From Deltaproteobacteria bacterium (GTDB lineage: Bacteria > UBA10199 > DSSB01 > JACPFA01), in NCBI GenBank assembly GCA_016183235.1, contig JACPFA010000026.1, positions 33,284-97,283 on the forward strand: DNA of 64,000 nucleotides. Reading direction: 5' to 3'. Positions within the stretch are counted from its first letter, which is position 1. The number at the start of each line of letters is the position of its first letter. The notes under the pieces are model-generated. The model worked only from the letters and a program-made list of their open reading frames with translations. It did no database searches and was not told the origin of the DNA. Positions 1 to 64,000 of the stretch are shown one piece after another. The translations under genes were made by a program, and so were the position numbers.

Positions 1-303
1 ATCAATGCTTGTGGCCACCACACCGGCTGCATCCCAACCAAAATCGGCCGTACCACCTACAAAGCCTTGGCAAAAAAGTCGAGTGGCGGCAAAAGTCCCA
101 CGGTAAGTGACCTGCATCCATTCGGGCATGTCGGGCATAACTTCTTTTGCTACATCATCGACTTCGTCAAAGGCTTCTCCTATGCCTGCCCTTAAACTGC
201 CCTTTTCTTCCCAATATGCAAAGGCGCCCCCAGATTCCATATTATCGTTGATGAAATTTTCGTAAGCATCGGCCGCTCGGCCCAACCAGGTAAAAATACC
301 CAT
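1..303 (-). CDS. hypothetical protein, N-terminal part only (ORF runs off the left edge)
   Basis: Not in the supplied track. Manual minus-strand translation from ATG 303..301 (MGIFTWLGRAADAYENFINDNMESGGAF...) stays open for all 101 codons to position 1. A G-rich SD-like GGGGGGA lies 7 nt upstream. Confidence 0.4.
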   Translation of the reverse strand, partial: MGIFTWLGRAADAYENFINDNMESGGAFAYWEEKGSLRAGIGEAFDEVDDVAKEVMPDMPEWMQVTYRGTFAATRLFCQGFVGGTADFGWDAAGVVATSID

Positions 304-480
304 GCAGTTGTCCCCCCAGACAATAGTTTCCTCTTAAGACGTTGTGCAAATACCATGCCGGTTTAAATCTTACTATTAATTATAACTCTTTGAATTTATT
401 TGATTTTAATAATAGAGGCTGAGTAAAATGCTTTTATTGTAGACTTTTTACCCCATTGCTGGGGGCGGCAGCCCCTACCT

Positions 481-1863
481 TTAGGTGGCCTTGCGGGTTC
501 CGCCTGAAACGAGTTTTAAACGACGATTTTTCTCTGTATTGGATTCGAGAATATCCATAATGACATTATCGTCGTTGCTGGCCTGGCGCATTTTGGCTTC
601 GTCGTTTTCTACCATTTCGCGGGTCATTTCTATCCCATAAGAACTCAAAATGCTGCGAATGTGTTCAAACTGGCTGCTAATCGAAGCATAAACTGACTCA
701 AAGCCCAATTTGGCGGCCTTGGCACGGGTCCAAAAAGCAAAGGGGTTCATTTCAAAAAAGTAGCTATCGTCTTCTTCGGGTTCGATGAGAATAATATCGC
801 CTTTGAAATTAGGATCTTGTTGATAACGCTCGATCACATACTGCAAACGAGAATGATAGAGGCAGCGAAACACCTGATTAAAAATCCCAATCGCACCACT
901 ATCGCTGATCCGACGATCACGGGTGACATAACGCATCTCTTCCCGCAAATATTCAACGTCAACCTTGTTACGGATGGGGCGAAAAGGATTGTAGCAAATA
1001 ACCAGCTCGGCGCCCTTGGCAATGGCAACATCGATGTTAGCGGTTTTACGCACACCCCCATCAATATAATCCACCCCTTTGATGCGCGCTGGTTTATAAA
1101 AGCCTGGCATGGCCGTTGAGGCACGCACCGCCTCGCTGATGGTTACGTCATTTTTTTCATCCCAACCAAACACCACATTCTGCGCCGTATCGAGTTCCAT
1201 AGCACTGATGTAAAGATCTTTACCCCGCATGCGTTTGAGCACTTTAAAGCGATTGCTCATTTGGTTACGCCGCATGTTTTCGCGCAGGTATTGCTCGAGC
1301 GGGCTGTTGTCAAATATGCCCGTAGGCAAAGCCGAAATAAACGAGGGCAGGGGGCGAGAGCTATAAATCGATCGAATCAAGGGCCGCACCATCTTTTCAT
1401 AATTAGAATAACTGGGCGACTTAAGATAACCAAGAATACCTTCTTTTAAACGCGGCGTTAGTTGAGGCAAGGCGCTGAAAAATTCGACGGCTAAATTAGG
1501 AAAGTAGGTGAGACGTTCGTAAAAATAACGCAACGGCCGTTCATAAAATTCTTTGTAATTGGGGTAATAAAGCTCAAAGGGTGATAATTGAGAAAACCGC
1601 TCAGAGTTGCCATCGAGACTTTTTAAAATTTCTTCGGGATGAACCCCACCGGCCAGCGGCGCGGCTAAAAAGGCCCCTGCGGATATGCCCACATAAATAT
1701 CAAAATCTGTAACTTTACGATTGAGTAAAAAATCGTTGAGGGCCTTGAGGCCACCCACTTTGAAAGCACCACCCGAAACAGCACCACCTGCCAACACCAA
1801 AGCTGTCTTGGCATGCAGTTTCTTACGGGAGATATCACTTTTTTGAACGATGGTAATTCCCAT
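481..1863 (-). CDS. patatin-like phospholipase
   Basis: 460-aa ORF with the patatin hallmarks: Gly-rich oxyanion loop (LAGGAVSGGAF), G-x-S-x-G nucleophile elbow (GISAGA) and catalytic Asp in DGG (YIDGGVRK). Confidence 0.85.
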   Translation of the reverse strand: MGITIVQKSDISRKKLHAKTALVLAGGAVSGGAFKVGGLKALNDFLLNRKVTDFDIYVGISAGAFLAAPLAGGVHPEEILKSLDGNSERFSQLSPFELYYPNYKEFYERPLRYFYERLTYFPNLAVEFFSALPQLTPRLKEGILGYLKSPSYSNYEKMVRPLIRSIYSSRPLPSFISALPTGIFDNSPLEQYLRENMRRNQMSNRFKVLKRMRGKDLYISAMELDTAQNVVFGWDEKNDVTISEAVRASTAMPGFYKPARIKGVDYIDGGVRKTANIDVAIAKGAELVICYNPFRPIRNKVDVEYLREEMRYVTRDRRISDSGAIGIFNQVFRCLYHSRLQYVIERYQQDPNFKGDIILIEPEEDDSYFFEMNPFAFWTRAKAAKLGFESVYASISSQFEHIRSILSSYGIEMTREMVENDEAKMRQASNDDNVIMDILESNTEKNRRLKLVSGGTRKAT

Positions 1864-1900
1864 CGGAGTGAAGGTAATGCATCATTTAACCAATTGTCAA

Positions 1901-1994
1901 CAAAAGAGATTGCTTAGCCATCGTGGATCCCGGATCCCCGGATCAAGTCCGGGGCAAGCTCGTCCGGGATGACGTGGGGTCGCAATGACAGAAG
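1901..1994. repeat. composite palindromic repeat (GGATCC-GC hairpin units plus a TCGCAATGACAG terminus)
   Basis: The sequence ...ggatcccggatccccggatcaagtccggggcaagctcgtccgggatgacgtggggtcgcaatgacag shares units with more than 10 other loci in the window. Confidence 0.8.
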
Positions 1995-1996
1995 TT

Positions 1997-3163
1997 TTAT
2001 TTTTTGGCGCGCATTTTTTGCACCTGTTGCAAGTTACCTTTAAAATCAGGATAAACTCGTGAGCCCTGTTTAAATTTTTCAAAGGCCGCTTTGGTTTTGC
2101 CTTCACTTAAATCAAGATGCCCTAGGTTGTAGAGGGCATAGGCCTCCCAGGCCGGGGCAGGTTTGTGTTGCAAAAACATTTCTAAAGATTTTCTCGCTTC
2201 TTGTGACCGTTTGAGTTTGAGCTGGCAATAGCCAATAAAGTAACGCGTCAAATAAATATCAGGATATTTTGTTTCCATCGCAGTGAACACTTGCAAGGCT
2301 TCTTGAAATTTGGCTAACCCAGTCAACATATTTCCTTTTAAAATTTGCGCCACCGCACTACCAGGATACGATTGCTCTAAGGTTTGGGCGATGCTCAAGC
2401 CTTTGGCGTAATTATGATATTCCCAATACACGAAAATGATGCCTGCCATAGCTAGGGGTTTGCCCACGCCACCTTTTTCAATGGCCAAATTCATTTTGCG
2501 AATCCCTTCTTGGCGCTGGTCTTTAAAAAAGGGCAAAAACTTGAACTTTTGCGTATAAACACTGCGCCAAAATTCATACATCCCCAACCCAAACCACGGA
2601 TCAAAAAAGTTAGGATCTTTTTGCACGCTCATTTGTAAGGCCTGCTTAGTATCGCCAGCTAGGCTTAAGGCCTTGAAGAGTTGGTCGGCCCGGATGTAAT
2701 AAAATGCCATTACCCCGCTAGAAGCCCCAGTGAGATAAAGGTCCCATGCGCTAGCATTAGGATCTTTTAAAATGACATCGTTGATGCTTTTAATTTTTTC
2801 GGTGATGGGTTTTAAACTGGTGTCTAAGCGAAAATCAAAATTTTCAAACATCTTGGATTGCAAAATCGCCATTTGCCCAAAAAGCCCCAACGGCGACTTT
2901 GGATATTTGTTTTCTAGGTTGTGAAAATAAGCCTCGGCCTCGGCGTATTTTCGATTTAAAACTAAATCGCGCCCGGTAATGGCGTCTTGGATGATTTCAG
3001 GGGTGGCCCCTTGGGGGATATAAATTTCGGCCCTTGCTAATTGAGGAGGGAGAAATAAGAAAAATAAAAGGAAGATTGCTTCGCTTGCGCTCGCAATGAC
3101 ACCTATATTAAAAAGGGATCTCTTCATAAGAGAAGTTGTGATGGATTTTAGATTTCGCTGCAA
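1997..3163 (-). CDS. exported TPR-repeat protein
   Basis: 388-aa ORF with repeated TPR-like helical units and a hydrophobic N-terminus ending LARA/EIY. The likelier start is ATG 3127 (MKRSLF...). Codons 3070-3103 of the signal region match the repeat family (VIASASEAI). Confidence 0.7.
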   Translation of the reverse strand: MQRNLKSITTSLMKRSLFNIGVIASASEAIFLLFFLFLPPQLARAEIYIPQGATPEIIQDAITGRDLVLNRKYAEAEAYFHNLENKYPKSPLGLFGQMAILQSKMFENFDFRLDTSLKPITEKIKSINDVILKDPNASAWDLYLTGASSGVMAFYYIRADQLFKALSLAGDTKQALQMSVQKDPNFFDPWFGLGMYEFWRSVYTQKFKFLPFFKDQRQEGIRKMNLAIEKGGVGKPLAMAGIIFVYWEYHNYAKGLSIAQTLEQSYPGSAVAQILKGNMLTGLAKFQEALQVFTAMETKYPDIYLTRYFIGYCQLKLKRSQEARKSLEMFLQHKPAPAWEAYALYNLGHLDLSEGKTKAAFEKFKQGSRVYPDFKGNLQQVQKMRAKK

Positions 3164-3180
3164 GGTGTTTTTTTGGTAAG

Positions 3181-3215
3181 AAAAAAGGGTGCTGCGTTTT
3201 TGAGCCGCAGCACCC
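3181..3215 (-). terminator. intrinsic-terminator-like hairpin with no upstream gene on its strand
   Basis: The minus strand reads GGGTGCTGCG-GCTCAAAAA-CGCAGCACCC followed by TTTTTT: a 10-bp GC-rich stem, a 9-nt loop and a T6 tract. It lies 18 nt upstream of the TPR ORF. Confidence 0.5.
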
Positions 3216-3312
3216 TGCCTGGAAGGAAAGAGGAACTTTTAACTTGCTAAAAAATACTACAGCACTACTTATATAACTATTTTATGACTCGCAATATGAT
3301 CTTAATCAGGCC

Positions 3313-3936
3313 ATGAAACTCACCACGAAAATACTCAAAAAATTAGAGGCTATGTACCCTAGCTCCCATTGTGAATTGTACCATCAAAGCCCCTATCAAT
3401 TGTTAGTTGCCACCATTTTATCGGCCCAATGCACAGATAAACGGGTCAACATGGTAACTCCTGGGCTATTTAAAACCGCCCCCACCCCTAAGGCCATGTT
3501 AGAATTGAGGGAAAACCGCTTAATGGAAATGATCAAATCTTGCGGGTTTTACCGTACCAAGGCCAAAAATATCTTAAAAACCAGTCAGATCCTTTTAGAA
3601 AAATTTGGGGGGGAGGTACCACGCACCCAAGAAGAATTAATTCAATTACCAAGTGTGGGGCGAAAAACTGCCAATGTTGTACTTTACAATGCCTACGGGA
3701 TTGCCGCTATCGCGGTAGACACTCATGTCTTTCGAGTCTCTCAACGCCTAGGGTTGGCCAAGGGCAAGACCCCCGACCAAATTGAACAGCAACTCATGAA
3801 GGTGTTTGCCAAGCAAGATTGGGGCAAGGCCCATCATTTGCTTATTTTTCACGGTCGTTACCATTGCAGCGCACGCCGCCCCAAATGCGAAACTTGCCCC
3901 CTAACCGCTGAATGCCAGTATTATCAAACGCTATAA
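3313..3936 (+). CDS. nth: endonuclease III (DNA glycosylase/AP lyase)
   Basis: 207 aa with an HhH-GPD core (LPSVGRKTANVVL, VDTHVFRVSQRLGL) and the C-terminal 4Fe-4S Cys cluster C-x6-C-x2-C-x5-C (CSARRPKCETCPLTAEC). Confidence 0.92.
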   Translation: MKLTTKILKKLEAMYPSSHCELYHQSPYQLLVATILSAQCTDKRVNMVTPGLFKTAPTPKAMLELRENRLMEMIKSCGFYRTKAKNILKTSQILLEKFGGEVPRTQEELIQLPSVGRKTANVVLYNAYGIAAIAVDTHVFRVSQRLGLAKGKTPDQIEQQLMKVFAKQDWGKAHHLLIFHGRYHCSARRPKCETCPLTAECQYYQTL

Positions 3937-4347
3937 TTTGTAAATATTGTAGGTACCCATGGCCATGGCAATATCTTTCCCCTTATGCCGATAAACATGG
4001 GCTTCGGTAACGGCATGGGATTTACCACGGTATTTAACCTTCGCATCGCAATAGATAATTTCGTTTAATTTGACGGTTGAGATATAATTAATTTTAAATT
4101 CGATCGTTGAGCAACGCTCCCCTGCCTTTAGCCCGCTAAACAAACAAGCCCCCATAGAAAAATCAACAAAGGTAGAAATAACCCCACCATGAACCATCCC
4201 CGCAGGGCTGATATGCTTTGACTCGATTTTAAGGGAAGTCTTGGCAAAGTTTTCCTTGGCCTCAACAATTTCATAACCTACCAACTCGCCAAAATTATCT
4301 GGATGGGAGAATACCGCCGCGACCAACTGTCGATAATTTTTCACCAT
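3931..4347 (-). CDS. hotdog-fold thioesterase (PaaI/4HBT type)
   Basis: 138 aa with the motif PAGMVHGGVISTFVDFSMG typical of PaaI-family thioesterases. It converges on nth with a 6-nt overlap. Confidence 0.7.
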   Translation of the reverse strand: MVKNYRQLVAAVFSHPDNFGELVGYEIVEAKENFAKTSLKIESKHISPAGMVHGGVISTFVDFSMGACLFSGLKAGERCSTIEFKINYISTVKLNEIIYCDAKVKYRGKSHAVTEAHVYRHKGKDIAMAMGTYNIYKL

Positions 4348-4408
4348 AGAAGGCCAAATTAACCCAAGCCCCCAATAACGGCAAATTTATTTTAAATATC
4401 ACTGCACC

Positions 4409-4665
4409 TAAAAAGTTTTAGTGAAGAGGGCTAAGGGGTTGAGCTAGAATCCGCACCCGTAAAGCCTGCTCGGCTCAAAAAATTATTTATTTTTAATTGA
4501 ATTAGAGTATTCCTTCGTCATCCTCTAATTTCGTCATCCTCTAATTCAAAAAAATAATATAATTTTTTGAACCTCCGGAGCCTGTCCTGAGGCTTTGCGA
4601 AGGAGCTTTACTCCTGCTACAGGTTCTCAACATACCCCCTTAGGCCACTTCAGGAAGACTTTTTA
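4409..4665. repeat. F-type long hairpin element, copy 1
   Basis: The termini AAAAAGTTTTAGTGAAG...CTTCAGGAAGACTTTTT are inverted repeats. The interior holds smaller palindromes and a tandem tcgtcatcctctaatt x2. The termini match the element at 62609-62825. Confidence 0.7.
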
Positions 4666-4690
4666 TATCTCTGCAAATATTTGAGAAGAA

Positions 4691-4931
4691 GTCTTTTCGA
4701 GGTAGGGAGAGGCCAAGGGAGAGCCTTTTACCAGGAGGGCGGCCTATGATAGTTTCTGTCATTGCGAACTTAAGCGGGTGAAGCAATCTCTTCTGCCTAA
4801 GCGATGGGATTGCCACGCTCGCTATCATGGGTCCCCGCCTTCGCGGGGATGACACCGCTCGCAATGACAGAGGCCCTCATAGGCCGACCGGGCGCGGGCT
4901 CTCCATTGGCCTCTCCCTACCTCGAAAAGAC
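4691..4931. repeat. three-level nested palindrome (outer stem, then A-type element, then GC hairpin)
   Basis: The outer arms gtcttttcgaggtagggagaggccaagggagagcc / ggctctccattggcctctccctacctcgaaaagac enclose ggcctatga/tcataggcc. These enclose the ctgtcattgcga...tcgcaatgacag element (4756-4870), which in turn encloses atcatgggtccccgccttcgcggggatgacac (4824-4855). Confidence 0.85.
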
Positions 4932-4952
4932 GTGGTGTTAATTGTGAATGAA

Positions 4953-5002
4953 AGAAAAAAATACGTGGGGGATGGGCTGGGTGCCCTTTGGTATCCCCCA
5001 CG
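4953..5002 (-). terminator. Rho-independent terminator of the metalloprotease gene
   Basis: The minus strand has CGTGGGGGAT / ATCCCCCACG as a perfect 10-bp stem with a 19-nt loop, followed by a T-rich run (TATTTTTTT). It lies 30 nt after the stop at 5032. Confidence 0.6.
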
Positions 5003-5031
5003 CTTTGGACCTGGGATAAGGAGCTCTAAAT

Positions 5032-6690
5032 CTAGTTGGCCCTGATAACTACCCCCGATGCGGCGGCTCCACTCGGCCCTGATATAGCCACCTCGCTACC
5101 AGCGGATGAAACCTGAGTCCCGGTCATTTCAATGAAGAGACAGCTGGGTGAGTTCACACTACCTGACGTCGAAGACCCTGAGTAACTCGTCACCGCCGGG
5201 CCACTGAGCACCGTACCCCGATTATCATTTTGGCTACCGCGCAAATCGATCCCAGAAAAATCATAATTATTGTCACTCGACAGGCCAAGCCCGTCTAAAT
5301 AAACCGCTGAACAAAAATCTCTTAACAAATCTTGAAAACCTTCCCCCGTAACATCGGCAATATTATCGGTGCCGGTGTTGGCCCCGTTGATCAGCCCGCT
5401 CAACACCGCATCACCCGTGCTCACCCCACTGATATTGCCGTTGTTGGCCTGTTCATACAAATATCGTAAAAAGAGATAAGACCCACCCCGCTGCGTCAAA
5501 CTCGTGCCGCCGGTGAAGGCCACACTATTGATAGAATCTAAATACAAACTCACCCGTGAGGGGTTTTCTTCACTGACGTTCGCAAAACTATAGCTCGACC
5601 CCGACATATCCATATCTTCAGCAAAGTGGCTCATGGCTTCATTCAGCCAGCTAGCTTCCGAAGAATGCCCGTCAAAGAAGACCCGTTGGTTAAAATTGAT
5701 CAAATGCTGAAACTCGTGGGGCATGACCATGGGGCCAATGTTAGAGAGATAAAAACTCTTACTTAACGAAATCCCACTACAATAAAGATCGCCGCTGGGA
5801 TTGGGTGAAGCAATATAAATGATCGACCGCTCATTCGAGGCAGCAATTTGACTATCATCATATTGGTCGCCCCCATAAAAATAACCGGTGACAAAGCCGC
5901 CCCCACTGGCCCCCAAACAATTGACCACAGGCGACATGGCCACGGTAAACCGACACTCGCTGGCATGGTCCCAGTCGCCAAACACACTTTTTTCAGAGGC
6001 GATTTTATTGTCAAAAGCGGTAAATAATTCATCTAATTCAGCATCGCTGATGATGGAGCTGGTCACGAGTGAATCAACCGCAAATACTGCATTACTGGTG
6101 ACCTTCTTCACGGTTAAACTGCGGGTTGCAGTGCTGGAACCGCTGAGGCTGGTGAAAATTTTGATCGAAATGCTAGAATCGATCGAGGGCCCAGCACCAC
6201 AGTTGGTAACCGTTGGGTCAATCCCAACGGCAAAAGAGGCATCCCCTTGATTTTGGCTTGTGGTCACGGCGGCAATGATTTCTTCGCGATTGCGCAAGGT
6301 TTCGTGAAAGCTAGGGGTTAAATCGGGATTGGCATCTTCAAGGGTAGAAGCTGTGGCATCGGCCTCATGCAGAGAAAACGCCATGTCTTGTTCAAGAGAC
6401 GTATCGGCGCTGGTGGCGCCACTTAAGGTCCAGGAGAGGCTACCGGCATTGACATCGGCATTACTCAAACCAAAAACAAAAACCTCGCCCCCCGACAGGG
6501 CCCCAAACGTAACCGTGGCTTGATTAGAACTACCCAGATTAAGCACGACGACTTGACCCAGAGAGAAGCCTCCCCCCAAATTGTTATTGACGACCTCTCC
6601 CGAACCGCTCCCACAAGAAAGCCCAAACCAGGAAGAACAAACTGCCAAAATGAACCAGAAGCTAAAACGCTTCCTAAACCCCACAACCAT
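5032..6690 (-). CDS. secreted or lipoprotein zinc-metalloprotease candidate (HExxH)
   Basis: 552 aa with a signal or lipoprotein-like N-terminus (FWFILAVCSSWFGLSCGSG), a Ser/Gly/Thr-rich body and the motif MVMPHEFQHLINF (HExxH). Family is not assigned; an M30/hyicolysin-like guess is unverified. Confidence 0.6.
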   Translation of the reverse strand: MVVGFRKRFSFWFILAVCSSWFGLSCGSGSGEVVNNNLGGGFSLGQVVVLNLGSSNQATVTFGALSGGEVFVFGLSNADVNAGSLSWTLSGATSADTSLEQDMAFSLHEADATASTLEDANPDLTPSFHETLRNREEIIAAVTTSQNQGDASFAVGIDPTVTNCGAGPSIDSSISIKIFTSLSGSSTATRSLTVKKVTSNAVFAVDSLVTSSIISDAELDELFTAFDNKIASEKSVFGDWDHASECRFTVAMSPVVNCLGASGGGFVTGYFYGGDQYDDSQIAASNERSIIYIASPNPSGDLYCSGISLSKSFYLSNIGPMVMPHEFQHLINFNQRVFFDGHSSEASWLNEAMSHFAEDMDMSGSSYSFANVSEENPSRVSLYLDSINSVAFTGGTSLTQRGGSYLFLRYLYEQANNGNISGVSTGDAVLSGLINGANTGTDNIADVTGEGFQDLLRDFCSAVYLDGLGLSSDNNYDFSGIDLRGSQNDNRGTVLSGPAVTSYSGSSTSGSVNSPSCLFIEMTGTQVSSAGSEVAISGPSGAAASGVVIRAN

Positions 6691-6962
6691 AGAAAGCCCC
6701 TATCCCTTATTTGGTTTCGAGCTCCACGCCCCAGTGAGTTAGTTTGCAAGCTTCATACCCAAAGTTAAGACCTAATGAATTATTTTTTATTGAATAATTT
6801 CAAATAGATAGGATCGTCAATTTTGATGACGGAGGAAGACTGTGCAAGGTCATGGGTTAAAAAAAACCCATTTTATTGGGTTAGGCTTATCAAACACGAT
6901 GATTTTAAACAGGTTTTTATTTTAGTAGAATCTTACAAAAGTGGGGCAAAAAAGACTCTCTT

Positions 6963-7077
6963 CTGTCATTGCGAACCCAGCAGGGTGAAGCAATCTCTTC
7001 TGTTTAAGCGGTGAGATTGCCACGCTCGCTATCATGGGTCCCCGCCTTCGCGGGGATGACACCGCTCGCAATGACAG
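6963..7077. repeat. A-type composite palindromic element with a GC hairpin at its apex
   Basis: Near-identical to 4756-4870 (ctgtcattgcgaaccc...gattgccacgctcgct-atcatgggtccccgccttcgcggggatgacac-cgctcgcaatgacag). It ends 2 nt from the xseA stop codon. Confidence 0.9.
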
Positions 7078-7079
7078 AG

Positions 7080-8303
7080 TCACAATGACTTCACCATGGC
7101 ACTTATTTCCCCCTCCCCCAGCAATATTTGAAGCCCATCCCCCAGTTGCACGGCCGTGGCCTCACGAACCAAGACTTTTGACCCATCTTCTAACCACCGA
7201 TAGGTCAAACTATAGCCCCGTTGCAACACCGCCAAAGGCGAAACCAAGTGAATTTGCTCCGACAGGCTACGGAGATGCTGTTGGTGGGTTTTTAAAAAAT
7301 GCTCAATGGCACGATGCAAGCGAGCACTCCATTCATCGACCCTTAAGTTTAATTCTTCTAAACGCCGCGCCGGGTGTTTTAACCGTTGCACCAGGTGAGC
7401 CACCTTTTCTCGGTTCCAATGCAGCCACGCCTCCACCCCCCGTTGCAAACGGCTTTCGATGGCTTTTGCTTGTAAACGCAGTTCGGCTAAGTTGGGGGAA
7501 ATGAGCTCCGCTGCAGCACTGGGGGTGGGGGCCCTCAGGTCAGCCACAAAATCGGCAATGGTAAAATCGGTCTCATGCCCCACGGCGCTCACCACCGGAA
7601 TTTTAGAACGGGCAATGGCTTGAGCCACGATTTCAGTGTTAAACGCCCACAGATCTTCCAGCGACCCACCCCCGCGCCCCACAATCATCACTTCGGCTAA
7701 GCCATGTTCATTGATAAGGTCAATCGCCGCTGCAATTTCAGGCGCCGCTTTTTCCCCCTGCACATTCACCGGCACTAAAAAGAGATGCAGGCGTGGGTCA
7801 CGCCGGCTTAAAACATTAATAATATCTCGAATAACCGCACCCGTGGGGCTGGTCACCACACCAACATGCTTGGGGAATTTAGGCAAAGGCCGCTTGCGTT
7901 CTGCCGCAAAGAGCCCGGCCGCGGCCAATTTGGTTTTTAACTGTTCAAAGGCTAGCTGCAAGGCACCTAGGCCTTGTGGCTCGATGGATTCTACAACCAA
8001 TTGATATTTGCCCTGCGGTTCATAAAGAGAAATGCGGCCCAAACACAACATGGCCAAGCCATCTTCGAGTTTAAATTTCAACTGGCGATTGGCCCCCCGA
8101 AACATGACCACTGGCAAATGCGCACGTTCATCTTTGAGGGAAAAATAATAATGCCCACTGGAATGGGGACGAAAATTACTAATTTCGCCCGCCACCCACA
8201 CATGGGAAAAATTGCGTTCTAAGATTTTTTTTAATTCGCCAGTAAGTTCGGTGACGGTGTAAATATGCCGCTCTTCCGGAAGAGCGGAAAGTTCTAATTG
8301 CAT
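7080..8303 (-). CDS. xseA: exodeoxyribonuclease VII large subunit
   Basis: 407 aa. The N-terminal OB-fold segment (VWVAGEISNFRPHSSGHYYFSLKD), the catalytic core (VGRGGGSLEDLWAFN, GHETDFTIADFVAD) and the C-terminal coiled coil are typical of XseA. Confidence 0.92.
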   Translation of the reverse strand: MQLELSALPEERHIYTVTELTGELKKILERNFSHVWVAGEISNFRPHSSGHYYFSLKDERAHLPVVMFRGANRQLKFKLEDGLAMLCLGRISLYEPQGKYQLVVESIEPQGLGALQLAFEQLKTKLAAAGLFAAERKRPLPKFPKHVGVVTSPTGAVIRDIINVLSRRDPRLHLFLVPVNVQGEKAAPEIAAAIDLINEHGLAEVMIVGRGGGSLEDLWAFNTEIVAQAIARSKIPVVSAVGHETDFTIADFVADLRAPTPSAAAELISPNLAELRLQAKAIESRLQRGVEAWLHWNREKVAHLVQRLKHPARRLEELNLRVDEWSARLHRAIEHFLKTHQQHLRSLSEQIHLVSPLAVLQRGYSLTYRWLEDGSKVLVREATAVQLGDGLQILLGEGEISAMVKSL

Positions 8304-8346
8304 GGGAGGGATTTAGCGCTAATGAGGGAGGGGGTCAAGGATTGGT

Positions 8347-8490
8347 GTGTCATTGAGAAGGAGCGTCTGTCATTGCGAGGCCTGTGTGGGCGGCCTTCTG
8401 TCATTGCGAACCCAGCGGGGTGAAGCAATCTCTTCTGCCTAAGCGGTGGGATTGCCACGCTCGCCAACGGGGCTCGCTCGCAATGACAGA
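8347..8490. repeat. cluster of A-type palindromic elements (short-apex variant)
   Basis: Three gtcattg(c/a)ga units. The 8396-8490 copy has the apex aacgggg where other copies carry a 32-nt hairpin. It supplies the last ~15 codons and the stop of the 8439..9965 ORF. Confidence 0.85.
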
Positions 8491-9965
8491 AGTACCCCAA
8501 TCGGCAGCAACAAACTCAACAACCCCAAATTAAGCCCTTGGCTACTATGTGCCGGGCTCAAACTCATTGTGCATTTCAAAAAGGGTTCGTCTGCTTTGGG
8601 CTCAACCCCATCATCAACTGCGGGGTCTCCCTGCCCTTCGGCAATACCAGGGTCTATCATCGGGGCAGGCGCAGGCGGGGCCTCACCCGGCGTCATATCA
8701 CAGGCATTACCCGCGGCATCTTGGTCATAATCGAGTTGATCGGGGTTTGCCACATTGACGCAATTGTCTGCGTCATCTTTAACCCCGTCGCCGTCTAAAT
8801 CATCGGGCACTTTACTAAAATCTTGATCACAGGCATCGCCCAAACCATCGGCATCTGAATCGATTTGTTCGATATTCGGCTCTAACGGGCAATTATCGAT
8901 TTCATTGGCAAAGCTGTCGCCGTCTTCATCAGCTGGTTTGTAATCTGGGTCGCAAACATTGCCTAAACCATTCTTGTTGCCATCGGCTTGATCGGCATTG
9001 GGCTCCATGGGGCAATTGTCGACCCCATTGGGAATGCCATCACCATCGTCATCTTTTGACGCACTGGCAGGCGGTTCTGACGCATCATCGCTCGCCCCAC
9101 CATTATTATCTGCATTGCCGTTGTTAGCCCCACCGTTATTTGCAGCATCTGCTGCATCCGCAATCAAACCACCATAACCCCAGGCTTCATCCCTGGCTTC
9201 AACCACGGGGTCGATCGGTACTCCATAATCGACCACCACAATCGTGGTATAGCCTTCTGCATCAGCAGCTTCTTCTTCAATCACCGGTTCTTCTTCATCA
9301 CTTGGGGGATCAAAACTTGCTTCATCGTTGATTGCACCTTCATCTTCATCGGGAGGTGGTGGGGGGGGAGGTGGTGGTGGTTCTTGCGGCAATTTCCCTT
9401 CGGAATTTAATTGAACCTTTTTTCCGGAGGCATCTTCAACCCATACGTTTTCAAACTTATTGCTGGGCATGGTACACAAGGCTTTCTTAATATCTTTAGC
9501 TTTCACCGTAAAATTTTTGAAGAGGCTATCGGTGATGTTGATATTAAAAACACACTGGCCTTCGGGTGGGTTGACGTTCAACCCATTGAGCACCACCGAT
9601 TGAGCCTTGGATCCATCAAAAATCAGATTCTTGCCATCACCATTGAGATCATTCTGAACTTCCTGACCATAGTCATTATAAGACACAGGCCCCACCTCTA
9701 TGTTCAAACTTAAAATTGGAATGGGAATATTAAAAGATTTACCAGCCGCAAAATCGATTCTTTCCCGGCATTCTCGAGGTTGGCCATTGGCCCCATTAAA
9801 AACATTGATTTTTCGGCATAAGGATATGACCTTGCCAGGATCGCAAGTTTTGGTGCTCACCACCGAGGCATCGTTGGCATCGGTGCAAAAATCTTCTGCC
9901 TGGGCGGCCTGGGCCAGGAATAAATGAAGCAGCACGGCCCCCAAGATACCCACACCCCTTTTCAT
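8439..9965 (-). CDS. secreted thrombospondin type-3 repeat (Ca-binding) protein with a C-terminal Cys + TM tag
   Basis: The likely start is ATG 9965 (MKRGVGILGAVLLHLFLAQAAQA, a signal peptide), in an ATGA overlap with the upstream gene. It has an 11-Pro run, an acidic linker and three DNCPxxxNxxQxDxDxDGxGDxCD repeats. The C-terminus reads KCTMSLSP...LLSLLLPIGVLLSL. Confidence 0.8.
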   Translation of the reverse strand: MKRGVGILGAVLLHLFLAQAAQAEDFCTDANDASVVSTKTCDPGKVISLCRKINVFNGANGQPRECRERIDFAAGKSFNIPIPILSLNIEVGPVSYNDYGQEVQNDLNGDGKNLIFDGSKAQSVVLNGLNVNPPEGQCVFNINITDSLFKNFTVKAKDIKKALCTMPSNKFENVWVEDASGKKVQLNSEGKLPQEPPPPPPPPPPDEDEGAINDEASFDPPSDEEEPVIEEEAADAEGYTTIVVVDYGVPIDPVVEARDEAWGYGGLIADAADAANNGGANNGNADNNGGASDDASEPPASASKDDDGDGIPNGVDNCPMEPNADQADGNKNGLGNVCDPDYKPADEDGDSFANEIDNCPLEPNIEQIDSDADGLGDACDQDFSKVPDDLDGDGVKDDADNCVNVANPDQLDYDQDAAGNACDMTPGEAPPAPAPMIDPGIAEGQGDPAVDDGVEPKADEPFLKCTMSLSPAHSSQGLNLGLLSLLLPIGVLLSLRASPVGERGNPTA

Positions 9966-11173
9966 AAAGATCCCCGCTTTCGTCTTAAAATCAATCCCCA
10001 CAACACTGGGATTCCCCACAACCAGCTCCCCAAATGAGGCGCAGCTGCAGTTAAGCTAAACAAACAATCCGTTCCTTCATCATGCACGCTGGTACCAATG
10101 GTAGCGACCGGTGGTTGGTTCACCGTGGGGGTTTCACTGGTGGCAGGTTTACAAACTTCGGCATTTTGATCGGCATTGGCAAGCGTTGGGCAATTATCTT
10201 GGGCATCGGCCACGCCATCACAATCAGCATCGCCCTCACAGGCAATGTCAAAGATGGGAGTGGGCGTTGGGCTTGAAGCGGGTGCAGTTGGCGTTGGAGT
10301 GGGGGTTGGTGTACCTGAAGGCTGTGTCTCGGGCTCGCCGCTAGGGCTAGGCGTCGGTGATTCGGAAGGTTGTGTTTCGGGTTGAGTTTCGGGTTGAGTC
10401 TCAGGCTCGCTACTAGGGCTTGCCACAGGTGGTGTGCTTGGGCTGGGCGCCGGGCTGGGTGATTCAGATGGCTGTGACTCCGGTTGTGTCTCCGGCTCGG
10501 GTTCCCCCTCGGGAGTTTCATCACAAATATCACCTGTCGCATCATTATCGGTGTCTTTTTGATCTGCATTGGCATGCTCAGGGCAGTTGTCTTGTTCATC
10601 AGGCATGTGATCGAGATCTTTATCGCCTTCAACTTCAACATTTTCTAAAACCAAGTCAAAATCGTCTGGGGCATATTTCCCCTCTTCAATGAAAGGCAGA
10701 TAAGTGCCCGTTTCTACTATCTGCACGGGTAAATTACGCACAACGAAATTGCGGATGACCACCCGCCCTTTGGGGGCATCCACCGTCATGAGGGCGTCAC
10801 CGGGGTCGAGCTTGCTGCCATCTAAAATAACTTTGTAGCCTTTACCCAAATTGCCATCGATCACGAGCAGATTTTTATCTTCATCTTTGGTCGTATCAGA
10901 CAAATTCATGACCCCAATCGTGCTATCGGGGGTAACGGTATAGGTGGTTTCATCATCGGCCTTAAAATTGACGAGCTTAAAATCGATTTTGTTGAGGCAT
11001 TCGAGGTTGAGGTTATAGGCTTGATAGATTTTGCGAGCCAGTGACCCCAGATGGGAAATGTCGTATTTTTTAACCTCGACCGTGCAATGATAGGGATCAG
11101 AAGGCTTGGCCATGGCCGACACCCCCCACAACCCAAAACTTATGACATAGAGTGTCAAGAAAAATCGTTTCAT
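9962..11173 (-). CDS. secreted thrombospondin type-3 repeat protein, paralog of the downstream gene
   Basis: 403 aa with a signal peptide (FGLWGVSAMA) and an N-domain similar to the 8439 protein (NLLVIDGN vs NLIFDGS, IRNFVV vs LFKNFTV). It has DNCPEHANADQKDTDNDATGDICD and DNCPTLANADQ repeats, a P/E/T/Q/S low-complexity linker, and the C-terminus DCLFSLTAAAP-WLWGIPVLWGLIL-RRKR. Confidence 0.8.
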   Translation of the reverse strand: MKRFFLTLYVISFGLWGVSAMAKPSDPYHCTVEVKKYDISHLGSLARKIYQAYNLNLECLNKIDFKLVNFKADDETTYTVTPDSTIGVMNLSDTTKDEDKNLLVIDGNLGKGYKVILDGSKLDPGDALMTVDAPKGRVVIRNFVVRNLPVQIVETGTYLPFIEEGKYAPDDFDLVLENVEVEGDKDLDHMPDEQDNCPEHANADQKDTDNDATGDICDETPEGEPEPETQPESQPSESPSPAPSPSTPPVASPSSEPETQPETQPETQPSESPTPSPSGEPETQPSGTPTPTPTPTAPASSPTPTPIFDIACEGDADCDGVADAQDNCPTLANADQNAEVCKPATSETPTVNQPPVATIGTSVHDEGTDCLFSLTAAAPHLGSWLWGIPVLWGLILRRKRGSL

Positions 11174-11299
11174 TCTAATAGGGTATCGGAGTTCCCCACA
11201 AAATGTTTCGGGGGAATTCTTTTATAATTGCACGAAACAAAATCACCATCCCCACGATAACCCTATTAGACAGGGTAGCACTTACGAAAGAGGTGCCCT

Positions 11300-12004
11300 G
11301 TGAACGATTGGTGGCAATACTTAAAAGGTGCTGAGCTACGTCTGAACTGGCTAATCGATCGCAGCCCCTTTGATACAAGCACGACGAATGTTTTTTCGAA
11401 CACCCATGAAATGAAAGATAGTAGCAAGCCTTCGGGTTTCGGCGTTGGTTATCTTCACAGTGTGGTGGGTAATCGCGATTTAATGGTGGGTGGTATGTTA
11501 GATTTTAATTGGTCCCACCCTCTGCTTAAGAACATTTATCTTGATGATGATGAGGATGGTGATGGTAAACCCGACTTTTGGAAAGCAAGCGAGGTTGAAG
11601 AATTTGTTTGGACGATCAAAGCCCAAGCCCTTTGGAATATCCCAGGAACCGTTGACCAATTTTATGAAGTAGGCCTGGCCGCATTCTTGGGCGGTGGAGA
11701 GCAAGCACTTACCTGTAATTGTGACACAGATGGCGGGATGGTACGTGAAGGGGTAGAATCCAGCGATTTCGTACTCCAAGCGGGAGCCGAATTGAGATTG
11801 CTTTGCGGTCTTTGGTTTATAGCTGTGGGGTTGGATCTTGTCTCTAAACCTATTTTTAATCGAGCAAATGCCGTTCTTGGGCACCCTAGCCAAAAAGTTG
11901 GCTATAATAATAATGGCGATAACCCTCCCTATCGAGTCACAACGGGAATCGACGTTATGGCCCTCTTTGGATTGGGTAAAGATGTTTATGATGCCCTTAA
12001 GTAA
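11300..12004 (+). CDS. hypothetical protein (MNDWW family, short paralog)
   Basis: 234 aa with a GTG start after AAAGAGG. By eye it is ~70% identical to the first ~230 aa of the next gene. An alternating hydrophobic pattern suggests beta-rich structure. No signal peptide is seen. Confidence 0.65.
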   Translation: MNDWWQYLKGAELRLNWLIDRSPFDTSTTNVFSNTHEMKDSSKPSGFGVGYLHSVVGNRDLMVGGMLDFNWSHPLLKNIYLDDDEDGDGKPDFWKASEVEEFVWTIKAQALWNIPGTVDQFYEVGLAAFLGGGEQALTCNCDTDGGMVREGVESSDFVLQAGAELRLLCGLWFIAVGLDLVSKPIFNRANAVLGHPSQKVGYNNNGDNPPYRVTTGIDVMALFGLGKDVYDALK

Positions 12005-12095
12005 AGCTCGCCCATAATTCACGAAACAAAATCACCACCCCAACGATAACCCTAGTAGACAGGGTGAGGGGGCTTTTAAAAAAGAGGTTTTATTT

Positions 12096-13937
12096 ATGAA
12101 TGATTGGTGGAAAGGTTTTGAAGCACGTTTAAATTGGCAAGTTCACCGTAGCGACTTTGATACCAGCGATACGGGGGCTTTTTCGAACACCCATGTAATG
12201 GAGGATGGTGCCAAACCGTCAGGTTTCGGCATTGGTTATCTTCACAGTGTGGTGGGTAATCGCGATTTAATGCTGGGTGGTATGTTAGATTTTAATTGGT
12301 CCCACCCTTTGCTCATGGCCATTAATGATGATGATGGCAACCTTTGGAAAACAAGCGAACTTGAAGAATTTGTTTGGACCATCCAAGGCCAAATGCTTTG
12401 GAACATCACTGGCACTGTTGATAAATGGTATGAAATAGGCTTAGCAGCCTTTATAGCGGGTGGACAACAAGATCTTACCTGTAATTGCGACACGGGGGGT
12501 GGCAATTTACGTAAAGGCTTAGACTCCAGTAGTTTCGTACTCCAAACCGGATTAGAGCTTAGATTACTTCGTGGTCTTTTGTTTGTAAACGTAGGTTGGG
12601 ATGTGATTTCTGGACCCGGTTATAATCGAGAAGATGCCATTGAAGGCGCTCCCAGCCAAGGAATCGATTATAATAATAATGGTGATGATTCCCCAGTTCG
12701 AGTCAAAACAGGGATCGATTTTGGAGCCCTCGCTGGTTTGGGTAAAGATGTTTATGATGCCGCTAGTGGGATTAATGCACGCTATGAGGCAGATGACCGA
12801 AACCACGCTATTGTCCAGGTAAAAGATGCCCTTAGAAGGGTGAAAGATCAAATTGCAGAAGGGAACGGGTTAGTCGCATCTAATGTGAGCGGGGCAGAGG
12901 GCAAAGCTAATGGGGCAAGAGCCGATCTCTCAAGTGCTCAAGGAATCGCCAATTCAAACAATTTAGGCGAAACCGATTATCAAGACAGTGAGATTAATTT
13001 AGTAGCTATTGAAAGAGATCTCGCCACGCTTGACACCGCTATTGCTGCGGCCAAAGCCCGCGCAACTGCCGCTACTCCACGAACACCGTTAGACTTAAAG
13101 GGTGCGGATAATACTAGTGGAAGTACCGAACTAGGTCAGCTTGGTGTGGTAAAAAAAAAGTTTGAAGGTGACAGTGGCTACTTAGCCTTAATCACAGAAG
13201 ATACTTCCGTAGCTGCACGCCAAGTTTCCCTGGCTAGTGGGGGTGACACAACCCTAGCCAACACTCACCTCCCCATTGCTCGCGCTGCCCTAGAAAGCGC
13301 CCAACGAAGATATAGCGACGCTCTAGCTTACGCCAAAGAGGCCAACGACGGCGTCACCCAGTATTATTCAAGCAACGCCGCATACACCACCCTACGAGAT
13401 GCAATCCTCACTCACACCCGCGCCGCCCACGGTAATTTAAGCCGAGCCATTAACGAATACAATACTGCCATTACAGCCTATAATCGCCAGCCCGGCGTAA
13501 CCGCGATTGCAACGCTCAGCTCCCCCTCCCCCGAAGCCCCTCCCGCAGCCGCTGCTGCACGCACAGTAGCACCTCGTCGCGCTGAACCATCCAGACCCAC
13601 AGATTATAAAAGGGTTATCACTGGCCTACTCGACGCCGCAGATAAAAAAATTACCGACGCCAGGACCGCGCTAGAAAAAGATCCTAAAAGAGCCAAACAA
13701 CTCGCCCAGCAAGCCAAAGGTAATGCCACCCGAGCAGGTACCATTGCTAACAAACAAGGAATCACTGACTTTGATGCCCGGATCAAGACTGCTGGGTCTA
13801 CGGCCGTTGGAATCATTAACACCGCCAACGAAAAAATTGCCGTTGCGGCTGCTGCTGCCAAAACAAAGACTGCTGCTCCGGCTCAACCCGCCACCAACCC
13901 CCCAGCTGAACCCGAACCAGAACGCTCAGTGGAATAA
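12096..13937 (+). CDS. hypothetical protein (MNDWW family, long paralog with an Ala-rich helical C-terminal extension)
   Basis: 613 aa with an ATG start after AAGAGG. The N-terminal 230 aa are paralogous to 11300..12004. The C-terminal ~380 aa are Ala/Thr/Lys-rich and predicted helical by composition. Confidence 0.7.
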   Translation: MNDWWKGFEARLNWQVHRSDFDTSDTGAFSNTHVMEDGAKPSGFGIGYLHSVVGNRDLMLGGMLDFNWSHPLLMAINDDDGNLWKTSELEEFVWTIQGQMLWNITGTVDKWYEIGLAAFIAGGQQDLTCNCDTGGGNLRKGLDSSSFVLQTGLELRLLRGLLFVNVGWDVISGPGYNREDAIEGAPSQGIDYNNNGDDSPVRVKTGIDFGALAGLGKDVYDAASGINARYEADDRNHAIVQVKDALRRVKDQIAEGNGLVASNVSGAEGKANGARADLSSAQGIANSNNLGETDYQDSEINLVAIERDLATLDTAIAAAKARATAATPRTPLDLKGADNTSGSTELGQLGVVKKKFEGDSGYLALITEDTSVAARQVSLASGGDTTLANTHLPIARAALESAQRRYSDALAYAKEANDGVTQYYSSNAAYTTLRDAILTHTRAAHGNLSRAINEYNTAITAYNRQPGVTAIATLSSPSPEAPPAAAAARTVAPRRAEPSRPTDYKRVITGLLDAADKKITDARTALEKDPKRAKQLAQQAKGNATRAGTIANKQGITDFDARIKTAGSTAVGIINTANEKIAVAAAAAKTKTAAPAQPATNPPAEPEPERSVE

Positions 13938-13961
13938 TAATAAAAACAAGCAATCCGAAAT

Positions 13962-14045
13962 GGAAGATTCTTTACCATCATGGGTCCCCGCCGGAGTTTA
14001 CCCCTGCGTAGGCAGGGGCAGGGATGACATGGTTCAGAATGACAG
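13962..14045. repeat. GC-hairpin repeat with an inner insert
   Basis: ggaagattc...atcatgggtccccgccggagtttacccctgcgtaggcaggggcagggatgacatgg...aatgacag has a near-copy at 18670-18753. Confidence 0.85.
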
Positions 14046-14069
14046 ACCGATTAAGAAGATGAAATTTTC

Positions 14070-14405
14070 TTAGGCATGCACTTCGTGATTTTCAAATTCC
14101 CTCTGTCTTACAAATTTAATTTCTAAGCGACATTTTAAAGCTTCAGCAACTTGCTGAAGTTTCTCTACAGAATTTCCCTCGTAATCTGCATCTTCCAATC
14201 TCGCAATAGCAGATTGCGAAGTCTTTAGCAGCTTTGCAAGGTCTTTCTGAGAGAGCCCAGCTTCCATTCTTAATTCGCGCACTTGTCTGGCAATTTGATC
14301 TTTTAACTTTTCTTCCTCATAGAGCCGCTGCCATTCGGGATCTTTTTCTATTCTTCGTTTTAGAATTTCTAAACCGTTTGTCGTTTTTCCCATATTGTTC
14401 TCCAT
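14070..14405 (-). CDS. higA: HigA-type antitoxin (XRE-family HTH)
   Basis: HTH motif LSQKDLAKLLKTSQSAIARLE. It lies downstream of the HigB/Gp49-like gene. The start is taken as ATG 14405, directly after AAGGAG (ATG 14393 is also possible); the track ORF extends to 14456. Confidence 0.75.
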   Translation of the reverse strand: MENNMGKTTNGLEILKRRIEKDPEWQRLYEEEKLKDQIARQVRELRMEAGLSQKDLAKLLKTSQSAIARLEDADYEGNSVEKLQQVAEALKCRLEIKFVRQREFENHEVHA

Positions 14406-14412
14406 TATCTCC

Positions 14413-14784
14413 TTAATTATTTTCAGAATAAGAATGAACTGCAGGATTTTTCTCAAAAGTAATTTTTCTTTTTAAGGCCAGCTCAATTTCTTTTAAAGGC
14501 ACCTTTGATGCTTGCTTAATAATTCCATGACTTAAAACAACTGCTTCTCTCCCATGAAAAAAATACAACAACCGATATTGAATGCCCCGAAGGTGCCACC
14601 GTAGTTCATAAATTCCATCTCTTAGAAAATCTGCTTCAGGACGTCGAAGCGCATTTCCTAATTCGGCAAGCCTATCTAATCTAACCTTGCCTTTCGCGCT
14701 CGCTTTCCTAGGGATCTCTTCCATAAATTCCAAAATTGGAACCGAGTTCCCTTCCTTGTAAAATATGATGTTAACAGCGCTCAT
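14413..14784 (-). CDS. higB: HigB / phage Gp49-like toxin (RelE/ParE superfamily)
   Basis: The sequence ...IIFYKEGNSVPILEFMEE...DGIYELRWHLRGIQYRLLYFFHGREAVVLSHGIIK matches the Gp49/HigB pattern. ATG 14784 is preferred over the TTG start of the track ORF at 14817. Confidence 0.75.
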   Translation of the reverse strand: MSAVNIIFYKEGNSVPILEFMEEIPRKASAKGKVRLDRLAELGNALRRPEADFLRDGIYELRWHLRGIQYRLLYFFHGREAVVLSHGIIKQASKVPLKEIELALKRKITFEKNPAVHSYSENN

Positions 14785-14826
14785 AGGAATTATCTCAAAT
14801 CTGAGGTTGTATTTCAAGGGAGAATA

Positions 14827-14842
14827 ATATCAAATTTGATAT
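14827..14842. promoter_or_regulatory. perfect 16-bp palindrome, candidate higBA operator
   Basis: ATATCAAATTTGATAT is its own reverse complement. It lies ~45 nt upstream of the higB ATG. Confidence 0.45.
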
Positions 14843-14916
14843 ATTGCAAGCCCTTGATTTTCAATTGATTTTCACTCGGCAGTTAGAGTCAGAATGGGGG
14901 TCACCCATTCACTACC

Positions 14917-15111
14917 TCATTTTCCACTTGGAGCAACCACCGAGAGATCCTTGCAAATCTTCTTTGCCAACAAGTCGTGAATTTCACGATGCCTTGGAAT
15001 AGTCGAGGTTTGCCTCGTAACAGGATTGAAATAAACCGTATGACTGCCTCCTTCGCGCAAAAACATGCAGCCCTGGCGTTCAAGATGGCGAATAAGTACT
15101 TTTCGTTTCAT
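14917..15111 (-). CDS. hicA: HicA mRNA-interferase toxin
   Basis: 64 aa, ...LERQGCMFLREGGSHTVYFNP...IPRHREI, typical of the HicA/YcfA family. Its start overlaps the upstream hicB stop by 4 nt. Confidence 0.85.
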   Translation of the reverse strand: MKRKVLIRHLERQGCMFLREGGSHTVYFNPVTRQTSTIPRHREIHDLLAKKICKDLSVVAPSGK

Positions 15112-15329
15112 CGAGATATCTTGACCGTTTCACGGATAAAATGACGATCGTGGAGTTGAGACTTTGCAAGGATTTGATTGGTATCTAGAATAAGTTTCAA
15201 CGCCTCTTGCAAATTGCGGCGGGCCTCTTTTAATGTTTTCCCTTGGGTGTTTACCCCCGGCACCTCTTCTATACAGGCTACATACCACTTCCCCACCTTC
15301 TCATAAATTGCGGTAAACACTCGTGTCAT
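15108..15329 (-). CDS. hicB: HicB antitoxin (UPF0150-type)
   Basis: 73 aa, FTAIYEKVGKWYVACIEEVPGVNTQGKTLKEARRNLQEALKLIL, the HicB N-terminal fold pattern. Confidence 0.8.
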   Translation of the reverse strand: MTRVFTAIYEKVGKWYVACIEEVPGVNTQGKTLKEARRNLQEALKLILDTNQILAKSQLHDRHFIRETVKISR

Positions 15330-15545
15330 AAAAACCTCTCATTACTCGTTACTTGCTTCTTACCCGATTTTATTAATGCCACAAAAACTTCTGAAAAACA
15401 ATATGAGATTACCCACCACCCCGGAACGCAAGAATCATGATAGGGGTCTTTCATTACCTCAAAACTTATAAGGCCTTTAGCTAAGATAACCATTTGAGTT
15501 TTAACCAAAACCTATGATACTCTTAAAAAATCAGAGGAGTTTTTT

Positions 15546-15761
15546 ATGAAGTTTTCAGCCATCATCACAAAAGAAGAAAAATGGTATGTTGCACGGTGCC
15601 CTGAACTTAATGTGACCAGCCAAGGCAAGACCTTTGAAGAAGCTCAAAAAAATCTTTCCGAAGCCATCGAATTATACTTAGAAAGTTTTGGAGAAGAAGA
15701 CTTACCCCCCATTGAAGGATCGCCCATTTGGACAACGATTGAGGTTGCTTCGCATGCCTAA
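15546..15761 (+). CDS. hicB: HicB antitoxin (second copy, divergent from the first pair)
   Basis: 71 aa, FSAIITKEEKWYVARCPELNVTSQGKTFEEAQKNLSEAIELYLE. AGAGGAG precedes the ATG. Confidence 0.8.
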   Translation: MKFSAIITKEEKWYVARCPELNVTSQGKTFEEAQKNLSEAIELYLESFGEEDLPPIEGSPIWTTIEVASHA

Positions 15762-15978
15762 GCTTCCCGTTCTTTCGGGGAAAGAACTCATTAAAATTTT
15801 AAAGAAGTTCGGTTTTGAAGAAGTTCGGCAAAAGGGTAGCCACGTTTCATTGCAAAAGATCGCCTCTGAAAAAACTTACCGAACGGTAGTCCCTCTTCAT
15901 TCAGAACTTGCTAAAGGAACCCTGCGCGACATTTTAAATCAATGCGGCATTAAAAAAGAAAATCTCTTTAATCCTTAA
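15754..15978 (+). CDS. hicA: HicA toxin (second copy)
   Basis: The start ATG 15754 overlaps the hicB stop (ATGCCTAA). MPKLPVLSGKELIKILKKFGFEEVRQKGSHVSLQK is classic HicA. The track ORF start at 15688 is an upstream extension. Confidence 0.85.
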   Translation: MPKLPVLSGKELIKILKKFGFEEVRQKGSHVSLQKIASEKTYRTVVPLHSELAKGTLRDILNQCGIKKENLFNP

Positions 15979-15984
15979 GTTGCA

Positions 15985-17277
15985 ATGAGTAAAATTTCTC
16001 AATCTCAAAAATTATTTGCACGGGCAGAGAAAGTGATGCCCGGTGGGGTGAACAGCCCGGTGCGGGCCTTTCAGTCGGTGGGGGGAATTCCGCGGTTTAT
16101 TCAACGGGCCAGCAAAGCCTATCTGATTGACGCAGATGGTAATCGTTACATTGACTATGTGGGCAGTTGGGGGCCGATGATCTTGGGCCATGGGCACCCT
16201 GCGGTTAACCAGGCCTTGCGTCAAACCCTCAAACACGGCACCAGTTTTGGGGCACCGGCTGAAGCCGAAGTCAAGATGGCGGAATTTTTATGTGCACAAA
16301 TCCCTAGCCTCGAAAAGGTGCGGATGGTCAATTCGGGCACAGAGGCCGTGATGGGGGCCTTGCGCGTGGCACGCGGTTTTACGGGTCGGAATAAAGTTTT
16401 GAAATTTGCGGGCTGTTACCATGGCCATGCCGATTACTTACTCGTCAAAGCCGGCTCGGGCGCCCTCACCTTGGGTCAGCCCGATAGCCTGGGCATACCG
16501 GCAGAATTTGCTGCTCACACGTTGGTGGCCCCCTACAACGACTTGGCGGCGGTTCAAGAACTCGCCGAAACTCATGCCGCTGATCTTGCGGCCATCATCG
16601 TGGAGCCGGTGGTAGGCAACATGGGTTGTGTTTTACCTAAGCCTAATTTTTTGCAAGGGTTGCGTCAAATTTGCGATCAAACCGGCGCCTTATTGGTGTT
16701 TGATGAAGTCATGACCGGCTTTCGCGTGCACGAAGCTTGCGCCCAAGGGCTCTACGACATCAAACCCGACCTCACGACCTTAGGCAAAATTATTGGTGGC
16801 GGGCTGCCGGTGGGCGCCTATGGCGGCCGCAAAGACATTATGGCCCTGGTAAGCCCGGAGGGCGGCGTTTACCAGGCAGGCACCCTGTCGGGCAATCCTT
16901 TGGCCATGGCCGCAGGGCTTGCCACGCTTAAAGCCACCCGTCGAAAAAATTTTTACCGCCAATTAGAAAAACAAACGAAGGCCTTAAGCGATGGCCTGTT
17001 GGCTTTAAGCAAAAAACATGGGATTGGCCTTCAAGTGCCCAGTACCTGCGGCATGTTATCGGTGTTTTTTAACGCAAGGCCCGTGCTTAACTTAGATGAT
17101 GCGATGCAATCTAACACCGTGCACTTCAAAAAATTCTTTCATGCCATGCTAGAACAAGGCATTTATCTACCCCCCAGCCCCTTTGAGGCCTGGTTTATCG
17201 GTGCAGCTCATGGCTCAAAAGGAATTGCCAAAACTTTACAGGCCGCTGACAGAGCGTTTGAAAGGTTGGGAACTTAA
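15985..17277 (+). CDS. hemL: glutamate-1-semialdehyde 2,1-aminomutase
   Basis: 430 aa of a class-III aminotransferase, with MPGGVNSPVRAF near the N-terminus and the PLP-Lys context DLTTLGKIIGGGLPVGAYGG. Confidence 0.93.
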   Translation: MSKISQSQKLFARAEKVMPGGVNSPVRAFQSVGGIPRFIQRASKAYLIDADGNRYIDYVGSWGPMILGHGHPAVNQALRQTLKHGTSFGAPAEAEVKMAEFLCAQIPSLEKVRMVNSGTEAVMGALRVARGFTGRNKVLKFAGCYHGHADYLLVKAGSGALTLGQPDSLGIPAEFAAHTLVAPYNDLAAVQELAETHAADLAAIIVEPVVGNMGCVLPKPNFLQGLRQICDQTGALLVFDEVMTGFRVHEACAQGLYDIKPDLTTLGKIIGGGLPVGAYGGRKDIMALVSPEGGVYQAGTLSGNPLAMAAGLATLKATRRKNFYRQLEKQTKALSDGLLALSKKHGIGLQVPSTCGMLSVFFNARPVLNLDDAMQSNTVHFKKFFHAMLEQGIYLPPSPFEAWFIGAAHGSKGIAKTLQAADRAFERLGT

Positions 17278-17322
17278 GTGAAGAAAATGCCTCCCCATCA
17301 TGGATCCCGGGTCAAGCACGAG

Positions 17323-17943
17323 ATGACGTGGATTGTAGTAACAATCGTTCTGTTTTGGATCTTTCCCGCCCATGCTCAAGAATTCCCCAAAGACCACGCC
17401 AAGGCCTTGGCCGAACTGAAAGCCGGCCACTACGAAAAGGCCTATGACTATTTTGAAAAGGCCCGCCTTCACACCACCGATGACGCAGAATTACTCAAAG
17501 ACATTGGAATTACGGCCACAATCTTAAAAAAATATGACGCGGCCAATACCCATTTGATGAAAAGCTTTAAACTCGACCCCGAGGATTTTCGCACCTATTT
17601 AGCGCTGTATGATTTAGCCAAAGCCCAAGGCCAAGTCGACCAACAACAACAGTGGGCAAACTTACTCACCGAACACTTCCCCAACCTTTATCTCGGCTAC
17701 GCCCTGCAAGGGTCAATGCTCGCCAAAGCCGGCAAACTAAAAGCGGCATTCGAAAAGTTTGAACAGGCCAAAGCCAAAAACCCCCAAGACCCTTACTTCG
17801 AAAGCGACCGCGCCTTACTTTTGGCCAAACTAGGCCAAAAAGACCAGGCTATTGAAATTCTTGAGAAATTGGTTAAAGAGGCCGGCAGCAAAGAACCGCT
17901 GTTTCAAAAAAACCTCGAACAACTCAAAGCCATAAACCCTTAG
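17323..17943 (+). CDS. exported TPR-repeat protein
   Basis: The ORF opens at 17278, but codons 17290-17322 are a repeat unit (catcatggatcccgggtcaagcacgagatgacg). ATG 17323 gives the signal peptide MTWIVVTIVLFWIFPAHA/QE. The body is TPR-like. Confidence 0.65.
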   Translation: MTWIVVTIVLFWIFPAHAQEFPKDHAKALAELKAGHYEKAYDYFEKARLHTTDDAELLKDIGITATILKKYDAANTHLMKSFKLDPEDFRTYLALYDLAKAQGQVDQQQQWANLLTEHFPNLYLGYALQGSMLAKAGKLKAAFEKFEQAKAKNPQDPYFESDRALLLAKLGQKDQAIEILEKLVKEAGSKEPLFQKNLEQLKAINP

Positions 17944-17966
17944 GGCACCTCTAATAACTTGGATTT

Positions 17967-18119
17967 GGGGGGACCTCTAAAAAGGGCGTGAGATGCAAGG
18001 CGCCCGCAAAGGCGCGACCGGAGCGTATATGGAAATACGTGAGGATCGCGGCTTTGCGGGCAATCCTTCGCTTACGCTCTGGACAGGCTCTGCAGATGGG
18101 TCGTTTTTAGAGGTCCCCC
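17967..18119. repeat. D-type structured palindromic element, copy 1
   Basis: Terminal inverted repeats GGGGGACCTCTAAAAA / TTTTTAGAGGTCCCCC and an internal 15-bp stem (18002-18016 with 18047-18061). It is homologous to 56903-57028 and abuts the stop codon at 18120. Confidence 0.85.
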
Positions 18120-18596
18120 TTAATGAGTGGCATTTCTTTCTAACTGCTCCAAACGAGAATAAAGGTTCAACACATCTTGTTTGAGCGTAGTAATCTCTCC
18201 TTGTAACTCCCCTTTGGTAACATAATTTTTTTCAATGCGCTTGAGTTGCTCGTTGGCAAATAGATATTCCTGGCGCAGATCTTCGAATTTTTTGTAAAGA
18301 TCTTCAAAATGTTCATTCATTTCTTGGCGCAGGTCTCCCACCTCTTTTTTGATGATACCATGGATGTCAGGTTTAATAACTTTGTGATAATATTCTTCAA
18401 ATTGAATTAGATTCCCGGGCCGAATCACCTTCTGATAGTACTCACCAAACTGCTCAACATTAGCGGGCCGAATCACCTTTTGATAATATTCACTAAACTG
18501 TTCTAAATTAGCGGGCCGAATCACCTTTTGATAAAACTTCTCCAGCTGCGAAAGAGTAAGGGGGTTTTCTGTTTCTGTCTTTTTCTTTGGAGGCAT
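18120..18596 (-). CDS. coiled-coil protein with 15-aa tandem repeats
   Basis: 158 aa with four tandem copies of YYQKVIRPANxEQFxE (45-nt period, 18369-18545), followed by a heptad-like helical C-terminus. Confidence 0.6.
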   Translation of the reverse strand: MPPKKKTETENPLTLSQLEKFYQKVIRPANLEQFSEYYQKVIRPANVEQFGEYYQKVIRPGNLIQFEEYYHKVIKPDIHGIIKKEVGDLRQEMNEHFEDLYKKFEDLRQEYLFANEQLKRIEKNYVTKGELQGEITTLKQDVLNLYSRLEQLERNATH

Positions 18597-18669
18597 TTCT
18601 CTTTTATGACAAAATTTAATTTTGAAAACAATGAATATTTATCCATTGGAGAGAATTGAAGAATAAAAT

Positions 18670-18753
18670 GGAAGATTGCCACGGCATCATGGATCCCTGC
18701 CGGAGTTTACCCCTGCGCAGGCAGGGGCAGGGATGACATTGCTCGCAATGACA
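18670..18753. repeat. GC-hairpin repeat with an inner insert (copy of 13962-14045)
   Basis: ggaagattgccacggcatcatggatccctgccggagtttacccctgcgcaggcaggggcagggatgacattgctcgcaatgacag. Confidence 0.85.
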
Positions 18754-18768
18754 GGGGGCCCCATGACA

Positions 18769-19728
18769 TTATGAAAAAATGGCTTCGATTTTTGACGCAA
18801 GTTCTTGCGTCATAGAGATGTTTAACGCCCCTAGGTTTTCCTGCAGTTGCGTCAATTGCGTTGCCCCTAAAATAACGCTCGACACGTTAGGTTGGGCTGC
18901 CACCCAAGCCAAGGCCAGCTGCGCCCGGCTACACCCTGCTTCCTTGGCCAAGGTTTTGAATTGCCTGACACGTTCAATGTTACCATCGGTCAAGACCATC
19001 TCCCGTAACCAAGGAATCTGATCGAGCCTGGAGCCTTTGGGAATGCCTTCATCATATTTGCCGGTCAAAATACCTGAACCGAGCGGGCTCCACACCACCA
19101 TCCCCATCCCCGCAGCTTTCACCGCCTGTCGCACCCCTGGTTCCACCTTGTTGCGAGCCACTAAGCTATACTGTGGTTGCTCGACCTTGGGGCGATAATA
19201 CCCGCGGGACTTGCATAACTCAACACTGGCGGTGATTTGCTCAGCTGTCCATTCACTGGTACCCCAATAAAGCACCTTACCCTGATGCACTAAATCGTCC
19301 ATGGCCCGCACGGTTTCTTCTAAAGGCGTTGCTTCGTCATAGCGATGGCAAAAATACAGATCTAAATAGTCGGTACCCAAACGTTTGAGGCTTTTTTCGA
19401 CCGATTCCATGATGTGTTTGCGTGACAAACCCCGATCGTTGACATCTTCGCTCATGGGCCAAAATACCTTGGAAGAAAGCACCAAGGTATGGCGAGGAAA
19501 CTCTTTTAATACCTGCCCCATCACCTTTTCGGTCTCGCCCTTGGCATAAATATCAGCCATGTCAAAAAAATTAACGCCCACACCATAGGCATGATGCAAA
19601 ATTTGATGGATCACTTTTGGATCGGTCACGCTACCCCCAAAGGTTGTCCAACCCCCCAAGGCAAAGGTGCTCACCTTCACCCCGCACTGCCCTAAGGCCC
19701 GATAAGGCATGGTTATTTCGCTCATCAT
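18769..19728 (-). CDS. aldo/keto reductase (Kv-beta-like subfamily)
   Basis: 319 aa with YRALGQCGVKVSTFALGGW, NFFDMADIYAKGETE and DLYFCHRYD, typical AKR signatures. Confidence 0.85.
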   Translation of the reverse strand: MMSEITMPYRALGQCGVKVSTFALGGWTTFGGSVTDPKVIHQILHHAYGVGVNFFDMADIYAKGETEKVMGQVLKEFPRHTLVLSSKVFWPMSEDVNDRGLSRKHIMESVEKSLKRLGTDYLDLYFCHRYDEATPLEETVRAMDDLVHQGKVLYWGTSEWTAEQITASVELCKSRGYYRPKVEQPQYSLVARNKVEPGVRQAVKAAGMGMVVWSPLGSGILTGKYDEGIPKGSRLDQIPWLREMVLTDGNIERVRQFKTLAKEAGCSRAQLALAWVAAQPNVSSVILGATQLTQLQENLGALNISMTQELASKIEAIFS

Positions 19729-20088
19729 GTCTTGAAGCTTTACATTTTTTTAAGATTTTACGCAACCCGTCAGGAGGGATGACGATAAGGGTATTGTAAG
19801 GGGTGAGGGACAGGGGATAAAAAGGGTTTAGGTTAAGTTGAGTTTAGATCCCCTTCCACAAACGAAAAGCCGTGCTGAGGTCAAACTTAGTGCGGCTTTT
19901 TTACTCACCGCCTTTCATGAACTCTCTCGTTGTCACGTAGTTGTGCTGAATTCCCACACACATCTTTAAAATGGAGCCTTTAATCCCCATTTTTATCAAT
20001 AAAAATTATCATGAATTAACAATAAAAACAAACATTGATTTAAGTGATTTCAAATAGTTATATTATGAATCGGTTGGACGTGTCAATT

Positions 20089-20104
20089 TGGCATTCAACT
20101 TGCA
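20089..20104 (+). promoter_or_regulatory. sigma-54 (-24/-12) promoter candidate
   Basis: TGGCAT-TCAAC-TTGCA matches the consensus TGGCAC-N5-TTGCW with correct GG..GC spacing. It lies 118 nt upstream of the lipoprotein ATG and is preceded by a long AT-rich tract. Confidence 0.6.
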
Positions 20105-20150
20105 TACGACAAGATCAAACCCATTACGGGGAGACTTAGCTGGGTCTTAG

Positions 20151-20201
20151 GCCATGATAACGCCGGGTCAAGCCCGGGGCAGGCTTAGGGCTCGCAATGA
20201 C
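20151..20201. repeat. GC-hairpin repeat unit in the 5' UTR
   Basis: gccatgataacgccgggtcaagcccggggcaggcttagggctcgcaatgacatg. Confidence 0.7.
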
Positions 20202-20221
20202 ATGAATTGAAGGAGTTGATT

Positions 20222-20950
20222 ATGAAGAAGACATTACATTTAATAGCTTATGCTTTAATATCTTTATTGGTGGCGTGCGGCGGTGGTAATCCCATTGAAG
20301 ACCTCACTAAACAATTAGAAGACACACCCCAAGGCACAGGGCCTACTTTTGCTGAATCGGGCGCAAATAACGCCACAATTGATGCCTGGGTTACGAATGT
20401 TTTGGAAATGGTAAGCCAAGCTAATTTTGATTTGGCCGATAAGGCCTATGACCAAGCAGGGATTGATGACAATGCCACGACCTTCTCGCTTAACGAAGGT
20501 AATGTAAACCTCAATGGTTTCAAAACAGGGACTGTGAACGCAAAGGTTTCAGGCTCAGGCACACAAAATGGTTCTGGCGCTGGCTCGGCTTCTTTTTCTG
20601 TTGATTCGAACTTTGATAATTTTAGTGATAAAGCAACCCTGACCATCACCGGCACCACACATTATGCCTTAACCGCTTCGGGCAATAATGATAGCGCGGT
20701 GTTCGACATTAACACCAATGGCGTGCTTGCTTTGTCGGGTGACTATGGTGCCAAGATGAGCTTTGACGTTGCTGTAAAGTTTGATTTGGCTGAACTCGAA
20801 GATGGTGACCCCAACAACGACGACGAAGCCAATGTAGAAGTGCAAGGTTCGGCCGTTGTGGTTTCAGGCAACGACACTTACGAATGTAGCTTTAGCGTCG
20901 ATACCAGCATTTCTTCGATAGCCACGGCTGCCCACTGCACCAAAAAATAA
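20222..20950 (+). CDS. lipoprotein, function unknown
   Basis: ATG 20222 lies 7 nt after GAAGGAG. MKKTLHLIAYALISLLVACGGG has a lipobox (LVAC). The track's TTG start at 20207 is rejected. Confidence 0.7.
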   Translation: MKKTLHLIAYALISLLVACGGGNPIEDLTKQLEDTPQGTGPTFAESGANNATIDAWVTNVLEMVSQANFDLADKAYDQAGIDDNATTFSLNEGNVNLNGFKTGTVNAKVSGSGTQNGSGAGSASFSVDSNFDNFSDKATLTITGTTHYALTASGNNDSAVFDINTNGVLALSGDYGAKMSFDVAVKFDLAELEDGDPNNDDEANVEVQGSAVVVSGNDTYECSFSVDTSISSIATAAHCTKK

Positions 20951-21003
20951 CGCCGACTTTTGCATTGACGGCTTTTAGCCTCAAGAGTTAAAGACCAGGG
21001 GGC

Positions 21004-21237
21004 ATGACCAAAAAACTCCCATTTGAAAAGGCCATGGAACGCCTGGAAGAGATTGTAGGTGCGCTCGAAGAAGGCGACCTGGCCTTAGAAAAATCTCTCA
21101 AGCTGTTTGAAGAAGGGGTGGGGCATATTCGCCGGCTCAATACCGAACTCGAAGCCGCTGAACTCACGGTTGAAAAGCTCATGAAAAAGAACGGTGAGCT
21201 TGAAACCGCCCCCTTTGAAAGCGATGAAACCCCATGA
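21004..21237 (+). CDS. xseB: exodeoxyribonuclease VII small subunit
   Basis: 77 aa, LPFEKAMERLEEIVGALEEGDLALEKSLKLFEEGV, typical of XseB. It overlaps ispA by 4 nt. Confidence 0.9.
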   Translation: MTKKLPFEKAMERLEEIVGALEEGDLALEKSLKLFEEGVGHIRRLNTELEAAELTVEKLMKKNGELETAPFESDETP

Positions 21238-22121
21238 TCGACCTCAAGGCCTACCTGGCTAATCGCAAGACTCTCATCGAGGCCGCCTTAGAAAAATTTT
21301 TGCTCCCCACCACAACTTGGCCTACAAGTTTGCATCAAGCCATGCGTTATAGCATGATGGCGGGCGGCAAGCGCTTGCGCCCTATCTTGGTATTAGCAGG
21401 CTGTGAAGCGGTGGCTGGGGATATCGAGGTTGCCATTCCTACGGCCTGCGCCATGGAGATGATCCACACCTATTCGCTCATTCACGACGACCTGCCCGCC
21501 ATGGATGATGACGATTTGCGCCGCGGGCACCCCACCAATCACAAAGTTTACGGCGAGGCCATTGCAATTTTAGCCGGTGATTCATTACTCACCGAGGCCT
21601 TTAGCATGATCGCCAAAACGCCTATTCCATCTACACACACCGCTCAACTTTTAAAGGTCATTGCCTTGATTGCCGATGCGGCAGGGTCTGGTGGCATGGC
21701 GGGGGGGCAAGTGGTTGACCTCGAGAGTGAACATAAAAAAATTAGCGCTGAGGAATTAAAAAAAATCCATGTGCATAAAACCGGCAAATTAATTCAAGCC
21801 TCGGTGACGGCAGGGGCCATGCTGGGCAAGGGTTCGGAAGCACAAATTAACAACCTAGGCCATTACGGCATGAACATTGGGCTCGCCTTTCAAATCGCCG
21901 ACGATATTTTAGACATTGAAGGCGGTGAAGCGATTGGCAAAGATGTAGGCAGCGACCTCGCCAAAGAAAAATCGACCTACCCCTCTGTGCTAGGTATGGA
22001 AACTTCGCGCAAACTCGCCCATGATTTAATCGAGGAAGCCCTAGGCAACCTCCAAGGCTTCTCCGCCCATGCCGACCCCCTCCGGGCCATTGCTCAATAT
22101 GTCATTAGCCGTAAAAATTAA
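21234..22121 (+). CDS. ispA: farnesyl/geranyl diphosphate synthase
   Basis: 295 aa with the first Asp-rich motif LIHDDLPAMDDDDLRRG and the second FQIADDILD. Confidence 0.92.
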   Translation: MIDLKAYLANRKTLIEAALEKFLLPTTTWPTSLHQAMRYSMMAGGKRLRPILVLAGCEAVAGDIEVAIPTACAMEMIHTYSLIHDDLPAMDDDDLRRGHPTNHKVYGEAIAILAGDSLLTEAFSMIAKTPIPSTHTAQLLKVIALIADAAGSGGMAGGQVVDLESEHKKISAEELKKIHVHKTGKLIQASVTAGAMLGKGSEAQINNLGHYGMNIGLAFQIADDILDIEGGEAIGKDVGSDLAKEKSTYPSVLGMETSRKLAHDLIEEALGNLQGFSAHADPLRAIAQYVISRKN

Positions 22122-22558
22122 AGGAGAGGATTGACCACTTTTATTTTGGGGAATCGGTGCAGATCCGAATCTGCCGTATAAATGATAGAAATATCATGTT
22201 CTCTCATCAGGGCTACGTGATGGGCGTCGTGAATTAAATTCCCAACCAGTCGGAAATTCCACTTTGATAAGTCCCGCAAATAAGTAAGATGGTCCTCGGT
22301 TTCAGCCAAAATAGTAATGTTAGGAGCGGAAGAAAAAAAGACAACATTTTGTAAGGCCGCTTCAAGGGTTAAGGTTTGCCCCTTAAAAAGTTGGGGATGC
22401 GTCACAACCCTTAAATATTCATAAATGACTCCCCAACTAAAATACCATAAGTCATTTTCTTGAAGGCAATTTTTTAGAAAGTCCTTGGCCTTAGAATGTT
22501 CTGGAAAACTGGAATAAGTTGCATACACGAATAGGTTGGTGTCGATAAATGCCTTCAC
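22118..22558 (-). CDS. vapC: PIN-domain toxin (VapC family)
   Basis: 146 aa starting MKAFIDTNLFVYA (the first acidic PIN residue). It is conserved in position after a small antitoxin gene, and its 3' end overlaps the ispA 3' end by 4 nt. Confidence 0.8.
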   Translation of the reverse strand: MKAFIDTNLFVYATYSSFPEHSKAKDFLKNCLQENDLWYFSWGVIYEYLRVVTHPQLFKGQTLTLEAALQNVVFFSSAPNITILAETEDHLTYLRDLSKWNFRLVGNLIHDAHHVALMREHDISIIYTADSDLHRFPKIKVVNPLL

Positions 22559-22803
22559 AGGTTATTTTTGGAAATTAAATCAAAATAGGTTGAACGATCA
22601 GAAGGATCGAAATGAGCAACCGGTTCTGCCTTGCTACTATTCCAGTGAAATTCGACCTTTTTTTTATTTCGAATTCGATAAGACTGAAGACCTTCGCGCA
22701 ATAATTCATTCACGAGTTCTTTAAAACTGCGCTTCTCTTGCAAAGAAAGAAGCCTTAGTTCTTTTTCAACTTTTGTTTCTAATGGGATGGTCGTCCGATG
22801 CAC
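22555..22803 (-). CDS. vapB: VapB-type antitoxin
   Basis: 82 aa with a 4-nt overlap with vapC. The N-terminus (TTIPLETKVEKELRLLSLQEKRSFKELVNELL) is RHH/CopG-like. Confidence 0.65.
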   Translation of the reverse strand: MHRTTIPLETKVEKELRLLSLQEKRSFKELVNELLREGLQSYRIRNKKKVEFHWNSSKAEPVAHFDPSDRSTYFDLISKNNL

Positions 22804-22858
22804 GCTTTTAAGTTTTATATAAAAACATCAAAATGTCAATATAGAATCATCTTGATGC

Positions 22859-23060
22859 GTAATGCTTCAGTCTTGCAGGGAGAGCGCTTGGGTTATTTCG
22901 TCAGCCGCGCTCCATCGGCGACCCTCATGGGGCTAGCCGGCACGGAAGCCTTCCGGTATAACCGGCTTTCCATGCCGGCTAACCCGCATGGGGGCCCCGC
23001 CGCTTCCGCGATGGCTTCCTCAACAACCCAAGCACTCTCCCTGCAAGACTGAAGCATTAC
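22859..23060. mobile_element. MITE-like palindromic element (E-type, copy 1) with an 8-bp target-site duplication
   Basis: 202 bp with terminal inverted repeats of ~36 bp and one mismatch (gtaatgcttcagtcttgcagggagagcgcttgggtt / aacccaagcactctccctgcaagactgaagcattac). It is flanked directly by CTTGATGC at 22851-22858 and 23061-23068. Confidence 0.8.
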
Positions 23061-23347
23061 CTTGATGCTAAATTGGATTTCAAAGCAAAATCTTCGTAAA
23101 TTGTCTTGCGAGCCCCTAAGGTGAGAATTTCGATTTGTTTTTCTTCCTCAGCCACACGGTATAAAACCCTAAAATGTTTGACGCGCAAGGATCTTAGACC
23201 CGTCAACTCTTTTTGCAGGGCTTTTCCCGCCCAAGGATCTGCCTGGAGGCTATCTAATGCCAACCGAATCAATGATTTTAAAACGGGATGTAATTGACGA
23301 ATGCGTAGTTTTGCCTCGGAGGTATAAATGAGATGAAACGCTCTCAA
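23057..23347 (-). CDS. RelE/ParE-family toxin
   Basis: 96 aa, ...DPWAGKALQKELTGLRSLRVKHFRVLYRVAEEEKQIEILTLGARKTIYE, the RelE/ParE pattern. The stop codon TAA is supplied by the terminus of the inserted element. Confidence 0.8.
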   Translation of the reverse strand: MRAFHLIYTSEAKLRIRQLHPVLKSLIRLALDSLQADPWAGKALQKELTGLRSLRVKHFRVLYRVAEEEKQIEILTLGARKTIYEDFALKSNLASR

Positions 23348-23613
23348 TCCTCAAAAACCTCTTGATGAGAATGCCAGTTTTTAGCACGGCTTTCTTTTAA
23401 GGCACGGTGCAAAGAACGGAGTAAGCTTTGGTCATGCAAAATTTCTAACGTCTCTAACAAACCCTCATATTCCTCAGGGCTCATTAAAATACCCGCGGCT
23501 TGCCCATCTTTCGTAATAGCCACTACACCCCCTTGATTTTGAAGAGACTTGAGCAGCTTCATTAGCTCTCGCTTAACTTGGGTCACAGGTAGAATTTTGT
23601 CGGAATGAATCAT
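23344..23613 (-). CDS. Phd/YefM-family antitoxin
   Basis: MIHSDKILPVTQVKRELMKLLKSLQNQGGVVAITKDGQAAGILMSPEEYEGLLETLEI is classic Phd/YefM. ATG 23613 (after AAAGGA) is preferred over the track start at 23670. Confidence 0.8.
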   Translation of the reverse strand: MIHSDKILPVTQVKRELMKLLKSLQNQGGVVAITKDGQAAGILMSPEEYEGLLETLEILHDQSLLRSLHRALKESRAKNWHSHQEVFED

Positions 23614-23778
23614 TTTAAAGTATCCTTTAAAGGGCCTTTTAAAGGTAAACTTTAAAGCATTCATTGTCAAGGTCTATCACAGAACTTTCATGGTTCTCAC
23701 GGTTCTCAAATTACACAACCCTTTTTTAAAATAACCGATAATTTAACTAGTTTGGGGTGGATTAACGAAGGGGTTTTT

Positions 23779-24969
23779 ATGGGAAAAATAGGGGAATATC
23801 CATTACCACAAGATTCGACTCATATCGCGCTATGCAATAATGGCCATACTTCCATGGCTTGGGGAACCACCCAAACTCAATTTTCGGGACAAGCCCTAGA
23901 CTTAAGTCTGGTAGCATCTAACGATTGTCTCCTGATTCCAAGAAGCACACAGGCTGGCCAAAAAATTGAGCAAGAATTGGTGGGTCAAAGTGCCCTCGAG
24001 TTGGCTAATAGTGCCAAGCCTTATCTTACAGACTTCCGACGTTATTATGAAACGAGTTTCCTACCCTCAGGAACCGAACCTGTGGCCTGGGCTTGTGAAG
24101 TTAATGGAGAACTCAGCCTTGGTTTAGAAAGTAACCAAAGCGAAGCGCTGGAGGCAAGCCGCCGAGTGACAGACCCTGTTGCCGCTCACTCTTTTTATAC
24201 AGAATCGGCTTGCAATTATTATCGCCCTAAGGATCCCGAGTTTGCGATGCTAAGCGGGGCCTTGCAAATGGCGCTCGATCAACAATTTTTAGGGTGGGTT
24301 GATTATGAGGCCATGCAATTAGCCGCTCACGCAACCCCTGATCTGCAAGGCGCCGATGCCTTTTTGATTTCAGACGAATCGACCCTTTTAAAGGGCTATG
24401 CTTGGCAATGCCAGGGTGAGGCAGGCCCAGTTATCGGCTGGGCATTGAACGAAACTGAAGCTTACACGCAAGTGGCGTGGCGGCAACGGATCTTCAATCA
24501 AGAGTTTGCGATGTGGCAGCATCCTGAAGTGGCAGCAAGTGGGCAAAAACACACAAATAACTGTTCGGTTGATAAGGCTGATACCCTTACTGGCATGATC
24601 AACCTTGCGGCCTATTCTCAAATGTTAAATCAAACCATTCTAGAATCTGCCCTCCTAGCCTCAGCCTCTCCAGACCTTAAGTATGACCCGCAAGGCTTTG
24701 CAAGGCATGCCACACAACAAATTGATTCTCTTATTTATGATTCACCCACTCCTCCGCCAGGTTGGGCGTGGACTTGTTTAAGCCAGGACGGCTTGGTAAA
24801 GGCGGGTTGGAACGAGGATTTTCTGACTTCTTTCCTTTATGCCACAGTCTATCAAATGTTCTCGGGAGCGCCTTGCGAAATCACCTCAGACAATACTTTT
24901 AAAGGTCTCATCATCTATACCGCCATCTATTTTAGACTAACGAGTATAGAAAATTCTACTCCGATTTAA
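23779..24969 (+). CDS. hypothetical protein with four W-x-C...G-W repeats
   Basis: ATG 23779 is preferred over TTG 23752. Four spaced copies of a motif are present: IALCNNGHTSMAWGTT, VAWACEVNGELSLGLES, YAWQCQGEAGPVIGWALNE and WAWTCLSQDGLVKAGWNE. No family is recognised. Confidence 0.55.
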   Translation: MGKIGEYPLPQDSTHIALCNNGHTSMAWGTTQTQFSGQALDLSLVASNDCLLIPRSTQAGQKIEQELVGQSALELANSAKPYLTDFRRYYETSFLPSGTEPVAWACEVNGELSLGLESNQSEALEASRRVTDPVAAHSFYTESACNYYRPKDPEFAMLSGALQMALDQQFLGWVDYEAMQLAAHATPDLQGADAFLISDESTLLKGYAWQCQGEAGPVIGWALNETEAYTQVAWRQRIFNQEFAMWQHPEVAASGQKHTNNCSVDKADTLTGMINLAAYSQMLNQTILESALLASASPDLKYDPQGFARHATQQIDSLIYDSPTPPPGWAWTCLSQDGLVKAGWNEDFLTSFLYATVYQMFSGAPCEITSDNTFKGLIIYTAIYFRLTSIENSTPI

Positions 24970-25046
24970 GGAATAACGTAGAACTTAATCGCAAAATAAT
25001 GGCAGGCGCCATGTTGGGAAAGGGTTCCGAAGCACAAATATTGACA
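24968..25046. other. chimeric recombination scar: a copy of the hlyIII 3' end fused to a copy of an ispA-internal segment
   Basis: 24968-25006 matches 26512-26550 (about 37/39). 25001-25040 matches ispA 21815-21855 (about 36/40). The two join at GGCAGG. Confidence 0.7.
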
Positions 25047-25107
25047 CAACCCTTTTTTAAAATAACTGATAACTTGACTAGTTTGGGGTGGATTAAGGGG
25101 TAATAGG

Positions 25108-25860
25108 GTGTGGTTTGTTCCTAATCGAATTTTTGTTCTTACAGAGTGCGAGGACTACGGATCCAGGCGTTATCTCTATCAATGCAAAGATAGTGCTGGA
25201 GGAACGTATCCAGTGCAAATTGAAGGTTTTCCTGAGGAAGGGCAACCTCTTCCCATAGCCATTGTTGGACGGCGTGAAGAAGGAGAATCTCTACATACTC
25301 ATTATTATACACCTCAAGGTTTTGACAGGTTTCTAAAGAAACAGGTCATCCAACTGACGGATTCTAATCATCCCGATGCCAAGCCCCCATGGAAAAGGGC
25401 TTTTATTTTGTTCGGCCCCACTGCTTTTGAGACTCAAAAAGGCAAACATCGAGAAAATTTGGCCAACGGACTCCCTCTGGCCCTACAAATGCTGGATGTT
25501 GCACTTGAGGCACAGAGTGACTTGGTTGCCACTATGCTAACCTTTCAAACAACTCACTGTAAAAGGCCGGGAGAAAGCTGCAAGGTTGACTCGCTAGCTA
25601 TTGTCCGAAATCCAGCCAAAAATTCCACGGAATCAAACCCCTATAATAACATTGCTCTTTTATTTCACTTCATAGGATCCGATGAAATTCATATTCAAAC
25701 AGGAGTTGGTTCGTCGGATATGATTCCTAATCCAGAGCAAAATGCAGTTAAAATTTTCGAAGGGGCCAATACAAGGGCCATGATCGTGAGAGGGGACCAA
25801 GCAAGACAAATCTATCAAAAGCTGCAACAAAAAGGAATGCCATATACGATTTATCCCTAG
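25108..25860 (+). CDS. hypothetical protein
   Basis: 250 aa with a GTG start after AAGGGG. No recognisable motif. It shares its ~55-nt upstream leader with the 23779 gene. Confidence 0.5.
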   Translation: MWFVPNRIFVLTECEDYGSRRYLYQCKDSAGGTYPVQIEGFPEEGQPLPIAIVGRREEGESLHTHYYTPQGFDRFLKKQVIQLTDSNHPDAKPPWKRAFILFGPTAFETQKGKHRENLANGLPLALQMLDVALEAQSDLVATMLTFQTTHCKRPGESCKVDSLAIVRNPAKNSTESNPYNNIALLFHFIGSDEIHIQTGVGSSDMIPNPEQNAVKIFEGANTRAMIVRGDQARQIYQKLQQKGMPYTIYP

Positions 25861-25938
25861 TGAAAGGGTTACAGTGGAAGGAACCACTACTTGCAATCTT
25901 TCTAGAATAATAGTAAATTTAAATTAGATTTAAATTAT

Positions 25939-26208
25939 ATGAAATCGAACCTTAAACAAGACATTATCCCTGTAACGGAACTCATGCATCAGGCAGGAAG
26001 GGTTATCAAAAAAATTCGTCAAACTCGTAGGCCTATTTTAATTACTCAAAATGGCAGGGCCGCCATGGTTTGCCTGGACGTTCAAGAATATCAGGAACAA
26101 CTTAAACGGCTCGAAATGATTGATGCCATCCTCGCCGGCGAAACCGCATTTGCATGTGGTGATTTTTCAGAATGGAAAGATTTCGAAGTTCAACTCGATA
26201 AGATGTAA
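25939..26208 (+). CDS. Phd/YefM-family antitoxin
   Basis: 89 aa, IIPVTELMHQAGRVIKKIRQTRRPILITQNGRAAMVCLDVQEYQE. Its stop overlaps the next start by 1 nt. Confidence 0.8.
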   Translation: MKSNLKQDIIPVTELMHQAGRVIKKIRQTRRPILITQNGRAAMVCLDVQEYQEQLKRLEMIDAILAGETAFACGDFSEWKDFEVQLDKM

Positions 26209-26525
26209 TGAAAAGAAAAATCTTTCTCTCCAACCCTGCCCAAAAAGACATTGAGCGAATGATTCAGTACATTCGCCTCGACAAACCCATGGCTGCTGAG
26301 AAATTTAAAGTTCTCTTGAAAAACAAAATTAAATCTTTGGAAAATTTTGCTGAAAGAGGAAGAAAAGTTCCAGAACTTAAAGGAACTTTATTTGAGAATT
26401 ACCGCGAACTTATCATCACTCCTTGCCGCATTATTTATAAACTTCATTCAAAAGAAGTGCGAATTTTAAGAGTGTTACATTCAAAAAGAATCTTCTCCTT
26501 ATTTAGTACTCAAGGAATAACGTAG
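26208..26525 (+). CDS. ParE/RelE-family toxin
   Basis: 105 aa, LSNPAQKDIERMIQYIRLDKPMAAEKFKVLL...ELIITPCRIIYKLHSKEVRILRVLHSKR, the ParE plasmid-stabilisation pattern. Confidence 0.8.
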   Translation: MKRKIFLSNPAQKDIERMIQYIRLDKPMAAEKFKVLLKNKIKSLENFAERGRKVPELKGTLFENYRELIITPCRIIYKLHSKEVRILRVLHSKRIFSLFSTQGIT

Positions 26526-27166
26526 AACTTAATCGCAAAGTAATGACAGGCACTGCCGGCTAGCACGAAGACGTGCCAAACGGTGTGGCCATAAGGGAGG
26601 CGTTTGAGGGAATAAATGCCGGCCCCCACGGTATAAAAAAGCCCGCCCCATAAGAGCCATTTTAGCCCAGCGGCGGGGAACATTTGCAACAGGGGCTTGA
26701 GGGCGACAACGATGATCCAACCCATCAACACGTACAAGAGGGTTGATAACCATGAAAATCGCTTGCGTAATAAAGTCTTAAAAAGAATGCCGACGATGGC
26801 AATGCCCCACACCACACCAAAGATCGACCAACCCCAGGGCCCACGTAAGCTTACTAAGGTCAACGGTGTGTAGGTGCCAGCAATTAAAATAAAAATGGCC
26901 GAATGTTCGATGACGCGAAAGACAAACTTGGCCCGAGGGTTGGTGAGGCTGTGATAGAGTGTTGACGCGGCATACATGAAAACCAGGGTTGCGGCATAAA
27001 TGCTGCAACTCACAATGTGCCACGCATTGCCAAATTGAGCGGCTTCAACCACCAACACAATCAGCCCCACGATGGCTAATAACCAGCCAATACCGTGGGT
27101 GATGCTGTTGGCAATTTCTTCCCCTAATTTGCGAGGAGGAAGTTCATAGGTTTTGCACGAGTTCAC
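26510..27166 (-). CDS. hemolysin III / PAQR-family membrane protein
   Basis: 218 aa with 7 hydrophobic segments and motifs EEIANSITHGIG, STLYHS and HTVWHVFVLAGSACH, typical of the HlyIII/YplQ family. Confidence 0.85.
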   Translation of the reverse strand: MNSCKTYELPPRKLGEEIANSITHGIGWLLAIVGLIVLVVEAAQFGNAWHIVSCSIYAATLVFMYAASTLYHSLTNPRAKFVFRVIEHSAIFILIAGTYTPLTLVSLRGPWGWSIFGVVWGIAIVGILFKTLLRKRFSWLSTLLYVLMGWIIVVALKPLLQMFPAAGLKWLLWGGLFYTVGAGIYSLKRLPYGHTVWHVFVLAGSACHYFAIKFYVIP

Positions 27167-27819
27167 TGAACGAATTCCTCTTCTTGCTCGTTTTGAGCTG
27201 ATTTTATTTTTTTAAAAGTGCCTTTGGTGGGAATTTTTTTAGGGTTATAGTATTGCTTGTATTGATTGGGGAAATTTTCAGGCACCTCAACTTCGGCCGG
27301 GGCTTGTTGGTGCCGAGGATCATCTTCGGCAATTGAAACAATATCAAAATTTTCACCCAACCCTGAGTTATAAAAACTCACCGAACGAAACGCCTCTAAA
27401 TCGGTATCTTCGGGAAAAAATACATCAAAGGTTTCGGTATAGCCCACGGATATGCCACTGGGATAGTCGATCAATTTTTTGACCTGGGCAGGCAACATGG
27501 CAAACACCCGAGGGTCTTGAATGCGAACACTATTGGTGGCCTTGTGTTTGCGACCATTGGCATCTTCAATAACCCAGCGGTCTTTGAGCGGGTTGAGTTT
27601 TAAGACCTCGAAGGAATTATTGGTTAACGCAATGGTAATAACTTTATAGCCAGGGATTAAATTATCTAACCGAGGGTCATAGTTGGCATCGATGGTGAGC
27701 CCTTTTTTGGGAACTTTTAAACCAACGGCCGAAACGTTTTTATTCACCCCAGATTGCCGTGCTGAAAAACAGGCCGTGAAGATTAAAAAAAGAGTTAGGA
27801 TTAGAAATAATTTCTTCAT
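27163..27819 (-). CDS. lipoprotein, function unknown
   Basis: 218 aa. MKKLFLILTLFLIFTACFS has a lipobox (FTAC). It overlaps hlyIII by 4 nt. Confidence 0.65.
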   Translation of the reverse strand: MKKLFLILTLFLIFTACFSARQSGVNKNVSAVGLKVPKKGLTIDANYDPRLDNLIPGYKVITIALTNNSFEVLKLNPLKDRWVIEDANGRKHKATNSVRIQDPRVFAMLPAQVKKLIDYPSGISVGYTETFDVFFPEDTDLEAFRSVSFYNSGLGENFDIVSIAEDDPRHQQAPAEVEVPENFPNQYKQYYNPKKIPTKGTFKKIKSAQNEQEEEFVQ

Positions 27820-27868
27820 AGTATTGCATGACAGATCTCCCCTTCATAGATTACAAGGGGAAGGCATG

Positions 27869-28858
27869 TCAAGATCCGTTGGAATTTACGGGTGGAATCT
27901 CTCGGGCCAAATGGCAGGCCACCCACTTGCCAGGTTCAAAGGTTTCTAAGCCGGGCCGTGTGTTTTTGCAAAGGTCTTGGACATACTGACAGCGTTTGTG
28001 AAAAACGCAACCCTCCGGAAGATTGATGGGCGAAGGCACCTCACCGCCCAATAATTTAGGGGGTTTACGCTCCACCGAAACCTCCATCACACTACCCAAC
28101 AGGGCCTGCGTATAAGGATGACGGCATTGAAAAAGCTGATCGGCAGGCAGGGTTTCTACCACGTGGCCCAAATACATCACCGCAATTTCGTCGCTGATAT
28201 GCCGCACCACTTTAATATCGTGGGCAATAAAAATATAGGTGAGGTTCATCTCTTGCTGCAGCTCTTTTAAAAGATTAATAATTTGGGCTTGAATTGAAAC
28301 ATCGAGCGCGCTCACCGGCTCGTCGGCCACGACTAATTGCGGATGCAACATGAGGGCACGGGCAATGCCAATGCGTTGGCGCTGGCCGCCGGAAAATTCG
28401 TGGGGATATTTGCTACGGGCGTTGTGCGGCAGCCCCACTCGGTCGAGCATGGCCTCCACTTGTTTTTGCCGTTCTGGATAATCCCCAATTTTTTGCACGA
28501 TGAGGGGTTCTTCTAAAATGTCCCCCACTCGCATCCGGGGATTGAGTGAAGAATAAGGGTCTTGAAAAATCATTTGAAAATGCCGGCGCAAGGGCCGCAA
28601 TTGCCCCTCGGTAAGATCGGTAAGGTTGGTGCTGTCAAAATAAATTTTGCCTTGGCTTGGGTTAATCAGGCGCATGATCATGCGCCCCAGCGTGGTTTTG
28701 CCACAGCCCGACTCGCCAACAAGACCCAAAGTCTTGCCCTTTTGCAAGGTAAAACTCACCCCATTGACCGCTTGCACTTGGCCAACGGTGCGGCCCAGAA
28801 ATCCCTTGCGGATGGGAAAATGTTTCACTAAATTGTCAACTTTAAGAAGTTCAGTCAT
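27869..28858 (-). CDS. oligopeptide/dipeptide ABC transporter ATP-binding protein (OppF/DppF type)
   Basis: 329 aa with Walker [10 protein letters not shown], signature FSGGQRQR, Walker B LVVADEP and the C-terminal oligopeptide-type extension. Confidence 0.9.
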
Positions 28859-29125
28859 AATTTCATATCATTACAAAGCACATGTTTTCTGTCATTGCGA
28901 ACGATGTCATCCCCGCGAAGTATGCCCTCGACCCCGATCGGGGGGCGGGGACCCATGATACCGAGCGTGGCAATCCGACCAAAGGTCGTCCTGAGGCTTT
29001 AGCCGAAGGATCTCTTACAAACGAAGAGATCCCTCGCAAAACCTCGGGACAATGCTTCGCATTGGATTGCTTCACCCTGCTGGGTTCGCAATGACAGAGA
29101 ATAAAAGGCTCGCAATGACAAAAGA
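28859..29125. repeat. 267-bp mosaic of A-, GC-hairpin- and C-type repeat modules between two ATPase genes
   Basis: It contains ctgtcattgcgaac, gtcatccccgcg...cggggacccatgat, cgagcgtggcaatcc, the C module gtcctgaggctttagccgaaggatctcttacaaacgaagagatccctcgcaaaacctcgggac, and two tcgcaatgaca termini. Confidence 0.9.
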
Positions 29126-30127
29126 TTAATAATTCAGACATCGTAAATTCTGCCCTTCTCCTACGTACTTTTCGCTTGGCACTTTTAAGTGACAAGCCGC
29201 GCTCACATTAAAGCAGCGGTCGGCAAAACGACAGCCCTCTGGTAATTCTGCCAAATCAGGGACCTTGCCAGGAATTGACGCAAGAGTTCCGGTTTTTTGA
29301 CGCAAGGTGGGGATGGAATGCAGTAGCCCTAGCGTGTAGGGATGTTTGGGTAAACTAAGTAGCCGCCCTACGGGAGCCTGCTCCACCACCATGCCGGCGT
29401 ACATCACCAACACTTCATCACAAATTTGCGAAACCACCCCTAAATCGTGGGTGATGAGGATGACCGCCATGCCCATCTCGGCAACCAATTCACGAATTAA
29501 TTGTAAAATTTGCGCTTGCACCGTTACATCCAGCGCGGTGGTGGGTTCATCGGCAATTAAAATATCGGGGTGGCAAGACAAGGCCATGGCGATCATCACC
29601 CGTTGCCGCATGCCACCGCTCATTTGGTGAGGGTAGTCATCAATGCGACGTTCGGGGTCAGGGATTTTAACCTTGGTTAACATTTCAATCGCCAACTCGC
29701 GGGCCCGCCCTTTATTGACCTTTTGATGCAAAATAATGGCCTCCATAATTTGTTGGCCCACCGTATAAACCGGGTTGAGGCTGGTCATGGGTTCTTGAAA
29801 GATCATGGCGATCTTGGCCCCTCGCACCTCGCACATTTTTTCTTCGTTGAGTTTCAATAAATCAACCGGCAAGGCAGGCTGCTCTTCTTGGCTGGTAAAT
29901 AAAAAGACTTCTCCAGATTCAATCTTACCCGGGGCATCAACCAGCCGCATTAAAGATAAACTAGTGACCGTCTTGCCACAGCCCGATTCGCCCACAATCC
30001 CCAAAATCTGCCCCCGCCGTAGGTCAAAACTCACGTGGTCGACCGCCACGAGTTTTTTGCCTTTAAGCGTAAAGGTCGTAACCAGGTCTTTGACTTTTAA
30101 CAATAATGGATCCGCAGCTTTTTTCAT
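29126..30127 (-). CDS. oligopeptide/dipeptide ABC transporter ATP-binding protein (OppD/DppD type)
   Basis: 333 aa with Walker [10 protein letters not shown], signature MSGGMRQR and Walker B ILIADEP. Confidence 0.9.
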
Positions 30128-31158
30128 TCTACACTCTTGAGTTTTGGATCAATGGCGTCACGCAACCCCTCTCCCACCAAATTAAACGCCGTGATCGTCA
30201 AAAAGATAGCTATACCCGGAAATAATGTTAACCACCAAGCGATATCGATAAAATCACTGGCCTGCGAAAGGATATCGCCCCAACTGGGGGTGGGCGGCTG
30301 CACTCCAAAGCCAATAAACGAAAGGCTCGATTCCACCAAAATGGCACTGGCCACCCCAAAAGTGGCTGACACAAATACCGGCGCTAAAGCGTTGGGCAAG
30401 AGGTGTTTGCGCATGATGCGAAAGACCCCCATACCCTGCGCTCGACAGGCCACGATAAAATCTTGATGACGCAGTTTTAAAAATTCCCCCCGAATGAGCC
30501 GGGCAATACCGGTCCAGCCGGTTAGGCCAATGACGATCATGATATTATAAATAGAGCCTCCCACGAGAGTGATGATCGTGATGATTAAGAAAAATGTTGG
30601 AAAACAAATCATTACCTCAATGACGCGAGAGAGAATCCAATCCATTTTGCCACCAAAATAGCCAGCCAGCGCCCCGAAGAAAACCCCAATCAAGGTATAA
30701 ATCGACACCGCCACGAAACCGACGGACAATGAGATGCGACTACCATGAATCATGCGGCTTAAAATGTCGCGGCCTTGTTCGTCGGTGCCTAACCAATGCG
30801 CCGAACTTGGGGCTAAGAGACTTGCGTCAAGATCATAATCGCCTGGTGAATAAGGCACGGGGGCAAAATAGGCCCAACCGGTTTCTTCCATCATCGTTTG
30901 CCAGGTATCGTCATCGATTTGAGGATAAAGTTTGAGATACGAAAAGGGCCAGAGGTTTTGCAAAACAGGGAAATAAGTGCTGCCCTCATGACGCAACAAC
31001 AAAGGCCGGCCATTGGCCAAGAAAGGGGCAGACAAAGCCATGAGGGCAAGCAGAATCACGATACATAGGCCCAAGCGATTAAGCCAACTGACTTTAAATT
31101 GTCGCCATACCATTTGGCGGTAACTCAAGACTTTTTCCATATTAATTTCTTCCATCAT
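30124..31158 (-). CDS. peptide ABC transporter permease (OppC/DppC type)
   Basis: BPD-transport permease with an EAA-like loop (AQGMGVFRIMRKHLLPNA). The start is taken at ATG 31158 (MMEEINMEK). The track's TTG start at 31266 would translate a repeat unit. Confidence 0.85.
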   Translation of the reverse strand: MMEEINMEKVLSYRQMVWRQFKVSWLNRLGLCIVILLALMALSAPFLANGRPLLLRHEGSTYFPVLQNLWPFSYLKLYPQIDDDTWQTMMEETGWAYFAPVPYSPGDYDLDASLLAPSSAHWLGTDEQGRDILSRMIHGSRISLSVGFVAVSIYTLIGVFFGALAGYFGGKMDWILSRVIEVMICFPTFFLIITIITLVGGSIYNIMIVIGLTGWTGIARLIRGEFLKLRHQDFIVACRAQGMGVFRIMRKHLLPNALAPVFVSATFGVASAILVESSLSFIGFGVQPPTPSWGDILSQASDFIDIAWWLTLFPGIAIFLTITAFNLVGEGLRDAIDPKLKSVE

Positions 31159-31252
31159 GGATCCCGGGCCTGCCCCGGACTTGGATCCGGGGTCAAGCCC
31201 GGGATGACGGGGGCACATCAATCCGGATCTAGCCCGGGATCCATAAATGACA
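31159..31252. repeat. two GC-hairpin repeat units between the permease genes
   Basis: catggatcccgggcctgccccggacttggatccggggtcaagcccgggatgacggggg...ggatctagcccgggatccataaatgac. Confidence 0.85.
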
Positions 31253-32332
31253 TCATAATTTTTCAAACGTAATGCGCGGATCGGCCCACTTGTAGGCTAG
31301 ATCCGCTAAAAATAAACTAATTAAGGTTAACCCTGCTGAAATCGTCGCAATCCCCATAATGGTGGTATAATCGCGCGCCTTCAGTGATTCAAAACTTAAC
31401 AACCCCATGCCGGGAATATTAAAAATCTCTTCAATGATCACCGAGCCACCCAACAATTCAGGCAACAGGGTACCAATGAGCGTGATGAGTGGAATCATGG
31501 CATTGCGTAAACCATGGCGCCAAATCACCACCCCTGGGCTAAGCCCCTTGGCCCGCGCGGTGCGCACATAGTCTTGGCCTAGCACCTCGAGCATATTGGC
31601 ACGCGTAAAGCGGCTCAAAAAAGCAAAACTGCCATACACCATCACCACAACCGGCAAAACCAGGTGCCATACAATGTTGCCCGCCTTAGCGTACCAAGCT
31701 GCGGTGTCCATGCCATCGGACAAAAAGCCCCCTAAAGGGAACCATGAAAAATGTTCGCCCCCGGCAAAATACATGAGCAACAAAATAGCGATCCAAAAGC
31801 TGGGCAAACTGTAAAGGACAAACATCCCCACCATCATGATTTTATCTTTGAGGGTGTTGCGATTTAGAGCCGAATAAACCCCCAACAGCACCGACACTGT
31901 ATAAACAATGATGATATCTAAAATGTTGAGAGTTAAAGTCACGGGCAAGGCTTCGCGGATTTTATCAAGCACGGGGCGACGATCGGGTTTAAGCGAACGC
32001 CCAAAGTCAAACACGGCAATACGAAGGAACCACTTGCGATACTGAATGGCATTTTCACCAAACCAACGCCCGGCTTTGGCTAACCATTGGGGTTTTAGGT
32101 TTTTGATGAGTCGATCGTAGTGGGTGGGCAATGGCGTATCTAAGCCATATTGCCGACGCATCATTTTAATGACCTCAGGTGAAACTTCTTCGCTTTTAGC
32201 CAACCCTTCTAAATTGAGTTTCATGGTAATGGGATCGCCCGGGGCTAGCTTGATCATGAAAAATGTAACCAGCGTAATGCCCAGCATGGTGGGAATCATG
32301 AGTAACAGGCGTTTGAAGATATAGTTTAACAT
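31253..32332 (-). CDS. peptide ABC transporter permease (OppB/DppB type)
   Basis: 359 aa with an N-terminus MLNYIFKRLLLMIPTMLGITLVTFFMIKLAPGDP and the motif ARAKGLSPGVVIWRHGLRNA. Confidence 0.9.
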   Translation of the reverse strand: MLNYIFKRLLLMIPTMLGITLVTFFMIKLAPGDPITMKLNLEGLAKSEEVSPEVIKMMRRQYGLDTPLPTHYDRLIKNLKPQWLAKAGRWFGENAIQYRKWFLRIAVFDFGRSLKPDRRPVLDKIREALPVTLTLNILDIIIVYTVSVLLGVYSALNRNTLKDKIMMVGMFVLYSLPSFWIAILLLMYFAGGEHFSWFPLGGFLSDGMDTAAWYAKAGNIVWHLVLPVVVMVYGSFAFLSRFTRANMLEVLGQDYVRTARAKGLSPGVVIWRHGLRNAMIPLITLIGTLLPELLGGSVIIEEIFNIPGMGLLSFESLKARDYTTIMGIATISAGLTLISLFLADLAYKWADPRITFEKL

Positions 32333-32338
32333 AGTTGT

Positions 32339-34003
32339 TTATGGCGCGGCCTTGACTGTCCATTCTAAGGGGTCAAGGCCACCGCGATAGAGCTGTACGT
32401 TGCTAAACCGTTTATCAAGGGCTACCAAACTCATGGTAGCATACAAAAATGTGTAAGGCTGTTCATCATAAATAATGCGATGGATGCGTTTAAGCAACAA
32501 GTCGCGCTCGGCCTGATCAAAGGTCACTCGCACTTGTTCGATGAGGCTGTCGGCCTCGGCATTTTGAAAACTGACAAAATTATGCCCTTCTTTAATTTGA
32601 GAAGAATGCCAAATTTGGTAAGGATCGGGGTCAAAACTGCCACTCCAGCCTAAAGACACTGCATCAAAATCACGTTGGTTGACTTTTTGTAAAAACACTG
32701 ACCATTCTATCCGACTTAAAGTTACATCGATCCCCACCCGTGCCATGTTATTTTTCATGATGCTCCCCAGCCGTTCATAAAAACGAGCCCCGGCGGGAAA
32801 AAGGAATGTAAAGCGAAAGGGCTTTCCATCTTTGTCAATAACGCCATCGCCGTCATGATCTTCCCAACCCGCCGCTTTCAACAATTGTTTGGCCGAAGCG
32901 GGGTTAAACTCGATGGGGGGCAAACTATGGTCATAACCATAAACTTGTGGCGAAAAGGGGCCAGTGGAAGCTTCGCCCAAATTAAATTCGAGTTTTTCAA
33001 CGATCTCTTTTTGATTAATTAAGTGCGACAAGGCCTTGCGCACGCTTGCATCTTTAAACCAAGGGCGCTTGGCATTCCACCCAATGTAACGATAGCCTAA
33101 ACTTGAATATTGAAAACGGTAAAACTTCTTTTGAAATTTTTCAGATTGAGTTTGTTTAACCCACTGAATGGGCCTTAAACCAGCCTGGTCTAAATCGCCT
33201 TTTTTGAGCATTTGCAAGGCGACCGTATCGTTCGATACAATTTTAAAATAAATCCGCTTAATCTCGGGGGTGTGTTGTTTGTCCCAATAATTGGGATTGG
33301 CCTCTAAAACAATGGCCGCCCCCGATTCCCACTTTTTGAAAACATAAGGACCTGACCCCACCGGATGGCGATTGATTGCCGCCGTGTTAAAATCGTAGCT
33401 GTCGTCTTTGACTAACTGCCTAACCCAAGAATGTTCGGAAAAACTTTTGAGTTGGTTGTCGGCCGAACCATATAAATGACGAGGTAAAATGGGCATGCCC
33501 CCAATAAATTCCAAGGCTCGGAAATAGGGCCGAGCATAGGTAAATTTAACCGTGTGGGCATCGAGCTTTTCAACCGACTTTATGTCTTGATAATAATTGC
33601 GTAAGTGCGCGGCATTTACCTTGGGGTCTCGAATGCGGTCATAACTAAACAAAATATCATCGGCCGTTAAAGCTTGGCCATCGTGCCAGGTCACATCTTT
33701 GCGCAAATGAAAGATGTATTCTAAATGATCATCGCTCACCTCCCAACGCCAGGCAATTTTGGGAACAAACTCTAGGGTTTTATTGTCGCGAATAATCAAA
33801 TAATCAAAAATGAAATTATCGACCCTACTTTCATAAACATCTTGCCCCAAGATGGGGTTGAGCACATCGGGCTCGCCGCCCATATGATCGATCAAGGTGT
33901 AAGGATCTTTGGGTGGCTGCCAACTTGAGCAACTAAGCATCAATGTCATCCCCGCGAAGGCGGGGATCCATGATAGTAAAGCAATCTTCAACCTTAGTTT
34001 CAC
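32339..34003 (-). CDS. ABC transporter substrate-binding lipoprotein, family 5 (OppA/DppA type)
   Basis: 554 aa with family-5 SBP features. The signal peptide MKLRLKIALLSWIPAFAGMTLMLSC has its hydrophobic core (33939-33990) encoded by a GC-hairpin repeat unit. Confidence 0.85.
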   Translation of the reverse strand: MKLRLKIALLSWIPAFAGMTLMLSCSSWQPPKDPYTLIDHMGGEPDVLNPILGQDVYESRVDNFIFDYLIIRDNKTLEFVPKIAWRWEVSDDHLEYIFHLRKDVTWHDGQALTADDILFSYDRIRDPKVNAAHLRNYYQDIKSVEKLDAHTVKFTYARPYFRALEFIGGMPILPRHLYGSADNQLKSFSEHSWVRQLVKDDSYDFNTAAINRHPVGSGPYVFKKWESGAAIVLEANPNYWDKQHTPEIKRIYFKIVSNDTVALQMLKKGDLDQAGLRPIQWVKQTQSEKFQKKFYRFQYSSLGYRYIGWNAKRPWFKDASVRKALSHLINQKEIVEKLEFNLGEASTGPFSPQVYGYDHSLPPIEFNPASAKQLLKAAGWEDHDGDGVIDKDGKPFRFTFLFPAGARFYERLGSIMKNNMARVGIDVTLSRIEWSVFLQKVNQRDFDAVSLGWSGSFDPDPYQIWHSSQIKEGHNFVSFQNAEADSLIEQVRVTFDQAERDLLLKRIHRIIYDEQPYTFLYATMSLVALDKRFSNVQLYRGGLDPLEWTVKAAP

Positions 34004-34383
34004 TTGTCACACTCCCATGATTGAAAATAAAAATGAAGTTGCACCTTCGGCCGTTTGAGCTTAAGCAACATGGAGTTTCCAGAAGATTGCCTCAAGAATA
34101 GATCCACCCATTCTTTGCGTTTTAATTTAAAACCAAAAATTTTTTTGAACTGCTTTTCATCGCCTTCAAACTGATAAAGAGTTTGGCCAAAATCGTCGAG
34201 CATTTCAAAGCGGATTTGATCGGGGGCCTGGGCTTCGATAACTAAATCAAAATGCAGCTTTTTCTTTTTCGCTTCTAAATCAACTTGGGCCACGGCCTTA
34301 ACGCCAAGACAGGCCACTGCGGGATCATCGCCCCAGGCGACCCCTGGCCAAACCAAGATCAAAGCTAATAAAAAACATGTCAT
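34000..34383 (-). CDS. small exported protein, function unknown
   Basis: The start is taken at ATG 34383 (MTCFLLALILVWPGVAWG/DD, a signal peptide). The upstream 62 codons of the track ORF are repeat sequence. It overlaps the SBP gene by 4 nt. Confidence 0.55.
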   Translation of the reverse strand: MTCFLLALILVWPGVAWGDDPAVACLGVKAVAQVDLEAKKKKLHFDLVIEAQAPDQIRFEMLDDFGQTLYQFEGDEKQFKKIFGFKLKRKEWVDLFLRQSSGNSMLLKLKRPKVQLHFYFQSWECDK

Positions 34384-34565
34384 TGCGCGGAACTCTGTCA
34401 TTGCGAACCCAGGGGACTCTCTGTCATTGCGAGCCCAACGGGCGTGGCAATCCCACCGGTTAGACGCAGAGAGATTGCTTCGCCCTGCTGGGCTCGCAAT
34501 GACAGAGAATTCCCTTGGCTCGCAATGACAGAGAATTCCCTTGGTTCGCAATGACAGAATAAAGC
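34384..34565. repeat. array of gtcattgcga / tcgcaatgac units, including a 26-bp tandem repeat
   Basis: Three forward and three reverse termini. ctcgcaatgacagagaattcccttgg is repeated in direct tandem with no spacers. Confidence 0.9.
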
Positions 34566-36227
34566 TCATGGCGTTATTTTCTTTCGAATTTTTTCTAAGT
34601 CTTCTTTTTCGCGCCGATCTAAGGTTTTCTTTTCTTCCAATAATTTTAAGGCCCGGCGAAAATATTCTTGGGCTTTGGTCTCTTGATTGAGCTTGCGATA
34701 AACCTCACCTAAATGATCTAGCAAGGTATATTCGTTGGGCGCCATAAGGTCGGCCTTTTTTAAATAAAAGAGCGCCTTTTCTAAATCGCCTAAGCGAAAA
34801 TAAACCCAGCCTAAACTATCGGTAATATAACCATCGGCGGGATCTAGTTTGATTGCCTTCTGAATAAGCTCCAAGGCCTCTTGCAACTTAATGCCTTGAT
34901 CGGCCCAGGCATAGCCCACATAATTCAATGCCATCGGGCTTTTGGGATTAACCTCTAAGAGCTTTTGCATGGTGGTGACACTCGCTTCTACCTTCCCCAC
35001 TTTGTCGTAGGCAACTCCCAAAGAAAATAATAATTTTTCACTCCCGGCAAAGGTTACGAGTGCTTTTTCTAAAACAGCAATGCCTTCGGAATATCGATTT
35101 TGCTTACTTAGTACGGCGGCTAAAATATCGTAATAGTCAGGGTCGGCTTTTTTCTTAAGTAAGGCCTTGAGTTCAGATTCAATGAGTTTATATTTTTCTT
35201 GGTCAAATAATAGCACCCATTTGCGAATCGAGACCTCGTGAAATAGGGTCGAATCGGGGGGTAGTTTGGCATAAGCGTTAACGGCTTCATCCATCTTTTT
35301 TTGCACTTCATAGGTGAGCCCCAAATAATAAAGCAACTGGTCGCTATTGGGATTAAACCGCAACACCTTGGCAAAGCGTTTTTCAGCCTCGGGGTAATTT
35401 TGCAATTGAAAGTAGAGAATGCCCGCCCGCAGGGTAATGTCTAAATCGCCAATGGCGAGCTTTTCTAATCTACTCATGTAACCTTCGGCTTCTTTAAATT
35501 TTTTAGCATCGATGTAAATGCGGGCCAGGCTTGCCAATGCCCGAATGTCGTCGGGATCAAAATCTAAAACCTTTTTGAATGCGATAATGGCTTGTGCGTC
35601 ATTTTTTAGTTGCACCGAATAAATCGACCCCAACGAATAATAGGCTAGTTTGGCCTTGGGGTTTTGCCGAATCCACTGTTGGGTAGCCACCAGGGCGGTT
35701 GGGTAATTCTTCATCAACAGATATTCCCTCACCAACATTTTATGTGCATCTTCATAGGTAGCATTTAAACGAATAGCGGTGCGGTATTCTTGCAGTGCCG
35801 CCGCATGATTTTCTTGTAAAGAATAGACCTGCCCCACTAACACATGATATCGGCTATTGCTGGGTTCGCGATGAGTGGCTGCTTTGGCTTGCACCAGGGC
35901 TTGTGGCAATTGATGGGTCTCGGTTAAAGTGCGGGCGTATTCATAGTGTAAATAAGCCGACTCTGGATCCGCTTCTACCGCACGTTGTAGGGCGTTTTCT
36001 GCTTGGGAATTGGCACCGCGGAAGGCAAAGAGTTGGGCATCGAGGAAATTGAGAATGGCATCGGGGGCTGCCGGTGTTACTTCTTTTTCGCCTGCCCACG
36101 GCAGGGCCCTTTGTGGAGGCGGCCTGCCTTTGGCCTTGTGAATTGAACCTTGCGTATGACTACAAGCAACTTGAATGCCGAATAGGGGAATCGCGATTAG
36201 TAATCGAAAGGCGAGCTTCAGTTTCAT
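34566..36227 (-). CDS. TPR-repeat lipoprotein
   Basis: The start is taken at ATG 36227 (MKLKLAFRLLIAIPLFGIQVACSH, with a lipobox). More than 10 TPR units run through the body. The track start at 36290 lies in repeat sequence. Confidence 0.75.
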   Translation of the reverse strand: MKLKLAFRLLIAIPLFGIQVACSHTQGSIHKAKGRPPPQRALPWAGEKEVTPAAPDAILNFLDAQLFAFRGANSQAENALQRAVEADPESAYLHYEYARTLTETHQLPQALVQAKAATHREPSNSRYHVLVGQVYSLQENHAAALQEYRTAIRLNATYEDAHKMLVREYLLMKNYPTALVATQQWIRQNPKAKLAYYSLGSIYSVQLKNDAQAIIAFKKVLDFDPDDIRALASLARIYIDAKKFKEAEGYMSRLEKLAIGDLDITLRAGILYFQLQNYPEAEKRFAKVLRFNPNSDQLLYYLGLTYEVQKKMDEAVNAYAKLPPDSTLFHEVSIRKWVLLFDQEKYKLIESELKALLKKKADPDYYDILAAVLSKQNRYSEGIAVLEKALVTFAGSEKLLFSLGVAYDKVGKVEASVTTMQKLLEVNPKSPMALNYVGYAWADQGIKLQEALELIQKAIKLDPADGYITDSLGWVYFRLGDLEKALFYLKKADLMAPNEYTLLDHLGEVYRKLNQETKAQEYFRRALKLLEEKKTLDRREKEDLEKIRKKITP

Positions 36228-36237
36228 AATAAAAAGC

Positions 36238-36292
36238 CACCATTGCGAAGTAAGAGAGATTGCTTCGCCCTGCTGGCCTCGCAATGACACAG
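36238..36292. repeat. A-type palindromic unit
   Basis: accattgcgaagtaagagagattgcttcgccctgctggcctcgcaatgacac. Confidence 0.8.
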
Positions 36293-36320
36293 TAACGTAG
36301 CATATTTTTTTGAGAAAGCC

Positions 36321-37040
36321 ATGGAAAGATTAAGCCTCTGGGCCACTTTAGGTATTTTTTTAGCCATTGCCCTGTTGTTTGTGGGCGCCGAACTCGTGGT
36401 AGGCATGGGATTCATGGCCATACAAACTTGGCGCCACCCCGAAAGCGATCTTGCGCTTTATGTCCACAATTTAAGTTTCGATGGTATTTATTTTAGCCTC
36501 ACCACTTTAGCTCGCGCCTTGTTTTGCACCGCCTTGCTCGGGGGATTTTTGAAAATGCAAGGGCTACCGGTCGCTCGTTATTTGGCCCTCAAAAAATTTG
36601 CCTGGCCTCGTTATTTATTTTGGCAGATCACTTTGATCGCCTATTTAGTTTGCAGCGAATATGGGATGCAGAAGTTAGGCTTTCCCGTCGTGCATGAATT
36701 TATGGAAACCATCTACAAAAATGCAGGGTCTCTGCTCCTCTTGTGGATTGCGCTCATCATCGCTGCACCTTTATTAGAAGAATTAGTGTTTCGTGGGTTG
36801 CTTTACCAAGGCATTGCCACCACTAGGCTAGCCGTGCCCGGGGCTATTATCATCCCCGCCTTGCTTTGGGCTTTGACGCACTTTCAATACCACGGAATCT
36901 TCATGGGCATCATCTTGGGGGGTGGAATTTTATTGGGGCTGGCGCGCTGGCATACCGGTTCTACCTTGGCAACCCTTGGGCTACATGCCTCGTGGAATCT
37001 CATTTCTACACTGCTCGCCCATTATTACTTGGGCTCATAA
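36321..37040 (+). CDS. CPBP-family intramembrane glutamic endopeptidase (CAAX protease-like)
   Basis: 239 aa, polytopic, with motif 1 LLEELVFRGLLY, a later ALTHFQYH, and HASWN near the C-terminus. Confidence 0.85.
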   Translation: MERLSLWATLGIFLAIALLFVGAELVVGMGFMAIQTWRHPESDLALYVHNLSFDGIYFSLTTLARALFCTALLGGFLKMQGLPVARYLALKKFAWPRYLFWQITLIAYLVCSEYGMQKLGFPVVHEFMETIYKNAGSLLLLWIALIIAAPLLEELVFRGLLYQGIATTRLAVPGAIIIPALLWALTHFQYHGIFMGIILGGGILLGLARWHTGSTLATLGLHASWNLISTLLAHYYLGS

Positions 37041-40000
37041 CCAAGGTAGGCCTCCGTTTGACGCACTTCTTGACGCAGGGTGGGTCTTTTTTCGAACAAG
37101 GGGGCAAAGGGCTCATAGGCCGAGGGGCCGCTTATTTGGGCCTCTTTAACCATGTATTCCGAAAGCACCAGGGCTAAGTGATCGGACTCTGCAATGTGCC
37201 CCAACCAAAATTCGATGGCTCGGTCGGGTAATTTATCTTTTAAATGTGCCCGCCCTATATTCCATAACATGGTTGAATGGGTATCGTGGCCGGGCGGTAA
37301 GAACTCGAGATATTTCTGCCCTATTTCAGCGGCCATCCCATAAGAAGCTCGGTCATAATAATCATCAAACTGTCGGAGATACACCCTAAGCAAGCCCTCG
37401 CGGGGTTCGTGAAAATTAGGGTCTAAACGCAATGCCATTTCCAAATGGCGGATGGCCTTGGCTTCATCGTGTTGGTGAAGAAAATAGACCCCAACACTGT
37501 AGTTTAACTTGGCCATGGTCTGCCGTGGATAGCCCATGAGGCCGTCAATACCCAATGCCTCGTGGTAGCTGAGCAAACCCTTTCGTACGGATTCAGGGAT
37601 CAGAGCTGCTACTTCAGCTAAGCGACGCTCATTAACCAAGATTTCTGAGAGCAGCGCAAAGGCATCGAGTTGATGAGGATCTCGGGCAAGCATGTCCCTT
37701 AAAATCTTTTCAGCATCGGCTACTTGGCCCAAACGATAGTGTTTTTCAGCAGATCTTATCAAGATGTTACGATCGGCAAGAAACTGTGTGCCTAAACGTT
37801 TCACCCTAACCAACCCTTCATCAACAGAACCTCGTGCGGCCCACTGAGCCAATGGAACCGCCAAAAGATGCTCTAAGCCGGGGGGCTCGGCCAAATGCCT
37901 TGCCGCTACCCGCCCCGCGCCCACGTAACGTTTGGGATGATAAAGTTTGCCCCGAAATGGGTCAAAAAATGCACCTTCCCCCAGGGGCGCCCAGAGTGCG
38001 TAATTGCGATCCAGGGGCACGGCGCGAAAGGCAATGCCGGCTTGGTGTCCCAGATGGGCAGCCAGGGCGTTCAAGGCGTAAGTGGGTTCGGTATAAGGAT
38101 AGGCACCTAACTCTCCCCGCAACAGGGCGGCTAATTCTGTGGGATATTCCCACCTGCTGCGGAAGGGGGTTAACACGCTCGCGGGGCCACCAAAATAAGT
38201 CTTTAGTTGGGCCAACCGATAAAGCAGATCATAATCGCTGCCACCGTGGTTTAAAGAAATGCCTCCCCTAATCGCTTGTTCGGCCAGCTCTCTTGATGCA
38301 TCTAAAAATGCAGGGAATCGTAAGGGGTCTTGCCTGAATCCTTCAAAATAAGCCTCCAAACCTTGCACCAATGGCGTCAATGCGCTTACAGACGTATGCC
38401 CGTTGGGATAAGTTAACTCTTCTGCTACCAGATAGGCCTCGGCAATCCTGCCTGCTGCAACCAACTTCAAGAGATCGGGCCAAGCATGGGCACGCCCCTC
38501 GGCAAAATCTTGAGCCAAGTGATCTAATGGAATTCTCTCGAGGGGGTCATGAGTCAAGGGGGGTGGCTGCCAGGCCAATGCTCTCGCCACTAGTACAGGA
38601 TCGTGAGTGGTCAAATCGTCTGCAAAGGCCTTGGCTAAAGCATAGGCAGTGGCGTAATCCCGCCTTGTTTCAAGAAGTTCAATTTGGGTCAATAAAAATG
38701 GGACTATTACCTCCGGCTCTAAAGTAGCCGCGTGACGAAAATAGGCTATGGCTTCGTCTAAATAACCTTGCCCTAGGCTAGTCGTTCCTAAATCACTATA
38801 AACTTCAACCGCATTGGGCCTGAATTGGGCCAACTTAAGCAATACCTCGCGAGCCTTCCGGAATGTATTGCGGAATGCCTTGGTACGTTGGCGGGCATCA
38901 GTAGCATAAGACTGCCGCTTGATTGCCTCCAATTGCACATGATAGGCTTCAACCAATAAGTTTTGTATCTCTTGGCCTTGAGGAAAAAGCTTATGACCCA
39001 ACTCGAGCACCCTGACAGCGTTGTCATAGTTGGTTTCAGCCAAATACATGCCCCCTAAATTGGCAAAGGCCGCTTGAGCAGTATGATCGTCCACCCACAA
39101 ATGAGACCCTTGGTAGGCCCTGCCCTCTCCCCCTGCTCGCACGGTCAAAATCGCCACGGCTGCTTCTAGGTGTTGCCTAACCTCAACTTCAGTGGTGGCA
39201 TCACCCCCTTCTTCTATCAACCACTGCGCTAAGGCAACGCGAGCAAAAACATAGCGCGGATGCTGGCTAACAAAGATTCGCAAGTGAGCGATGGCTTCTT
39301 TTTTAAGCCCTTTATCTGCTAGAAAAAAAGCTTTATTTATCTGAACAGTAGTCGTCTCCAGCCCTAGCGCTTCGAGTAAAACCACTATTTTGTCTCGATG
39401 TTCTGAACTTCTTGCAAACCTAAGTAAGGGATTGGTCAAGAGGGCCTCTACAGGCTGTGGCTGTTGATCGGCATTCAAAACCTGTTTTTTTGACTCATAA
39501 TAGGCAGGGGGCAGCAAATCTCCGCTCTGTGGTTCGAAATAAAGCCCACCCCCTTGCGGGGTAAAAAGGGCAACGTGCCGTTCAGGAGAAAGGGTCTGGA
39601 ACTCCACCCCTACCCGGTGCCCCAAATGAGCAGCCAAGACAGCCGCAGGATGGCAGCTCCCTCGGTCAGCCAAACGTCCGGGTCGCTTCATCAACAAGTC
39701 GGTGAGCGTGGTGGGAAGGTTCCCCCTTTCAAAGGGGCGCAAGATCCTCCAATGATGAACCATAAAATCGGCGATCTGAGCAATCTTGTAAAAATGATCG
39801 ATGGTATTAGGGTCTAAGACAATGCCCTGCATAAAATTCGCAACGTTGATCTCACGATCATCGAGCGTTCGCTGAATTAAGTCCAATTTTTCCCCAAAAG
39901 GGACTTGCCTGGGCTCGCGATAATGGTCGGCAAAATCTCTCTCCATGAATCTTAAGGCCCCCGAAGCCAGTTCATAATCCCTGACATCAAACCCCCCTGT

Positions 40001-40489
40001 CTCTGCTGCATCCGCTTCGATTTTCAAGAGGGCGTCGGCCAACAGGCCTTCTTCTCGCAACGCGGTTAATCTTGCACGCGCTGGGGCTGCCTCTTTGGTT
40101 TTGTTAATTTCATCCAGGAGTTCCCTAACCCTGGTTTTACGGGGATCCGAGGTTCTACCACCCTTTGCGTTGGGGCCTTGTTCGCTCATCATCCAAGTTT
40201 GGGGAGGTCGCCCACGACCTGCGGCTGCCCAGGCAAGGCTTGGCCCCGCGGCCAGGCCCGCTGGGAGGTTGTTGAAAAAGCCCGGCAAATTACGCCCCGC
40301 ATGTTCGTAAATGCGAGTGAGCCGCGGATTTCGCGCAATGCTGCGATGCAGCCGTGCTTCCAAAGCTTGCCTGGTTTCAAATCGATGCACCTGCGGTATC
40401 GCCGCTCGCACCAAATAGCCCGCCGCACCTAACTCCGCCGTCGTGGCCGTTGCATGCACCCCCGCATATCGGCACCGCATGTCTTGCAA
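37025..40489 (-). CDS. large TPR protein with two transglutaminase-core-like (SirB1/UPF0162-like) modules
   Basis: 1154-aa ORF with an internal duplication: RGSCHPAAVLAAHLGHRVGVEFQTLSPERHVALFTPQGGGLYFEPQSGDLL vs EPTYALNALAAHLGHQAGIAFRAVPLDRNYALWAPLGEGAFFDPFRGKLY. Each copy is followed by TPR-like helices. The N-terminal boundary is uncertain: TTG 40489, ATG 40480 or ATG 40192. Confidence 0.6.
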   Translation of the reverse strand: MQDMRCRYAGVHATATTAELGAAGYLVRAAIPQVHRFETRQALEARLHRSIARNPRLTRIYEHAGRNLPGFFNNLPAGLAAGPSLAWAAAGRGRPPQTWMMSEQGPNAKGGRTSDPRKTRVRELLDEINKTKEAAPARARLTALREEGLLADALLKIEADAAETGGFDVRDYELASGALRFMERDFADHYREPRQVPFGEKLDLIQRTLDDREINVANFMQGIVLDPNTIDHFYKIAQIADFMVHHWRILRPFERGNLPTTLTDLLMKRPGRLADRGSCHPAAVLAAHLGHRVGVEFQTLSPERHVALFTPQGGGLYFEPQSGDLLPPAYYESKKQVLNADQQPQPVEALLTNPLLRFARSSEHRDKIVVLLEALGLETTTVQINKAFFLADKGLKKEAIAHLRIFVSQHPRYVFARVALAQWLIEEGGDATTEVEVRQHLEAAVAILTVRAGGEGRAYQGSHLWVDDHTAQAAFANLGGMYLAETNYDNAVRVLELGHKLFPQGQEIQNLLVEAYHVQLEAIKRQSYATDARQRTKAFRNTFRKAREVLLKLAQFRPNAVEVYSDLGTTSLGQGYLDEAIAYFRHAATLEPEVIVPFLLTQIELLETRRDYATAYALAKAFADDLTTHDPVLVARALAWQPPPLTHDPLERIPLDHLAQDFAEGRAHAWPDLLKLVAAGRIAEAYLVAEELTYPNGHTSVSALTPLVQGLEAYFEGFRQDPLRFPAFLDASRELAEQAIRGGISLNHGGSDYDLLYRLAQLKTYFGGPASVLTPFRSRWEYPTELAALLRGELGAYPYTEPTYALNALAAHLGHQAGIAFRAVPLDRNYALWAPLGEGAFFDPFRGKLYHPKRYVGAGRVAARHLAEPPGLEHLLAVPLAQWAARGSVDEGLVRVKRLGTQFLADRNILIRSAEKHYRLGQVADAEKILRDMLARDPHQLDAFALLSEILVNERRLAEVAALIPESVRKGLLSYHEALGIDGLMGYPRQTMAKLNYSVGVYFLHQHDEAKAIRHLEMALRLDPNFHEPREGLLRVYLRQFDDYYDRASYGMAAEIGQKYLEFLPPGHDTHSTMLWNIGRAHLKDKLPDRAIEFWLGHIAESDHLALVLSEYMVKEAQISGPSAYEPFAPLFEKRPTLRQEVRQTEAYLGYEPK

Positions 40490-41549
40490 CCCCCTCCGTC
40501 ACCTTCAAATATTCCAAATGTCTCGTCGCTAATCCCGCTGCATTGATCCCATGAATCGCTTCTCGCCCCGCCAACCCTATGCCAACCCCAGCCCTCACTC
40601 CCCCAAAAATAACCGCATTATGCGCCCAGGTTTGCCAATAACGACCCCAGTTGATTTCCCCATGCTGGCTCATTTCCATCCAGGCTGTCACATACGTCAC
40701 TTCTGCCGCAGTTGCAGTCGTTGCCGATAATAACTCCCACACCCTCGCTTGACTTGCTCCCTCCACTAAACCTATCCCTCGCTGCATCACCCAGCCCTTC
40801 ACCCACCGCGAGAGCAAACTCCCAGTGATCAGCATCCCCATCATATTCAGGCTACCTAATCTGCCTTGCAGCCCACGCGCGGCATGCACCACTTCAGCTG
40901 TTTTGTATTTTCCTTCTCCCTGCATCACACTCAAGGCCATGCTGGCATCGGCCACCACTTTGCCCTTGGCTAATCCCATGAGGCCGCTATCTAAAGATTG
41001 ATAAACAACTAAGGCACCGGCTTCGTGGCCTTCGCTCAAGTTATAGCTCGAAGCTAAAGCCAAAAGTTGTTGGCTTAAGATTTCTAGATGACTGGCGGAA
41101 GCGATTTGGCGGAGTTGGGTTAAAAAACCGTGACCACCCAGGGCTTGGGCAATGTGCGTTTTTTCTTCATCAGAAAGATTTGAATAGGCTTGTGAAAAGC
41201 TTTTGCCAGCCGCAATGGCTTGTTCTAATTTTTGCCAACTCACTTGATGAGAAACGGCATCGAAGCTTTCAGCCCCGGCCAACATTCGAGCGATGTCTTG
41301 AGCCACCCCTAAGACCACGAGGCCTTGGCGGTTTAAACGCAAATCTTCCCATAGCTTGAGTAAACGATCGGCCTCAGGGTTCCCCTTTGCTTTGGCTAAT
41401 TCGCCAATGCCGGCTTCTAAATCACCGGCCAGCACGTGCTCGGTGGCCGTGGCAATGTGCACCCCGGCTACGTCGCCCATAGCGTAGGCATCTGCCCGCC
41501 ATTGGCTAATTTTATCCTGTGAAATCGATGGAATAGACGGAGGCCCCAT
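40377..41549 (-). CDS. hypothetical protein (helical N-half, hydrophobic C-half)
   Basis: 390-aa ORF with no recognisable family. The last ~40 codons are Gly/Cys-rich and overlap the next ORF out of frame by 113 nt. Confidence 0.55.
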   Translation of the reverse strand: MGPPSIPSISQDKISQWRADAYAMGDVAGVHIATATEHVLAGDLEAGIGELAKAKGNPEADRLLKLWEDLRLNRQGLVVLGVAQDIARMLAGAESFDAVSHQVSWQKLEQAIAAGKSFSQAYSNLSDEEKTHIAQALGGHGFLTQLRQIASASHLEILSQQLLALASSYNLSEGHEAGALVVYQSLDSGLMGLAKGKVVADASMALSVMQGEGKYKTAEVVHAARGLQGRLGSLNMMGMLITGSLLSRWVKGWVMQRGIGLVEGASQARVWELLSATTATAAEVTYVTAWMEMSQHGEINWGRYWQTWAHNAVIFGGVRAGVGIGLAGREAIHGINAAGLATRHLEYLKVTEGVARHAVPICGGACNGHDGGVRCGGLFGASGDTAGASI

Positions 41550-41593
41550 AACGGGACATCTATCGAATGACCTTAAAAAAAGTTGTTACGAGT

Positions 41594-42340
41594 TTAACGC
41601 GTTGCGTAAACTAGATATTCTTGATTACCTTTGTCACCCAAGATCGGAGAAGCCAAAACCCCTTGAACCTGAAAATCACACCCCTTTAGAAACTCCAAAA
41701 TTTTCTTTATCACCGCTTGTTGTTTTTCCGAGCTATGAATCACCCCACCTTTTTCCACCTCTCCCTTCCCCACTTCAAACTGGGGCTTGATCAACGCAAC
41801 TAAATTCCACTGGCCAGGGATCGCACGCACCAAATGAGGGATCACTTGGGTTAGAGAAATAAAGGCTACATCTACCACCACCAAGTTGATGGGTTCGGCA
41901 AAAATTTCGGGGCGCAAATCTTTCACGTGCAACTTTTCGAAACTGATCACCCGCGGGTCTTGACGCAAAGTATAGGCTAGCTGATTGGTACCCACATCAA
42001 TGGCGTAAACTTTTGACGCACCCGCTTGCAGCAGACAATCCGTGAATCCCCCGGTTGACGCACCCATATCCACACACACAAAATCTTTGACGCAGATTTT
42101 AAAATGGTCCAGGGCGGCCTTGAGTTTGAGGCCGCCCCGGCTCACATAGGGATGATCAACGCCTTTGAGGCGAAGGGTAGCGTTGGAGTTAAATTTTTCG
42201 CTGGACTTTAAGACCAAATGGTCATCTGCCACCACCTTGCCGGCCATAATGAGGCTCTGCGCCCGTTCGCGGGATGGGGCTAGTTTTTTTTCTACCAGCA
42301 ATAGATCAATACGTTTTTTCTTGGGTTGATGAGAAGTCAT
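41594..42340 (-). CDS. tlyA: TlyA-family rRNA 2'-O-methyltransferase (hemolysin A-like)
   Basis: 248 aa with an S4-like N-terminus (RIDLLLVEKKLAPSRERAQSLIMAGKV) and a SAM-binding motif VCVDMGASTGGFTDCLLQAGASKVYAIDVG. Confidence 0.9.
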   Translation of the reverse strand: MTSHQPKKKRIDLLLVEKKLAPSRERAQSLIMAGKVVADDHLVLKSSEKFNSNATLRLKGVDHPYVSRGGLKLKAALDHFKICVKDFVCVDMGASTGGFTDCLLQAGASKVYAIDVGTNQLAYTLRQDPRVISFEKLHVKDLRPEIFAEPINLVVVDVAFISLTQVIPHLVRAIPGQWNLVALIKPQFEVGKGEVEKGGVIHSSEKQQAVIKKILEFLKGCDFQVQGVLASPILGDKGNQEYLVYATR

Positions 42341-43583
42341 AGAATTTCTCTGGAGTTATAATATCAACCTGTTTCCCTAAAATGGGGGGCACAGTTTGCA
42401 TGCTACTCTTCACCTCATAGAGGCGAAGACGCTCCCCCTCACGAACCAAGATATCCGCCTCACGTTGGGTGTTCGATGAATACCAAGAATAAACACGTTT
42501 ATATTTTCGCGCAAAATGATTAACCACCACTGCCTCAAAAACCTTCCCTTTCATTTCTGAATCTTGAAGTTGATTTTTCCACCATTCAAAAATATTTTTT
42601 AAACCACGCAATAATCCTCCTGCCACCGCATAAAGTAGAGGATCAATAAAATAAATCTTTTTTGCCTTGCGCGGGGCCTCCATGTCTTTGTCGGGATCAT
42701 AGCACCCCAGCACATGACACAGAAAAGCAAGTTCCAAATGCGCAACATAGGCAGCCGCGGTCTCATGGCTTTTGACAGGGGATTTTTCAATCAAACGTTG
42801 ATACGTCACTTGACTTGTAAGTGTGTCAAAAATCCGAAACATGATGTGCACGAGGATGTCACGAGAAAGTTCAAAACGATGGGCATCTCCAAAGATCCAA
42901 TTCGCATAGGTTTCATAGGTTTCATCAGAAACCCCACCTAATTGGCAATAATCACGAATTGCATGTGGAAACCCACCCACTTCTAAATATATTTGAAACC
43001 GAGCATGAGCATCGATGTGTTGAAAGCAGGGAAGGCCTGCATAGTCTCGAAGCGAGAGCGGGAAAAGGCTCACCTCTTTTACATTTCTCCCGGGAAAACG
43101 CTCTGCCATTTTTTTAAGATCTCTGGCATTAGAACCCGAGATCAAAAGAAAGGATTTTCGAAGTAAACCAGAATTTAAAAGCCATAAGATACCCCTCTGC
43201 CATTCCTCCACAAAAGTAATCTCATCAAGGCAAAGGAAAAGCCGCTCATGTTGTTTTGCTTTTAGCCAATCCACTAAAATTTGCTGCAATTCTGAATAAT
43301 TCTCGATGGCTTCACACGTTAAAAATAAACAATGGGCTGCCTTGACGCCATCCAACGAAATGGCTCGAGCGATGAGTTCTTTCATCAATGTCGTTTTTCC
43401 AATTTGTCTTGGGCCACGAATCAAAAAAGAATGCCCCATCTGAAATTGGAGTTCTTTTTTTATAGGATGATCAAAATACCAAGGTTTGTTCAAAACGGCG
43501 ATAAGATGGGGATCCTGTTCATGGGCATGTGGGTTAGCCCACCAAGGATTGAGAATTTCAAGACTTTTTGTATCTATAACCAT
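42306..43583 (-). CDS. AAA+ ATPase of the AAA_14/DUF4143 type
   Basis: 425 aa with Walker A IRGPRQIGKTT and Walker B-like FLCLDEI. The C-terminal half resembles the DUF4143 region. The assignment is from memory of the family pattern. Confidence 0.65.
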   Translation of the reverse strand: MVIDTKSLEILNPWWANPHAHEQDPHLIAVLNKPWYFDHPIKKELQFQMGHSFLIRGPRQIGKTTLMKELIARAISLDGVKAAHCLFLTCEAIENYSELQQILVDWLKAKQHERLFLCLDEITFVEEWQRGILWLLNSGLLRKSFLLISGSNARDLKKMAERFPGRNVKEVSLFPLSLRDYAGLPCFQHIDAHARFQIYLEVGGFPHAIRDYCQLGGVSDETYETYANWIFGDAHRFELSRDILVHIMFRIFDTLTSQVTYQRLIEKSPVKSHETAAAYVAHLELAFLCHVLGCYDPDKDMEAPRKAKKIYFIDPLLYAVAGGLLRGLKNIFEWWKNQLQDSEMKGKVFEAVVVNHFARKYKRVYSWYSSNTQREADILVREGERLRLYEVKSSMQTVPPILGKQVDIITPEKFYDFSSTQEKTY

Positions 43584-43617
43584 TTGATTTTATTTATAAA
43601 TTTTGTATATTTTATAT

Positions 43618-43637
43618 TATGCAATTATAATCGCATA
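43618..43637. promoter_or_regulatory. near-perfect 20-bp palindrome containing TATAAT, a possible promoter/operator of the ATPase gene
   Basis: TATGCAATTATAATCGCATA (18 of 20 positions symmetric) lies 35-54 nt upstream of the ATG at 43583. Confidence 0.3.
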
Positions 43638-43677
43638 ATTTTGTGAAAGGATCAATGTCTGATTTGCCGTAAGGTTA

Positions 43678-44973
43678 TTATCCAAAAAACCGCAGGGCTT
43701 CCTTTAACTCAGGTTTTCCTTGTGCATAAACTTCCAGAGAAGTTCCTTGCTGCACGGCTTCCCAGGCTTGTTGCAGGCTTTTCGCCCCCGCACTCACCCC
43801 CATGGGATGGTTAAAGACCCCACGCCCCGAAATAAAACCAAAATCAACGTGGCCAATTTTTTCATACACGCGAGGCAGGCTACCCGCCCAATCGCTGCCA
43901 CCGGGGATGGGAAGGCTAGCAGAAATCTGCCCCAGGGGGGCCAAACAGGCTGCCACGTTGGCCAAGACTTCTTCGTCGGTATTGTGCATGCGCTCGCCAA
44001 AACCGGAAAGGCCAATCATGTCACAGCCGGCCAAACGCAAGAGTTTGGTCCACACCACGGTATGCACCCCAAAATACTGCATGCGCGAGCTAATGGCCTC
44101 ACCGGCAAAATGACCCATTATAGGTAGTTTAGAAATTTTGCGCAAACTCACCACCGACGAAATGCCCATGGTGAAAGGATTCACCATCACGGCATTACTT
44201 CCGCTTGCTTCTACTTTTTGGTAATTCGCCAATAATTCGTCGGCTTCTCCACTGATATTCATGATCATCATTTTCTTATCGCCAGTTTCTTTTTCAGCAG
44301 CCTGCCGCCTATGCCCACATTGCTTGGCCCGCCGCTCGAGGGGCGAATTTACCTGATCAGCCAACATTTCATCGTCTTTGGTAATGTCTAACCCCCCCAA
44401 CCAGGCTTCATAAGCCCGCTGGGCAAAATCCCCCACGGGCAAGCCTAAGTTGGGCTTTACCACACCAATAAAAAAAGGCCTCCCCTTCACGCCCAAACTT
44501 TGACGCAAGCCCGCTAGCCCAAATTGGGGGCCCACAAAATTTTGCAAAAAGGTATCGGGAAGTTCCAGATTCATCAATTTAATAGTGGTAATGCCCGGAC
44601 AATAAAAGGGGCCCTCGCCAGCTAGCGCGGTTAAAAGATTAGCGAGCCTTGGCCCAAAATTAATATGGGGGTGAGCCACCCTCACCCGGCAGCGAGAATA
44701 GCGTTCTGAAATCCTGGCCGCCTCTGGGTATAAAGGCTTGCTCGATTCCCCCACCACTTCTAGATTCAAAACAAAGGCCCCGTGAATTTTGCGAAAATCT
44801 TCTTTCACCCCCGGGCGTTTCCACTGCACAGTACTTTGCTCACAAGCCAAGCTCGCCGCCGCAAGCTGTGGCTCAACTGTGCATTCAAAAAAATAATCGG
44901 CCAGCACATATTTTTCTAAATCAAGCTGTTCGGGATTAATAAAAAAGCCTTCGGCCTCTTGGAGGGTCAACAT
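43678..44973 (-). CDS. RuBisCO large-subunit-like protein (form IV RLP), not a carboxylase
   Basis: 431 aa. GRPFFIGVVKPNLGL...AWLGGLDITKDDEML aligns to RuBisCO GCTIKPKLGL...GGLDFTKDDEN. K175, K201, D203 and E204 are kept. K177 is N, and the H294/R295, H327 and K334 positions are substituted in my manual alignment. Confidence 0.8.
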   Translation of the reverse strand: MLTLQEAEGFFINPEQLDLEKYVLADYFFECTVEPQLAAASLACEQSTVQWKRPGVKEDFRKIHGAFVLNLEVVGESSKPLYPEAARISERYSRCRVRVAHPHINFGPRLANLLTALAGEGPFYCPGITTIKLMNLELPDTFLQNFVGPQFGLAGLRQSLGVKGRPFFIGVVKPNLGLPVGDFAQRAYEAWLGGLDITKDDEMLADQVNSPLERRAKQCGHRRQAAEKETGDKKMMIMNISGEADELLANYQKVEASGSNAVMVNPFTMGISSVVSLRKISKLPIMGHFAGEAISSRMQYFGVHTVVWTKLLRLAGCDMIGLSGFGERMHNTDEEVLANVAACLAPLGQISASLPIPGGSDWAGSLPRVYEKIGHVDFGFISGRGVFNHPMGVSAGAKSLQQAWEAVQQGTSLEVYAQGKPELKEALRFFG

Positions 44974-45057
44974 AATCCTGGCTTAAATCCAAAGGCCTCA
45001 AGGGTCAAGGCTATATTGCCACCTGATAACTGTCTTATGGGTTGGTTAAAACATCTT

Positions 45058-45087
45058 GCTATGATGCTAATTTTATGGCATCATAGC
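45058..45087. promoter_or_regulatory. inverted repeat, candidate vapBC operator
   Basis: GCTATGATGC-N10-GCATCATAGC has perfect 10-bp arms and ends 8 nt upstream of the vapB ATG. Confidence 0.45.
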
Positions 45088-45094
45088 ATCATAT

Positions 45095-45367
45095 ATGAGA
45101 ACCACAATGACAGTTGATGACGACATAGCCATCAAATTAAAAAAACAAGTCCGCGAATCGGGGAAATCTGCTAAAGAAGTGATCAATGATTTGTTACGGT
45201 TGGCTTTGTTAGAAAAAAGCCGGCTAAAGCCAAAAATTCTTAAGCCTGTTGAATTTGAACCGACTATTTTTAAAGGAAAACCGGGGCTTATGCCAGGCTA
45301 TTCTTGGGAATTGTCAGCCGCCCAAATCATGGATCAGCTTGACGAAGCCGATATTATTCACCCATGA
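45095..45367 (+). CDS. vapB: VapB-type antitoxin
   Basis: 90 aa, MRTTMTVDDDIAIKLKKQVRESGKSAKEVINDLLRLAL (RHH-like), with an ATGA overlap with the PIN gene. Confidence 0.7.
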   Translation: MRTTMTVDDDIAIKLKKQVRESGKSAKEVINDLLRLALLEKSRLKPKILKPVEFEPTIFKGKPGLMPGYSWELSAAQIMDQLDEADIIHP

Positions 45368-45789
45368 TTTTACTCGATATCAATTTCCTCATTTACGCCC
45401 ACCGTTCAGATTCTCCTCACCATGCTCAAGCGTTAAAGAAATTGAAAGAATTAGCTCAAACAGGTGCACCTCTCGGGCTCACTAGTTTTACAATGGTTGG
45501 TTTTTTACGGATTGTTACAAATCACCGAATTTTTAAAGAACCCACATCCTTCAATCAGGCCATTGCCTTTATCGATACGATCTTCAATTTACCTCAAGCT
45601 CACAGGCTTGAACCGCAAGAACGCTATTGGGATATTTTAAAGGCCGCCATCCGCGATACCGCCTCCACTGCCAACTTGATTTCAGATGCCCACCTAGCAA
45701 CGGTTGCTACCGAACATGGGGCTTCTATTCTCACGATGGATGCTGACTTTAGGCGCTTCAAAGGAATCAACGTCCTTAAGTGGAGCTAA
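45364..45789 (+). CDS. vapC: PIN-domain toxin (VapC family)
   Basis: 141 aa with MILLDINFLIYAH, a later SDAHLATVA and ILTMDADF, the PIN acidic residues. Confidence 0.8.
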   Translation: MILLDINFLIYAHRSDSPHHAQALKKLKELAQTGAPLGLTSFTMVGFLRIVTNHRIFKEPTSFNQAIAFIDTIFNLPQAHRLEPQERYWDILKAAIRDTASTANLISDAHLATVATEHGASILTMDADFRRFKGINVLKWS

Positions 45790-45790
45790 A

Positions 45791-47587
45791 ATGAAACCCG
45801 CCTATTTTACCAAGGGCTTTAAGGCCTTTCTCATGACCCAAATGTTGGGCGCCTTCAACGACAATTTTTTCAAAATGCTGCTTTCCCTTTATTTTATCAG
45901 CATTTTACAATTTCCCAATGCTGAAGAACTGCTGTTTCAGGCCAGCCTTGCCTTTACCGCCCCCTTTCTCATCTTTGGCCCCTGGTCGGGTTATTTGGCA
46001 GATCGCTATGCCAAAACCAAAGTGTTGCAAATCACCAAGGCCGCTGAAATCCCGATTATGATTTTGGGTACTCTGGCTGTAGCGTCTGCTCAACCAACGT
46101 TCATGAATATTGTTTTGTTTTTGATGGCCAGCCAAAGTGCCTTTTTTTCGCCTGCCAAGGCAGGCTTTATTCCCGAAACCGTGGGCGAAGCAGAAATCAG
46201 CCATGCCAATGGTTGGGTCGAAATGACGACTTTTTTTGCCATCATTGCAGGCCAGGCCTTAACCGGAATTTTGCTCAACCTTCATCATAATCGCGCCATT
46301 GTGATCACCTATTATTGTATTGTCATTGCGATTATGGGCACGCTCGCCAGCCGGTTTATTACCCCAACCGCGCCAAGCGGCGCCAAAGGCCCCTTCCCTT
46401 GGAACCCGTTCAGCGCCATCTTCAAAGACCTGCGTTATCTTAAATCGTATCGCGGGCTTTTTTTAGCCGGCCTAGGCAATAGTTATTTTTGGTTATTGGG
46501 TTTAATTTTTCAGGTGAATATTATTGTTTACGGAAAAAGTTTTCTTCATCTCAGCGAAACCTACAATTCATTGCTCGCTGCCTTCTTAGCCGTGGGCATT
46601 GGGGTTGGGTCGATGCTGGCGGCCAAACTGTCGGGCAAAAAAGTGGAATTGGGGTTGGTCCCTTTAGGGGGCATAGGGCTTACCTTTTTTAGCACCCTGT
46701 TATTTTTCACCAAAACTTCTTATCTGGCCAGCGGCATGACTCTCTTTCTCTTAGGAATCTCGGGTGGTTTTTACATCATCCCTTTATTTGCCTTTTTGCA
46801 ATTCGAAGCCGGCTTTAACGAAAAGGGCCGCGTGCTCGCCACCGTTGGGGTTATGAACGCCCTATTTTTGGTGATCGGCGCCTTTCTTTACAAACTTTTG
46901 GCCGTTCAATTAGGGCTCGCCCCTGATGTGCTCTGTTTAATCATGGGGATTCTTACCCTTGCCGTGGTTATTTATATTTGCACCCTCATTCCCGAATATT
47001 TCATTCGCTTTTTGGCCTGGCTGCTCACGCACAGTCTTTATCGCATTAAAATTAAGGGCCAAGAAAATGTCCCCTTTCATGGCCCGGCTTTACTCGTGGT
47101 TAATCATATTTCATTTATTGACGCACTTTTAGTGGGCGCCACCATTCAACGATTTATTAAATTTATCATGTGGAAAAAGATTTATGACATGCCGGTGATT
47201 CACTTTTTTTGTAAAATCATGCACGTGATTCCGATCGCCCCTTACGAAGGCCGTGAAGCGGTGATGGCAAGCCTGGCCCAAGGCCGCGCGTGCTTACAGG
47301 CCGGCGAGCTGGTTTGCATTTTCCCCGAAGGGGGCATCACTCGCACGGGCGAATTGCAACCTTTTAAAAAGGGATTTGAAACCATTATGGAAGGCATCCA
47401 CGCCCCCATCATCCCCGTTTGTTTAAAAAATGTGTGGGGAAGCATCTTTAGTTTCGAGGGCGGAAAAGTCTTTTTCAAATGGCCTAAAAAATTCTTTTAT
47501 CCGGTCACCGTTGAATATGGCCAACCCTTACCTCCCCACACTACAGCTGAGGCCGCCGAGAGTGTCTTGCGCCAAATGTTGGCCTAG
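45791..47587 (+). CDS. fused MFS transporter and 1-acyl-glycerol-3-phosphate-type acyltransferase (LplT/Aas-like)
   Basis: ATG 45791 lies 1 nt after the vapC stop. About 12 TM segments are followed by the acyltransferase motifs VNHISFIDAL (HxxxxD) and FPEGGITR. The track start at 45704 overlaps vapC and is rejected. Confidence 0.8.
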   Translation: MKPAYFTKGFKAFLMTQMLGAFNDNFFKMLLSLYFISILQFPNAEELLFQASLAFTAPFLIFGPWSGYLADRYAKTKVLQITKAAEIPIMILGTLAVASAQPTFMNIVLFLMASQSAFFSPAKAGFIPETVGEAEISHANGWVEMTTFFAIIAGQALTGILLNLHHNRAIVITYYCIVIAIMGTLASRFITPTAPSGAKGPFPWNPFSAIFKDLRYLKSYRGLFLAGLGNSYFWLLGLIFQVNIIVYGKSFLHLSETYNSLLAAFLAVGIGVGSMLAAKLSGKKVELGLVPLGGIGLTFFSTLLFFTKTSYLASGMTLFLLGISGGFYIIPLFAFLQFEAGFNEKGRVLATVGVMNALFLVIGAFLYKLLAVQLGLAPDVLCLIMGILTLAVVIYICTLIPEYFIRFLAWLLTHSLYRIKIKGQENVPFHGPALLVVNHISFIDALLVGATIQRFIKFIMWKKIYDMPVIHFFCKIMHVIPIAPYEGREAVMASLAQGRACLQAGELVCIFPEGGITRTGELQPFKKGFETIMEGIHAPIIPVCLKNVWGSIFSFEGGKVFFKWPKKFFYPVTVEYGQPLPPHTTAEAAESVLRQMLA

Positions 47588-47666
47588 TCATCAGCGCGCT
47601 TCGCAACCAAATCCAATTGACGCCGAGAATACTTTTTAAATTTTTTTAAACTTAGGGGATAATTTT

Positions 47667-48905
47667 ATGGGCGATCTTACATGTAATCAACTGCCACACT
47701 CTGTTGAAATTCAATCCTTCAAAGATGGACAGGTTTATACTGTCAGTCCAGAGCCCACCATACCTCAAGCCCAATACATCTTTGATATCGCGTTTCCCAC
47801 TAACGATCTTTATTTGGCCATGCTCAAAGATAGTAACAATGGCCTGTTTTGCGTGTACCCCGTTAAAGGCAGCGAACGCCTAATATCTGATGTCTTGCTT
47901 CGCGCGTATCAGCTTGAAAATAGCGAAATCCTACCCTTTGGAATCCCCTTTCCCTTGGCTTCTACGAATACTCGTATCCCAACGCTCGGAGTTCTCTACC
48001 ATCCTGACTCTAGTATTTTTCTCACCCTAAGTACCGAAAGTCTTCAGTGGCACTTGATTGGCTATGGGGTTGCGGTGGCTCATTATATGGGCTTATTTAC
48101 TACACTGAACGGCATTTATTACGATGCTTATAAACAACTAGCTGATGCCTCACCCCTTACTTCTGCTACATCCCAAACACCCGCTGTTTCACCACCACCA
48201 ACCTATCAAAGAGAGTTGCCCCTGTTCTTAGATTGGTTGTCTATGAATCACCCCATGCTAGCGCTCCAATGGGAACCTTTACTAACCTATGACGATGGCC
48301 CCAACCCCTTTGCAACCAGCCTTGCGCAATATAACCCCAGCCAAGATAAAATTGTGCTCCGCCCAGCGGCCCTAGAAATGATGCTTCAAGGGGAATATGA
48401 ATTGCTATTTTATTTCCTGCTTCACGAGGCAACGCATCGCGAATTGGTGATGGCAAACGTGCTTTCTCCCATTGCTATCATTGGCCCCAAAGTGGTTGCT
48501 TCTTACGCCACTCGGCTTTATGACGCTCGCCCCGGCAAAACAATTAACGAATGGAAACAAGCGCTTGGTTCTTTGCAACCTCTCTATTACCCTGATGAAG
48601 AAATTTTAGCCTATTTAAAACAATTCGATGCCATGCGCAGCGATCCGGATATTCCAGAAAGTGAATTAGAAAATGTGACTTTAAGTTTATGGAATCATAT
48701 CCAACAAACTTTAGATTACGGGAAGCACGAAAGCACGCTCGTTTTGGGCTATCTCTTATATGGTGTTGATTTTTTACTCCCCCAAAGCCCTCATGCTAAG
48801 CAATATAAAAACCTTTTTGTCGGTTGTTTTGACTACCAGAACGACCCCAGTTGCCAGGATCCCGTATCACTCTACACTCAACTCATGGCTCCGGAGGCTC
48901 CCTAA
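47667..48905 (+). CDS. hypothetical protein with an HExxH motif
   Basis: 412 aa with no signal peptide. LLFYFLLHEATHRELV is the only recognisable motif. Confidence 0.5.
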   Translation: MGDLTCNQLPHSVEIQSFKDGQVYTVSPEPTIPQAQYIFDIAFPTNDLYLAMLKDSNNGLFCVYPVKGSERLISDVLLRAYQLENSEILPFGIPFPLASTNTRIPTLGVLYHPDSSIFLTLSTESLQWHLIGYGVAVAHYMGLFTTLNGIYYDAYKQLADASPLTSATSQTPAVSPPPTYQRELPLFLDWLSMNHPMLALQWEPLLTYDDGPNPFATSLAQYNPSQDKIVLRPAALEMMLQGEYELLFYFLLHEATHRELVMANVLSPIAIIGPKVVASYATRLYDARPGKTINEWKQALGSLQPLYYPDEEILAYLKQFDAMRSDPDIPESELENVTLSLWNHIQQTLDYGKHESTLVLGYLLYGVDFLLPQSPHAKQYKNLFVGCFDYQNDPSCQDPVSLYTQLMAPEAP

Positions 48906-48910
48906 TTTTA

Positions 48911-49183
48911 TCACCAATAGGCGCAGCGCACTTCGGCTGGATCGATCACTCCATTATGGTTATGATCACAGCGGTATTCGAAGCGTGTGTTCACGCCCGA
49001 GGCTTTAATAATACGGCGCTCTCTTCGGCTAATCCACCCATCGTGGTTTAGATCGTACTTACGTTCAATACGAGTATTCACTTTAGGATCACGGATTTTA
49101 TATTGGTAGGGCCGGCTATAGGCCAAAGAAGTTATGAGTAAACTCATCATGCCTAATCCAAAAAAGAACCATTTCTTTTGCAT
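48911..49183 (-). CDS. small secreted protein with two EF-hand Ca-binding loops
   Basis: 90 aa with the signal peptide MQKKWFFFGLGMMSLLITSLAYS. The loops DLNHDGWISRRE and DHNHNGVIDPAE fit the DxNxDGxIxxxE pattern. Confidence 0.7.
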   Translation of the reverse strand: MQKKWFFFGLGMMSLLITSLAYSRPYQYKIRDPKVNTRIERKYDLNHDGWISRRERRIIKASGVNTRFEYRCDHNHNGVIDPAEVRCAYW

Positions 49184-49332
49184 AACGTGTCACCTCTCGA
49201 TTAAAAAATTGTTACAGGGTTTGCTCTGTTGGACACTCAAAGACCGAAAAAGGTTAAACTGTGTAAGTTGTTTTAATTTTATAAAGTTGGGGGCCAAGAG
49301 ATGCGGCAAGTCTATTTAAACCTTCTACCGCA

Positions 49333-49348
49333 CGGCATGAGAATTGCT
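49333..49348 (+). promoter_or_regulatory. sigma-54 (-24/-12) promoter candidate
   Basis: CGGCAT-GAGAA-TTGCT has GG and GC elements at canonical spacing. It lies 41 nt upstream of ATG 49389. Confidence 0.5.
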
Positions 49349-49388
49349 TAGTATTAAAGATACTATTAGGAAGGAAGGGGCTTGGGGC

Positions 49389-51404
49389 ATGGTTGGCTCG
49401 TGTCAAAATAAAATAACGTTAACGTCAGAAGATCAGGATTTTCTTCTCACCCTGGCTACCGAGCGCTATGACTCGCTTAATCCTAGCGAACATCCTGATA
49501 TTGATAGCCTGCCTGACCCCATTCTTTCGCTAAGAGATATTGAAAAAGCCCAAAGTAGATGGGCAGACACCTACGAAGACCGCGTATTATTGGGTGTACC
49601 ACCCGACGTGCCACCATTAGTTAATTGCTCTAAAGAAATTATTTACCAAACCGCTAAAGAATTTTTACAAAGCAAGGGGTTGGTGGCCAAAGAAGACGCA
49701 CGGGGGCTGCATTTAAAACCTAGTGACTATCATTGGGCCCTTTATGAAACGGGCGAAATTTTTACTCAACCAAGGCTTGTGGGACTAACGCAAAATTTTT
49801 ACGAAAGAGGAGAATATGAACGCGCCTCCCAAGTTTGGGAAAGTTACGTAAAAGCAAAAAATAACCCTGAGAATTCTGATACCCATTGGCTGAATTTTTT
49901 ACGAACCACAGCCCTTCGTTTTAAAGCCGGCAAAACTGTGATTCGAACCTACGACTTTTACACGGAGCATTCCAAACAACCGCTGTTTTTTTCCTCCCTG
50001 ATCGGCTCTTCTTTAAGCGTAAACATGCCCCATTCCGATGGACAAAATTACGCCCTTACCAAAGACATAACCCACTATTTAGGATTCCTTGCCGATATCG
50101 ATTTTGAAAATCTTTCTTTAGAAATGATTCAAGGTCATCCTGATCCTCTCGTACGAGAAAAACTCTCGATGGTGTTAAGTAGTTTGAGCCAAGATGAACT
50201 CCCCCGTCAAATCCCTGCTCCGCTTCGCACCCTCATTGATGTTGACGCCGCAGGCGTTTCCCTTGAAGGCCTAGCCCATTTGCGCAATTCTTTTATTCCC
50301 GAAACCCTCGAACGTGCTCGGCAATTTGTGCAAAATACTTTGGGCTTTACGCCTGCGGCCCTAAGCGAACGATTTCATGTGGCTATCACCCAACTTCCGG
50401 GTAAAAAACATCGTTCGCATGCGTATACTCAAAAAGCCCTTCTTATTTTAGACCTGGAGGGCAGGCCCGAGCCCAAACAACTTCATCGCGTTACCGTGCA
50501 TGAATGGACGCATCTTTTTACCAACAACCTTTGCATAGCCGGGGGACCTAGCGAATTTTTTTGTGAGGGCATTGCCTCATGGGTCGATACCCGATTTGCT
50601 GAATTAGAAGTCGATGACCCTACCCCTCCCGATACAACTCAATTTTATCGACCTCAGGAAACTTACAACCGATTTCATCGACCGCAGCAAGATACCCCAC
50701 AAGAAATCCAAGCAGAAAATCAAGATTACGTTTTGGGGCATCATGCCTGGCTCATGATCGAACAAGAATTTGGAGCCTCCACCGTTACGGCCATGGTGCA
50801 AGCCATTGAAGCTTTACCCGCTCCATCGCCCGAATTGCTCAATACTGAGATTGACAAAATATTTTTAGCTAAAACCGGGCTTGGCATGGAAGCTTGGTTG
50901 GCCAAAACTTCCCATCATCTGCAAACCACCCCCTATGGATTGCTTCGGCATTTTAATTTCTCTTTTTGGGCAAACCCTCAAAAAGATTTTTTGGCTGGCC
51001 TTGAAGTAGCAATCACCGAAACTAATCTTTTTCGTCAAAGCCTTCGCATGGGGGGAGGCCTCTTAGAGGCTCCTTCAGGTACCTTTGTCGCCGCCTATGC
51101 TGGGTATGGATCTGAACTTCCCCCCCTGGTTCCCTTTTATTACAATCGAAGGGGTTTAAGACTCTTGCAATTGAGTAGTGAAGCTGGCCTGTTATTTTTG
51201 GGTGCGATCAAACTTGTCCCTGAAGAACGTTATCTGCTTCGGCCTTACGCTAGTGTAAAAGCCGACCTGATCGGTTACGGGGATCGTGAGGGTGCAGCAT
51301 TTGTAAGGTTTGGCTTGGGTTTACAAAAATTTTTCGTGGTAGGAAATGCAGCTGAAGTTGGTGAACTCCCTTTCGCGGGAATTACCATCTCGATGGAAAA
51401 ATAA
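49389..51404 (+). CDS. zincin-like protein (HExxH...EG, peptidase-MA-like) with a beta-rich C-terminal region
   Basis: ATG 49389 after AGGAAGGAAGGGG is preferred over the TTG at 49344. VTVHEWTHLFTNNLCIAGGPSEFFCEGIASW resembles the gluzincin HExxH plus downstream Glu. Confidence 0.6.
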   Translation: MVGSCQNKITLTSEDQDFLLTLATERYDSLNPSEHPDIDSLPDPILSLRDIEKAQSRWADTYEDRVLLGVPPDVPPLVNCSKEIIYQTAKEFLQSKGLVAKEDARGLHLKPSDYHWALYETGEIFTQPRLVGLTQNFYERGEYERASQVWESYVKAKNNPENSDTHWLNFLRTTALRFKAGKTVIRTYDFYTEHSKQPLFFSSLIGSSLSVNMPHSDGQNYALTKDITHYLGFLADIDFENLSLEMIQGHPDPLVREKLSMVLSSLSQDELPRQIPAPLRTLIDVDAAGVSLEGLAHLRNSFIPETLERARQFVQNTLGFTPAALSERFHVAITQLPGKKHRSHAYTQKALLILDLEGRPEPKQLHRVTVHEWTHLFTNNLCIAGGPSEFFCEGIASWVDTRFAELEVDDPTPPDTTQFYRPQETYNRFHRPQQDTPQEIQAENQDYVLGHHAWLMIEQEFGASTVTAMVQAIEALPAPSPELLNTEIDKIFLAKTGLGMEAWLAKTSHHLQTTPYGLLRHFNFSFWANPQKDFLAGLEVAITETNLFRQSLRMGGGLLEAPSGTFVAAYAGYGSELPPLVPFYYNRRGLRLLQLSSEAGLLFLGAIKLVPEERYLLRPYASVKADLIGYGDREGAAFVRFGLGLQKFFVVGNAAEVGELPFAGITISMEK

Positions 51405-51406
51405 AT

Positions 51407-53998
51407 CTAAAACCCAAATTGCACCATCGTAATGCCTTGGGCCCCTTTTGCGGCTACAAAATTTTCATATTTCCCCAAAATAGCGGCGCCTAGAATTTCT
51501 TTGCCACTTTTAAATTGGGCAACCCGCGAAGGGCTTTTGGGGTTTGAAATATTATAAACCGCCAACCCCTCAACCCCGGTGGGAACAAAAAGAAAATTGG
51601 CATCTGGCGTAAGGGCTAGGGGTAGAACCTTCCATTCAGGGCCCGCTCGGTAGGCCGGCACACCACTCACGGTGCCCACTTCGATCATTTTATAGCCATC
51701 TTGTACCGAATAGAGTTTAATCAAAATTTCTTGGGTGGTCGGTCGCAAAAAGGCCCCCACTAACAAGTTGCCGTCGGCCGATAACCAAACACCCTTGGCG
51801 ATAAAATCGGCCAACACCAATCGCACCCTCGATTTGGGTCTGCCCTGCAATAAATCGACACAAGTGATCCCCTCGGCCCCGGTTGCCACATAGGCATAGG
51901 CACCACTCGGGGCCAAAACAACATCGTAGGCCTCAGTTAGAGGATAGGTCATGGTCATCGGGGTGCTGCTGGGCACTAACTCCGGAGTTTTAGTCGTTGA
52001 TGGGGGTTCTTTTTTCACAACGGGTTTTTCAACTTTTGTTGGTCCCGGCGGCCAAGGTTTCACGACTAAAGCCCCGCCGGGATTAGAGGGCATGGCGCTG
52101 ATGGCCAAATAATTTTTGCCAGCGATTTGAACCGCGTCAAACCCGGTAGGATTGAGCCCCGTATTGTCCCACGTAAAAATTTCTGTTTTCACCTTGGCCT
52201 TGACACTATCGGCATCAAAGAGCCAAAGTTTGAGCCCCGTGGGCTGCACATCGGCCAACAACCCCCAAAAATGCTGCTGCGTCATTTTTTTTGCAGGAAA
52301 CATTTGACGCGCAAAGGGCACGGGAAGATTCTCCACCACTTTAAGGTCAGGGATGGCTATTAAATTGAGAGCGCCCCCAACATTGTCGCCCACCAAAAGT
52401 AGTTTTTCATTCAAGCCCATCACCCAGCTAGCGTTTGCCAAACCTGGGATCATGAGCTTTTGCGCCACTTGGTAGTTTTTGCCATCGGCCTTAGGGGCAA
52501 AGCTAAGCACCTTTAACCCACCCCCATCCGCCACCACGGTAACGGGTTCAGCTTTAATCTTTCCGGTTTCTAAATCACTTAATTTTGTAAAACCAATGCC
52601 TTCTATCCCCTGCAAGGCAATTTCGGCACGGGTATTGAGATCAACTAAACGAAGACTGACTTGATTTTGATGACGCACCACCACCAACCCTTTGTTGGCA
52701 CCGGGAATAAGATGAAAGGCCTCCACTGGGGGATTGTCTTTGAGTAAAATCCTGCCCTCATCGCGTAGTTTCCCCGCTTCTTCAATGGCAAATAAGCGAA
52801 CCCCATAATCTTGCCGCCCCTGCCCGGTTCGATCCGTTCCCACCGTAACAATCAAAAAAACCTTGGGTTTGCCACTCACGTTGAGCTCGACCGTTTCCAT
52901 ATGAGTAATCGAACCACCCGAAGACAGCGAGGCCAGTAACAACGAATGATTAAAATCAAACAGATGAATGTTAGTTTCATCAGCCAAATAAAGATAGCGA
53001 TCATATTGCGACAAATGCACGGCTTGCGTTGACGCGCTGGGCATTTCTTTGCTTAACTTTGGAATTTTAGGGTCTTCTAAATCCCATAGTTTAACCCCTT
53101 GTGGGTCTAAGGTGTAGGCATAGGGTTTCCCCAATAAATAGAAAGAATGAAATTCATAAACCTCAGCCGGAAGCGCTTCTAGAGCTTGTTTCACGAGGAT
53201 GTTATTCGCCGCTAACTGAACAAATTCCCATTTACCCTGCACCGATTGCACATAGGCAAAAAATTGTTGGTGAGTATCGCGTAGCCCATAAATCTTTTTA
53301 ATAAAATCATCGCTAAGGCTTGAGGCCATTTTTGCAAAATTCGCGTCATAAAGTTGCAGTTCATTACCTTGCCCTACTAAATAGTTTTCTCCTAAATGGG
53401 CAACTGCATCAATGCTGCCACCCAGCGCCCCCTTTTCTTCTAATTTAGTGGCAAAAACTTGTAACTTAAGATCGGCACTGCTTTCATTGGCTCCATCCGA
53501 AACGGTCAAACGTAAAACGAAGGTTGTATCTTGAGTAAGCTCGCCCACCGTAAGCGTAGGGGTGAGGCTATTGCGCGGTTCAATCTTGATTGCCTCCCCT
53601 GGCCCAACTACTAATTCCCAAAAATAATTGAGGGCCTTACCCGTGCTCGATTGAACCGACACCCCCTCCAACGTTAAACGCACGCCTTCTGCCAAGGCCT
53701 TTTCAGGAGGCAAGGTTATTTTAATAAAAGGCGATGCTTGGGTGGCGGTTAAGGGTTGAGTTTCGGTAGGGGTTGATTCAGGGGTTAGGCCAAAAAGATC
53801 GGCCTTTTGAGTTTCTGAAAAAAGCCCGCTGGGTTTTGACTCAGCGAGATTTCTTTTGGGAGGGAGATTGGGTTTAGTGATTTGCGTTTTGGATGGCCTT
53901 GGTTTTTTATCAAAAAATTTCTTTTTGACCGTGTACCCACCCACGGCGGCTACGATGATCAAAATCGCTACCAAAAGAAGTGTTTTTTTGGACCGCAT
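51407..53998 (-). CDS. membrane-anchored protein with a PKD-like Ig domain and LVIVD-type beta-propeller repeats
   Basis: 863 aa with an N-terminal TM (LLLVAILIIVAAVGGY), a Pro/Thr linker and an Ig-like segment (YFWELVVGPGE...FVLRLTVSDGANES). Repeated units include GVKLWDLEDPKIPKL and GLAVYNISNPKSPSRV. Confidence 0.55.
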   Translation of the reverse strand: MRSKKTLLLVAILIIVAAVGGYTVKKKFFDKKPRPSKTQITKPNLPPKRNLAESKPSGLFSETQKADLFGLTPESTPTETQPLTATQASPFIKITLPPEKALAEGVRLTLEGVSVQSSTGKALNYFWELVVGPGEAIKIEPRNSLTPTLTVGELTQDTTFVLRLTVSDGANESSADLKLQVFATKLEEKGALGGSIDAVAHLGENYLVGQGNELQLYDANFAKMASSLSDDFIKKIYGLRDTHQQFFAYVQSVQGKWEFVQLAANNILVKQALEALPAEVYEFHSFYLLGKPYAYTLDPQGVKLWDLEDPKIPKLSKEMPSASTQAVHLSQYDRYLYLADETNIHLFDFNHSLLLASLSSGGSITHMETVELNVSGKPKVFLIVTVGTDRTGQGRQDYGVRLFAIEEAGKLRDEGRILLKDNPPVEAFHLIPGANKGLVVVRHQNQVSLRLVDLNTRAEIALQGIEGIGFTKLSDLETGKIKAEPVTVVADGGGLKVLSFAPKADGKNYQVAQKLMIPGLANASWVMGLNEKLLLVGDNVGGALNLIAIPDLKVVENLPVPFARQMFPAKKMTQQHFWGLLADVQPTGLKLWLFDADSVKAKVKTEIFTWDNTGLNPTGFDAVQIAGKNYLAISAMPSNPGGALVVKPWPPGPTKVEKPVVKKEPPSTTKTPELVPSSTPMTMTYPLTEAYDVVLAPSGAYAYVATGAEGITCVDLLQGRPKSRVRLVLADFIAKGVWLSADGNLLVGAFLRPTTQEILIKLYSVQDGYKMIEVGTVSGVPAYRAGPEWKVLPLALTPDANFLFVPTGVEGLAVYNISNPKSPSRVAQFKSGKEILGAAILGKYENFVAAKGAQGITMVQFGF

Positions 53999-54041
53999 AG
54001 GCGTTGGATTAAAACATGCCTGTTAAAATAAGAAAAGAGAA

Positions 54042-54473
54042 TTACTTACTAGTGCAGTAATCCCTCAGTCTTAGGGGCTTAGCTTTCAGAAACCCTTTGT
54101 GCGAGAGCGACGAGTCATGAGCGCTTAAAAAACATATGGTTTGTAGAAGCCTGTCCTGAGCCTTAGCGAAGGATCTCCTACGAACAAGGAGATCCCTCGT
54201 AAAACCTCGGGACAAGCTTCTAAACAAACCAAGAGTGCAAGCATCGGCTAAAATTTTAATTTGATCTTCTGCCACCTCTAAAACCCCACCCTCAACATCA
54301 AACTGCGTCATAGTTGAACCTTGACGCAAGGTCAAAACCCCTACACCCAAGCCTGACACCATGGTGGTATGGCCCGGCAATATCTCAAATTCGCCCAGTA
54401 ACCCCGGCGCTACGATGCTATCGTAATCACCTGATAAGATTTTTGCCCCGGGGGTTACAAATTCTATGTGCAT
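54042..54473 (-). CDS. atpC: ATP synthase F1 epsilon subunit whose C-terminal domain is replaced by repeat-derived sequence
   Basis: The start is ATG 54473 (MHIEFVTPGAKIL...). Residues 1-78 form a normal epsilon beta-sandwich (...VLEVAEDQIKILADA). Residues ~80-143 are read through a C-type repeat (54146-54220) and unrelated sequence. Confidence 0.8.
   Translation of the reverse strand: MHIEFVTPGAKILSGDYDSIVAPGLLGEFEILPGHTTMVSGLGVGVLTLRQGSTMTQFDVEGGVLEVAEDQIKILADACTLGLFRSLSRGFTRDLLVRRRSFAKAQDRLLQTICFLSAHDSSLSHKGFLKAKPLRLRDYCTSK
54146..54220. repeat. C-type palindromic repeat module inside the atpC ORF
   Basis: gaagcctgtcctgagccttagcgaaggatctcctacgaacaaggagatccctcgtaaaacctcgggacaagcttc. A close copy lies at ~28985-29058, and related pieces at 4570-4620 and 62725-62785. 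Confidence 0.85.
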
Positions 54474-54489
54474 AATAAATTCTTCCATG

Positions 54490-54532
54490 CGAGATTGCCA
54501 CGCTCGCCGACGAGGCTCGCTCGCAATGACAA
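54490..54532. repeat. A-type repeat half-element (short-apex variant) between atpD and atpC
   Basis: gagattgccacgctcgccgacgaggctcgctcgcaatgacaat. Confidence 0.8.
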
Positions 54533-54534
54533 TA

Positions 54535-56869
<2,335 letters not shown>

Positions 56870-56902
56870 ATTTTTATCTTACCTTTAACGACTCTATATT
56901 GT

Positions 56903-57028
56903 GGAGGCCTCGAAAAAGGGCCCAGATGCAAGGTGCCTGCAAAATCGCGCCCGGGGCGTATGTGCAAATACGTGAGGATCGCGATTTTGCAGGCAACGCC
57001 GCAGATGGGTCGTTTTTAGAGGCCTCCT
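56903..57028. repeat. D-type structured palindromic element, copy 2 (between atpA and atpG)
   Basis: Termini GGAGGCCTCGAAAAA / TTTTTAGAGGCCTCC and a perfect 15-bp internal stem (56935-56949 with 56980-56994). It is homologous to 17967-18119 and ends 2 nt from the atpA stop. Confidence 0.85.
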
Positions 57029-57029
57029 T

Positions 57030-58538
57030 TTACGCTACAAAGTGTTGTTTAAATTGCTCTAGCGCCTGATTGAGTCTTTGTTTAATTTCTGCCGTTAATT
57101 CTTTTTTGCTGCGCAGGTCATTCAATAAACCGTTGTGTTTGCTTTCCATATAAAGGGGCAATTCTTCCAAATATTTTTGAATCTTTGCCGTAGGATAAGC
57201 ATCTAAATAGCCATTGGTTGCGGCATAGATTTGAATGACTTGCAGCTCCACGGGCATGGGTTCGTATTGCCCTTGCTTTAACACCTCCACTAGGCGTTCC
57301 CCCCGGGCTAGCTGGGCCTGAGTGGCCGCATCCAAATCGCTCCCAAATTGGGCAAAGGCCGCCAACTCACGAAATTGGGCTAATTCTAACCGCAAAGTTC
57401 CCGCTACTTGTTTCATCATTTTCACTTGGGCATTCCCTCCCACCCGTGAAACTGAGAGCCCCACGTTAACCGCAGGCCGCACCCCTGAATAAAATAAGTC
57501 GGTTTCTAAATAAATTTGGCCATCCGTAATAGAAATTACGTTGGTAGGGATATAAGCCGAAACGTCCCCCGCTTGGGTTTCAATGATGGGCAACGCGGTT
57601 AAAGACCCGCCACCTCGCGCGCTACTTAGTTTTGCGGCCCGTTCCAAAAGACGGGAATGCAGATAAAAAACATCCCCAGGATAAGCCTCGCGCCCGGGCG
57701 GCCTACGGAGTAACAACGAAAGCTGGCGATAGGCCACCGCTTGTTTAGACAAATCATCATAAATGATAAGGGCGTGCTTGCCATTGTCTCGAAAATATTC
57801 GCCAATGGTGCAACCGGAATAAGGGGAAATAAATTGCAAAGGCGCCGGGGTAGAAGCCGCCGCCACCACAATGACCGTGTAATCCATGGCCCCATGTTTT
57901 TTAAGTTTTTCCACCACTTGGGCCACGGTAGATTGCTTCTGCCCAATGGCAACGTAAATACAATAACAGTCTTTGCCTTTTTGATTAATGATCGTATCCA
58001 AGGCCACCGCGGTTTTGCCGGTTTGACGGTCGCCAATGATCAACTCCCGTTGCCCACGCCCAATAGGGATCATGGCATCAATGGCTTTGAGCCCGGTTTG
58101 CAAAGGGATTTTAACCGGCTCTCGATCGACAATCCCGGGGGCTTTAATTTCAATGCGTCGAGAAAGTTTGGATTCAATCGGCCCTAAACCATCGAGCGGA
58201 TTCCCCAGTGCGTCAATGACGCGGCCTAATACCGCTTCGCCCACCGGGACTTCAGCAATTCTCCCCGTCCGTTTGACTTCATCCCCTTCTCTAATCTTAA
58301 CATCCTCGCCCATGATGGCCACGCCTACATTGTCTTCTTCTAAGTTGAGGGCCAAGCCATAAACCTCGCCCGGAAATTCTAACAACTCGCCCGCCATAAC
58401 CTTAGTCAACCCATACACCCGCGCAATCCCATCCCCCACCGAAAGAACCGTGCCTATTTCGGTCATTTCGACCAACTGCCCAAACCCAAGTATTTGTTTT
58501 TGAATAATCTCTGATATTTCATCTGGCCTGATTTGCAT
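57030..58538 (-). CDS. atpA: ATP synthase F1 alpha subunit
   Basis: 502 aa with Walker [10 protein letters not shown] and conserved alpha blocks ([21 protein letters not shown]). Confidence 0.97.
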
Positions 58539-58551
58539 GCGTTATTCTCCT

Positions 58552-59091
58552 CTAAAGCGCTACTTTTTCGACATTCGAACGTAGTTTGTTGAGCTGGGCT
58601 TTAAGGCTACCATCAAAAACTTGATCGCCAATTTTGATCATAATGCCCCCTAACAACGAAGCATCTTGCTCTTGTTTTAACAAAACTTTTTTCTTTAAAA
58701 TCTTTTCTAAGCGCAGGCCTAAATCACCCACCTGCGTTGCCATGGGCAAATGGACCATGGCCCGCACCCGCCCCAAATGCTCATCGGCCATGTTGCGATA
58801 TTCCCGCACCACCGAACTAAACACATAACTGCGTTTTCTTTCTAAAAGAATCCGCAATAAATTCCCCACCGCTCGGCTTAATCCCACCTGTTGAATGATC
58901 TTCTCTAAAACTTCTTTTTTCTCTCGAATCGAAATGGCCGGATTGCCTAACATGAGAGTTAGCGGGGCCTTGGGTAAGAAAGTCCCGTTCAAACTTTCTA
59001 ATTCGGCTAAAATTTCTTCTACTTGCGATGCGGTGATTGCAATCCTAAGCAGGGCCTTACCATAACGTTTGCCTAAAGAACCTTCGATCAT
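58552..59091 (-). CDS. atpH: ATP synthase F1 delta (OSCP) subunit
   Basis: 179 aa with an OSCP-like helical N-domain and GGIMIKIGDQVFDGSLKAQL near the C-terminus. It overlaps atpF by 4 nt. Confidence 0.9.
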   Translation of the reverse strand: MIEGSLGKRYGKALLRIAITASQVEEILAELESLNGTFLPKAPLTLMLGNPAISIREKKEVLEKIIQQVGLSRAVGNLLRILLERKRSYVFSSVVREYRNMADEHLGRVRAMVHLPMATQVGDLGLRLEKILKKKVLLKQEQDASLLGGIMIKIGDQVFDGSLKAQLNKLRSNVEKVAL

Positions 59092-60071
59092 GCCAATTTC
59101 TCCATCTTACCCAGGTATTCTTGCACTATACGGTTTTGATCTTCGGCTTGAATATTTTGGCGAATGTGCGTGCTTGCTAATTCAATGGCGATCTGGATAC
59201 CCTCTTCTTTGAGAACCTCTTTGGCCTTACGAACTTCTTGTTGAATCAGCTTGTGGCTCTCGGCTAACATGCGCTCTGATTGCATCTGCGCATCATTTAA
59301 GATTTTAGCCTTTTCCAATTCTCCCTCTTGGCGGATCGTTTCCACCAAACTTTTGATCTCGTCTTCAATACGCTTCAATTTTATTTCAACCGCTTGATAT
59401 TTTCCCAAGGCTTCGTCTCGTTTTTGCGCGGCGTCTTGTAGTTTATCTTTAAGTTGGGTTGCCCTTTCTCGAAAAAAATCTTTGACCGGCTTTTTAAGGA
59501 GAAAAAATAGTACGACTAAAAGTAAAGCAAAGTTGCCCAGGGCATACCATAGGGTGGTGGGGATGCCTTCGGTCGTATGGCCTTCAGCAGCCATAACGCT
59601 TGCGCTCGCCAACCAAAACAATAGGGTCACGGGCCAGAAATGAAAGGTCTTTTCTAAAAATTTTTGGGCAATGCTTTTTGATAAATCTTTAGCCAAACGG
59701 TGCAGCTCTACCCTGGCATGCTCGGTTTCGGTTTGAATAACTTTGCGCTGGTCCTGTAGTTGTTCATCGATTTTGCCACGCACTTGTTGAAATTTCTCCA
59801 TGGCTAAACGATTGGCCTCTCGCTTTAATTCTTCTTTAACCAAAACGCCTTTTAATTTAGCTGCATTGATTTTTTGAACATAGTCGGCGAACAATTTTTC
59901 AGTTTCACCATGCATGGCTTCAGCGGCCGCAACCCGTTCCACGGTGAGATTTTTACGCATGGCCAAGAGGGCTAAAACAGGCTTAAAGATTAAAAAATGA
60001 ACGATCAAGACCACCAAAAGAAAGATCCCAGACATTAAGATAAAACTGAGGTCCGGAACAAGATTTTCCAT
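59088..60071 (-). CDS. atpF: ATP synthase Fo subunit b'-b in-frame fusion
   Basis: One 327-aa ORF. Residues 1-141 are a complete b'-like subunit (TM plus coiled coil ending SIAQKFLEK). Residues ~148-327 are a complete b-like subunit (WPVTLLFWLASASVMA/AEGH..., a second TM, then a coiled coil). No stop codon lies between them. Confidence 0.8.
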   Translation of the reverse strand: MENLVPDLSFILMSGIFLLVVLIVHFLIFKPVLALLAMRKNLTVERVAAAEAMHGETEKLFADYVQKINAAKLKGVLVKEELKREANRLAMEKFQQVRGKIDEQLQDQRKVIQTETEHARVELHRLAKDLSKSIAQKFLEKTFHFWPVTLLFWLASASVMAAEGHTTEGIPTTLWYALGNFALLLVVLFFLLKKPVKDFFRERATQLKDKLQDAAQKRDEALGKYQAVEIKLKRIEDEIKSLVETIRQEGELEKAKILNDAQMQSERMLAESHKLIQQEVRKAKEVLKEEGIQIAIELASTHIRQNIQAEDQNRIVQEYLGKMEKLA

Positions 60072-60181
60072 TTAAATTTTCCCGCCTGGTTACAAGTGGT
60101 TAGGGCTTAAAGCTTAAGCCCGGTTTGTTTTGGCGGGGCTTGGGTAACACGACGCATCCACGCTGTCAAGATCAAGATGGG

Positions 60182-60631
60182 CTAAAATTCGCGGCGGGTA
60201 TAATCGGTAGGTGCAGGCGAGGTCAATTCAAAGACTTCGGCATTATTTTCGGGTGTAGGAGCGGCATAATGTTCAGGGGCTGTCTTCCCCATACTACAAT
60301 GACCTTCAAACAAGGCCCCCTCACCTACCACTAAGGCGGGCGACAAAATATCTCCATACACTTTGGCGTGTTCTAACATCTCAATTTTTTGCTTAGCCCT
60401 AATGCTCCCCAAAACCGTACCGGTAATAATTGCGGTGCCTACATCAATCGTAGCGCGTACCTCAGCGCCCTCTCCTATCACCAACACACCGTCTGAAAAA
60501 ATCTCCCCTTGAAATTTGCCATTGATTTGCACGGTGCCTTCAAAGGTTAATTTGCCTTCAAATTCTGCGTCACGCTCTAGCACGGTGGTAGATTCGGATT
60601 CTAACATTTTTAAGTTTCGTTCCCTAGCCAT
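60182..60631 (-). CDS. bactofilin
   Basis: 149 aa with the DUF583 beta-helix pattern (FEGKLTFEGTVQINGKFQGEIFSDGVLVIGEGAEVRATIDVGTAIITGTVLGSI...). Confidence 0.9.
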   Translation of the reverse strand: MARERNLKMLESESTTVLERDAEFEGKLTFEGTVQINGKFQGEIFSDGVLVIGEGAEVRATIDVGTAIITGTVLGSIRAKQKIEMLEHAKVYGDILSPALVVGEGALFEGHCSMGKTAPEHYAAPTPENNAEVFELTSPAPTDYTRREF

Positions 60632-60652
60632 GATCGGCCTCCTTATTATTCA

Positions 60653-60710
60653 TTTGTCATTGCGATCCACGTCATCCCGGGCCTGACCCGGGATCCACGA
60701 TGACGCAATC
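60653..60710. repeat. A-terminus plus GC-hairpin repeat unit
   Basis: tttgtcattgcgatccacgtcatcccgggcctgacccgggatccacgatgacgcaatc. Confidence 0.85.
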
Positions 60711-60722
60711 TTTATTCTTTTT

Positions 60723-61601
60723 TCATCCAATAACTGCGTTATAAATTCGATCTAAATCCTCATGCGTATAGTAATCAATCAACACCTTGCCTTTTTTCCC
60801 AGAAGGTTTGATTTTTACTTTAGTACCCAAAATCTTCATCATTTCATTTTCAATAAATTTTATTTGCGGATCTTCTATCTTGGCCACTGCAACTTTACGC
60901 AACTGCAGGCCGGTGCGCAGGTCTCGGATTAAGTTTTCTACTTCTCTAACGGATAATTGGTCTTTTATGATCTGATTTTTCACTTTAATCTTAAGCGCGT
61001 CATCGTCTAAGGCCAAAAGCGCTCGGGCATGCCCCATGCTTAAACGATTTTCAATAATGTCGCCTCGGATTTCTTCAGGCAATCCCAACAATCGTATGGC
61101 ATTGGCAATCGTCGATCGATCTTTGCCCACACGCTCGGCCAGTTGATCTTGCGTGTAATCATAACGTTCTAATAAATTTTTATAAGCCAAGGCTTCTTCA
61201 ATGGGATTTAAATCCTGCCGCTGAATATTCTCGATTAAGGCAATCTCCATCACCTCATCGTCTTCACAATCTAAAATGACAACCGGGACTTTATCGAGAT
61301 TGGCTAGCTTACTCGCCCTTAGCCTGCGCTCGCCCGCAACCAATTCGTATTTTCCACCTCCGGGCATTGCACGCACCAACAAGGGTTCAATGACACCCTT
61401 TTCACGGATGGAGAGAGCCAATTCTTCTAAACCTTTTTTCTCAAAAAGTTTGCGCGGCTGATCTTTGCTGGGAATAATATCATCAATCGGACATTCCAAA
61501 TATTTTGACACACCCTCTTCTGATATTTCTGGCGCACTTTTCGACAAAAGCATGCCGGGCAATAATGAAGCCAACCCTTTTCCTAATGCACGTTGATTCA
61601 C
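60723..61601 (-). CDS. parB: chromosome partitioning protein ParB
   Basis: 292 aa with the ParB box LVAGERRLRASKLA, an HTH region and a C-terminal dimerisation region. Confidence 0.93.
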   Translation of the reverse strand: MNQRALGKGLASLLPGMLLSKSAPEISEEGVSKYLECPIDDIIPSKDQPRKLFEKKGLEELALSIREKGVIEPLLVRAMPGGGKYELVAGERRLRASKLANLDKVPVVILDCEDDEVMEIALIENIQRQDLNPIEEALAYKNLLERYDYTQDQLAERVGKDRSTIANAIRLLGLPEEIRGDIIENRLSMGHARALLALDDDALKIKVKNQIIKDQLSVREVENLIRDLRTGLQLRKVAVAKIEDPQIKFIENEMMKILGTKVKIKPSGKKGKVLIDYYTHEDLDRIYNAVIG

Positions 61602-61653
61602 GCGAAAACCCTCCTTATAATTTAAATGATCATGCGCCTTTTATAAGGCTTGC

Positions 61654-62466
61654 TCATAATAAAACTTCGCCCTGAAACTGCCCCTCTTGAACTATATTTT
61701 GTACGTTTTTTATACCAACCAATTCTCGAGTCAAATCAAGATAACTTTGTGCCCCCTTAGAACGTACATCATAATTAATGATCGACTTACCATGTGATGG
61801 GCTCTCCCCCAACTTCACATTTCTTGGAATCACCGTTTGAAATACTTTTTCTCCAAAAAAATTGCGGATCTCTTCGGCCACTTGTCTGGCAAGATTATTT
61901 CTTGCGTCAAACATGGTTAAGATGATTCCACCAATTTGTAATTTTGGATTTAAATGGGTCTTTATTAATTCGATGGTGCGCGTCAATTCACTCAAACCTT
62001 CCAAGGCAAAATATTCACATTGCACAGGGATCAGCACTGCATCACAGGCCGTAAGCGCATTGACCGTCAACAAATTTAAGGAAGGAGGACAATCAATGAG
62101 AATAAAATCATAATCTTCTTCTAAATTTTTAAGAGCACTTTTTAATTTTGATTCTCGGGCAAACACCGACACCAACTCTAGCTCTGCCCCCACCAGCTGG
62201 GTGTTGGCGGGCAGCAGGTCTAAATATTCGAGATCGGTTGACACCACAGCCGCTTCCACCGCCACTTCATTAATCAACACTTCATAAATACTTTGCGTGA
62301 TTTCTTGTTTCACAAAACCCAAGCCGCTAGTGGAATTGCCTTGGGGATCTAAATCCACCAACAGAGTTTTGCGTTCGGCTGCCGCCAGGCAAGACGCCAC
62401 ATTGATGGCAGTGGTAGTTTTACCAACTCCGCCTTTTTGATTAGTGATGGCGAAAATTTTTGCCAT
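61654..62466 (-). CDS. parA: chromosome partitioning ATPase ParA/Soj
   Basis: 270 aa with the deviant Walker A NQKGGVGKTTTAINV and Walker B FILIDCPPS. Confidence 0.95.
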   Translation of the reverse strand: MAKIFAITNQKGGVGKTTTAINVASCLAAAERKTLLVDLDPQGNSTSGLGFVKQEITQSIYEVLINEVAVEAAVVSTDLEYLDLLPANTQLVGAELELVSVFARESKLKSALKNLEEDYDFILIDCPPSLNLLTVNALTACDAVLIPVQCEYFALEGLSELTRTIELIKTHLNPKLQIGGIILTMFDARNNLARQVAEEIRNFFGEKVFQTVIPRNVKLGESPSHGKSIINYDVRSKGAQSYLDLTRELVGIKNVQNIVQEGQFQGEVLL

Positions 62467-62581
62467 TTAATTTAAAATAAACCTATTTAATTGGATTTAC
62501 GTTGGATTGAGATACACACCTTTTATCGTAATCCAAAATTTTTAGCAACAAAAATATACATGTAATATAATGTATGTCATC

Positions 62582-62597
62582 GGTTGCACGTGAAACG
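62582..62597. promoter_or_regulatory. degenerate parS-like site
   Basis: GGTTGCACGTGAAACG matches the parS consensus TGTTTCACGTGAAACA at 13 of 16 positions. Confidence 0.35.
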
Positions 62598-62608
62598 CAA
62601 CTCGCTCA

Positions 62609-62825
62609 CCTAAAAAGTTTTACTGAAGTCGGCAGAGGCTTCCAGGGGTCCGTGTCGCCTGGGGGTTACGGCCCCCAGGCGCACTCAAAGTCTCAGCTTT
62701 CACGGCTATATAGCCATAGAGGTGAAAACTGGAGTTTACCCTGAGCACTTCGCCAAGACTCAGTGTAAACTCCGCGAAGGGACAAACCCCTTCCAGCCTC
62801 AGCCAACTTCAGTAAAACTTTTTAT
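62609..62825. repeat. F-type long hairpin element, copy 2
   Basis: Termini AAAAAGTTTTACTGAAGT / ACTTCAGTAAAACTTTTT. The interior holds several perfect small hairpins, e.g. GCCTGGGGG-ttacgg-CCCCCAGGC. It is followed by the 20-bp unit TTTATAT(T/C)TCTGCAAATATT x2 (62821-62860). Confidence 0.8.
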
Positions 62826-62870
62826 ATTTCTGCAAATATTTTTATATCTCTGCAAATATTTGTATGGATA

Positions 62871-63089
62871 TAAAAAGCGAGGGATGCGACTTTGCGGTTG
62901 AGTTAGCTTTTTCGACCCATCGCGGAATCGCCGGGGCCCCCAATGCGGGCTAGCCGGCATGGAAAGCCGAGGCCCGCCGCAGGCGGGAACGCGGAAGGCT
63001 TCCGTGCCGGCTAGCCCCATTAGGGTCGGCGATGGAGCGCCGGGTCGAAAAAGCTAACTCAACCGCAAAGTCGCATCCCTCGCTTTTTA
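62871..63089. repeat. E-type palindromic element, copy 2 (same core as 22907-23014, different outer stem)
   Basis: Outer arms taaaaagcgagggatgcgactttgcggttgagttagctttttcgaccc and their complement. The core 62917-63040 is about 94% identical to the reverse complement of the E1 core. Confidence 0.85.
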
Positions 63090-63154
63090 GTGCAACAATT
63101 TGAATATTTATTTGCGGTGATGACTTTATTCTCCAGGAGACTTTAACCCCCACT

Positions 63155-63170
63155 TGTTTCATGTGAAACA
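63155..63170. promoter_or_regulatory. parS centromere-like site
   Basis: TGTTTCATGTGAAACA matches the parS consensus TGTTTCACGTGAAACA at 15 of 16 positions. It lies 8 nt beyond the mnmG stop and ~690 bp upstream of parA. Confidence 0.6.
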
Positions 63171-63177
63171 AAAGCCC

Positions 63178-64000
63178 TCAAGCGGCTGCTTTGCCATTGA
63201 GTTGTTTTTTTAAAAAGATGGCCAGGATGCTTAAGGCTGCGGGGGTGATGCCTGATATTTTGCTCGCTTCATCAAGATTAGAGGGGGCGAACTTTTTTAA
63301 TTTCTCGACCACTTCCTGAGAAAGCCCTGGAATTTTATCAAAGGAAAATTTTTCTGGAAAGGCGTGCTCGGCCAGTTGTTGGTATTGCCGAGCTAAAATT
63401 TTGCCTCGTTCAATATAGCCGGAGTATTTAGTCTCCACCTCTGCTGTATAGAGATTCTCTGGATCGTAGGTCTTCATAAACCCAAGCTTTTCTGAAAAAA
63501 CCTCGACAAGATTTACTAGGTTGCATTCTGGTCGGCAAAGAATTTCAGACAAGGGCAGGGGTTTTTTAAGCGGAGCTGTTTTTAAGGTGTCTTCCATTAT
63601 CTGATTAATTTCTGGTGTGGGGTAAAAAATGATTTCTTTTAAAGCTTCTTGGATGGTGGTGACTTGAGTCCTCCGGTGAATAAAGTCCCCATATTCTTTG
63701 TGATCGATCAAGCCTAAAGTCATGCCTAGTTCTCTCAATCGAAGATCGGCGTTATCTTCCCTCAATAACAATCGATGTTCAGCTCGAGAAGTAAACATGC
63801 GATAAGGTTCACCACAGGTGCCTTTTGTCACCAGGTCATCAATCAACACACCAATGTAGGCCTGATCTCGAGTCAAAATGAAGGGTTTTTCTCCCCGGAT
63901 TTTCAACACAGCGTTAATTCCAGCCATCAGCCCTTGAGCCGCTGCCTCTTCGTAACCTGAAGTTCCATTGATTTGGCCGGCTAAAAATAAATTTTCGATG
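63178..64000 (-). CDS. mnmG: tRNA uridine 5-carboxymethylaminomethyl modification enzyme MnmG (GidA), C-terminal part
   Basis: The reading frame continues upstream of the track's Met at 63927 to the window edge (...LAGQINGTSGYEEAAAQGLMAGINA...YRMFTSRAEHRLLLREDNADLRL). The 5' end lies beyond 64000. Confidence 0.93.
   Translation of the reverse strand, partial: IENLFLAGQINGTSGYEEAAAQGLMAGINAVLKIRGEKPFILTRDQAYIGVLIDDLVTKGTCGEPYRMFTSRAEHRLLLREDNADLRLRELGMTLGLIDHKEYGDFIHRRTQVTTIQEALKEIIFYPTPEINQIMEDTLKTAPLKKPLPLSEILCRPECNLVNLVEVFSEKLGFMKTYDPENLYTAEVETKYSGYIERGKILARQYQQLAEHAFPEKFSFDKIPGLSQEVVEKLKKFAPSNLDEASKISGITPAALSILAIFLKKQLNGKAAA

Follow-up and report, generated by a model that had tools for sequence, protein, structure and literature searches.

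A 202-bp non-coding foldback element lies across the stop codon of a ParE/RelE-family toxin gene, and its arrival there left the encoded protein unchanged. The element occupies positions 22859-23060 of the window (the whole 64-kb stretch of DNA that was analysed), is bounded on both sides by the same 8-bp sequence, and pairs along its entire length. We consider it very likely that the element reached this site by transposition, as a non-autonomous DNA transposon of the foldback MITE type whose hairpin spans its whole length. The evidence for this reading includes a second complete copy at an unrelated metagenomic locus with an 8-bp duplication of its own, and a stem that has been maintained by compensatory changes between the two copies.

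A silent insertion at the toxin stop codon

The features of the locus, together with a second member of the same family found elsewhere in the window, are as follows.

22118-22558, minus strand: PIN-domain vapC gene (Pfam), which pairs with the vapB-like ORF
22555-22803, minus strand: vapB-like gene downstream of the toxin gene; no Pfam match, precedes the PIN-domain gene
22847-22849, minus strand: putative ancestral toxin stop codon TGA, from in-silico restoration, parted from its gene by the insertion
22851-22858, no strand: left 8-bp target-site duplication CTTGATGC, identical to 23061-23068 and abutting the element
22859-23060, minus strand: 202-bp non-coding foldback element (MITE) with termini GTAATGC...GCATTAC; its "core plus" strand is the minus strand of the window
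22859-22906, no strand: left inverted-repeat arm (outer stem), 48 nt, 88% complementary to 23013-23060 (repeat finder)
22907-23012, minus strand: GC-rich conserved core, homologous to 62917-63040 and to the cores of metagenomic loci L005, L015, L016 and L019
23013-23060, no strand: right inverted-repeat arm, ending ...TTAC, which on the minus strand gives the G of the AGG codon and the TAA stop
23057-23059, minus strand: current toxin stop codon TAA, inside the element terminus and thus donated by the element
23057-23347, minus strand: ParE/RelE-family toxin gene, 96 aa (ORF; PF05016 ParE_toxin at 29.9 bits; identity to MBI2336335.1)
23061-23068, no strand: right 8-bp target-site duplication CTTGATGC, encoding the last toxin codons gca tca ag-
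23344-23670, minus strand: Phd/YefM antitoxin gene (ORF and Pfam); gene callers give an 89-aa form with its start at 23613
62871-63089, plus strand: second family member in the window, with the same core, different arms (TAAAAAGCGAGGG...) and no flanking duplication

In sequence the toxin matches NCBI protein MBI2336335.1 exactly; that entry comes from a MAG labelled "Deltaproteobacteria bacterium". The C-terminus of the toxin is ...LASR, and the end of the gene reads ...gca tca agg TAA. The original prediction had named the genes on either side of the element relE and vapB. The first name is apt at the level of the ParE/RelE superfamily (PF05016); the second belongs to a gene that has no Pfam match, though a PIN-domain gene adjoins it.

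The junctions of the element in the window read ...gaatcatCTTGATGC|GTAATGCTTCAG...CTGAAGCATTAC|CTTGATGCtaaattg..., with the two 48-nt arms set 106 nt apart by the repeat finder. Inverted repeats of about 36 bp had been predicted from the sequence, and this is the length obtained when one mismatch is allowed; the first 26 nt are perfect, and this 26-mer matches nothing in the 64 kb other than the two arms, with 0 matches expected by chance. The element also forms a GC-rich island (0.53-0.58) against a background of 0.35-0.45. The predicted 8-bp direct repeat was found by both sequence reading and the repeat finder, as CTTGATGC on each side with no intervening base. By our own arithmetic from local base composition, two random 8-mers at fixed boundaries would match with a probability of about 2e-5. 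The element thus has the small size and terminal inverted repeats of a MITE (202 bp; 48-nt arms), as well as a flanking duplication that is specific to its locus, with different flanks at the focal site and at L016.

Coding capacity, which MITEs lack, is absent here too. The one conserved ORF, an internal frame of 54 aa, takes its start codon from GTAATG, so that start and toxin stop overlap as TAATG, and it has the same length in L016. We rejected it as a small gene on its substitution pattern: 16 codon differences are nonsynonymous and 3 synonymous, and the differences at the three codon positions number 4/12/10.

The outcome of the insertion can be reconstructed base by base. In-silico deletion of the element and one repeat gives …AGAATCATCTTGATGCTAAATTGG…, in which the toxin gene ends ...gca tca aga TGA and encodes the identical 96-aa protein. 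This is the restored stop codon that had been predicted, and the accompanying claim of silence at the protein level is exact: the protein is the same before and after. When all insertion points in the ORF were scanned, position 287, the actual one, was the only intra-ORF point that spared the protein. In the mechanism that we propose, a transposase supplied in trans would have made an 8-bp staggered cut in GCATCAAG (as read on the toxin sense strand) and attached the GTAA...TTAC ends of the element there, and gap repair would then have duplicated the 8-bp target. The element entered the last Arg codon between its second and third bases. Because the element starts with G-TAA, an insertion after a second codon base yields NNG followed by TAA, so that AGA-TGA became AGG-TAA; the event is silent because AGA and AGG both encode arginine and the TAA stop follows immediately. 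With the toxin unchanged, the insertion was effectively intergenic and tolerated.

On the other side of the element, the upstream region of vapB is 44 nt long and abutted the toxin stop codon before the insertion. The original prediction put its displacement from relE at about 200 bp; the shift is 210 bp, and the 44-nt region is still joined to vapB. A TTGACA hexamer lies between the element and vapB (minus strand; plus-strand positions 22834-22839), identified by consensus match only.

Both junctions were reached by Logan contigs from five sequencing runs (SRR12113385, 390, 419, 428 and 432), recovered through exact look-ups with the toxin, antitoxin and VapC. Contigs on the relE side read ...gcatcaagGTAATGCTTCAG... 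and those on the vapB side read ...CTGAAGCATTACgcatcaagatgattc...; all of these short contigs carry the filled site and all break inside the element. Since the Logan junctions are independent of the MAG assembly, the element is not an artefact of that assembly. No empty-site allele was present among the contigs of the five runs, which represent a single population, and we saw no presence/absence variation there, a result that does not argue for an immobile element. Toxin homologues cannot stand in as empty sites, since their identity does not exceed 65% and their C-terminal tails vary in length. We therefore infer mobility from two independent target-site duplications, the second of which is described below, and not from an empty site.

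A second complete copy and the target site

Metagenomic locus L016 carries a 202-nt element (L016:187-388) that aligns with the focal element over its whole length without a gap. Its left end is GTAATGCC, and its right end is slightly decayed (...ACCTTAT). Its left flank is TTTCAAGT and its right flank TTTCAAGC, and the two agree at 7/8 positions; at a 1-nt offset, TTTTCAAG is found on both sides, an 8/8 match. The surroundings have nothing in common with the focal locus: a response-regulator/HD gene adjoins the element on one side and an epimerase gene on the other. The TGA stop codon of the response regulator falls within the right repeat, and the epimerase gene starts 24 nt away from the left end.

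Duplications are therefore not confined to the focal site, as the sole other complete GTAAT-type copy has an 8-bp repeat of its own. Nor does CTTGATGC belong to the element, since the flanks differ in L016 (TTTCAAGT) and in the truncated copy L015, where the sequence before the GTAAT end is CATTCGGA. Because the flanks differ between loci, the octamer is locus-specific target DNA. Both results uphold the duplication as the original prediction had read it.

The two complete copies also resemble each other in where they inserted. In both, TCAAG (core strand) directly precedes the element, both reconstructed empty sites read (A/T)TCAAG(.)ATG, and both insertions are no more than 3 nt from a stop codon. 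The (A/T)TCAAG·ATG motif and the proximity to stop codons probably reflect a target preference, seen here in two cases.

Conservation of the hairpin between copies

The hairpin itself is conserved between copies. For the focal element, the predicted folding energy of the minus strand is -155.1 kcal/mol (z = -17.6), compared with -137.6 for the plus strand. RNAalifold applied to the focal element and L016 gave 81 pairs, 14 of them changed on both sides, 3 changed on one side through a wobble, and none broken. In the pairing control, 100% of cells were paired, against 32-42% when the 3′ partners were slid by 1-3 columns, and the 14 double-sided pair changes compare with 0-1 after sliding; among 500 shuffles, 0 reached the observed values. 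When the outer 42 positions of the stem were counted directly, 25 were unchanged, 11 were compensatory and 2 were wobbles, while the 2 broken pairs both lay in the decayed right end of L016.

The pairing also favours one strand. Wobble pairs at columns 37/166, 66/140 and 89/118 are kept in both copies on the same strand, and the three full copies that were folded share the same strand preference (-155 vs -138, -176 vs -172 and -119 vs -106 kcal/mol). Because the stems diverge yet stay paired, and because the wobbles are strand-specific, some single-stranded form of one strand is under constraint. This form could possibly be a DNA intermediate of transposition or replication, or an RNA, including one transcribed from a promoter of the element itself. 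The better-folding strand is the toxin sense strand at the focal locus, whereas at L016, L019 and 62871-63089 it runs antisense to the gene on either side. Since its orientation differs among loci, a common role as a co-transcribed 3′ UTR is unlikely.

These observations bear on an alternative in which the element is a functional structured RNA or 3′-UTR module (it might be cut by RNase III, stabilise the mRNA or insulate relBE from vapBC) and the flanking repeat is incidental. Strong stem covariation and strand-specific wobble pairs speak for such a module, the hairpin would form the 3′ UTR of relBE at the focal locus, and co-transcribed QMITE2 hairpins of Coxiella have been discussed as candidate RNase III substrates (PMC5896051). 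We nevertheless regard this account as improbable, given that the repeat matches at 8/8 positions exactly at the element boundaries and recurs with another sequence at a second locus, that the better strand runs antisense to its neighbours at the three loci just named, and that the element has neither an Rfam match nor a terminator-like U-tract. At the gathering threshold Rfam returned 0 matches in the window, and the best matches at the locus were miRNA-like hairpins of 17-21 bits against cut-offs of 45-106. An intrinsic terminator was likewise considered and rejected on the lack of a U-tract after the hairpin. An RNA role would be compatible with later co-option of a MITE, and it does not replace insertion as the origin of the element. 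An effect of the hairpin on the relBE and vapBC transcripts could accompany the transposon reading in the same way.

A rare family defined by its core

The element belongs to a family found in six places, two in the window and four in metagenomes. Its members are whole-length hairpins of about 200-220 bp with a common GC-rich core of about 110 nt, the pattern of which is GCCGGCATGGAAARCC…GGAAGGMTTCC. Between the two members in the window, the core at 22907-23012 (minus strand) is 79% identical to 62917-63040 over 124 nt, with stretches at 92-96%. By our own count, 53-54 nt separate the terminus from the core in the focal element, in 62871-63089 and in L015. The arms are of different types.

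GTAAT: focal element, L016 and L015; duplication in both complete copies, L015 being truncated
TAAAAAGCGAG / TTGAAGCGAG: 62871-63089 and L005; no duplication at 62871-63089, arms of L005 decayed
CGCAATC: L019; no duplication

As gene callers sometimes call ORFs across the core, protein collections were queried with the two frames that are open there. Protein P0005 (frame Y) led to L005, from Hainich groundwater, and proteins P0006 and P0007 (frame X) led to L016-L020. Three places were added in this way. Of these loci, L016, L017 and L018 are one locus in three assemblies, JGI 3300025308 and two from ENA (ERZ978281 is a groundwater metagenome), and L019 and L020 come from the Rifle aquifer. 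The truncated copy L015, from JGI metagenomes, was the sole match to a gapped two-arm pattern. All metagenome copies with a named source are from groundwater or aquifers.

Other searches returned little. A 20-mer core pattern had 0 matches in the genome and metagenome collections, which include 185,579 representative genomes, and the 9 genome matches to a 19-mer pattern were all judged on inspection to be due to chance. The viral contig collection contained 0 matches to the core, plasmids gave no blastn match to the element, and a profile search of 1.8 billion representative proteins found nothing real, the proteins P0008-P0011 being unrelated repeat proteins. The window itself holds one copy with the focal termini and one core relative with other termini. 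The family is thus rare, and in our reading it is lineage-restricted and defined by its GC-rich core of about 110 nt.

The original prediction proposed a search for other copies with the same termini and treated the palindromes of the window as present or former mobile elements. GTAAT-type termini do recur, in L016 and L015, but the outer arms of the focal element are unique, with no second copy in the window, genomes, metagenomes, viral contigs or proteins searched. Mobility is supported for the focal element by the two target-site duplications, but the other palindromes of the window belong to different families, so that this evidence does not extend to all of them.

Within the family, the termini are the least conserved part and the inner core is conserved, whereas the inverted repeats bound by a classical transposase are usually the most conserved part of an element. 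Since relatives that carry the core occur with other termini and without duplications, the core may be a module common to elements that are moved in different ways. We also weighed the idea that the core is nested inside a separate MITE made up of the outer arms, and rejected this for the GTAAT type on the collinearity of the focal element and L016 over all 202 nt. Nesting of this kind is real in an unrelated hairpin at 4691-4931.

Candidate mobilising enzymes

A DDE transposase that makes an 8-bp staggered cut leaves just this signature, namely perfect inverted termini and an 8-bp duplication that is specific to the locus. None of the genes in the 64-kb window encodes a transposase. The likeliest candidate for the mobilising enzyme would be an IS66-family DDE transposase, which we favour because IS66 ends start with GTAA and IS66 elements generate 8-bp duplications; an IS1-type enzyme would be the alternative.

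IS66-family elements have terminal repeats of 20-30 bp starting with GTAAGCG and characteristic 8-bp direct repeats (PMC11946415), and 8-bp direct repeats are also described for the IS66 members of Paracoccus (PMC3281130). The ends of our element likewise begin with GTAA, and its duplication is 8 bp long. The resemblance does not extend to the whole IS66 consensus, however: the ends GTAATGC, GTAATGCC and GTAATAG have GTAA in common with GTAAGCG but not GCG. The IS66 genes tnpA, tnpB and tnpC were not found nearby, and the element is a whole-length hairpin with a conserved centre and variable arms rather than two joined IS ends. The apparent match to IS66 therefore comes down to four bases (GTAA) and the length of the duplication, which an IS1-type origin would fit as well.

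The duplications made by IS1 are 8-9 bp long. Its right end, GGTAATGACTCC / GGTAATGACTCCAACTT, which we verified in E. coli, has GTAATG in common with the focal terminus and, in our own comparison, agrees with it at 12/20 positions. On the other hand, the left junction of the element reads cGTAATG and not the GGTAATG of IS1, and the window contains no IS1 transposase.

Comparison with known hairpin elements

REPINs offer one point of comparison, as they too are non-coding hairpins whose stems are kept by compensatory changes (PMC3116915), of which 14 pairs give evidence here. They differ from our element in being shorter, in having two conserved REP ends and a single-copy RAYT, and in making no duplication, whereas the element has a duplication, variable ends and no RAYT in the window. 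A REPIN-like hairpin, moved as single-stranded DNA by a RAYT or an IS200/IS605-type Y1 transposase that recognises the core as a structure, would account for the pairing along the whole length and its many compensatory changes (as in REPINs; PMC3116915), for G·U/G·T wobbles that are kept only on the strand on which every full copy folds better, and for termini that vary around a conserved inner part. The flanking sequences speak against it. As is established for IS200/IS605, Y1/HUH transposition makes no target-site duplication, yet both complete GTAAT-type copies have 8-bp flanking repeats. In addition, neither a Y1 transposase nor a RAYT is encoded in the window and the element is about twice the typical length of a REPIN, so that we judge this origin to be very unlikely.

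Another parallel in form is provided by the QMITE1 and QMITE2 elements of Coxiella and the Correia elements of Neisseria, which are also whole-length hairpins, small and non-coding, combine inverted repeats with direct repeats, and overlap the 3′ ends of genes. They have no sequence similarity to our element, the QMITE1 duplication is 2-3 nt against 8 bp here, and our family has a very low copy number in the available data. The duplication made by Correia elements is TA. In Coxiella, MITEs that overlap the 3′ ends of genes by a few bases have been documented for QMITE1 and QMITE2, and their stable stems are candidate RNase III substrates (PMC5896051). At the enhC gene of Coxiella Dugway, a MITE insertion supplies C-terminal amino acids and the stop codon lies immediately downstream (PMC5896051).

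Recombination at an attachment-site core by an integrase or Xer enzyme, chance and assembly artefact are together the least credible explanations of the repeat, for although TCAAG before the element and ATG after the duplicated 8-mer at both complete copies would suit an attachment core, the 8-mer has three further positions that vary from locus to locus yet match within each locus, as duplicated target DNA would, a chance match has the probability per locus given above (about 2e-5), and both junctions were recovered independently in several assemblies.

Significance of the insertion and its family

Insertion of a MITE at the 3′ end of a gene is already a well documented type of event. The family itself, as far as sequence comparison can tell, is new, with no sequence relative in plasmids, Rfam or representative genomes. 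What is less usual about it is the combination of a rod-like stem, in which about 80 pairs are kept by compensatory change, with 8-bp duplications and with termini that are less conserved than the centre. This combination leaves a modest residual chance that a distinct mechanism is at work. Under such a reading, which we put forward as a tentative one and consider unlikely overall, the element would be a distinct mobile hairpin, a rod of about 200 nt recognised through its GC-rich core and stem shape and not through its terminal sequence, with about 80 pairs kept, in the manner of REPINs, by compensatory evolution on one strand. It would differ from REPINs in duplicating 8 bp on insertion and in preferring (A/T)TCAAG·ATG near stop codons. 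If this were true, it would imply that a transposase able to read structure works together with a foldback substrate in a way not recognised before, or that the element is at once mobile and a structured 3′-UTR or antisense RNA.

The conventional transposon reading, which we prefer, already makes this locus a clean and fully reconstructable case in which a GTAA-ended MITE has entered the last codons of a gene and was still neutral, its terminus rewriting a synonymous codon and supplying the stop. The insertion also places a very stable hairpin of 200 nt between two tandem toxin-antitoxin operons. There are practical consequences for annotation, as the element creates spurious ORFs of 54-84 aa and breaks short-read assemblies. 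With a conserved core, arms that are free to covary, and some members flanked by 8-bp duplications and others not, the family is a small and tractable one in which to ask what a transposase reads on a foldback substrate.

Target sites of the two complete copies

The empty target sites of the two complete copies were reconstructed by joining window positions 22840-22858 to 23069-23080 for the focal element, and positions 170-186 to 397-410 for the copy in metagenome locus L016. Both read (A/T)TCAAG(.)ATG, each is no more than 3 nt away from the stop codon of a gene, and the intergenic spacers at these sites are very short (44 nt in the focal case, about 21 nt in L016). This motif near stop codons may represent a target preference, as seen in these two cases only.

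Predicted ORF and adaptor sequence

Gene callers predict a gene of equal length in both copies:

22893-23057, (-) strand: 54-aa ORF
L016:190-354: 54-aa ORF

Its start codon is the ATG within the GTAATG terminus, which overlaps the toxin stop codon as TAATG. The substitution pattern is not that of coding sequence, which rules out a real gene; the ORF is an annotation trap. The first 19 nt of two Logan contigs (L021:1-19 and L022:1-19), (A)GATGTGTATAAGAGACAG, were likewise rejected as biological sequence, being untrimmed Nextera adaptor.

Other hairpins in the window

The core of the focal element recurs in a second hairpin, which is embedded in a short tandem array of the 20-nt motif TATATCTCTGCAAATATTTG; the array has parA on one side and the 3' part of mnmG/gidA on the other:

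62823 and 62843: TATATCTCTGCAAATATTTG array units
62871-63089: core-bearing hairpin, ends TAAAAAG...CTTTTTA

The flanks of this hairpin carry no duplication, and it apparently splits a third TATATCTCTGCAAATATTTG unit. The same arrangement of motif and hairpin as in window 62811-63110 is present in L005, a locus from a different metagenome (Hainich groundwater), where by eye it looks to adjoin a tRNA gene.

Two long hairpins have common termini of approximately 30 nt (TAAAAAGTTTTAsTGAAG...) and unrelated interiors:

4409-4667: long hairpin
62611-62824: long hairpin

Both have ...CACC before them and are immediately followed by TATyTCTGCAAATATTT, and these common flanks suggest either that the hairpins inserted site-specifically into this motif or that they belong to a larger composite unit.

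Toxin-antitoxin genes and surrounding repeats

The window is unusually rich in toxin-antitoxin-type modules. Besides the two pairs around the focal element, it has a Gp49/HigB-like toxin with its HTH partner, one more ParE toxin and one more PIN-domain protein:

14070-14817, 26208-26525 and 45364-45789: further toxin-antitoxin-type genes
43678-44973: RuBisCO large-chain-like gene

A 39-nt ispA coding fragment (21809-21847) is repeated 3.2 kb downstream at 25001-25039 (90% identity), directly adjoining one copy of a 53-nt repeat (23713-23765 and 25044-25096; 94%) whose source is the region upstream of a 405-aa ORF at 23752. These adjoining repeats hint that the block with the two toxin-antitoxin pairs and the 405-aa ORF was acquired by rearrangement or duplication.

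A separate repeat family

A different repeat family, bounded by CTGTCATTGCGA...TCGCAATGACAG, is also present in L019, a Rifle aquifer locus. In the window it occurs at:

4691-4931: hairpin with a nested copy
6961-7079: free-standing copy
8366-8497, 28888-29120, 34393-34560 and 36253-36292: further places

Other copies lie within operons; one of them separates two opp ABC ATPase genes (28858-29128). The nested copy, 119 bp long, sits at the tip of its hairpin with 92% identity to the free-standing copy, and is independent evidence for the movement of small palindromic elements in this genome.

Follow-up and report, generated by a model that had tools for sequence, protein, structure and literature searches.

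E1 and E2, probable copies of a MITE-like hairpin repeat family with a conserved, oriented core in an uncultured groundwater lineage

The two long palindromes E1 and E2, which lie within the 64,000-nt stretch of DNA that was analysed as a whole (the window), are probably copies of a non-coding, MITE-like hairpin repeat family belonging to the mobile DNA of an uncultured groundwater lineage. The family has several of the properties by which MITEs are recognised, i.e., short non-coding elements with terminal inverted repeats, several dispersed copies, and insertion polymorphism. Target duplications were found at E1 (CTTGATGC) and at the copy located downstream of a response-regulator gene (RR; CTTGAAAA), for which contig L036 provides the empty site, and not at the E2, rnhB, TPR, M16 or L005 copies. 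Against this assignment stand the strand asymmetry of the element and its conserved G.U pairs, neither of which is required by a plain double-strand DNA transposon.

Anatomy of E1 and E2

The element represented by E1 and E2 is real and oriented. Members of the family are ~190–220 bp long and include a GC-rich, imperfect and oriented core of 108–126 nt, which has either a short or a long apex and is enclosed by long arms (Table 1). A palindromic core of ~110 nt common to E1 and E2 had been described in the first-pass annotation, and the results from blastn and alignment bear this out. The inverted match is 96% over 49 nt and 92% over 53 nt, with the apex in between, and it aligns the plus strand of the E1 core with the minus strand of the E2 core; the mutual orientation of the two elements is therefore opposite. 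The apexes, read directly, are different as had been described, i.e., CCGG-TATAA-CCGG in E1 and CCCGCC-GCAG-GCGGG with its flanks in E2. The arms of E1 pair over 36 nt at 97% and over 48 nt at 88%, those of E2 over 48 nt at 100%, and the lone mismatch in the outer stem of E1 (pair 27/176) is indeed C/A on the plus strand and U.G on the minus strand. The outer stems had also been called unrelated. This holds to the extent that blastn gives no match between the arm pair of E1 and that of E2, and fails in that the alignment of eight loci reveals an in-register box common to all arms and, beside the core, one of two junction motifs.

The fold z-scores of the two elements (-14 and -19) lie far outside chance. 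A covariance model of the core, run unfiltered, found exactly two sites in the window, namely E1 (minus strand, 121.6 bits; plus strand, 44.5 bits) and E2 (plus strand, 137.4 bits; minus strand, 43.8 bits). The other palindromes of the window reach at most 30 bits with the same model. The better-scoring strand, i.e., minus at E1 and plus at E2, is referred to here as the S strand, and the other as AS.

The element is not a protein gene. The core is open in just two of the six frames and has stops in the other four, and a 1-nt indel, together with the difference in the apex, shifts or breaks the frame between copies. The look-alike ORFs noted in the first-pass annotation are present at 22798–23052 (+) and 62799–63020 (-). 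In three protein database searches with these spurious ORFs, including a concatenated six-frame query, the sole match was another copy of the element. As regards annotation, the two ORFs, of 84 and 73 aa, are no longer candidate genes.

Table 1. Features of E1 and E2 and the eight loci at which the element was found.
Feature	Position or contig	Strand	Remarks
E1 target-site duplication, left	22851..22858		CTTGATGC; 8/8 direct repeat exactly at the palindrome edge
E1 outer arm	22859..22906	-	GTAATGCTTCAG..., including one side of the junction internal loop ATTTCGTCAGCC; inverted repeat with 23013–23060
E1 core, short apex	22907..23014	-	minus is the better-folding S strand; blastn and alignment to E2, covariance model, RNA and DNA folds
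E1 outer arm	23013..23060	-	...CTGAAGCATTAC; the tip provides the TAA stop (23057–23059) of the RelE/ParE-like gene at 23057–23347
E1 target-site duplication, right	23061..23068		CTTGATGC
E2 outer arm	62871..62918	+	TAAAAAGCGAGGGATGCGACTTTGCGGTTGAGTTAGCTTTTTCGACCC; 48 nt perfectly complementary to 63042–63089; no flanking direct repeat
E2 core, long apex	62917..63040	+	extra CCCGCC-GCAG-GCGGG hairpin; S strand is plus
E2 outer arm	63042..63089	+	exact reverse complement of 62871–62918
Locus E1	window, 22859..23060		whole element
Locus E2	window, 62871..63089		whole element; mnmG-parA spacer
Locus rnhB	L003, L031, L032, L033		downstream of rnhB
Locus RR	L004, L034, L035		downstream of response-regulator gene
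Locus tRNA-Thr	L005		adjoining tRNA-Thr
Locus HU	L021, L022, L025		upstream of HU gene
Locus TPR	L037, L038		downstream of TPR-repeat gene
Locus M16	L036:176-369		downstream of M16 peptidase gene

Copies of the element

The element is present at eight distinct loci (Table 1), which are distributed over the source MAG, a groundwater "Deltaproteobacteria bacterium", and strains related to it. The copies were drawn from independent assemblies (NCBI, JGI, ENA, and Logan). Four matches to the element were obtained in the JGI groundwater metagenome 3300025308, the protein match of a spurious ORF led to a Hainich groundwater contig with a further copy, and orthologous loci were added by look-ups of neighbouring proteins in ENA, JGI and Logan assemblies. 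In contig L002, the TPR and M16 loci have been fused at their common core; this chimera was dropped from both the covariation set and the locus count. The copies occupy unrelated intergenic sites, usually directly at the stop codon of a gene.

As far as the data reach, all eight loci belong to one narrow lineage. The genome contig collection contained no match to a 26-base gapped pattern of the core and no close relative of ParB, which indicates that this collection has no close representative of the lineage. No match to the element was found in the plasmid and phage collections; L007, a phage contig from the viral-contig scan, was rejected as a chance GC-rich hairpin. A comparison with Rfam had been suggested earlier. 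In Rfam 15, searched with the whole window, no family reaches the gathering score, and in E-value mode the matches are just generic hairpins resembling miRNA precursors, far under the gathering score.

Insertion polymorphism and target-site duplications

The presence and absence of the element from strain to strain, together with its 8-bp target duplications, identify it as mobile DNA. Among closely related strains, presence/absence was observed at three loci, i.e., mnmG-parA, HU and RR. E2 is missing from the orthologous mnmG-parA spacer of L009 and L012; these strains lacking E2 have a ParA at least 90% identical to that of the window (MBI2336371.1), with which it shares a 90%-identity cluster. 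Of the contigs covering the region upstream of the HU gene, three contain the element, and seven, which lack it, have other hairpin families against the same junction. At the empty site of the RR locus, in L036, the stop codon of the regulator is followed by a spacer of 18 nt (gcatgCTTGAAAAacattt) and then by the next gene; in the filled site, L004 carries the element with CTTGAAAA on either side. The possibility that the arms are inverted duplications of the local flank was not supported for the E1 type, as the empty site shows that the arms come with the element.

Based on a boundary scan, 8/8 direct repeats are located at the palindrome ends of E1 and the RR copy only (null probability of an 8/8 repeat within ±8 nt, 0.008); the same scan revealed no target duplication at the palindrome ends of the E2, rnhB, TPR, M16 and L005 copies. 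When the element is read in one orientation, the duplications of E1 and RR both begin with CTTGA, which, in two cases only, is a hint of a target preference. The insertion point of E1 lies 1–2 bases ahead of the stop codon of the RelE/ParE-like gene, the new TAA of which comes from the element, and reconstruction of the sequence before insertion yields an identical end of the protein, ...ASR*. Insertions of the element can be employed as strain-level markers for typing.

Upstream of the HU gene in L023–L030 (e.g., L024:~600–630), the alleles without the element have the sequence ATGACAT-TACTCGGA-ATGACATC, i.e., a 7-nt direct repeat around 8 nt that match (7/8) the tip of the L021 arm. This 8-nt segment could be an excision scar between target duplications. 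The segment after ispA (window 22118–23670 compared with L018/L019:2554–4578) is also strain-variable: in the window it consists of a PIN/VapB-like pair, E1, and a RelE/Phd-like pair, and in related strains of a single gene of 674 aa.

Arms, junctions and proposed exchange of the core

Conservation is highest in the centre of the element and lowest in its arms. All copies nevertheless have in common an arm box, (A)GTCTTTGC(A)G, which is located in register ~25–35 nt from the core, as well as one of two motifs beside the core, which on the S strand are ...GTTGAGGAAGCC on the 5' side and GGCTGACGAAAT... on the 3' side. This junction is asymmetric in E1, RR and L005, with an internal loop and tandem G.A pairs. 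In E2, TPR and HU, it is symmetrised to the 3' motif and its complement, and in M16 to the 5' motif and its complement. These three states are the outcome to be expected if one arm is recopied off the other, in either direction. Recopying would also explain why the arms, which are ~25% divergent between copies, are 100% paired over 42–48 bp (e.g., 42 nt at 100% in the rnhB copy and 43 nt at 100% in the TPR copy). Template switching in a hairpin, or quasi-palindrome correction, is a known process.

The core, for its part, resembles its paralogues more closely than its orthologues. Two strains have the element at the same insertion site of the RR locus and can be compared as orthologues: flank and arm are 97.4% and 95.7% identical, respectively, and the core half only 80.4%. 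The apex is short in one of these strains and long in the other, and the Logan contigs of one strain stop inside the core. Across loci, the type of apex is not congruent with the type of arm. Since the RR core is more divergent than its arms and flanks, and since apexes and arms do not match, cores appear to move between carriers. From this handful of loci, we infer both the recopying of arms and an exchange of cores between loci, either by gene conversion or as a unit. With its drifting yet paired arms, two-way symmetrisation of junctions, and core that is alike between paralogues, the family represents a compact case for the study of palindromic repeat evolution.

Covariation and strand asymmetry

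In the core alignment of eight loci, standard pairs occupy 93.6% of the cells. Both sides have changed in 16 of the 49 core pairs, compared with 8.7±1.7 in shuffles (0/500 reaching the observed value) and 1–7 in slid controls. The covariation check that had been proposed earlier is accordingly significant, with double-changed pairs above both the shuffled and the slid controls. E1 and the RR copy in L004 are full-length relatives in different contexts, and can be compared at 83 pairs. Sixty-four of these are unchanged and 14 have changed on both sides with the pairing kept, 11 compensated changes being located in the arms; three one-sided changes stay G.U on the S strand, and two broken pairs are at the tips. 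Compensatory changes across the hairpin are common in REPINs (PMC3116915), and the MITE-like bcr1 of Bacillus combines direct repeats with compensated changes that keep the fold (PMC3184786). Given that such changes are also found in DNA-mobile hairpins, the covariation test cannot tell RNA from DNA here.

The score of the S strand with the covariance model is ~80–95 bits above that of the other strand. It is also the more stable strand, by 5–18 kcal/mol as RNA (6/6 full copies tested) and by 3–5 kcal/mol as DNA (4/4 copies). The unpaired positions of S are mostly purine-purine (G.A, A.G, G.G) and those of the other strand pyrimidine-pyrimidine; the counts of G.T and A.C, 19 against 17, have no strand bias. 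The bulges, one C.A mismatch, one U.G pair and one G.U pair are kept in 8/8 loci. This asymmetry hints at the recognition of one folded strand, be it DNA or RNA, and is the principal observation for which a plain double-strand transposon does not account.

Two possibilities had been raised in the first-pass annotation for the core. That of a conserved recognition hairpin is still reasonable; the hairpin is conserved, oriented and statistically covarying. That of a structured RNA, taken as a free-standing gene, is not supported: there is no Rfam family and no adjoining promoter or terminator, the orientation relative to genes is inconsistent, copies are gained and lost, and target duplications are present. 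Scans for sigma-70-like promoters and intrinsic terminators gave none adjoining E1 or E2, and read-through from the upstream gene would carry AS in five of the six gene-end copies. Upstream of parA, at 62542–62580, there are divergent promoter-like sites, TTAGCA-18-TATAAT (+) and ATGACA-16-TATATT (-), and a plus-strand start at this position would traverse the hairpin at 62611–62824 and then E2 on its S strand.

Proposed mechanism and alternative explanations

We propose that the copies are mobilised by a trans-acting transposase, which would be absent from the data examined; neither a transposase nor an autonomous parent element was seen in the 64-kb window and the short related contigs. The 8-bp duplication suggests that this would be a DDE enzyme. 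The arms would stay paired via arm-to-arm recopying, i.e., template switching or quasi-palindrome correction in the hairpin, and the uniformity of the core might be due to exchange between loci together with a need for the asymmetric loops, the core probably being recognised by a protein as a single-strand hairpin. Should the core indeed be such a recognised hairpin, it would point to a new mobilising enzyme in an uncultured group. The exchange of cores might also be read as nested insertion, in which the ~110-nt core is an independent mobile cassette within the apexes of palindromic carriers, and the arms come from other repeat families. We give this a small but appreciable chance. It would accommodate the RR locus, where the same arms (95.7%) enclose different core types (core half 80.4%), and the incongruence of apex and arm types; the genome is rich in nested palindrome families, such that the arms of family E recur inside family F, and different hairpin families are found at the same junction in different strains. 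However, ~180 kb of related sequence contains no core-less arm pair, the in-register GTCTTTGC box and the junction motifs in all arms fit arms and core descending together, and the difference at RR could be ordinary gene conversion or reflect a unitig that ends inside the repeat. We consider improbable the further step of regarding the core as a self-contained hairpin cassette of which the folded, purine-looped S strand is read by a dedicated enzyme, and which lands in the apexes of unrelated palindromic carriers or is traded among them. One site- or structure-specific exchange system, in place of ordinary transposition plus gene conversion, would in that case lie behind both the nested hairpin mosaics and the hot spots with alternative hairpins.

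The strand asymmetry might alternatively reflect function as RNA. The copies would then be paralogous RNA genes, i.e., a family of structured small RNAs or cis RNA modules, in which the S strand forms a rod and GGA-rich purine loops bind a protein or set the stability of an mRNA. The significant covariation, the U.G and G.U pairs conserved at 8/8 loci, the greater stability of the S strand in every case, and the predominance of G.A, A.G or G.G among the mismatches of the S loops are all consistent with such a role, and several copies, being directly after stop codons, would be co-transcribed. We consider it unlikely nonetheless: Rfam yields generic hairpin noise only, E1 and E2 have no promoter or terminator, read-through carries AS rather than S in 5/6 gene-end copies, perfect helices of 42–48 bp are unusual for functional RNAs, and the compensated changes are known from DNA-mobile hairpins too (PMC3116915), while the polymorphism between strains and the target duplications demonstrate that the element inserts as DNA. 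The core hairpin is imperfect and oriented, keeps its bulges and mismatches, and has one favoured strand, which would suit a single-strand DNA transposon of the REPIN/IS200-IS605 type, in which a RAYT-like HUH tyrosine transposase recognises the core hairpin at the replication fork, excises it and reinserts it. Conservation, moreover, sits in the hairpin and not in the termini, and the empty HU alleles keep ~8 nt of the arm tip, comparable to the ~6 bp left by REPIN excision (PMC3116915). Yet there is no evident conserved cleavage tetranucleotide or guide-like flank, no RAYT gene was seen in the sequence read, and E1 and E2 have opposite orientations on one replichore (the GC skew is monotonic across the window). 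The 8-bp target duplications of E1 and RR contradict this explanation, as HUH single-strand transposition, to our knowledge, makes none; it is thus quite unlikely. That the perfect arms are artefacts of assembly, from fold-back or from chimeric joins at repeats, is very improbable for the family at large. The L002 chimera was joined via the shared core, many contigs break at elements, and the outermost 10 nt of the L021 arm are at a contig end. On the other hand, a 172-kb contig has both E1 and E2 in its interior, each between unique flanks, identical copies at rnhB and TPR are found inside contigs of 17–61 kb from different projects, and the direct repeats and the empty site are mutually coherent; an artefact is excluded for the E1, E2, rnhB and TPR copies.

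Comparison with known systems

The preferred reading, a MITE-like repeat, makes this a novel family of the known hairpin-MITE kind, which is unusual in that its centre is the conserved part, its arms drift fast yet stay perfectly paired, and cores have apparently been swapped at an orthologous locus. Hairpin MITEs such as bcr1, ERIC/IRU and the Neisseria Correia elements (PMC3184786) are likewise ~200 bp long and non-coding, with inverted-repeat arms and target duplications in the form of direct repeats. They are intergenic, often located at the 3' ends of genes, form long hairpins, and vary in position between close strains (PMC3184786). In contrast to these, the present element has no sequence relationship to anything in Rfam, plasmids or phages, its arms are much longer and perfectly paired (42–48 bp), and target duplications occur in one of its subfamilies only. 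The termini are the best conserved part of a classical MITE, whereas it is the centre that is best conserved here.

REPINs, which RAYT transposases mobilise, are also high-identity intergenic hairpin repeats with compensated changes, their excision leaves a few terminal bases, and their asymmetric, oriented structure is thought to act as single-stranded DNA (PMC3116915). Their defining layout, however, is two conserved REP ends and a variable spacer, and the layout found here is the reverse, with a conserved centre and variable ends; in addition, E1-type copies have 8-bp target duplications, and the lineage has no known RAYT gene. The IS66 family of insertion sequences has inverted repeats that start with GTAAGCG and 8-bp direct repeats (PMC11946415). 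The E1-type termini, GTAATGC, and the 8-bp duplication constitute a weak match to it: GTAATGC and GTAATGCC align with the consensus over the first four bases (GTAA) only, 8-bp duplications are made by other families too, and the termini of E2, rnhB and TPR are different. No IS66 transposase was seen in the 64-kb window and the short related contigs.

Like the attC sites of integrons, the element is an imperfect palindrome that keeps certain bases unpaired, varies at its apex and folds in a strand-specific manner, and E1 is located between two toxin-antitoxin pairs. Unlike attC, its boundaries have no RYYYAAC/GTTRRRY boxes, the copies are solitary and dispersed instead of forming cassette arrays, and target duplications are present. 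The attC sites, 6S RNA, retron msr/msd and protelomerase-type palindromes were dropped as candidates, their anatomy or genomic context being unfitting.

Other hairpin families in the lineage

Several other palindromic families were encountered in the window and in the related contigs. One of these (window 4691–4931, L002:1617–1700, L036:389–592) has the arms GTCTTTTCGAGGTAGGGAGAGG.CAAGGGAGAGCC (35 nt, 97%), which enclose a second inverted repeat with the motif TCTGTCATTGCGA; in L036 it directly adjoins the M16 copy of the element. Units of TCTGTCATTGCGA(A/G)CC / GGCTCGCAATGACAGAG, both inverted and in tandem, are present in the window at 34393–34558, 28858–29128 and 4737–4889, as well as upstream of HU in L024, L026 and L029, and reach ~30 bits with the core covariance model through structure alone. 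Another hairpin family, GGGGGACCTCTAAAAAG...GCCCGCAAAGGCGCG...TACGTGAGGATCGCG..., has two copies in the window, at 17963–18124 and 56910–57030. The latter separates the gamma and alpha subunit genes of the ATP synthase operon, to which its strand with the purine loops is antisense.

The mnmG-parA spacer (window 62466–63178; L009:3288–3910; L012:1–716), which lacks rsmG, is a hot spot. All strains have kept one hairpin there, at 62611–62824 in the window, the arms of which are 39 nt long. The stretch proximal to mnmG is occupied by E2 in the window, by a hairpin with the arms GCTAACGATAAATTTAGTAGCC... in L009, and in L012 by that same hairpin together with one having the arms GAGCGGGGGCATGCCTGTTTGAAAAC. 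An AT-rich motif, TTTTTATAT(C)TCT(G)CAAATATTTG, is found at 4664–4685 and 62826–62866 of the window, at 130–160 and 362–400 of L012, and at 480–520 of L005. It contains the 10-bp self-palindrome CAAATATTTG and adjoins several hairpin families, in some places as tandem or inverted copies; it might serve as a linker or as a favoured site of insertion. A 25-nt inverted duplication of the flank beside element G in L012 was set aside, as it is largely explained by the self-palindrome CAAATATTTG.

The short-read Logan contigs of the window's own strain (L006, L013–L017, L034 and L035) stop inside or at the edge of hairpin repeats, e.g., ~30 nt into the arm of E1 and inside the hairpin at 62611–62824. 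Thus, hairpin repeats fragment the assemblies of this lineage.

Follow-up and report, generated by a model that had tools for sequence, protein, structure and literature searches.

Two overlapping reading frames in the window

The window, i.e. the whole stretch of 64,000 nucleotides that was analysed, lies on contig C43 of the metagenome-assembled genome G000 (2.6 Mb, 51 contigs). Two large open reading frames (ORFs) overlap on its minus strand. The upstream ORF, P0001, encodes 390 aa and the downstream ORF, P0002, encodes 1154 aa in a frame that is +1 relative to P0001 and contains an in-frame ATG at 40480. Recomputing the coordinates on the minus strand reproduced the ORFs, their overlap of 113 nt and the ATG as given in a preliminary description of this DNA.

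41549 to 40377, minus strand: P0001, the upstream ORF, 390 aa
40467 to 41549, minus strand: N-terminal module (N-module) of P0001, residues 1-361 (M...HAVPI), read in frame 0; all-alpha and under purifying selection
40377 to 40466, minus strand: out-of-frame tail of P0001, C362 to I390, followed by TGA
40489 to 37025, minus strand: P0002, the downstream ORF, 1154 aa; the frame is open from 40498
37025 to 40459, minus strand: C-terminal part, read in the +1 frame and extending from GTG (which encodes the V of VHATATTAEL) to the stop
40478 to 40497, minus strand: GGAGG (40497-40493) and the +1-frame ATG (40480-40478), a possible accidental restart site
40460 to 40466, minus strand: the lesion, 7 nt (TGCGGGG) in place of 63 nt, from the DNA alignment of C43, L015, C38 and C5
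40326 to 40468, minus strand: tract of 143 nt identical to C5:20997-20855, starting 2 nt before the lesion
40201 to 40268, minus strand: highest GC content in the window (80% in 60 nt), encoding the low-complexity linker PAGLAAGPSLAWAAAGRGRPPQ

P0001 ends with CGGACNGHDGGVRCGGLFGASGDTAGASI followed by the stop codon. This Gly/Cys-rich tail had been called implausible, and our results agree: in the alignment to homologues it matches none of them, and its AlphaFold2 pLDDT is ~27. The tail results from out-of-frame reading of the conserved module that follows, with homologue matches solely in the +1 frame. The downstream frame, which had been described as protein-like, indeed aligns with homologues from VHATATTAELGAAGYL onward. 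Its C-terminal part consists, in this order, of the last conserved segment of the N-module, a linker rich in Ala, Gly and Pro, and a TPR-rich region of ~1050 aa; TPR families were the only Pfam matches of P0002. The N-module of P0001 belongs to no Pfam or NCBIfam family. Its AlphaFold2 model is all-helical with a pLDDT of 60, and a Foldseek comparison found no PDB match at E ≤0.001. Two leads from an atlas for this module, PT-TG and Tle1-like C (score 0.85), were at chance level and were rejected.

A local GC peak at this position had also been noted. It proved to be the 60-nt maximum of the whole window, and the region from 40100 to 40500 has a GC content of 60% compared with the window mean of 47%, so that it ranks among the highest 0.2% of 400-nt windows. 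Unrelated genes of housekeeping type flank the two ORFs. The organism is an uncultured bacterium whose ATP synthase beta subunit shares no more than 83% identity with its counterparts in metagenome-assembled genomes labelled Myxococcota, Nitrospiraceae or Deltaproteobacteria.

Overlapping open frames are common in this genome. Where both open frames lie on the same strand and have 200 aa or more, 245 pairs show a stop-to-stop overlap of 20-400 nt, and in 35 of these the overlap is at least 100 nt. This count was rejected as evidence since it does not discriminate. Overlap itself is not rare, and the case for the P0001/P0002 pair therefore rests on homology.

Homologues of the two reading frames

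The protein P0004 (1535 aa) spans both ORFs as a single polypeptide in one frame. Residues 1-353 of P0004 are the counterpart of the N-terminal module (75% identical), the comparison with residues 1-362 of P0001 likewise gave 75% identity, and residues 382-1535 are 73% identical to residues 19-1154 of P0002. Within the same genome, contigs C38, C5 and C22 carry close paralogues of the N-module, and contigs C29, C14 and C32 carry distant ones. At the corresponding position the C38 paralogue stays open as part of a single frame of 2230 aa. The distant paralogues likewise consist of a single open frame each (C29, 1301 aa; C14, 1721 aa; C32, 1718 aa), and the same holds for P0006 and P0007 from outside the genome. 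Aligned by profile, C32 stays in frame over the break, which lies inside a conserved module and not at a domain boundary. Since P0004, C38 and the other relatives are single-frame, the ancestral state is one gene. The comparison of homologues that the preliminary description had called for thus showed that the two parts are one protein in P0004 and that C38 and five other family members read through the equivalent position in one frame. Of the two readings put forward there, a +1-frameshifted gene of ~1500 aa is supported by the single frame of P0004, whereas evolved translational coupling is not supported.

Members of this family are very rare. When 1.8 billion cluster representatives were scanned exhaustively with P0001 by HMMER, three proteins were returned, and a word-indexed search of a protein collection of 5.8 billion clusters returned one outside relative, P0004. 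A family search of the GTDB species genomes yielded nothing beyond this genome, and a search of 40 relatives gave one weak match only. Neither the 1.8 billion representatives nor the word-indexed 5.8-billion-cluster collection contained a split homologue from outside this genome. The only split copies are those on C43 and C5.

In at least six genes of this genome, one conserved N-module (~430 aa) precedes C-terminal regions that are unrelated to each other. Synonymous divergence of the N-module is 0.21 between C43 and C5, 0.45 between C43 and C38 and 0.84 between C43 and the orthologue. The dN/dS ratio is 0.14-0.22 across these three comparisons, and 0.16 against L015, the contig of the orthologue, for which the DNA used comprised the first 373 codons.

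The lesion and the identical junction in a paralogue

P0004 reads ...KVTEGIARHAVPVA-SLTVLDKAVDPNGRSWFSTA-VHATATTAEL..., the segment aligned at the lesion being residues 348-385, and C38 agrees with it apart from minor changes. Frame 0 of the window is ...KVTEGVARHAVPI up to the point where the tail begins, and ...VHATATTAEL... stands in the +1 frame. At the DNA level, C38 and L015 hold 63 nt, equivalent to 21 codons (ASLTVLDKA.DP.GRSWFST.), between CCGATA and GTGCATGCA. These 63 nt are absent from the window, where the 7 nt TGCGGGG stand in their place. The net loss is 56 nt and results in the +1 frame. Thus, measured against C38 and L015, the indel has a length not divisible by three, and it lies exactly where the homology changes frame. 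The lesion makes up most of the second G5 run (40463-40459), and one G less would restore the frame.

This position differs from the one proposed before. The preliminary description had placed the switch at ACGGAGGGGGTTGCAAGACATG, but frame 0 remains conserved with P0004 and C38 for another 30 nt, through ...KVTEG(V/I)ARHAVP(I/V), that is down to 40467. A frameshift at the first G5 run with its GGAGG (40497-40490) is likewise not tenable, as this stretch is still frame-0 code for the conserved TEG.ARHA. According to the alignments, the true switch is within the 7 nt at 40466-40460.

The comparison with C5 revealed that its junction is identical to that of the window (ATGCGGGGGTGCATGC) in a different upstream context. 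The C5 N-module is truncated on its 5' side, where the contig stops. Just upstream of the junction, C5 has an extra in-frame deletion of 33 nt by which the GGAGG and the ATG are gone. Its downstream ORF is in the +1 frame, encodes 434 aa and shows a weak match to alpha/beta-hydrolases. Both broken copies therefore have long intact downstream ORFs, of 1154 and 434 codons. The 14-mer ATGCGGGGGTGCAT occurs once more, on contig C40, in unrelated sequence with no flanking similarity; this third copy was treated as chance.

Between C43 and C5 the number of mismatches per 50 nt is 0-1 in the tract shared around the junction and reaches 5-7 in places upstream of it. Identity between the two N-modules is mosaic, and the homology between the paralogues stops at the GC-rich linker. 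Sequence comparison indicates that the N-modules are homogenised by recombination within the genome. The 143-nt tract is probably a recent gene-conversion tract that carries the lesion, and most likely the lesion passed between the C43 and C5 genes in this short recent tract. In one of the copies at least, the lesion may be of recent origin, so that both downstream ORFs would still be open.

Taking homology and lesion together, we consider it probable that P0001 and P0002 are the halves of one gene of ~1,500 codons, split by a frameshifting deletion that was spread via gene conversion. The ancestral gene would have encoded the lineage-specific all-alpha N-terminal module together with the TPR-rich C-terminal region. 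Close to the end of the N-module, 63 nt of a variable loop would have been lost and 7 nt (TGCGGGG) kept or gained, and this net loss of 56 nt would have moved everything downstream into the +1 frame. A short recent gene conversion would then have copied the lesion between the C43 and C5 paralogues. The main product is predicted to be the N-module with a nonsense tail of 29 residues. The C-terminal part would either not be made or be made separately from the fortuitous GGAGG-N12-ATG at 40497-40478. Full-length product would come at most from a few ribosomes or transcripts, by a slip of the P-site tRNA-Gly from GGG 40463-40461 to GGG 40462-40460. The locus would thus represent a young pseudogene or a newly split gene with a real lesion at the DNA level that is either young or tolerated. 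The long intact downstream ORFs in both copies fit a very young lesion, and they fit continued expression equally well. The location of the break at a homopolymer, where loss of one G restores the frame in both copies, counts against the explanation by a spread deletion, as a systematic base-calling error or a minority variant might underlie it.

Alternative explanations and known systems

The locus might instead be a selected two-gene arrangement, in which the N-module and the TPR protein are separate polypeptides and the second starts by coupling at ATG 40480. Both ORFs are intact, GGAGG precedes the in-frame ATG by 12 nt (GGAGGGGG by 9 nt), and compared with C38 and L015 the changes GAA to GAG and ATC to GTT in the window strengthen the SD-like sequence. 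However, the ATG is 101 nt upstream of the P0001 stop (40379-40377), whereas coupling overlaps are typically 1-4 nt. The ATG and most of the SD derive from conserved frame-0 codons that also occur in the unsplit relatives: ATG 40480 is part of CAT GCG, which encodes a conserved His-Ala pair, and C38 and L015 have the identical CATGCG, preceded by the weaker GAAGGGA instead of GGAGG. The C5 copy deleted exactly this SD and ATG, the split falls within a module that is conserved across the break in distant paralogues, and the two-gene layout is not conserved in relatives, there being no split homologue elsewhere. We regard a selected arrangement as unlikely; a restart at ATG 40480 is plausible as an accident of the split and not as ancestral design. 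An artefact of assembly or sequencing, or a minority variant, with a dominant sequence that carries one G fewer or the intact loop and leaves the gene continuous, is slightly less probable again. Such an error would be favoured by a break on a homopolymer at which a one-base change would restore the frame in both copies, by the fragmented metagenome assembly (51 contigs), and by the position of the break in a paralogous repeat at the resolution limit of the assembler, where interior exact repeats peak at 141-143 nt. No exact repeat in the assembly exceeds 143 nt, as is characteristic of short reads assembled in a graph with k=141, and the pairing of the upstream and downstream halves across the 143-nt tract rests on the assembly at this repeat ceiling. 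On the other side, the contig ends overlap by 140-141 nt, which identifies a short-read de Bruijn assembly, and indels in G5 runs are uncommon there. Loss of a 63-nt loop is impossible as a base-calling error. The junction occurs in two upstream contexts, directly after CCGATA and directly after AAGGTA, and is supported by two independent 141-mer sets.

Equally improbable as such an artefact is a programmed or compensatory +1 frameshift, in which tRNA-Gly(CCC) would slip from GGG 40463-40461 to GGG 40462-40460, decoding would continue with GTG CAT GCA and a protein of ~1,510 aa would be formed; in the C5 paralogue the same slip would also yield a fused protein. On the G5 run the tRNA can re-pair perfectly after a +1 slip (GGG GGT, with GTG as the next codon), and the same site is present in two paralogues that differ in their C-terminal parts and have both kept the downstream ORF intact. 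Yet the two shifted copies are not independent, as they share the identical 143-nt tract, and the orthologue (P0004/L015) and all other family members are unshifted, the G5 junction being absent from the orthologue. The site also has few of the properties of an efficient shift site. GGT, the codon in the A site, is frequent (22 per 1000; GGG, 19.7 per 1000), so that there is no slow A-site codon, and the nearest SD-like sequence is located ~29 nt upstream and not a few nt. The downstream RNA (40500-40360) folds no better than shuffled sequences (z = -0.15). A count over 802 long ORFs gave 597 in-frame occurrences of GGG GGN and 181 of GGG GGT, with no avoidance of in-frame GGG GGN, and the motif alone is thus no efficient shift site. 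A suppressor-type tRNA-Gly or a missing tRNA-Gly(CCC) was rejected, as the genome has three ordinary tRNA-Gly genes (CCC, GCC and UCC). A search of the junction against Rfam at E up to 1 gave no match, and no internal promoter or terminator was detected near the junction, where counts were at shuffle level. Still less probable is a functional recoding or switch cassette common to the two paralogues, in which the G5 junction would set the ratio of free N-module to fusion protein. Most of the product would then be free N-module, a fixed share would be N-module-enzyme fusions made by +1 slippage on GGG-GGU, and the short cassette, distributed by gene conversion, would adjust this ratio in several members of the family. 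With regard to phase variation, the tract has a length of 5 G, identical in C43 and C5; phase-variable homopolymer tracts are usually 7 or more residues long. If functional +1 slippage were true, it would be a rare case of chromosomal bacterial +1 recoding beyond prfB, but the evidence points the other way.

As in other frameshift-disrupted bacterial genes, the homologues are continuous, an indel that is not a multiple of three lies at the frame switch and a short nonsense tail follows. In contrast to such genes, the same lesion is present here in two paralogues with unrelated C-terminal parts, and the downstream ORFs are fully open. The +1 frameshift of prfB shares with this site the required +1 shift and a P-site codon that re-pairs perfectly in the +1 frame. 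Unlike prfB, the window has no in-frame stop or rare A-site codon, no nearby SD-like stimulator and no conservation in the orthologue, and its motif is common in ordinary genes. In insect endosymbionts, transcriptional slippage at long poly(A) tracts of ~9 or more A/T rescues frameshifted genes. The window resembles these cases in that a homopolymer is located at the frameshift of an otherwise intact gene; a G5 run, however, is not known to support transcriptional slippage. Low-level compensatory frameshifting on G runs, which speaks in favour of a slip, is documented for indel mutants of the herpesvirus thymidine kinase, where the run comprises 7-8 G (PMC5009743). Here too, an indel in or beside a G run could be offset by rare slippage; the run in the window, however, has 5 G, and any full-length product is hypothetical.

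Under the explanation by a spread deletion, the feature is an ordinary disrupted or split gene and not a new decoding mechanism. For annotation, both ORFs should then be read as one disrupted gene, and neither the Gly/Cys-rich tail nor the apparent SD and ATG should be over-interpreted. The locus would also illustrate how gene conversion can carry a lesion from one paralogue to another where the family members have an N-module in common. Modular families such as the polymorphic toxins show the same combination of a shared N-module with variable C-terminal parts, a mosaic identity and a homology that ends abruptly after a linker. Domains of the toxin, immunity, secretion or pre-toxin type, by contrast, were not detected here, and the partners of the N-module include housekeeping-type enzymes, e.g. 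PutA.

N-terminal module and its partners

In the source genome assembly at least six large proteins begin with the N-module, an all-alpha and lineage-restricted domain of about 360-430 aa for which no Pfam family was found. The C-terminal parts to which it is joined are unrelated among these proteins.

Proteins carrying the N-module and their C-terminal parts
Window 40467-41549 (N-module), minus strand: split gene, TPR
C29:7420-11322 (L009): protein kinase and FGE-sulfatase
C14:11956-17118 (L010): uncharacterized part
C32:35401-40554 (L011): PutA-type proline and aldehyde dehydrogenase
C38:91904-98593 (L012): more than 2230 aa, contains acyltransferase
C5:19699-21646 (L013): alpha/beta-hydrolase-like

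The N-module may serve as an anchor, a targeting module or an assembly module.

Evidence for concerted evolution of the N-modules

Comparison of the window copy (40268-41160) with the paralogues on contigs C5 and C38 revealed a mosaic identity, in which tracts with 0 mismatches per 100 nt adjoin tracts of 14% divergence. The homology between the paralogues ends sharply at about 40268, within a low-complexity GC-rich linker. Synonymous divergence (dS) of the N-modules was 0.21-0.45 between paralogues versus 0.84 to the orthologue of another population, represented by a single DNA segment (metagenome contig L015, Ga0209211_10078137, 1597-2715), so that less divergence separates the paralogues from one another than from the orthologue. 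Taken together, the mosaic pattern and the closer relationship of the paralogues indicate concerted evolution of the N-modules by gene conversion.

The C5 paralogue carries an additional in-frame deletion of 33 nt (at C5:20997-21010), which immediately adjoins the shared frameshift junction. In the window copy, the stretch missing from C5 bears the GGAGG motif together with the +1-frame ATG.

Assembly around the N-module genes

Contig C22 encodes the N-terminal 187 residues of an N-module, and its start shares 140 nt with the end of C5 as well as with that of C38; the assembly graph therefore branches within the N-module genes, of which one or more N-terminal regions were collapsed or left unassembled. 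Overlaps of 140-141 nt also occur at many other contig ends. Interior exact repeats accumulate at 141-143 nt, and none longer than 143 nt was detected in the whole assembly. The orthologue DNA on L015 stops exactly where the conserved VHATATTAEL segment begins, and this assembly was probably likewise broken at the repeat shared by the paralogues.

Neighboring genes of the split gene

The split gene is flanked by the following genes.
36321-37040, plus strand: Rce1-like CAAX protease gene, convergent with the 1154-aa ORF
41594-44973, same strand as the split gene, upstream: TlyA-like S4/FtsJ methyltransferase, AAA_14/DUF4143 ATPase and RuBisCO-like protein

No functional connection between the split gene and any of the three upstream neighbors is evident. 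On the other side, the 1154-aa ORF and the convergent gene have 16 nt in common at their 3' ends (37025-37040).

Follow-up and report, generated by a model that had tools for sequence, protein, structure and literature searches.

The N-terminal beta-sandwich of the epsilon subunit couples the gamma subunit to the c-ring in the ATP synthase, and the C-terminal domain (CTD), a helix-turn-helix, confers autoinhibition on the enzyme. Truncated, non-inhibitory epsilon subunits are present in many alpha-proteobacteria (PMC9317440), and naturally short proteins of this type are represented in the NCBIfam collection by NF009983 (PRK13449), an 88-position epsilon model. Palindromic repeats form the second body of knowledge that is relevant here. 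MITEs and foldback elements such as Correia/NEMIS, ERIC, BOX and RUP enter or adjoin the ends of genes (reviewed in PMC10969869), and in the account that this review gives of the work of Ogata et al. (2000), Rickettsia palindromic elements (RPE) are selfish DNA residing in frame within protein-coding genes.

The DNA segment studied here, a stretch of 64,000 nucleotides (hereafter the window) from the metagenome-assembled genome (MAG) of a groundwater 'Deltaproteobacteria bacterium', carries an atpC gene to which both of these subjects pertain. The main features of its reading frame are:

54042-54473, minus strand: atpC ORF, F1 epsilon subunit with a 61-codon insert (143 aa, starting with MHIEF).
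54234-54473, minus strand: epsilon N-terminal beta-sandwich, codons 1-80 (from Pfam, NCBIfam, a custom HMM, AF2 and dN/dS).
54042-54047, minus strand: AAG TAA, the last codon and stop of the ancestral gene, with which the extended ORF ends as well (AAGTAA also stands at the uninterrupted site of the sister loci L091-L094).

The atpC ORF lies directly 3' of atpD (54535-55959) and is the last gene of an atpF-H-A-G-D-C cluster, as judged from Pfam matches and ORF order; the cluster is bordered by parAB and mnmG. Since atpB and atpE are not adjacent to it, the atp operon is split. Upstream of atpH, a 327-aa ORF (59088-60071, minus strand) contains two stretches that match ATP-synt_B, and these matches raise the possibility of a b/b' subunit in fused or tandem form. 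The public record of the epsilon gene calls for caution in its use: NCBI lists the product (MBI2336363.1; locus tag HYU97_06340) as a 148-aa 'hypothetical protein' that begins at an upstream ATG (MEEFIM..., window 54042-54488) absent from the sister taxa, and does not name it an ATP synthase epsilon subunit.

The only Pfam match of the 143-aa ORF is to PF02823, the epsilon beta-sandwich (residues 1-78, E = 3.4e-20); PF00401, the model of the helix-turn-helix CTD with its I(L)DxxRA region, did not match the ORF even at E <= 10. The alignments of all 20 NCBIfam epsilon models are confined to about residues 1-80. A custom full-length HMM, built from 62 epsilon proteins of neighbouring lineages that are encoded beside related beta subunits, is covered by the ORF at positions 1-80 of 132 and nowhere beyond, and a CTD-only HMM gave zero matches in the six frames of 53950-54480. 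AF2 predicts an all-beta fold for residues 1-80 with a pLDDT of about 90. The ORF thus lacks the C-terminal helix-turn-helix of a two-domain regulatory epsilon, and codons 1-80 are its sole conserved and functional part. The original prediction, which was derived from the window alone, had described a normal beta-sandwich up to about residue 78, the absence of a CTD from the ORF and from any frame downstream of it, and a stop at 54042 together with the translation leading up to it; on all of these points it was right.

A protein search recovered one close homologue (P0001) of 86 aa, which is identical to the window protein through ...ADACTL and then ends with VIPQS. Its 90% cluster holds three more proteins: the 148-aa NCBI entry (P0152), an 82-aa protein with the C-terminus ...ADSCTLK (P0153) and an 83-aa protein (P0154). 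The latter two are encoded on L091-L094, four independent assemblies (from ENA, JGI and NCBI) with the same gene order as the window: atpD, atpC and the gene for an 863-aa protein. Because the window's beta subunit is 98.5% and its 863-aa neighbour 92.5% identical to the L091 counterparts, these loci represent close sister taxa. DNA alignment revealed that the insertion is absent from all four, where TGCACTCTT is directly followed by AAGTAA; the site in L091-L093 reads ...TGCACTCTT joined to AAGTAATT.... The filled site in the window reads ...TGCACTCTT, a segment of 174 nt beginning with G and ending with C, TGCACTAGT, and then the same AAGTAATT..., whose AAGTAA ends the ORF. The insertion point in atpC therefore follows codon 81 and precedes the last codon. 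In total, the insertion amounts to 183 nt, or 61 codons, is in frame and stop-free, and includes a 9-bp repeat that resembles a target-site duplication; since 183 nt is a multiple of three and holds no in-frame stop, the ORF runs on to the ancestral stop. When these 183 nt (the insert plus one copy of the repeat) are removed in silico, an 82-aa epsilon with the very same AAG-TAA stop is restored.

The uninterrupted alleles end within about 10 codons of the beta-sandwich, and 43 nt separate atpC from the next gene in L091-L094, the same 43 nt that are found in the window, so that neither side of the insertion offers space for a CTD. As the insertion-free sister alleles encode 82 or 83 aa and are followed by this short spacer, the CTD was gone before the element arrived. 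A comparison of codons 1-81 with those of L091 yielded a dN/dS of 0.10 at a dS of 0.38 (0.04 for atpD); the short epsilon gene is under purifying selection and functional by the usual test.

We consider it highly probable (roughly 0.85) that an epsilon gene natively devoid of a CTD was struck by a MITE-like insertion one codon before its stop, and that the additional tail is a by-product of this event. On this reading, a clade of uncultivated groundwater 'Deltaproteobacteria' natively possesses an 82-aa epsilon that consists of the beta-sandwich only. A small, non-autonomous, palindromic MITE-like element would have entered atpC between codon 81 and the last codon, bringing about an arrangement in which terminal inverted repeats (31 nt or more) are combined with a 9-bp duplication-like repeat and a nested 'C-type' hairpin. 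In this strain's common form, the protein would stop after 86 aa at a TAG within the left inverted repeat; in the form represented by the window, the left arm is missing, and translation would read through the hairpin and a spacer to AAG-TAA, giving 143 aa. The 61-residue tail would accordingly be neither a replacement for the CTD nor the cause of its loss. By analogy with other CTD-less lineages, the enzyme of this clade is probably regulated without epsilon-CTD autoinhibition, for instance through MgADP inhibition. That this autoinhibition should be absent follows from established knowledge of epsilon function, and it is reasonable to attribute its absence to the whole clade and not to the insertion.

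The inserted DNA has the following parts:

54057-54230, minus strand: inserted MITE-like palindromic element of 174 nt, without a left terminal inverted repeat (absent from L091-L094).
54231-54239, minus strand: left copy of the target-site-duplication-like direct repeat, TGCACTCTT, encoding C79, T80 and L81 (present at the empty site of L091-L094).
54048-54056, minus strand: TGCACTAGT, the second (right) copy of this direct repeat, which agrees with the left one at 7/9 positions, including each of the first 6 nt.
54137-54231, minus strand: long imperfect hairpin in the element (RNA fold, dG -61 kcal/mol), which holds the 'C-type' core at 54144-54222.
54124-54136, minus strand: U-rich tract, AUAUGUUUUUUAA, directly 3' of the hairpin (from sequence and fold).
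54057-54087, minus strand: putative right terminal inverted repeat, at least 31 nt long, ...GAAAGCTAAGCCCCTAAGACTGAGGGATTAC (in sister strains, the element begins on the left with the inverted copy of this sequence).

The palindromic repeat through which the ORF had originally been proposed to read is real: its arms of 36 nt (54144-54179 and 54187-54222) are 81% complementary within the hairpin at 54137-54231, and a 231-nt region folds with a z of -6.0 relative to shuffled sequences. A second copy of the 'C-type' core, 90% identical, is located at 29004-29052 in an intergenic repeat cluster; the window thus contains two copies of the nested core and a single copy of the outer terminal repeat. 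The GTAA at the start of the repeat and a duplication of 8-9 bp presumably recall the IS66 family. A match of at least 7 of 9 positions between the direct repeats at this fixed offset has a probability of 0.0013, but with 2 of 9 positions mismatched, the repeat does not prove a clean transposition footprint. The four empty loci with the 7/9 repeat, the small size and the lack of a transposase (the only ORFs on the 174 nt are the read-through frame and one of 39 aa) agree with a MITE. Terminal inverted repeats of at least 31 nt are deduced from the comparison of L001/L002 with L003-L006 (see below), and of these the window copy retains the right arm only. Taken together, these features point to a transpositional origin of the insert and establish full MITE status only in part. 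An exact-pattern scan of JGI metagenome contigs for the element's 29-mer gave zero matches, and when the alignment of P0001 and P0003 served as a profile to scan metagenome contigs, it led to a single distant locus of no further use. The hairpin and the U-tract inside the extended ORF look like a terminator and may act as one. A simple terminator scan, which accepts loops of 3-8 nt only, did not flag the long hairpin, and an Rfam scan of the whole window yielded no match at the gathering score.

The left end of the element differs between the window and its closest relatives. Two Logan contigs (L001/L002), which derive from five sequencing runs, are 100% identical to the window through codon 81 (...TGCACTCTTG). 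Past this junction, which directly follows a TG, they read TAATCCCTCAGTCTTAGGGGCTTAGCTTT, where the contig ends; a stop is reached five codons on. The left junction is hence TGCACTCTTG joined to TAATCCCTCAG (also written TGCACTCTTG joined to TAATCCCTCAGTC) in the Logan contigs, and TGCACTCTTG joined to GTTTGTTTAGAAGC (also written CTCTTG joined to GTTTGTTTAG) in the window. In the Logan strains, epsilon stops after 86 aa (...ACTLVIPQS) at a TAG located in the left inverted repeat, and ILADACTLVIPQS would be its C-terminal peptide. The terminal 29-mer of L001/L002 is the exact reverse complement of window positions 54058-54086, the distal end of the insert beside the right repeat copy. The window-type distal junction recurs in L003-L006, the complete set of four contigs with an identical 863-aa neighbour, all of which start at AAAGC...GGGATTAC followed by TGCACTAGT; one of these (L006) shares run SRR12113419 with L001. 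Since proximal junctions (A-X) and distal junctions (X'-B) coexist, the element probably possesses terminal inverted repeats in the Logan samples. All four contigs with the 863-aa neighbour break exactly at the inverted repeat, and the full-length element, for which a size of about 200-260 bp would be expected, is seen in none of the Logan contigs. Contigs that stop 29 nt into a repeat would be expected from an assembly graph with k = 31, which we take to be the value used by Logan, when the repeat measures at least 31 nt.

These data lend weight to the view that the 143-aa frame is not the real gene of the population, that the complete foldback element specifies an 86-aa epsilon, and that the junction in the window is an artefact of assembly or curation, or else a rare variant that bypasses the inverted repeat and was favoured by the assembler for this reason. 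We regard this as a serious possibility, although we would put it somewhat below an even chance. The A-X junction in contigs from five runs and the breakage of the four neighbour contigs at the inverted repeat speak for it, and so does the distribution of the products: an exact look-up found the 143-aa protein on record in no other assembly and the 148-aa protein only in the NCBI MAG itself, and the left junction of the window was found in no other assembly. Against it, a de Bruijn assembler should be unable to create the junction of CTCTTG and GTTTGTTTAG without reads that contain it, and long palindromes commonly lose one arm in vivo. The missing left arm thus reflects either a real deletion or an assembly problem, and a deletion is the explanation adopted in our preferred reading of a CTD-less gene with a MITE-like insertion.

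The properties of the 61-residue tail bear on the question of whether the insert has become part of a protein. The tail is basic in composition (9 R, 4 K, 4 D and 0 E), and the C-terminal peptides expected of the 143-aa form are ...ACTLGLFR/SLSR. The 183-nt insert has no stop in the atpC frame and four and five stops in the other two frames; only 4.7% of its shuffles are stop-free, and the chance that an insert would combine an in-frame length with the absence of stops is roughly 1/3 x 0.05. This could hint at selection, and it is also the reason why the ORF was flagged originally. One may accordingly envision that the insert is a translated peptide module, tolerated or exapted in the manner of the Rickettsia palindromic elements, which provides a new basic tail at the position of the CTD; in-frame fusions of both MITEs and RPEs have been documented (PMC10969869). 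We deem this proposal improbable. The open frame of exactly 61 codons was the very condition under which the finding was ascertained. The near-identical strains produce a tail-less protein of 86 aa, a search of 5.8 billion proteins gave no homologue of the tail peptide, and AF2 assigns residues 81-143 a pLDDT of 32-59 with one low-confidence helix, which may have been induced by rows of the alignment that contain a CTD. Furthermore, the hairpin of -61 kcal/mol and its U-tract lie within the ORF and may shorten the transcript; if they do terminate transcription, the 143-aa frame would be a non-stop message, and we doubt that the 143-aa protein is a working subunit because of this possible terminator inside the long frame. 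There is likewise little likelihood that the tail is translated and assembled into F1Fo as a partly helical basic extension, an RPE-like exaptation caught at a polymorphic stage, in which the 143-aa form would possibly alternate with the 86-aa form through loss of a palindrome arm. The new role that the original prediction had considered for the basic tail is weakened by the tail-less 86-aa proteins and the low pLDDT values, and a tail without function is what we would expect for a by-product of the insertion.

The central claim of the original prediction, namely that the CTD had been lost to the repeat, does not hold. It supposes that the repeat entered a full-length atpC gene and thereby displaced or destroyed the CTD, and it can draw on the fact that the CTD is missing, that the ORF departs from its homologues exactly where the repeat-bearing segment starts, and that the next relative still has a CTD-like tail. 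This relative (P0003, encoded on L088) shares 58% identity with the window in epsilon and 85.7% in the beta subunit, and its downstream gene, in the same order, encodes 858 aa. Its epsilon is 125 aa long, and the tail is helical in character and aligns with the full-length epsilon model through position 115, although it is below detection by the Pfam CTD model. Yet the empty alleles of L091-L094 encode 82 or 83 aa with 43 nt to the next gene, the same short gene, with its stop, reappears once the insert is excised, and a CTD signal is found in no frame on either side of the insert. DNA alignment of the window's tail region with the CTD-coding region of L088 revealed no residual similarity. We therefore regard destruction of the CTD by the repeat as very improbable. 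Alignment to close relatives, as the original prediction had called for, thus supports a short CTD-less gene and speaks against the repeat as its cause. Because L088 retains a helical tail, the loss of the CTD can be dated: it predates the split between the window and L091, and the domain was lost on the branch leading to their common ancestor.

An invertible 173-nt switch by which epsilon would alternate between two C-termini, and which would predict a junction of ...GCTTCTAAACAAAC with CTGCACTAG, is hardly credible and was rejected: the 29 nt past the L001/L002 junction are indeed the exact reverse complement of the distal 29 nt of the window, but run SRR12113419 has the window-type distal X'-B junction (L006) in addition to the proximal A-X junction, an A-X...X'-B arrangement within one run that denotes an inverted repeat, and the junctions share just 1 nt of inverted homology.

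Epsilon subunits without a CTD are common among neighbouring lineages. Of 74 loci with an epsilon gene detectable by tblastn, a set that consists mostly of GTDB loci recovered via the beta subunit, 5 are CTD-less, and many of the best 150 matches in a library of 1.84 billion proteins measure 77-89 aa. A scan of the GTDB representatives with the beta subunit, among which the window's own genome is not included, gave a best match of 83% identity. In three further epsilon homologues (P0005, P0007 and P0018), a normal N-domain precedes a low-complexity tail that is not a CTD and varies in length; tails produced by read-through or frameshift may recur in the annotation of CTD-less epsilons.

In comparison with the sister taxon, the atp operon of the window has two further repeat insertions, one between atpD and atpC and the other between atpA and atpG. 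The atpD-atpC spacer is filled by a palindromic repeat (54493-54540) of the TGTCATTGCGAGCGAGCC...GGCGAGCGTGGCAATC family, other members of which are found at 8450-8497 (the best, 88% identical), and at 4808-4855 and 7015-7062 (60%). This repeat is absent from L091-L093, which have an 11-nt spacer, and present in L094 and in L001/L002; it is a second presence/absence polymorphism, independent of the insertion at the 3' end of atpC. The atpA-atpG spacer (56870-57029) is 160 nt long, with an insertion of about 150 nt that includes a repeat of 84 nt (56913-56996), of which the window has another copy, 81% identical, at 17980-18063, and atpG follows about 8 nt past atpA in L091/L092. The genome from which the window stems is being colonised by small palindromic repeats. 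The intergenic cluster at 28900-29130, in which at least three different repeat modules, including the 'C-type' core at 29004-29052, are adjacent to each other, suggests nested or mosaic repeat arrays. An intragenic tandem repeat of three head-to-tail 48-nt units, 71-76% identical, is present at 18375-18563 in the ORF 18120-18596.

The 863-aa protein encoded directly 3' of atpC (51407-53998, minus strand) has a weak PKD-like match as its sole domain match. It is conserved in L088 (4438-7014; beta subunits 86% identical), where the protein is 31% identical, and is a stable atp-linked neighbour. At some distance from the operon, a 431-aa ORF (43678-44973, minus strand) is matched by PF00016, the catalytic domain of the RuBisCO large chain (E = 1e-50), and could, to judge from this match, be a RuBisCO-like protein.

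What appeared to be the destruction of a regulatory domain by selfish DNA can, in our view, be resolved into two separate and ordinary events: the lineage lost the CTD first, and a MITE-like element was inserted afterwards. That purifying selection maintains an 82-aa epsilon in an uncultivated groundwater lineage supports the notion that the CTD is dispensable in some bacteria. Moreover, the clean pair of empty and filled sites illustrates how palindromic repeats remodel the ends of genes, in this case at three spacers of a single operon.

Among the known systems, the naturally short epsilons (NF009983 / PRK13449 and their alpha-proteobacterial representatives; PMC9317440) provide the closest parallel to the protein. 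The window clade resembles them in possessing only a beta-sandwich (82-86 aa), in the position of the gene at the end of the atp operon, in the purifying selection on the N-domain and in the expected loss of CTD autoinhibition. However, the window epsilon scores 50.3 bits against NF009983, for which the curated cut-off is 106, and the protein thus lies outside this equivalog; because the match is so far below the cut-off, the loss of the CTD in the window clade is independent of that in the NF009983 lineage. The loss is also recent enough for L088, a relative at the family level, to have retained a helical tail in shortened form.

The insert itself invites comparison with three types of palindromic DNA. 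Like REP/BIME-type palindromes and terminator-like repeats (e.g., SPRITE), it carries a long GC-rich hairpin with a U-tract at the end of an operon, and in the same operon repeats of other types fill the spacers between atpA and atpG and between atpD and atpC; the sister taxa separate atpC from the next gene by 43 nt without a hairpin, and a role as terminator is putative. With the Rickettsia palindromic elements (Ogata et al. 2000, as presented in PMC10969869), it shares its palindromic nature and its in-frame, stop-free position in a housekeeping gene, where it can be read as an extra peptide. In contrast to these elements, the in-frame state is confined to the derivative without the left arm, since the intact element carries a stop; the insertion lies one codon from the stop codon and not within a fold; and a conserved element-encoded peptide across copies was not found, given that the second copy of the core is intergenic and the tail has no homologue. 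From the MITEs (PMC10969869), the element differs by its imperfect direct repeat (7/9). In common with them, it is small (at least 174 nt) and devoid of a transposase, has a strong hairpin flanked by a short direct repeat and, to judge from the sister strains, probably inverted repeats of 31 nt or more at its termini, varies in presence and absence between sister taxa, and alters the C-terminus of the encoded protein through its position at the 3' end of the gene.

Follow-up and report, generated by a model that had tools for sequence, protein, structure and literature searches.

A fused b'-b gene of the ATP synthase peripheral stalk with a putative internal signal peptide

We found that the ATP synthase operon in the analyzed DNA (a 64,000-nt stretch of a contig from a Deltaproteobacteria bacterium, hereafter the window) begins with a single reading frame in which subunits b' and b of the peripheral stalk are joined without a stop codon between them. 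We regard the reality of this fusion as almost certain. As to its product, the reading which we favor, with a probability of roughly two in three, is that of a b'-b polyprotein with three membrane passes, which would be cut after VMA161 to free a mature b subunit starting with AEGHTTEG. In rotary ATP synthases no part is less conserved than the peripheral stalk, and little is understood of the insertion and pairing of its subunits. If the favored reading is correct, a natural precursor of this kind, with b' and b in one gene and the signal peptide inside the chain, would constitute a new assembly route for a core bioenergetic machine, and it would show that one chain can bring both subunits to the membrane. 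The ATP-synt_B family and heterodimeric b/b' stalks are known; a recurrent gene for a b'-b polyprotein, its signal peptide lying within the chain, appears to be new.

The fused reading frame and its operon

The initial annotation of this DNA had reported a single 327-aa in-frame b'-b ORF, with no strand given. We located it on the minus strand, and the description is borne out by the ORF itself, by two matched stretches in Pfam and by separate NCBIfam matches. The residue landmarks given at that time are likewise correct: K141 ends the b' part, WPVTLLFWLASASVMA spans residues 146–161, AEGHTTEG spans residues 162–169, and the GTG at 59630 corresponds to V148. The features discussed below are as follows.

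59088..60071, minus strand: fused b'-b ORF, 327 aa, ATG start, first gene of an atp(b'b)-H-A-G-D-C operon
59649..60071, minus strand: b' half, residues 1–141, the region matched by NCBIfam b/b' models
59985–60050, minus strand: N-terminal transmembrane (TM) segment of b', residues ~8–29, a hydrophobic segment with a long single helix after it
59589..59648, minus strand: internal signal-peptide-like linker TFHFWPVTLLFWLASASVMA, residues 142–161, aligning with the signal peptides of unfused b proteins
V159-M160-A161 / A162 in the linker, minus strand: predicted signal peptidase I site, from motif conservation among fusions
59088..59588, minus strand: predicted mature b half, residues 162–327 plus stop, from TIGR01144 and alignment to solved b subunits
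59553–59588, minus strand: predicted periplasmic tail AEGHTTEGIPTT of the b half
59496–59552, minus strand: TM segment of b, residues ~174–192, a hydrophobic segment with a long helix after it
59592..59594, minus strand: in-frame ATG (M160), candidate internal start, Shine-Dalgarno (SD) duplex energy -3.8 kcal/mol
59628..59630, minus strand: in-frame GTG (V148), candidate internal start, SD duplex energy -1.5 kcal/mol, i.e., no SD
58552..59091, minus strand: atpH (delta/OSCP), 179 aa, Pfam OSCP with E = 1.7e-36
57030..58538, minus strand: atpA (alpha), an ORF whose ortholog on contig L001 carries ATP-synt_ab domains
56006..56869, minus strand: atpG (gamma), an ORF with the same neighbors in sister-lineage contigs
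54535..55959, minus strand: atpD (beta), an ORF with the same neighbors in sister-lineage contigs
54042..54473, minus strand: atpC (epsilon), recognizable by its N-terminal domain only

The TGA stop codon of the fusion overlaps the atpH start codon (ATGA), after which atpA, atpG, atpD and atpC follow; the 3' end of atpC is lengthened by a repeat insertion. On the 5' side the fused gene is neighbored by genes for a bactofilin, ParB and ParA and by the 3' part of an mnmG-like gene. The Pfam model PF00430 (ATP-synt_B) scores 90 bits on the ORF against a cut-off of 28 and matches it in two stretches, and the NCBIfam b and b' models match residues 1–141 and ~150–325 as separate regions. For the downstream half, the subunit b equivalog TIGR01144 passes marginally (66.1 bits vs. 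a cut-off of 65.5, residues 179–322), and the identity to the unfused b proteins P0002, P0006, P0007 and P0009 is 42–44%. For the upstream half, the subunit b' equivalog NF005607 stays below threshold (55.9 bits vs. a cut-off of 131, residues 11–140); the b' label is given because of gene order and similarity to an unfused upstream subunit of 143 aa (P0063, 38% identity).

Alignments to solved structures show that each half covers almost a whole b subunit. Residues 4–139 of the fusion align to residues 25–160 of mycobacterial b (7jg5 and 7njk match the b' half), residues 16–142 to 13–139 of E. coli b, and residues 168–324 to 6–163 of the b subunit in 9jc1_B. Each of the two ATP-synt_B units consists of one N-terminal TM helix and a long continuous helix, as judged by hydrophobicity, an AF2 model and these alignments.

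No second copy of b or b' was found by tblastn of the window, nor were atpB and atpE (the a and c genes) detected there with the E. coli sequences, for which the sole weak match falls inside an aldo-keto-reductase-like ORF. Since both the a/c genes and a second b-type gene went undetected, the layout of the window resembles a split, origin-proximal atpX-F-H-A-G-D-C arrangement. Such an operon, apart from atpB/E, is found in Pelobacter and Geobacter (PMC3543383). The window has the order parA-parB-bactofilin-atp, and its undetected a/c genes are as in the split operon of Pelobacter.

The initial annotation had called for a check on a missed stop codon or frameshift and for a comparison of the junction in orthologous operons. 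A sequencing error that hides a stop or a frameshift, or a recently broken gene pair heading for loss, could be suspected from the homopolymer runs CAAAAATTTTTAG in the junction and from a TAG in the +1 frame (59654–59656); we nevertheless consider either of these very improbable. A fused homolog, P0001, is also 327 aa long and 95% identical in amino acids to the window ORF, and it is encoded on four contigs (L001–L004) from four independent metagenome assemblies (ENA, JGI), which are identical to one another over the gene and have the same neighbors. The frame is thus kept in five independent assemblies and in two lineages, between which the gene is 92.6% identical in nucleotides (7.4% differ). 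The differences fall 15/6/52 on codon positions 1/2/3 and amount to 52 synonymous and 17 non-synonymous codon changes; codons 142–172, i.e., the junction, account for six synonymous and five non-synonymous ones and no indel. From this synonymous-biased change across the junction it follows that selection acts on the linker and that this is the frame in which it is translated. The substitution pattern shows purifying selection on the entire ORF, linker included, which speaks against both an artifact and decay. So do the dozens of distant fusions described below, the lack of a second b/b' copy in the window by tblastn, and the fact that b would lose its start codon if the frame shifted by +1 to the TAG. 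Hence, no missed stop or frameshift emerged from the independent assemblies and the substitution pattern. We also considered a programmed +1 frameshift to the same TAG within CAAAAATTTTTAG and rejected it, as there is no stimulatory element, b would have no start codon, and the sequence is absent in other fusions.

The linker as an internal signal peptide and its proposed processing

The closest homologs of the b half are unfused b proteins of 181–194 aa (39–44% identity) from MAGs labelled UBA10199, UBA1 or "Deltaproteobacteria bacterium". All of them begin with a Sec-type signal peptide, followed by a Glu/Gly/His-rich tail, for example MKLAPLGRKIFLSATMLSFWISTAWA before ETEGH and MNRRLTLAIAMGISLLALPLWA before AEGGH. 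Together with the AEGH that follows it, the window segment TFHFWPVTLLFWLASASVMA lines up with their h- and c-regions, so that at the junction ASASVMA/AEGH of the window stands against FWISTAWA/ETEGH, AGFAWA/SEG and PLWA/AEGGH of unfused proteins. On account of this alignment, we take the linker to be the former signal peptide of b, now internal. Its elements in the window are an n-region with K141, an h-region (FHFWPVTLLFWLA) and a c-region, SASVMA, with Val at -3 and Ala at -1. The n-region is weak, with a single Lys and a Glu before it, and the whole segment begins at residue 142 of 327, unlike Sec-type signal peptides, which are located at the N-terminus.

A canonical signal peptidase I site is kept in 33/33 fusions. 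At the position of residue 141, 26 of the 33 have Arg or Lys, and positions 142–155 are hydrophobic; the stretch that begins with the basic residue and ends at -1 measures 20 residues in the median. Pro, Ser or Thr occupies position -6 in 30 sequences (P18/S9/T3), position -3 is A24/V4/L2/G2/S1, position -1 is Ala in 30–31 and Gly in 2–3 depending on the alignment, and position +1 is mostly Ser (S18/A6/G4/E3). The signal peptides of 92 unfused b proteins display the same profile, with Ala at -1 in 84 of them. Retention of the canonical site in all lineages long after fusion is what is expected if the site is still used, although small residues could, in principle, also have been conserved for the packing of helices and not for recognition by the peptidase.

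The initial annotation had proposed cleavage after SVMA/AEG. The comparative data, namely the signal-peptide alignment and the -3/-1 motif, favor this position, and processing of the chain at the signal peptidase site is in our view probable, the cut itself being deduced from sequence. A161 appears the most likely cleavage point, with A157/S158 as an alternative. In the proposed course of events, the b' TM helix would insert N-out to C-in, the linker would cross from inside to outside, and the b TM helix would return from outside to inside. This orientation of the three segments would put the AxA site on the periplasmic face, which is where signal peptidase I acts. The enzyme would then cut after V159-M160-A161 and yield mature b, whereupon b' and b could associate in the usual way, as a parallel coiled coil extending to delta atop F1. 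After cleavage b' would keep a hydrophobic C-terminal tail of 20 residues near the membrane. Quite speculatively, this tail might be removed (e.g., by a signal-peptide peptidase or a RseP-type protease) or might slip out of the membrane; no second conserved cleavage motif was seen.

The three-pass topology had been called awkward in the initial annotation. The passes themselves are self-consistent, so the objection does not hold for them, but it does hold for the geometry. In solved structures the C-termini of b-type subunits lie at the top of F1, and the main difficulty is geometric because the C-terminus of b' should sit there as well. Structural modelling of the fused chain, as had been suggested, gave two long helices and a low-confidence linker. 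In this AF2 model, which was built from a 33-sequence alignment and has a mean pLDDT of 78.7, b' forms one unbroken helix without a hairpin (residues 8–137), b forms a helix from 182 to 326, and the linker region 137–178 has a pLDDT below 50 and no secondary structure. A fold search of the model against the PDB returned no match at E ≤ 0.001, only generic coiled coils. Taken together, the unbroken b' helix without a hairpin, a b' half of the length of free b' and a hydrophobic link of 20 residues, which is the sole tie to b and must lie in the membrane, imply that the usual parallel b'/b stalk requires a cut chain.

The same observations bear on the possibility that the stalk works as one uncleaved chain, i.e., that the intact 327-aa protein with three TM helices is used and b' folds back or lies in a non-canonical manner beside the long b helix. 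We consider this unlikely. It agrees with the self-consistent three-pass topology, and mitochondrial b subunits offer a precedent in that a stalk subunit can have more than a single TM helix; cleavage is, moreover, deduced from the sequence. Yet the b' half, at 141 aa, is about as long as unfused b' proteins (143–148 aa), it aligns along the whole of solved b subunits, and its helix in the AF2 model shows no sign of the hairpin that folding back would call for. Furthermore, the short h-region, the conserved -3/-1 motif and the Pro at -6 would be left unexplained if the linker were a mere TM helix.

Another possibility is that b is made separately by initiation within the junction, at the ATG of M160, the GTG of V148 or a TTG, so that the fusion is a minor or irrelevant by-product; this we hold to be distinctly improbable. 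The initial annotation had named the GTG at 59630 as the only internal start candidate, which proved too narrow, as the ATG at 59594 (M160) and the TTG codons of L151 and L154 are in frame as well. A start at M160 would give an ordinary-looking b of 168 aa without a signal peptide, and its SD energy (-3.8 kcal/mol) is close to those of the weakest genuine starts, i.e., atpG (-4.0) and parA (-3.6). Across the eight gene starts checked, the energies range from -3.6 to -11.6 kcal/mol, with six of them at -5.9 or stronger. None of the junction candidates (V148, L151, L154 and M160) has a convincing SD, and for the GTG the earlier remark that an obvious SD is lacking agrees with its duplex energy. 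The strong SD which unfused relatives carry within b' (AGGAAGGTG, GAAAGGTGG) is absent in the window. Nor is a junction Met conserved: 17 of the 33 fusions have none, and in locus L069 neither ATG nor GTG nor TTG occurs among codons 125–185. The synonymous-biased change, together with the conserved peptidase motif, also shows the linker to be constrained as protein, in disagreement with a by-product. Ribosomes that begin at b' meet no stop codon before b and hence all make the fusion, and b' alone cannot be made. Under the favored reading of a processed polyprotein, a likely consequence is that b' and b are of necessity synthesized 1:1 and inserted together.

Recurrence and origin of the fusion

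The fusion is not an oddity of one genome, since the architecture recurs in other lineages. In a HMMER search over 1.84 billion cluster representatives, of which the best 150 matches were examined, at least 31 further representatives of 50%-identity clusters (308–350 aa) align end to end with the fusion, and more fused b'-b proteins were found beyond these. At the loci with DNA context (L069, L071 and L074), the fused gene directly precedes atpH; in L069 and L071 it stands before atpH-A-G-D-C, with no other b gene adjoining in the operon. The peptide patterns for a scan of genome contigs had been taken from the b half, and for this reason the scan recovered unfused b loci alone. The database names of hosts in the fused clades are "Deltaproteobacteria bacterium" MAGs or nothing.

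In a neighbor-joining tree built from b domains, the fusions fall into a large clade (with C-termini ending in LRLN), two smaller clades and several singletons, and the window gene and P0001 nest inside a clade of unfused b proteins. The tree is rough, with long branches, and as it has no support values, the number of origins is uncertain. The junctions also differ in kind: that of P0014 (FLGR-EPSHQPSLK-MIIYLL) looks like read-through of a former stop codon, with the old start Met retained. The scattered placement in the tree, along with these junctions of differing kind, points to several independent origins of the fusion.

Among unfused relatives, L009–L012 (TGATG) and L005 (ATGA) have a b' stop codon that overlaps the start codon of b. 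L072, an unfused relative with the same parB-bactofilin-atp synteny, reads AAC TAG ATG AAC at this place, i.e., the stop and the start are adjacent and in frame, and the distance from the conserved "KxL" of b' to the cleavage site is 23 residues, compared with 22 in the window. From an adjacency of the L072 type, one substitution in the stop codon would yield a fusion of the observed geometry. The fusion is likely to have arisen when an ancestor in which the b' stop codon adjoined the b start lost that stop. It is, in our estimate, an even call whether the whole proposition extends to several uncultured lineages, in which the stator would be made from a b'-b polyprotein cut by signal peptidase I and repeatedly evolved by stop-codon loss, with 1:1 synthesis and paired insertion enforced at the price of an extra step to free the C-terminus of b'.

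The public labels of the fused proteins are "hypothetical protein", "ATP synthase F0 subunit B" or "F-type H+-transporting ATPase subunit b", and consequently pipelines may score such genomes as lacking b'. Protein-family models likewise miss the b'-b architecture.

Relation to other peripheral stalks and polyproteins

Heterodimeric b/b' stalks, as in cyanobacteria, chloroplasts, alpha-proteobacteria, Aquifex and Geobacter/Pelobacter, likewise combine two distinct ATP-synt_B proteins, both of which have a single N-terminal TM helix and a long helix. The window differs from them in having one ORF with no stop and start between the two parts, and in that the signal peptide of b is now internal. 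The fusion shares with the unfused b proteins of "deltaproteobacterial" lineages (UBA10199-type MAGs, Syntrophobacterales, Desulfobaccales and others) the signal peptide, the AxA site, the Glu/Gly/His-rich tail, the TM helix and the coiled coil. In those lineages, by contrast, b' and b are separate genes with overlapping (TGATG/ATGA) or abutting (TAG ATG) stop and start codons. It is itself little discussed that b subunits across a large bacterial group have a signal peptide and, in the periplasm, a tail rich in His, Gly and Glu. A full-text literature search, in which absence is no proof of absence, turned up neither a natural b'-b fusion nor a b signal peptide, and the words "fusion" and "fused" do not occur in a review of the peripheral stalk (PMC6131620).

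Among natural fusions of peripheral-stalk subunits, the window gene can be set beside mycobacterial atpFH, a b-delta fusion that occurs with a separate b'. In the window, delta is encoded by a gene of its own, and no OSCP match was found by Pfam inside the fusion ORF. The mycobacterial protein needs neither re-crossing of the membrane nor cleavage because delta is joined end to end on the same membrane side. The b'-b fusion, in turn, provides a ready-made construct for studies on the assembly of hetero-dimeric stalks.

As regards mechanism, the nearest known likeness is the FbcH cytochrome b-c1 polyprotein of Bradyrhizobium japonicum, which was reportedly processed at an internal signal peptide in the 1991 PNAS work of Thony-Meyer et al. 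There, too, two subunits of a respiratory complex share one ORF, and the signal peptide of the downstream subunit is internal. The analogy is one of mechanism only, as the proteins are unrelated and have no homology. The two cases also differ in what the upstream subunit can bear: for cytochrome b, an additional C-terminal TM segment is geometrically unproblematic, whereas the C-terminus of b' must reach the top of F1.

Gene neighbourhood and relatedness of the host

Upstream of the fused b'-b gene we found a block of genes that are, as a rule, origin-proximal:

60182-63927, minus strand, mnmG-parA-parB-bactofilin, with the atp operon directly downstream
62470-63175, gap of about 700 bp separating parA from the mnmG-like gene; the ORFs in it, on both strands, are all short and overlap

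The mnmG-parA-parB-bactofilin-atp synteny is common to the window, to three sister-lineage contigs carrying the same fused ORF (L001-L003) and to L072, a relative in which b' and b are unfused. The atpB and atpE genes must be coded elsewhere. A peptide-pattern scan of a genome collection, using patterns that fit the window's own b sequence, returned no match above 43% identity to the window b half among 185,579 species representatives. The organism seems to be without a close relative in this set.

Periplasmic tail of the b subunit

The mature b half is predicted to begin with a short periplasmic tail rich in Glu, Gly and His, encoded as follows:

59553-59588, minus strand, Glu/Gly/His-rich periplasmic tail of b

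Predicted tails of this type include AEGHTTEG, SEGGGHGGG and AEGGHEEGPG; in the literature searched, we found no discussion of the tail or of its function. The b subunits of a broad "deltaproteobacterial" group, among them the homologues P0002-P0004 and L009-L058, carry an N-terminal signal peptide, with such a tail at the start of the mature protein.

The atpC gene and repeats around the operon

The epsilon subunit of the window's lineage appears to comprise the N-terminal beta-sandwich domain only; that of L069 and L071, relatives with a fused b'-b gene, is 139 aa long and includes the C-terminal helical domain. The features concerned are:

54042-54473, minus strand, atpC (epsilon)
L001 8296-8544, sister-lineage epsilon counterpart, 82 aa, ending in ADSCTLK and a stop codon
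54058-54230, palindromic repeat of about 170 bp, MITE/REP-like, inserted at the atpC 3' end
L001 2425-2773, 349-bp insertion including an N run, located upstream of the fused gene in the interval that separates bactofilin from the atp operon

In the window, the atpC stop codon is displaced and about 62 aa of unrelated sequence are added to the ORF. The palindromic repeat is absent from L001, and partial copies of it occur elsewhere in the window, near 4579-4607, 18063-18089 and 28988-29058. The 349-bp insertion of L001 is in turn missing from the window, where the corresponding junction lies at about 60182-60188; parts of it match short window repeats at 4824-4881, 6964-7079, 8399-8425, 13958-14046, 28888-29096 and 33943-33989.
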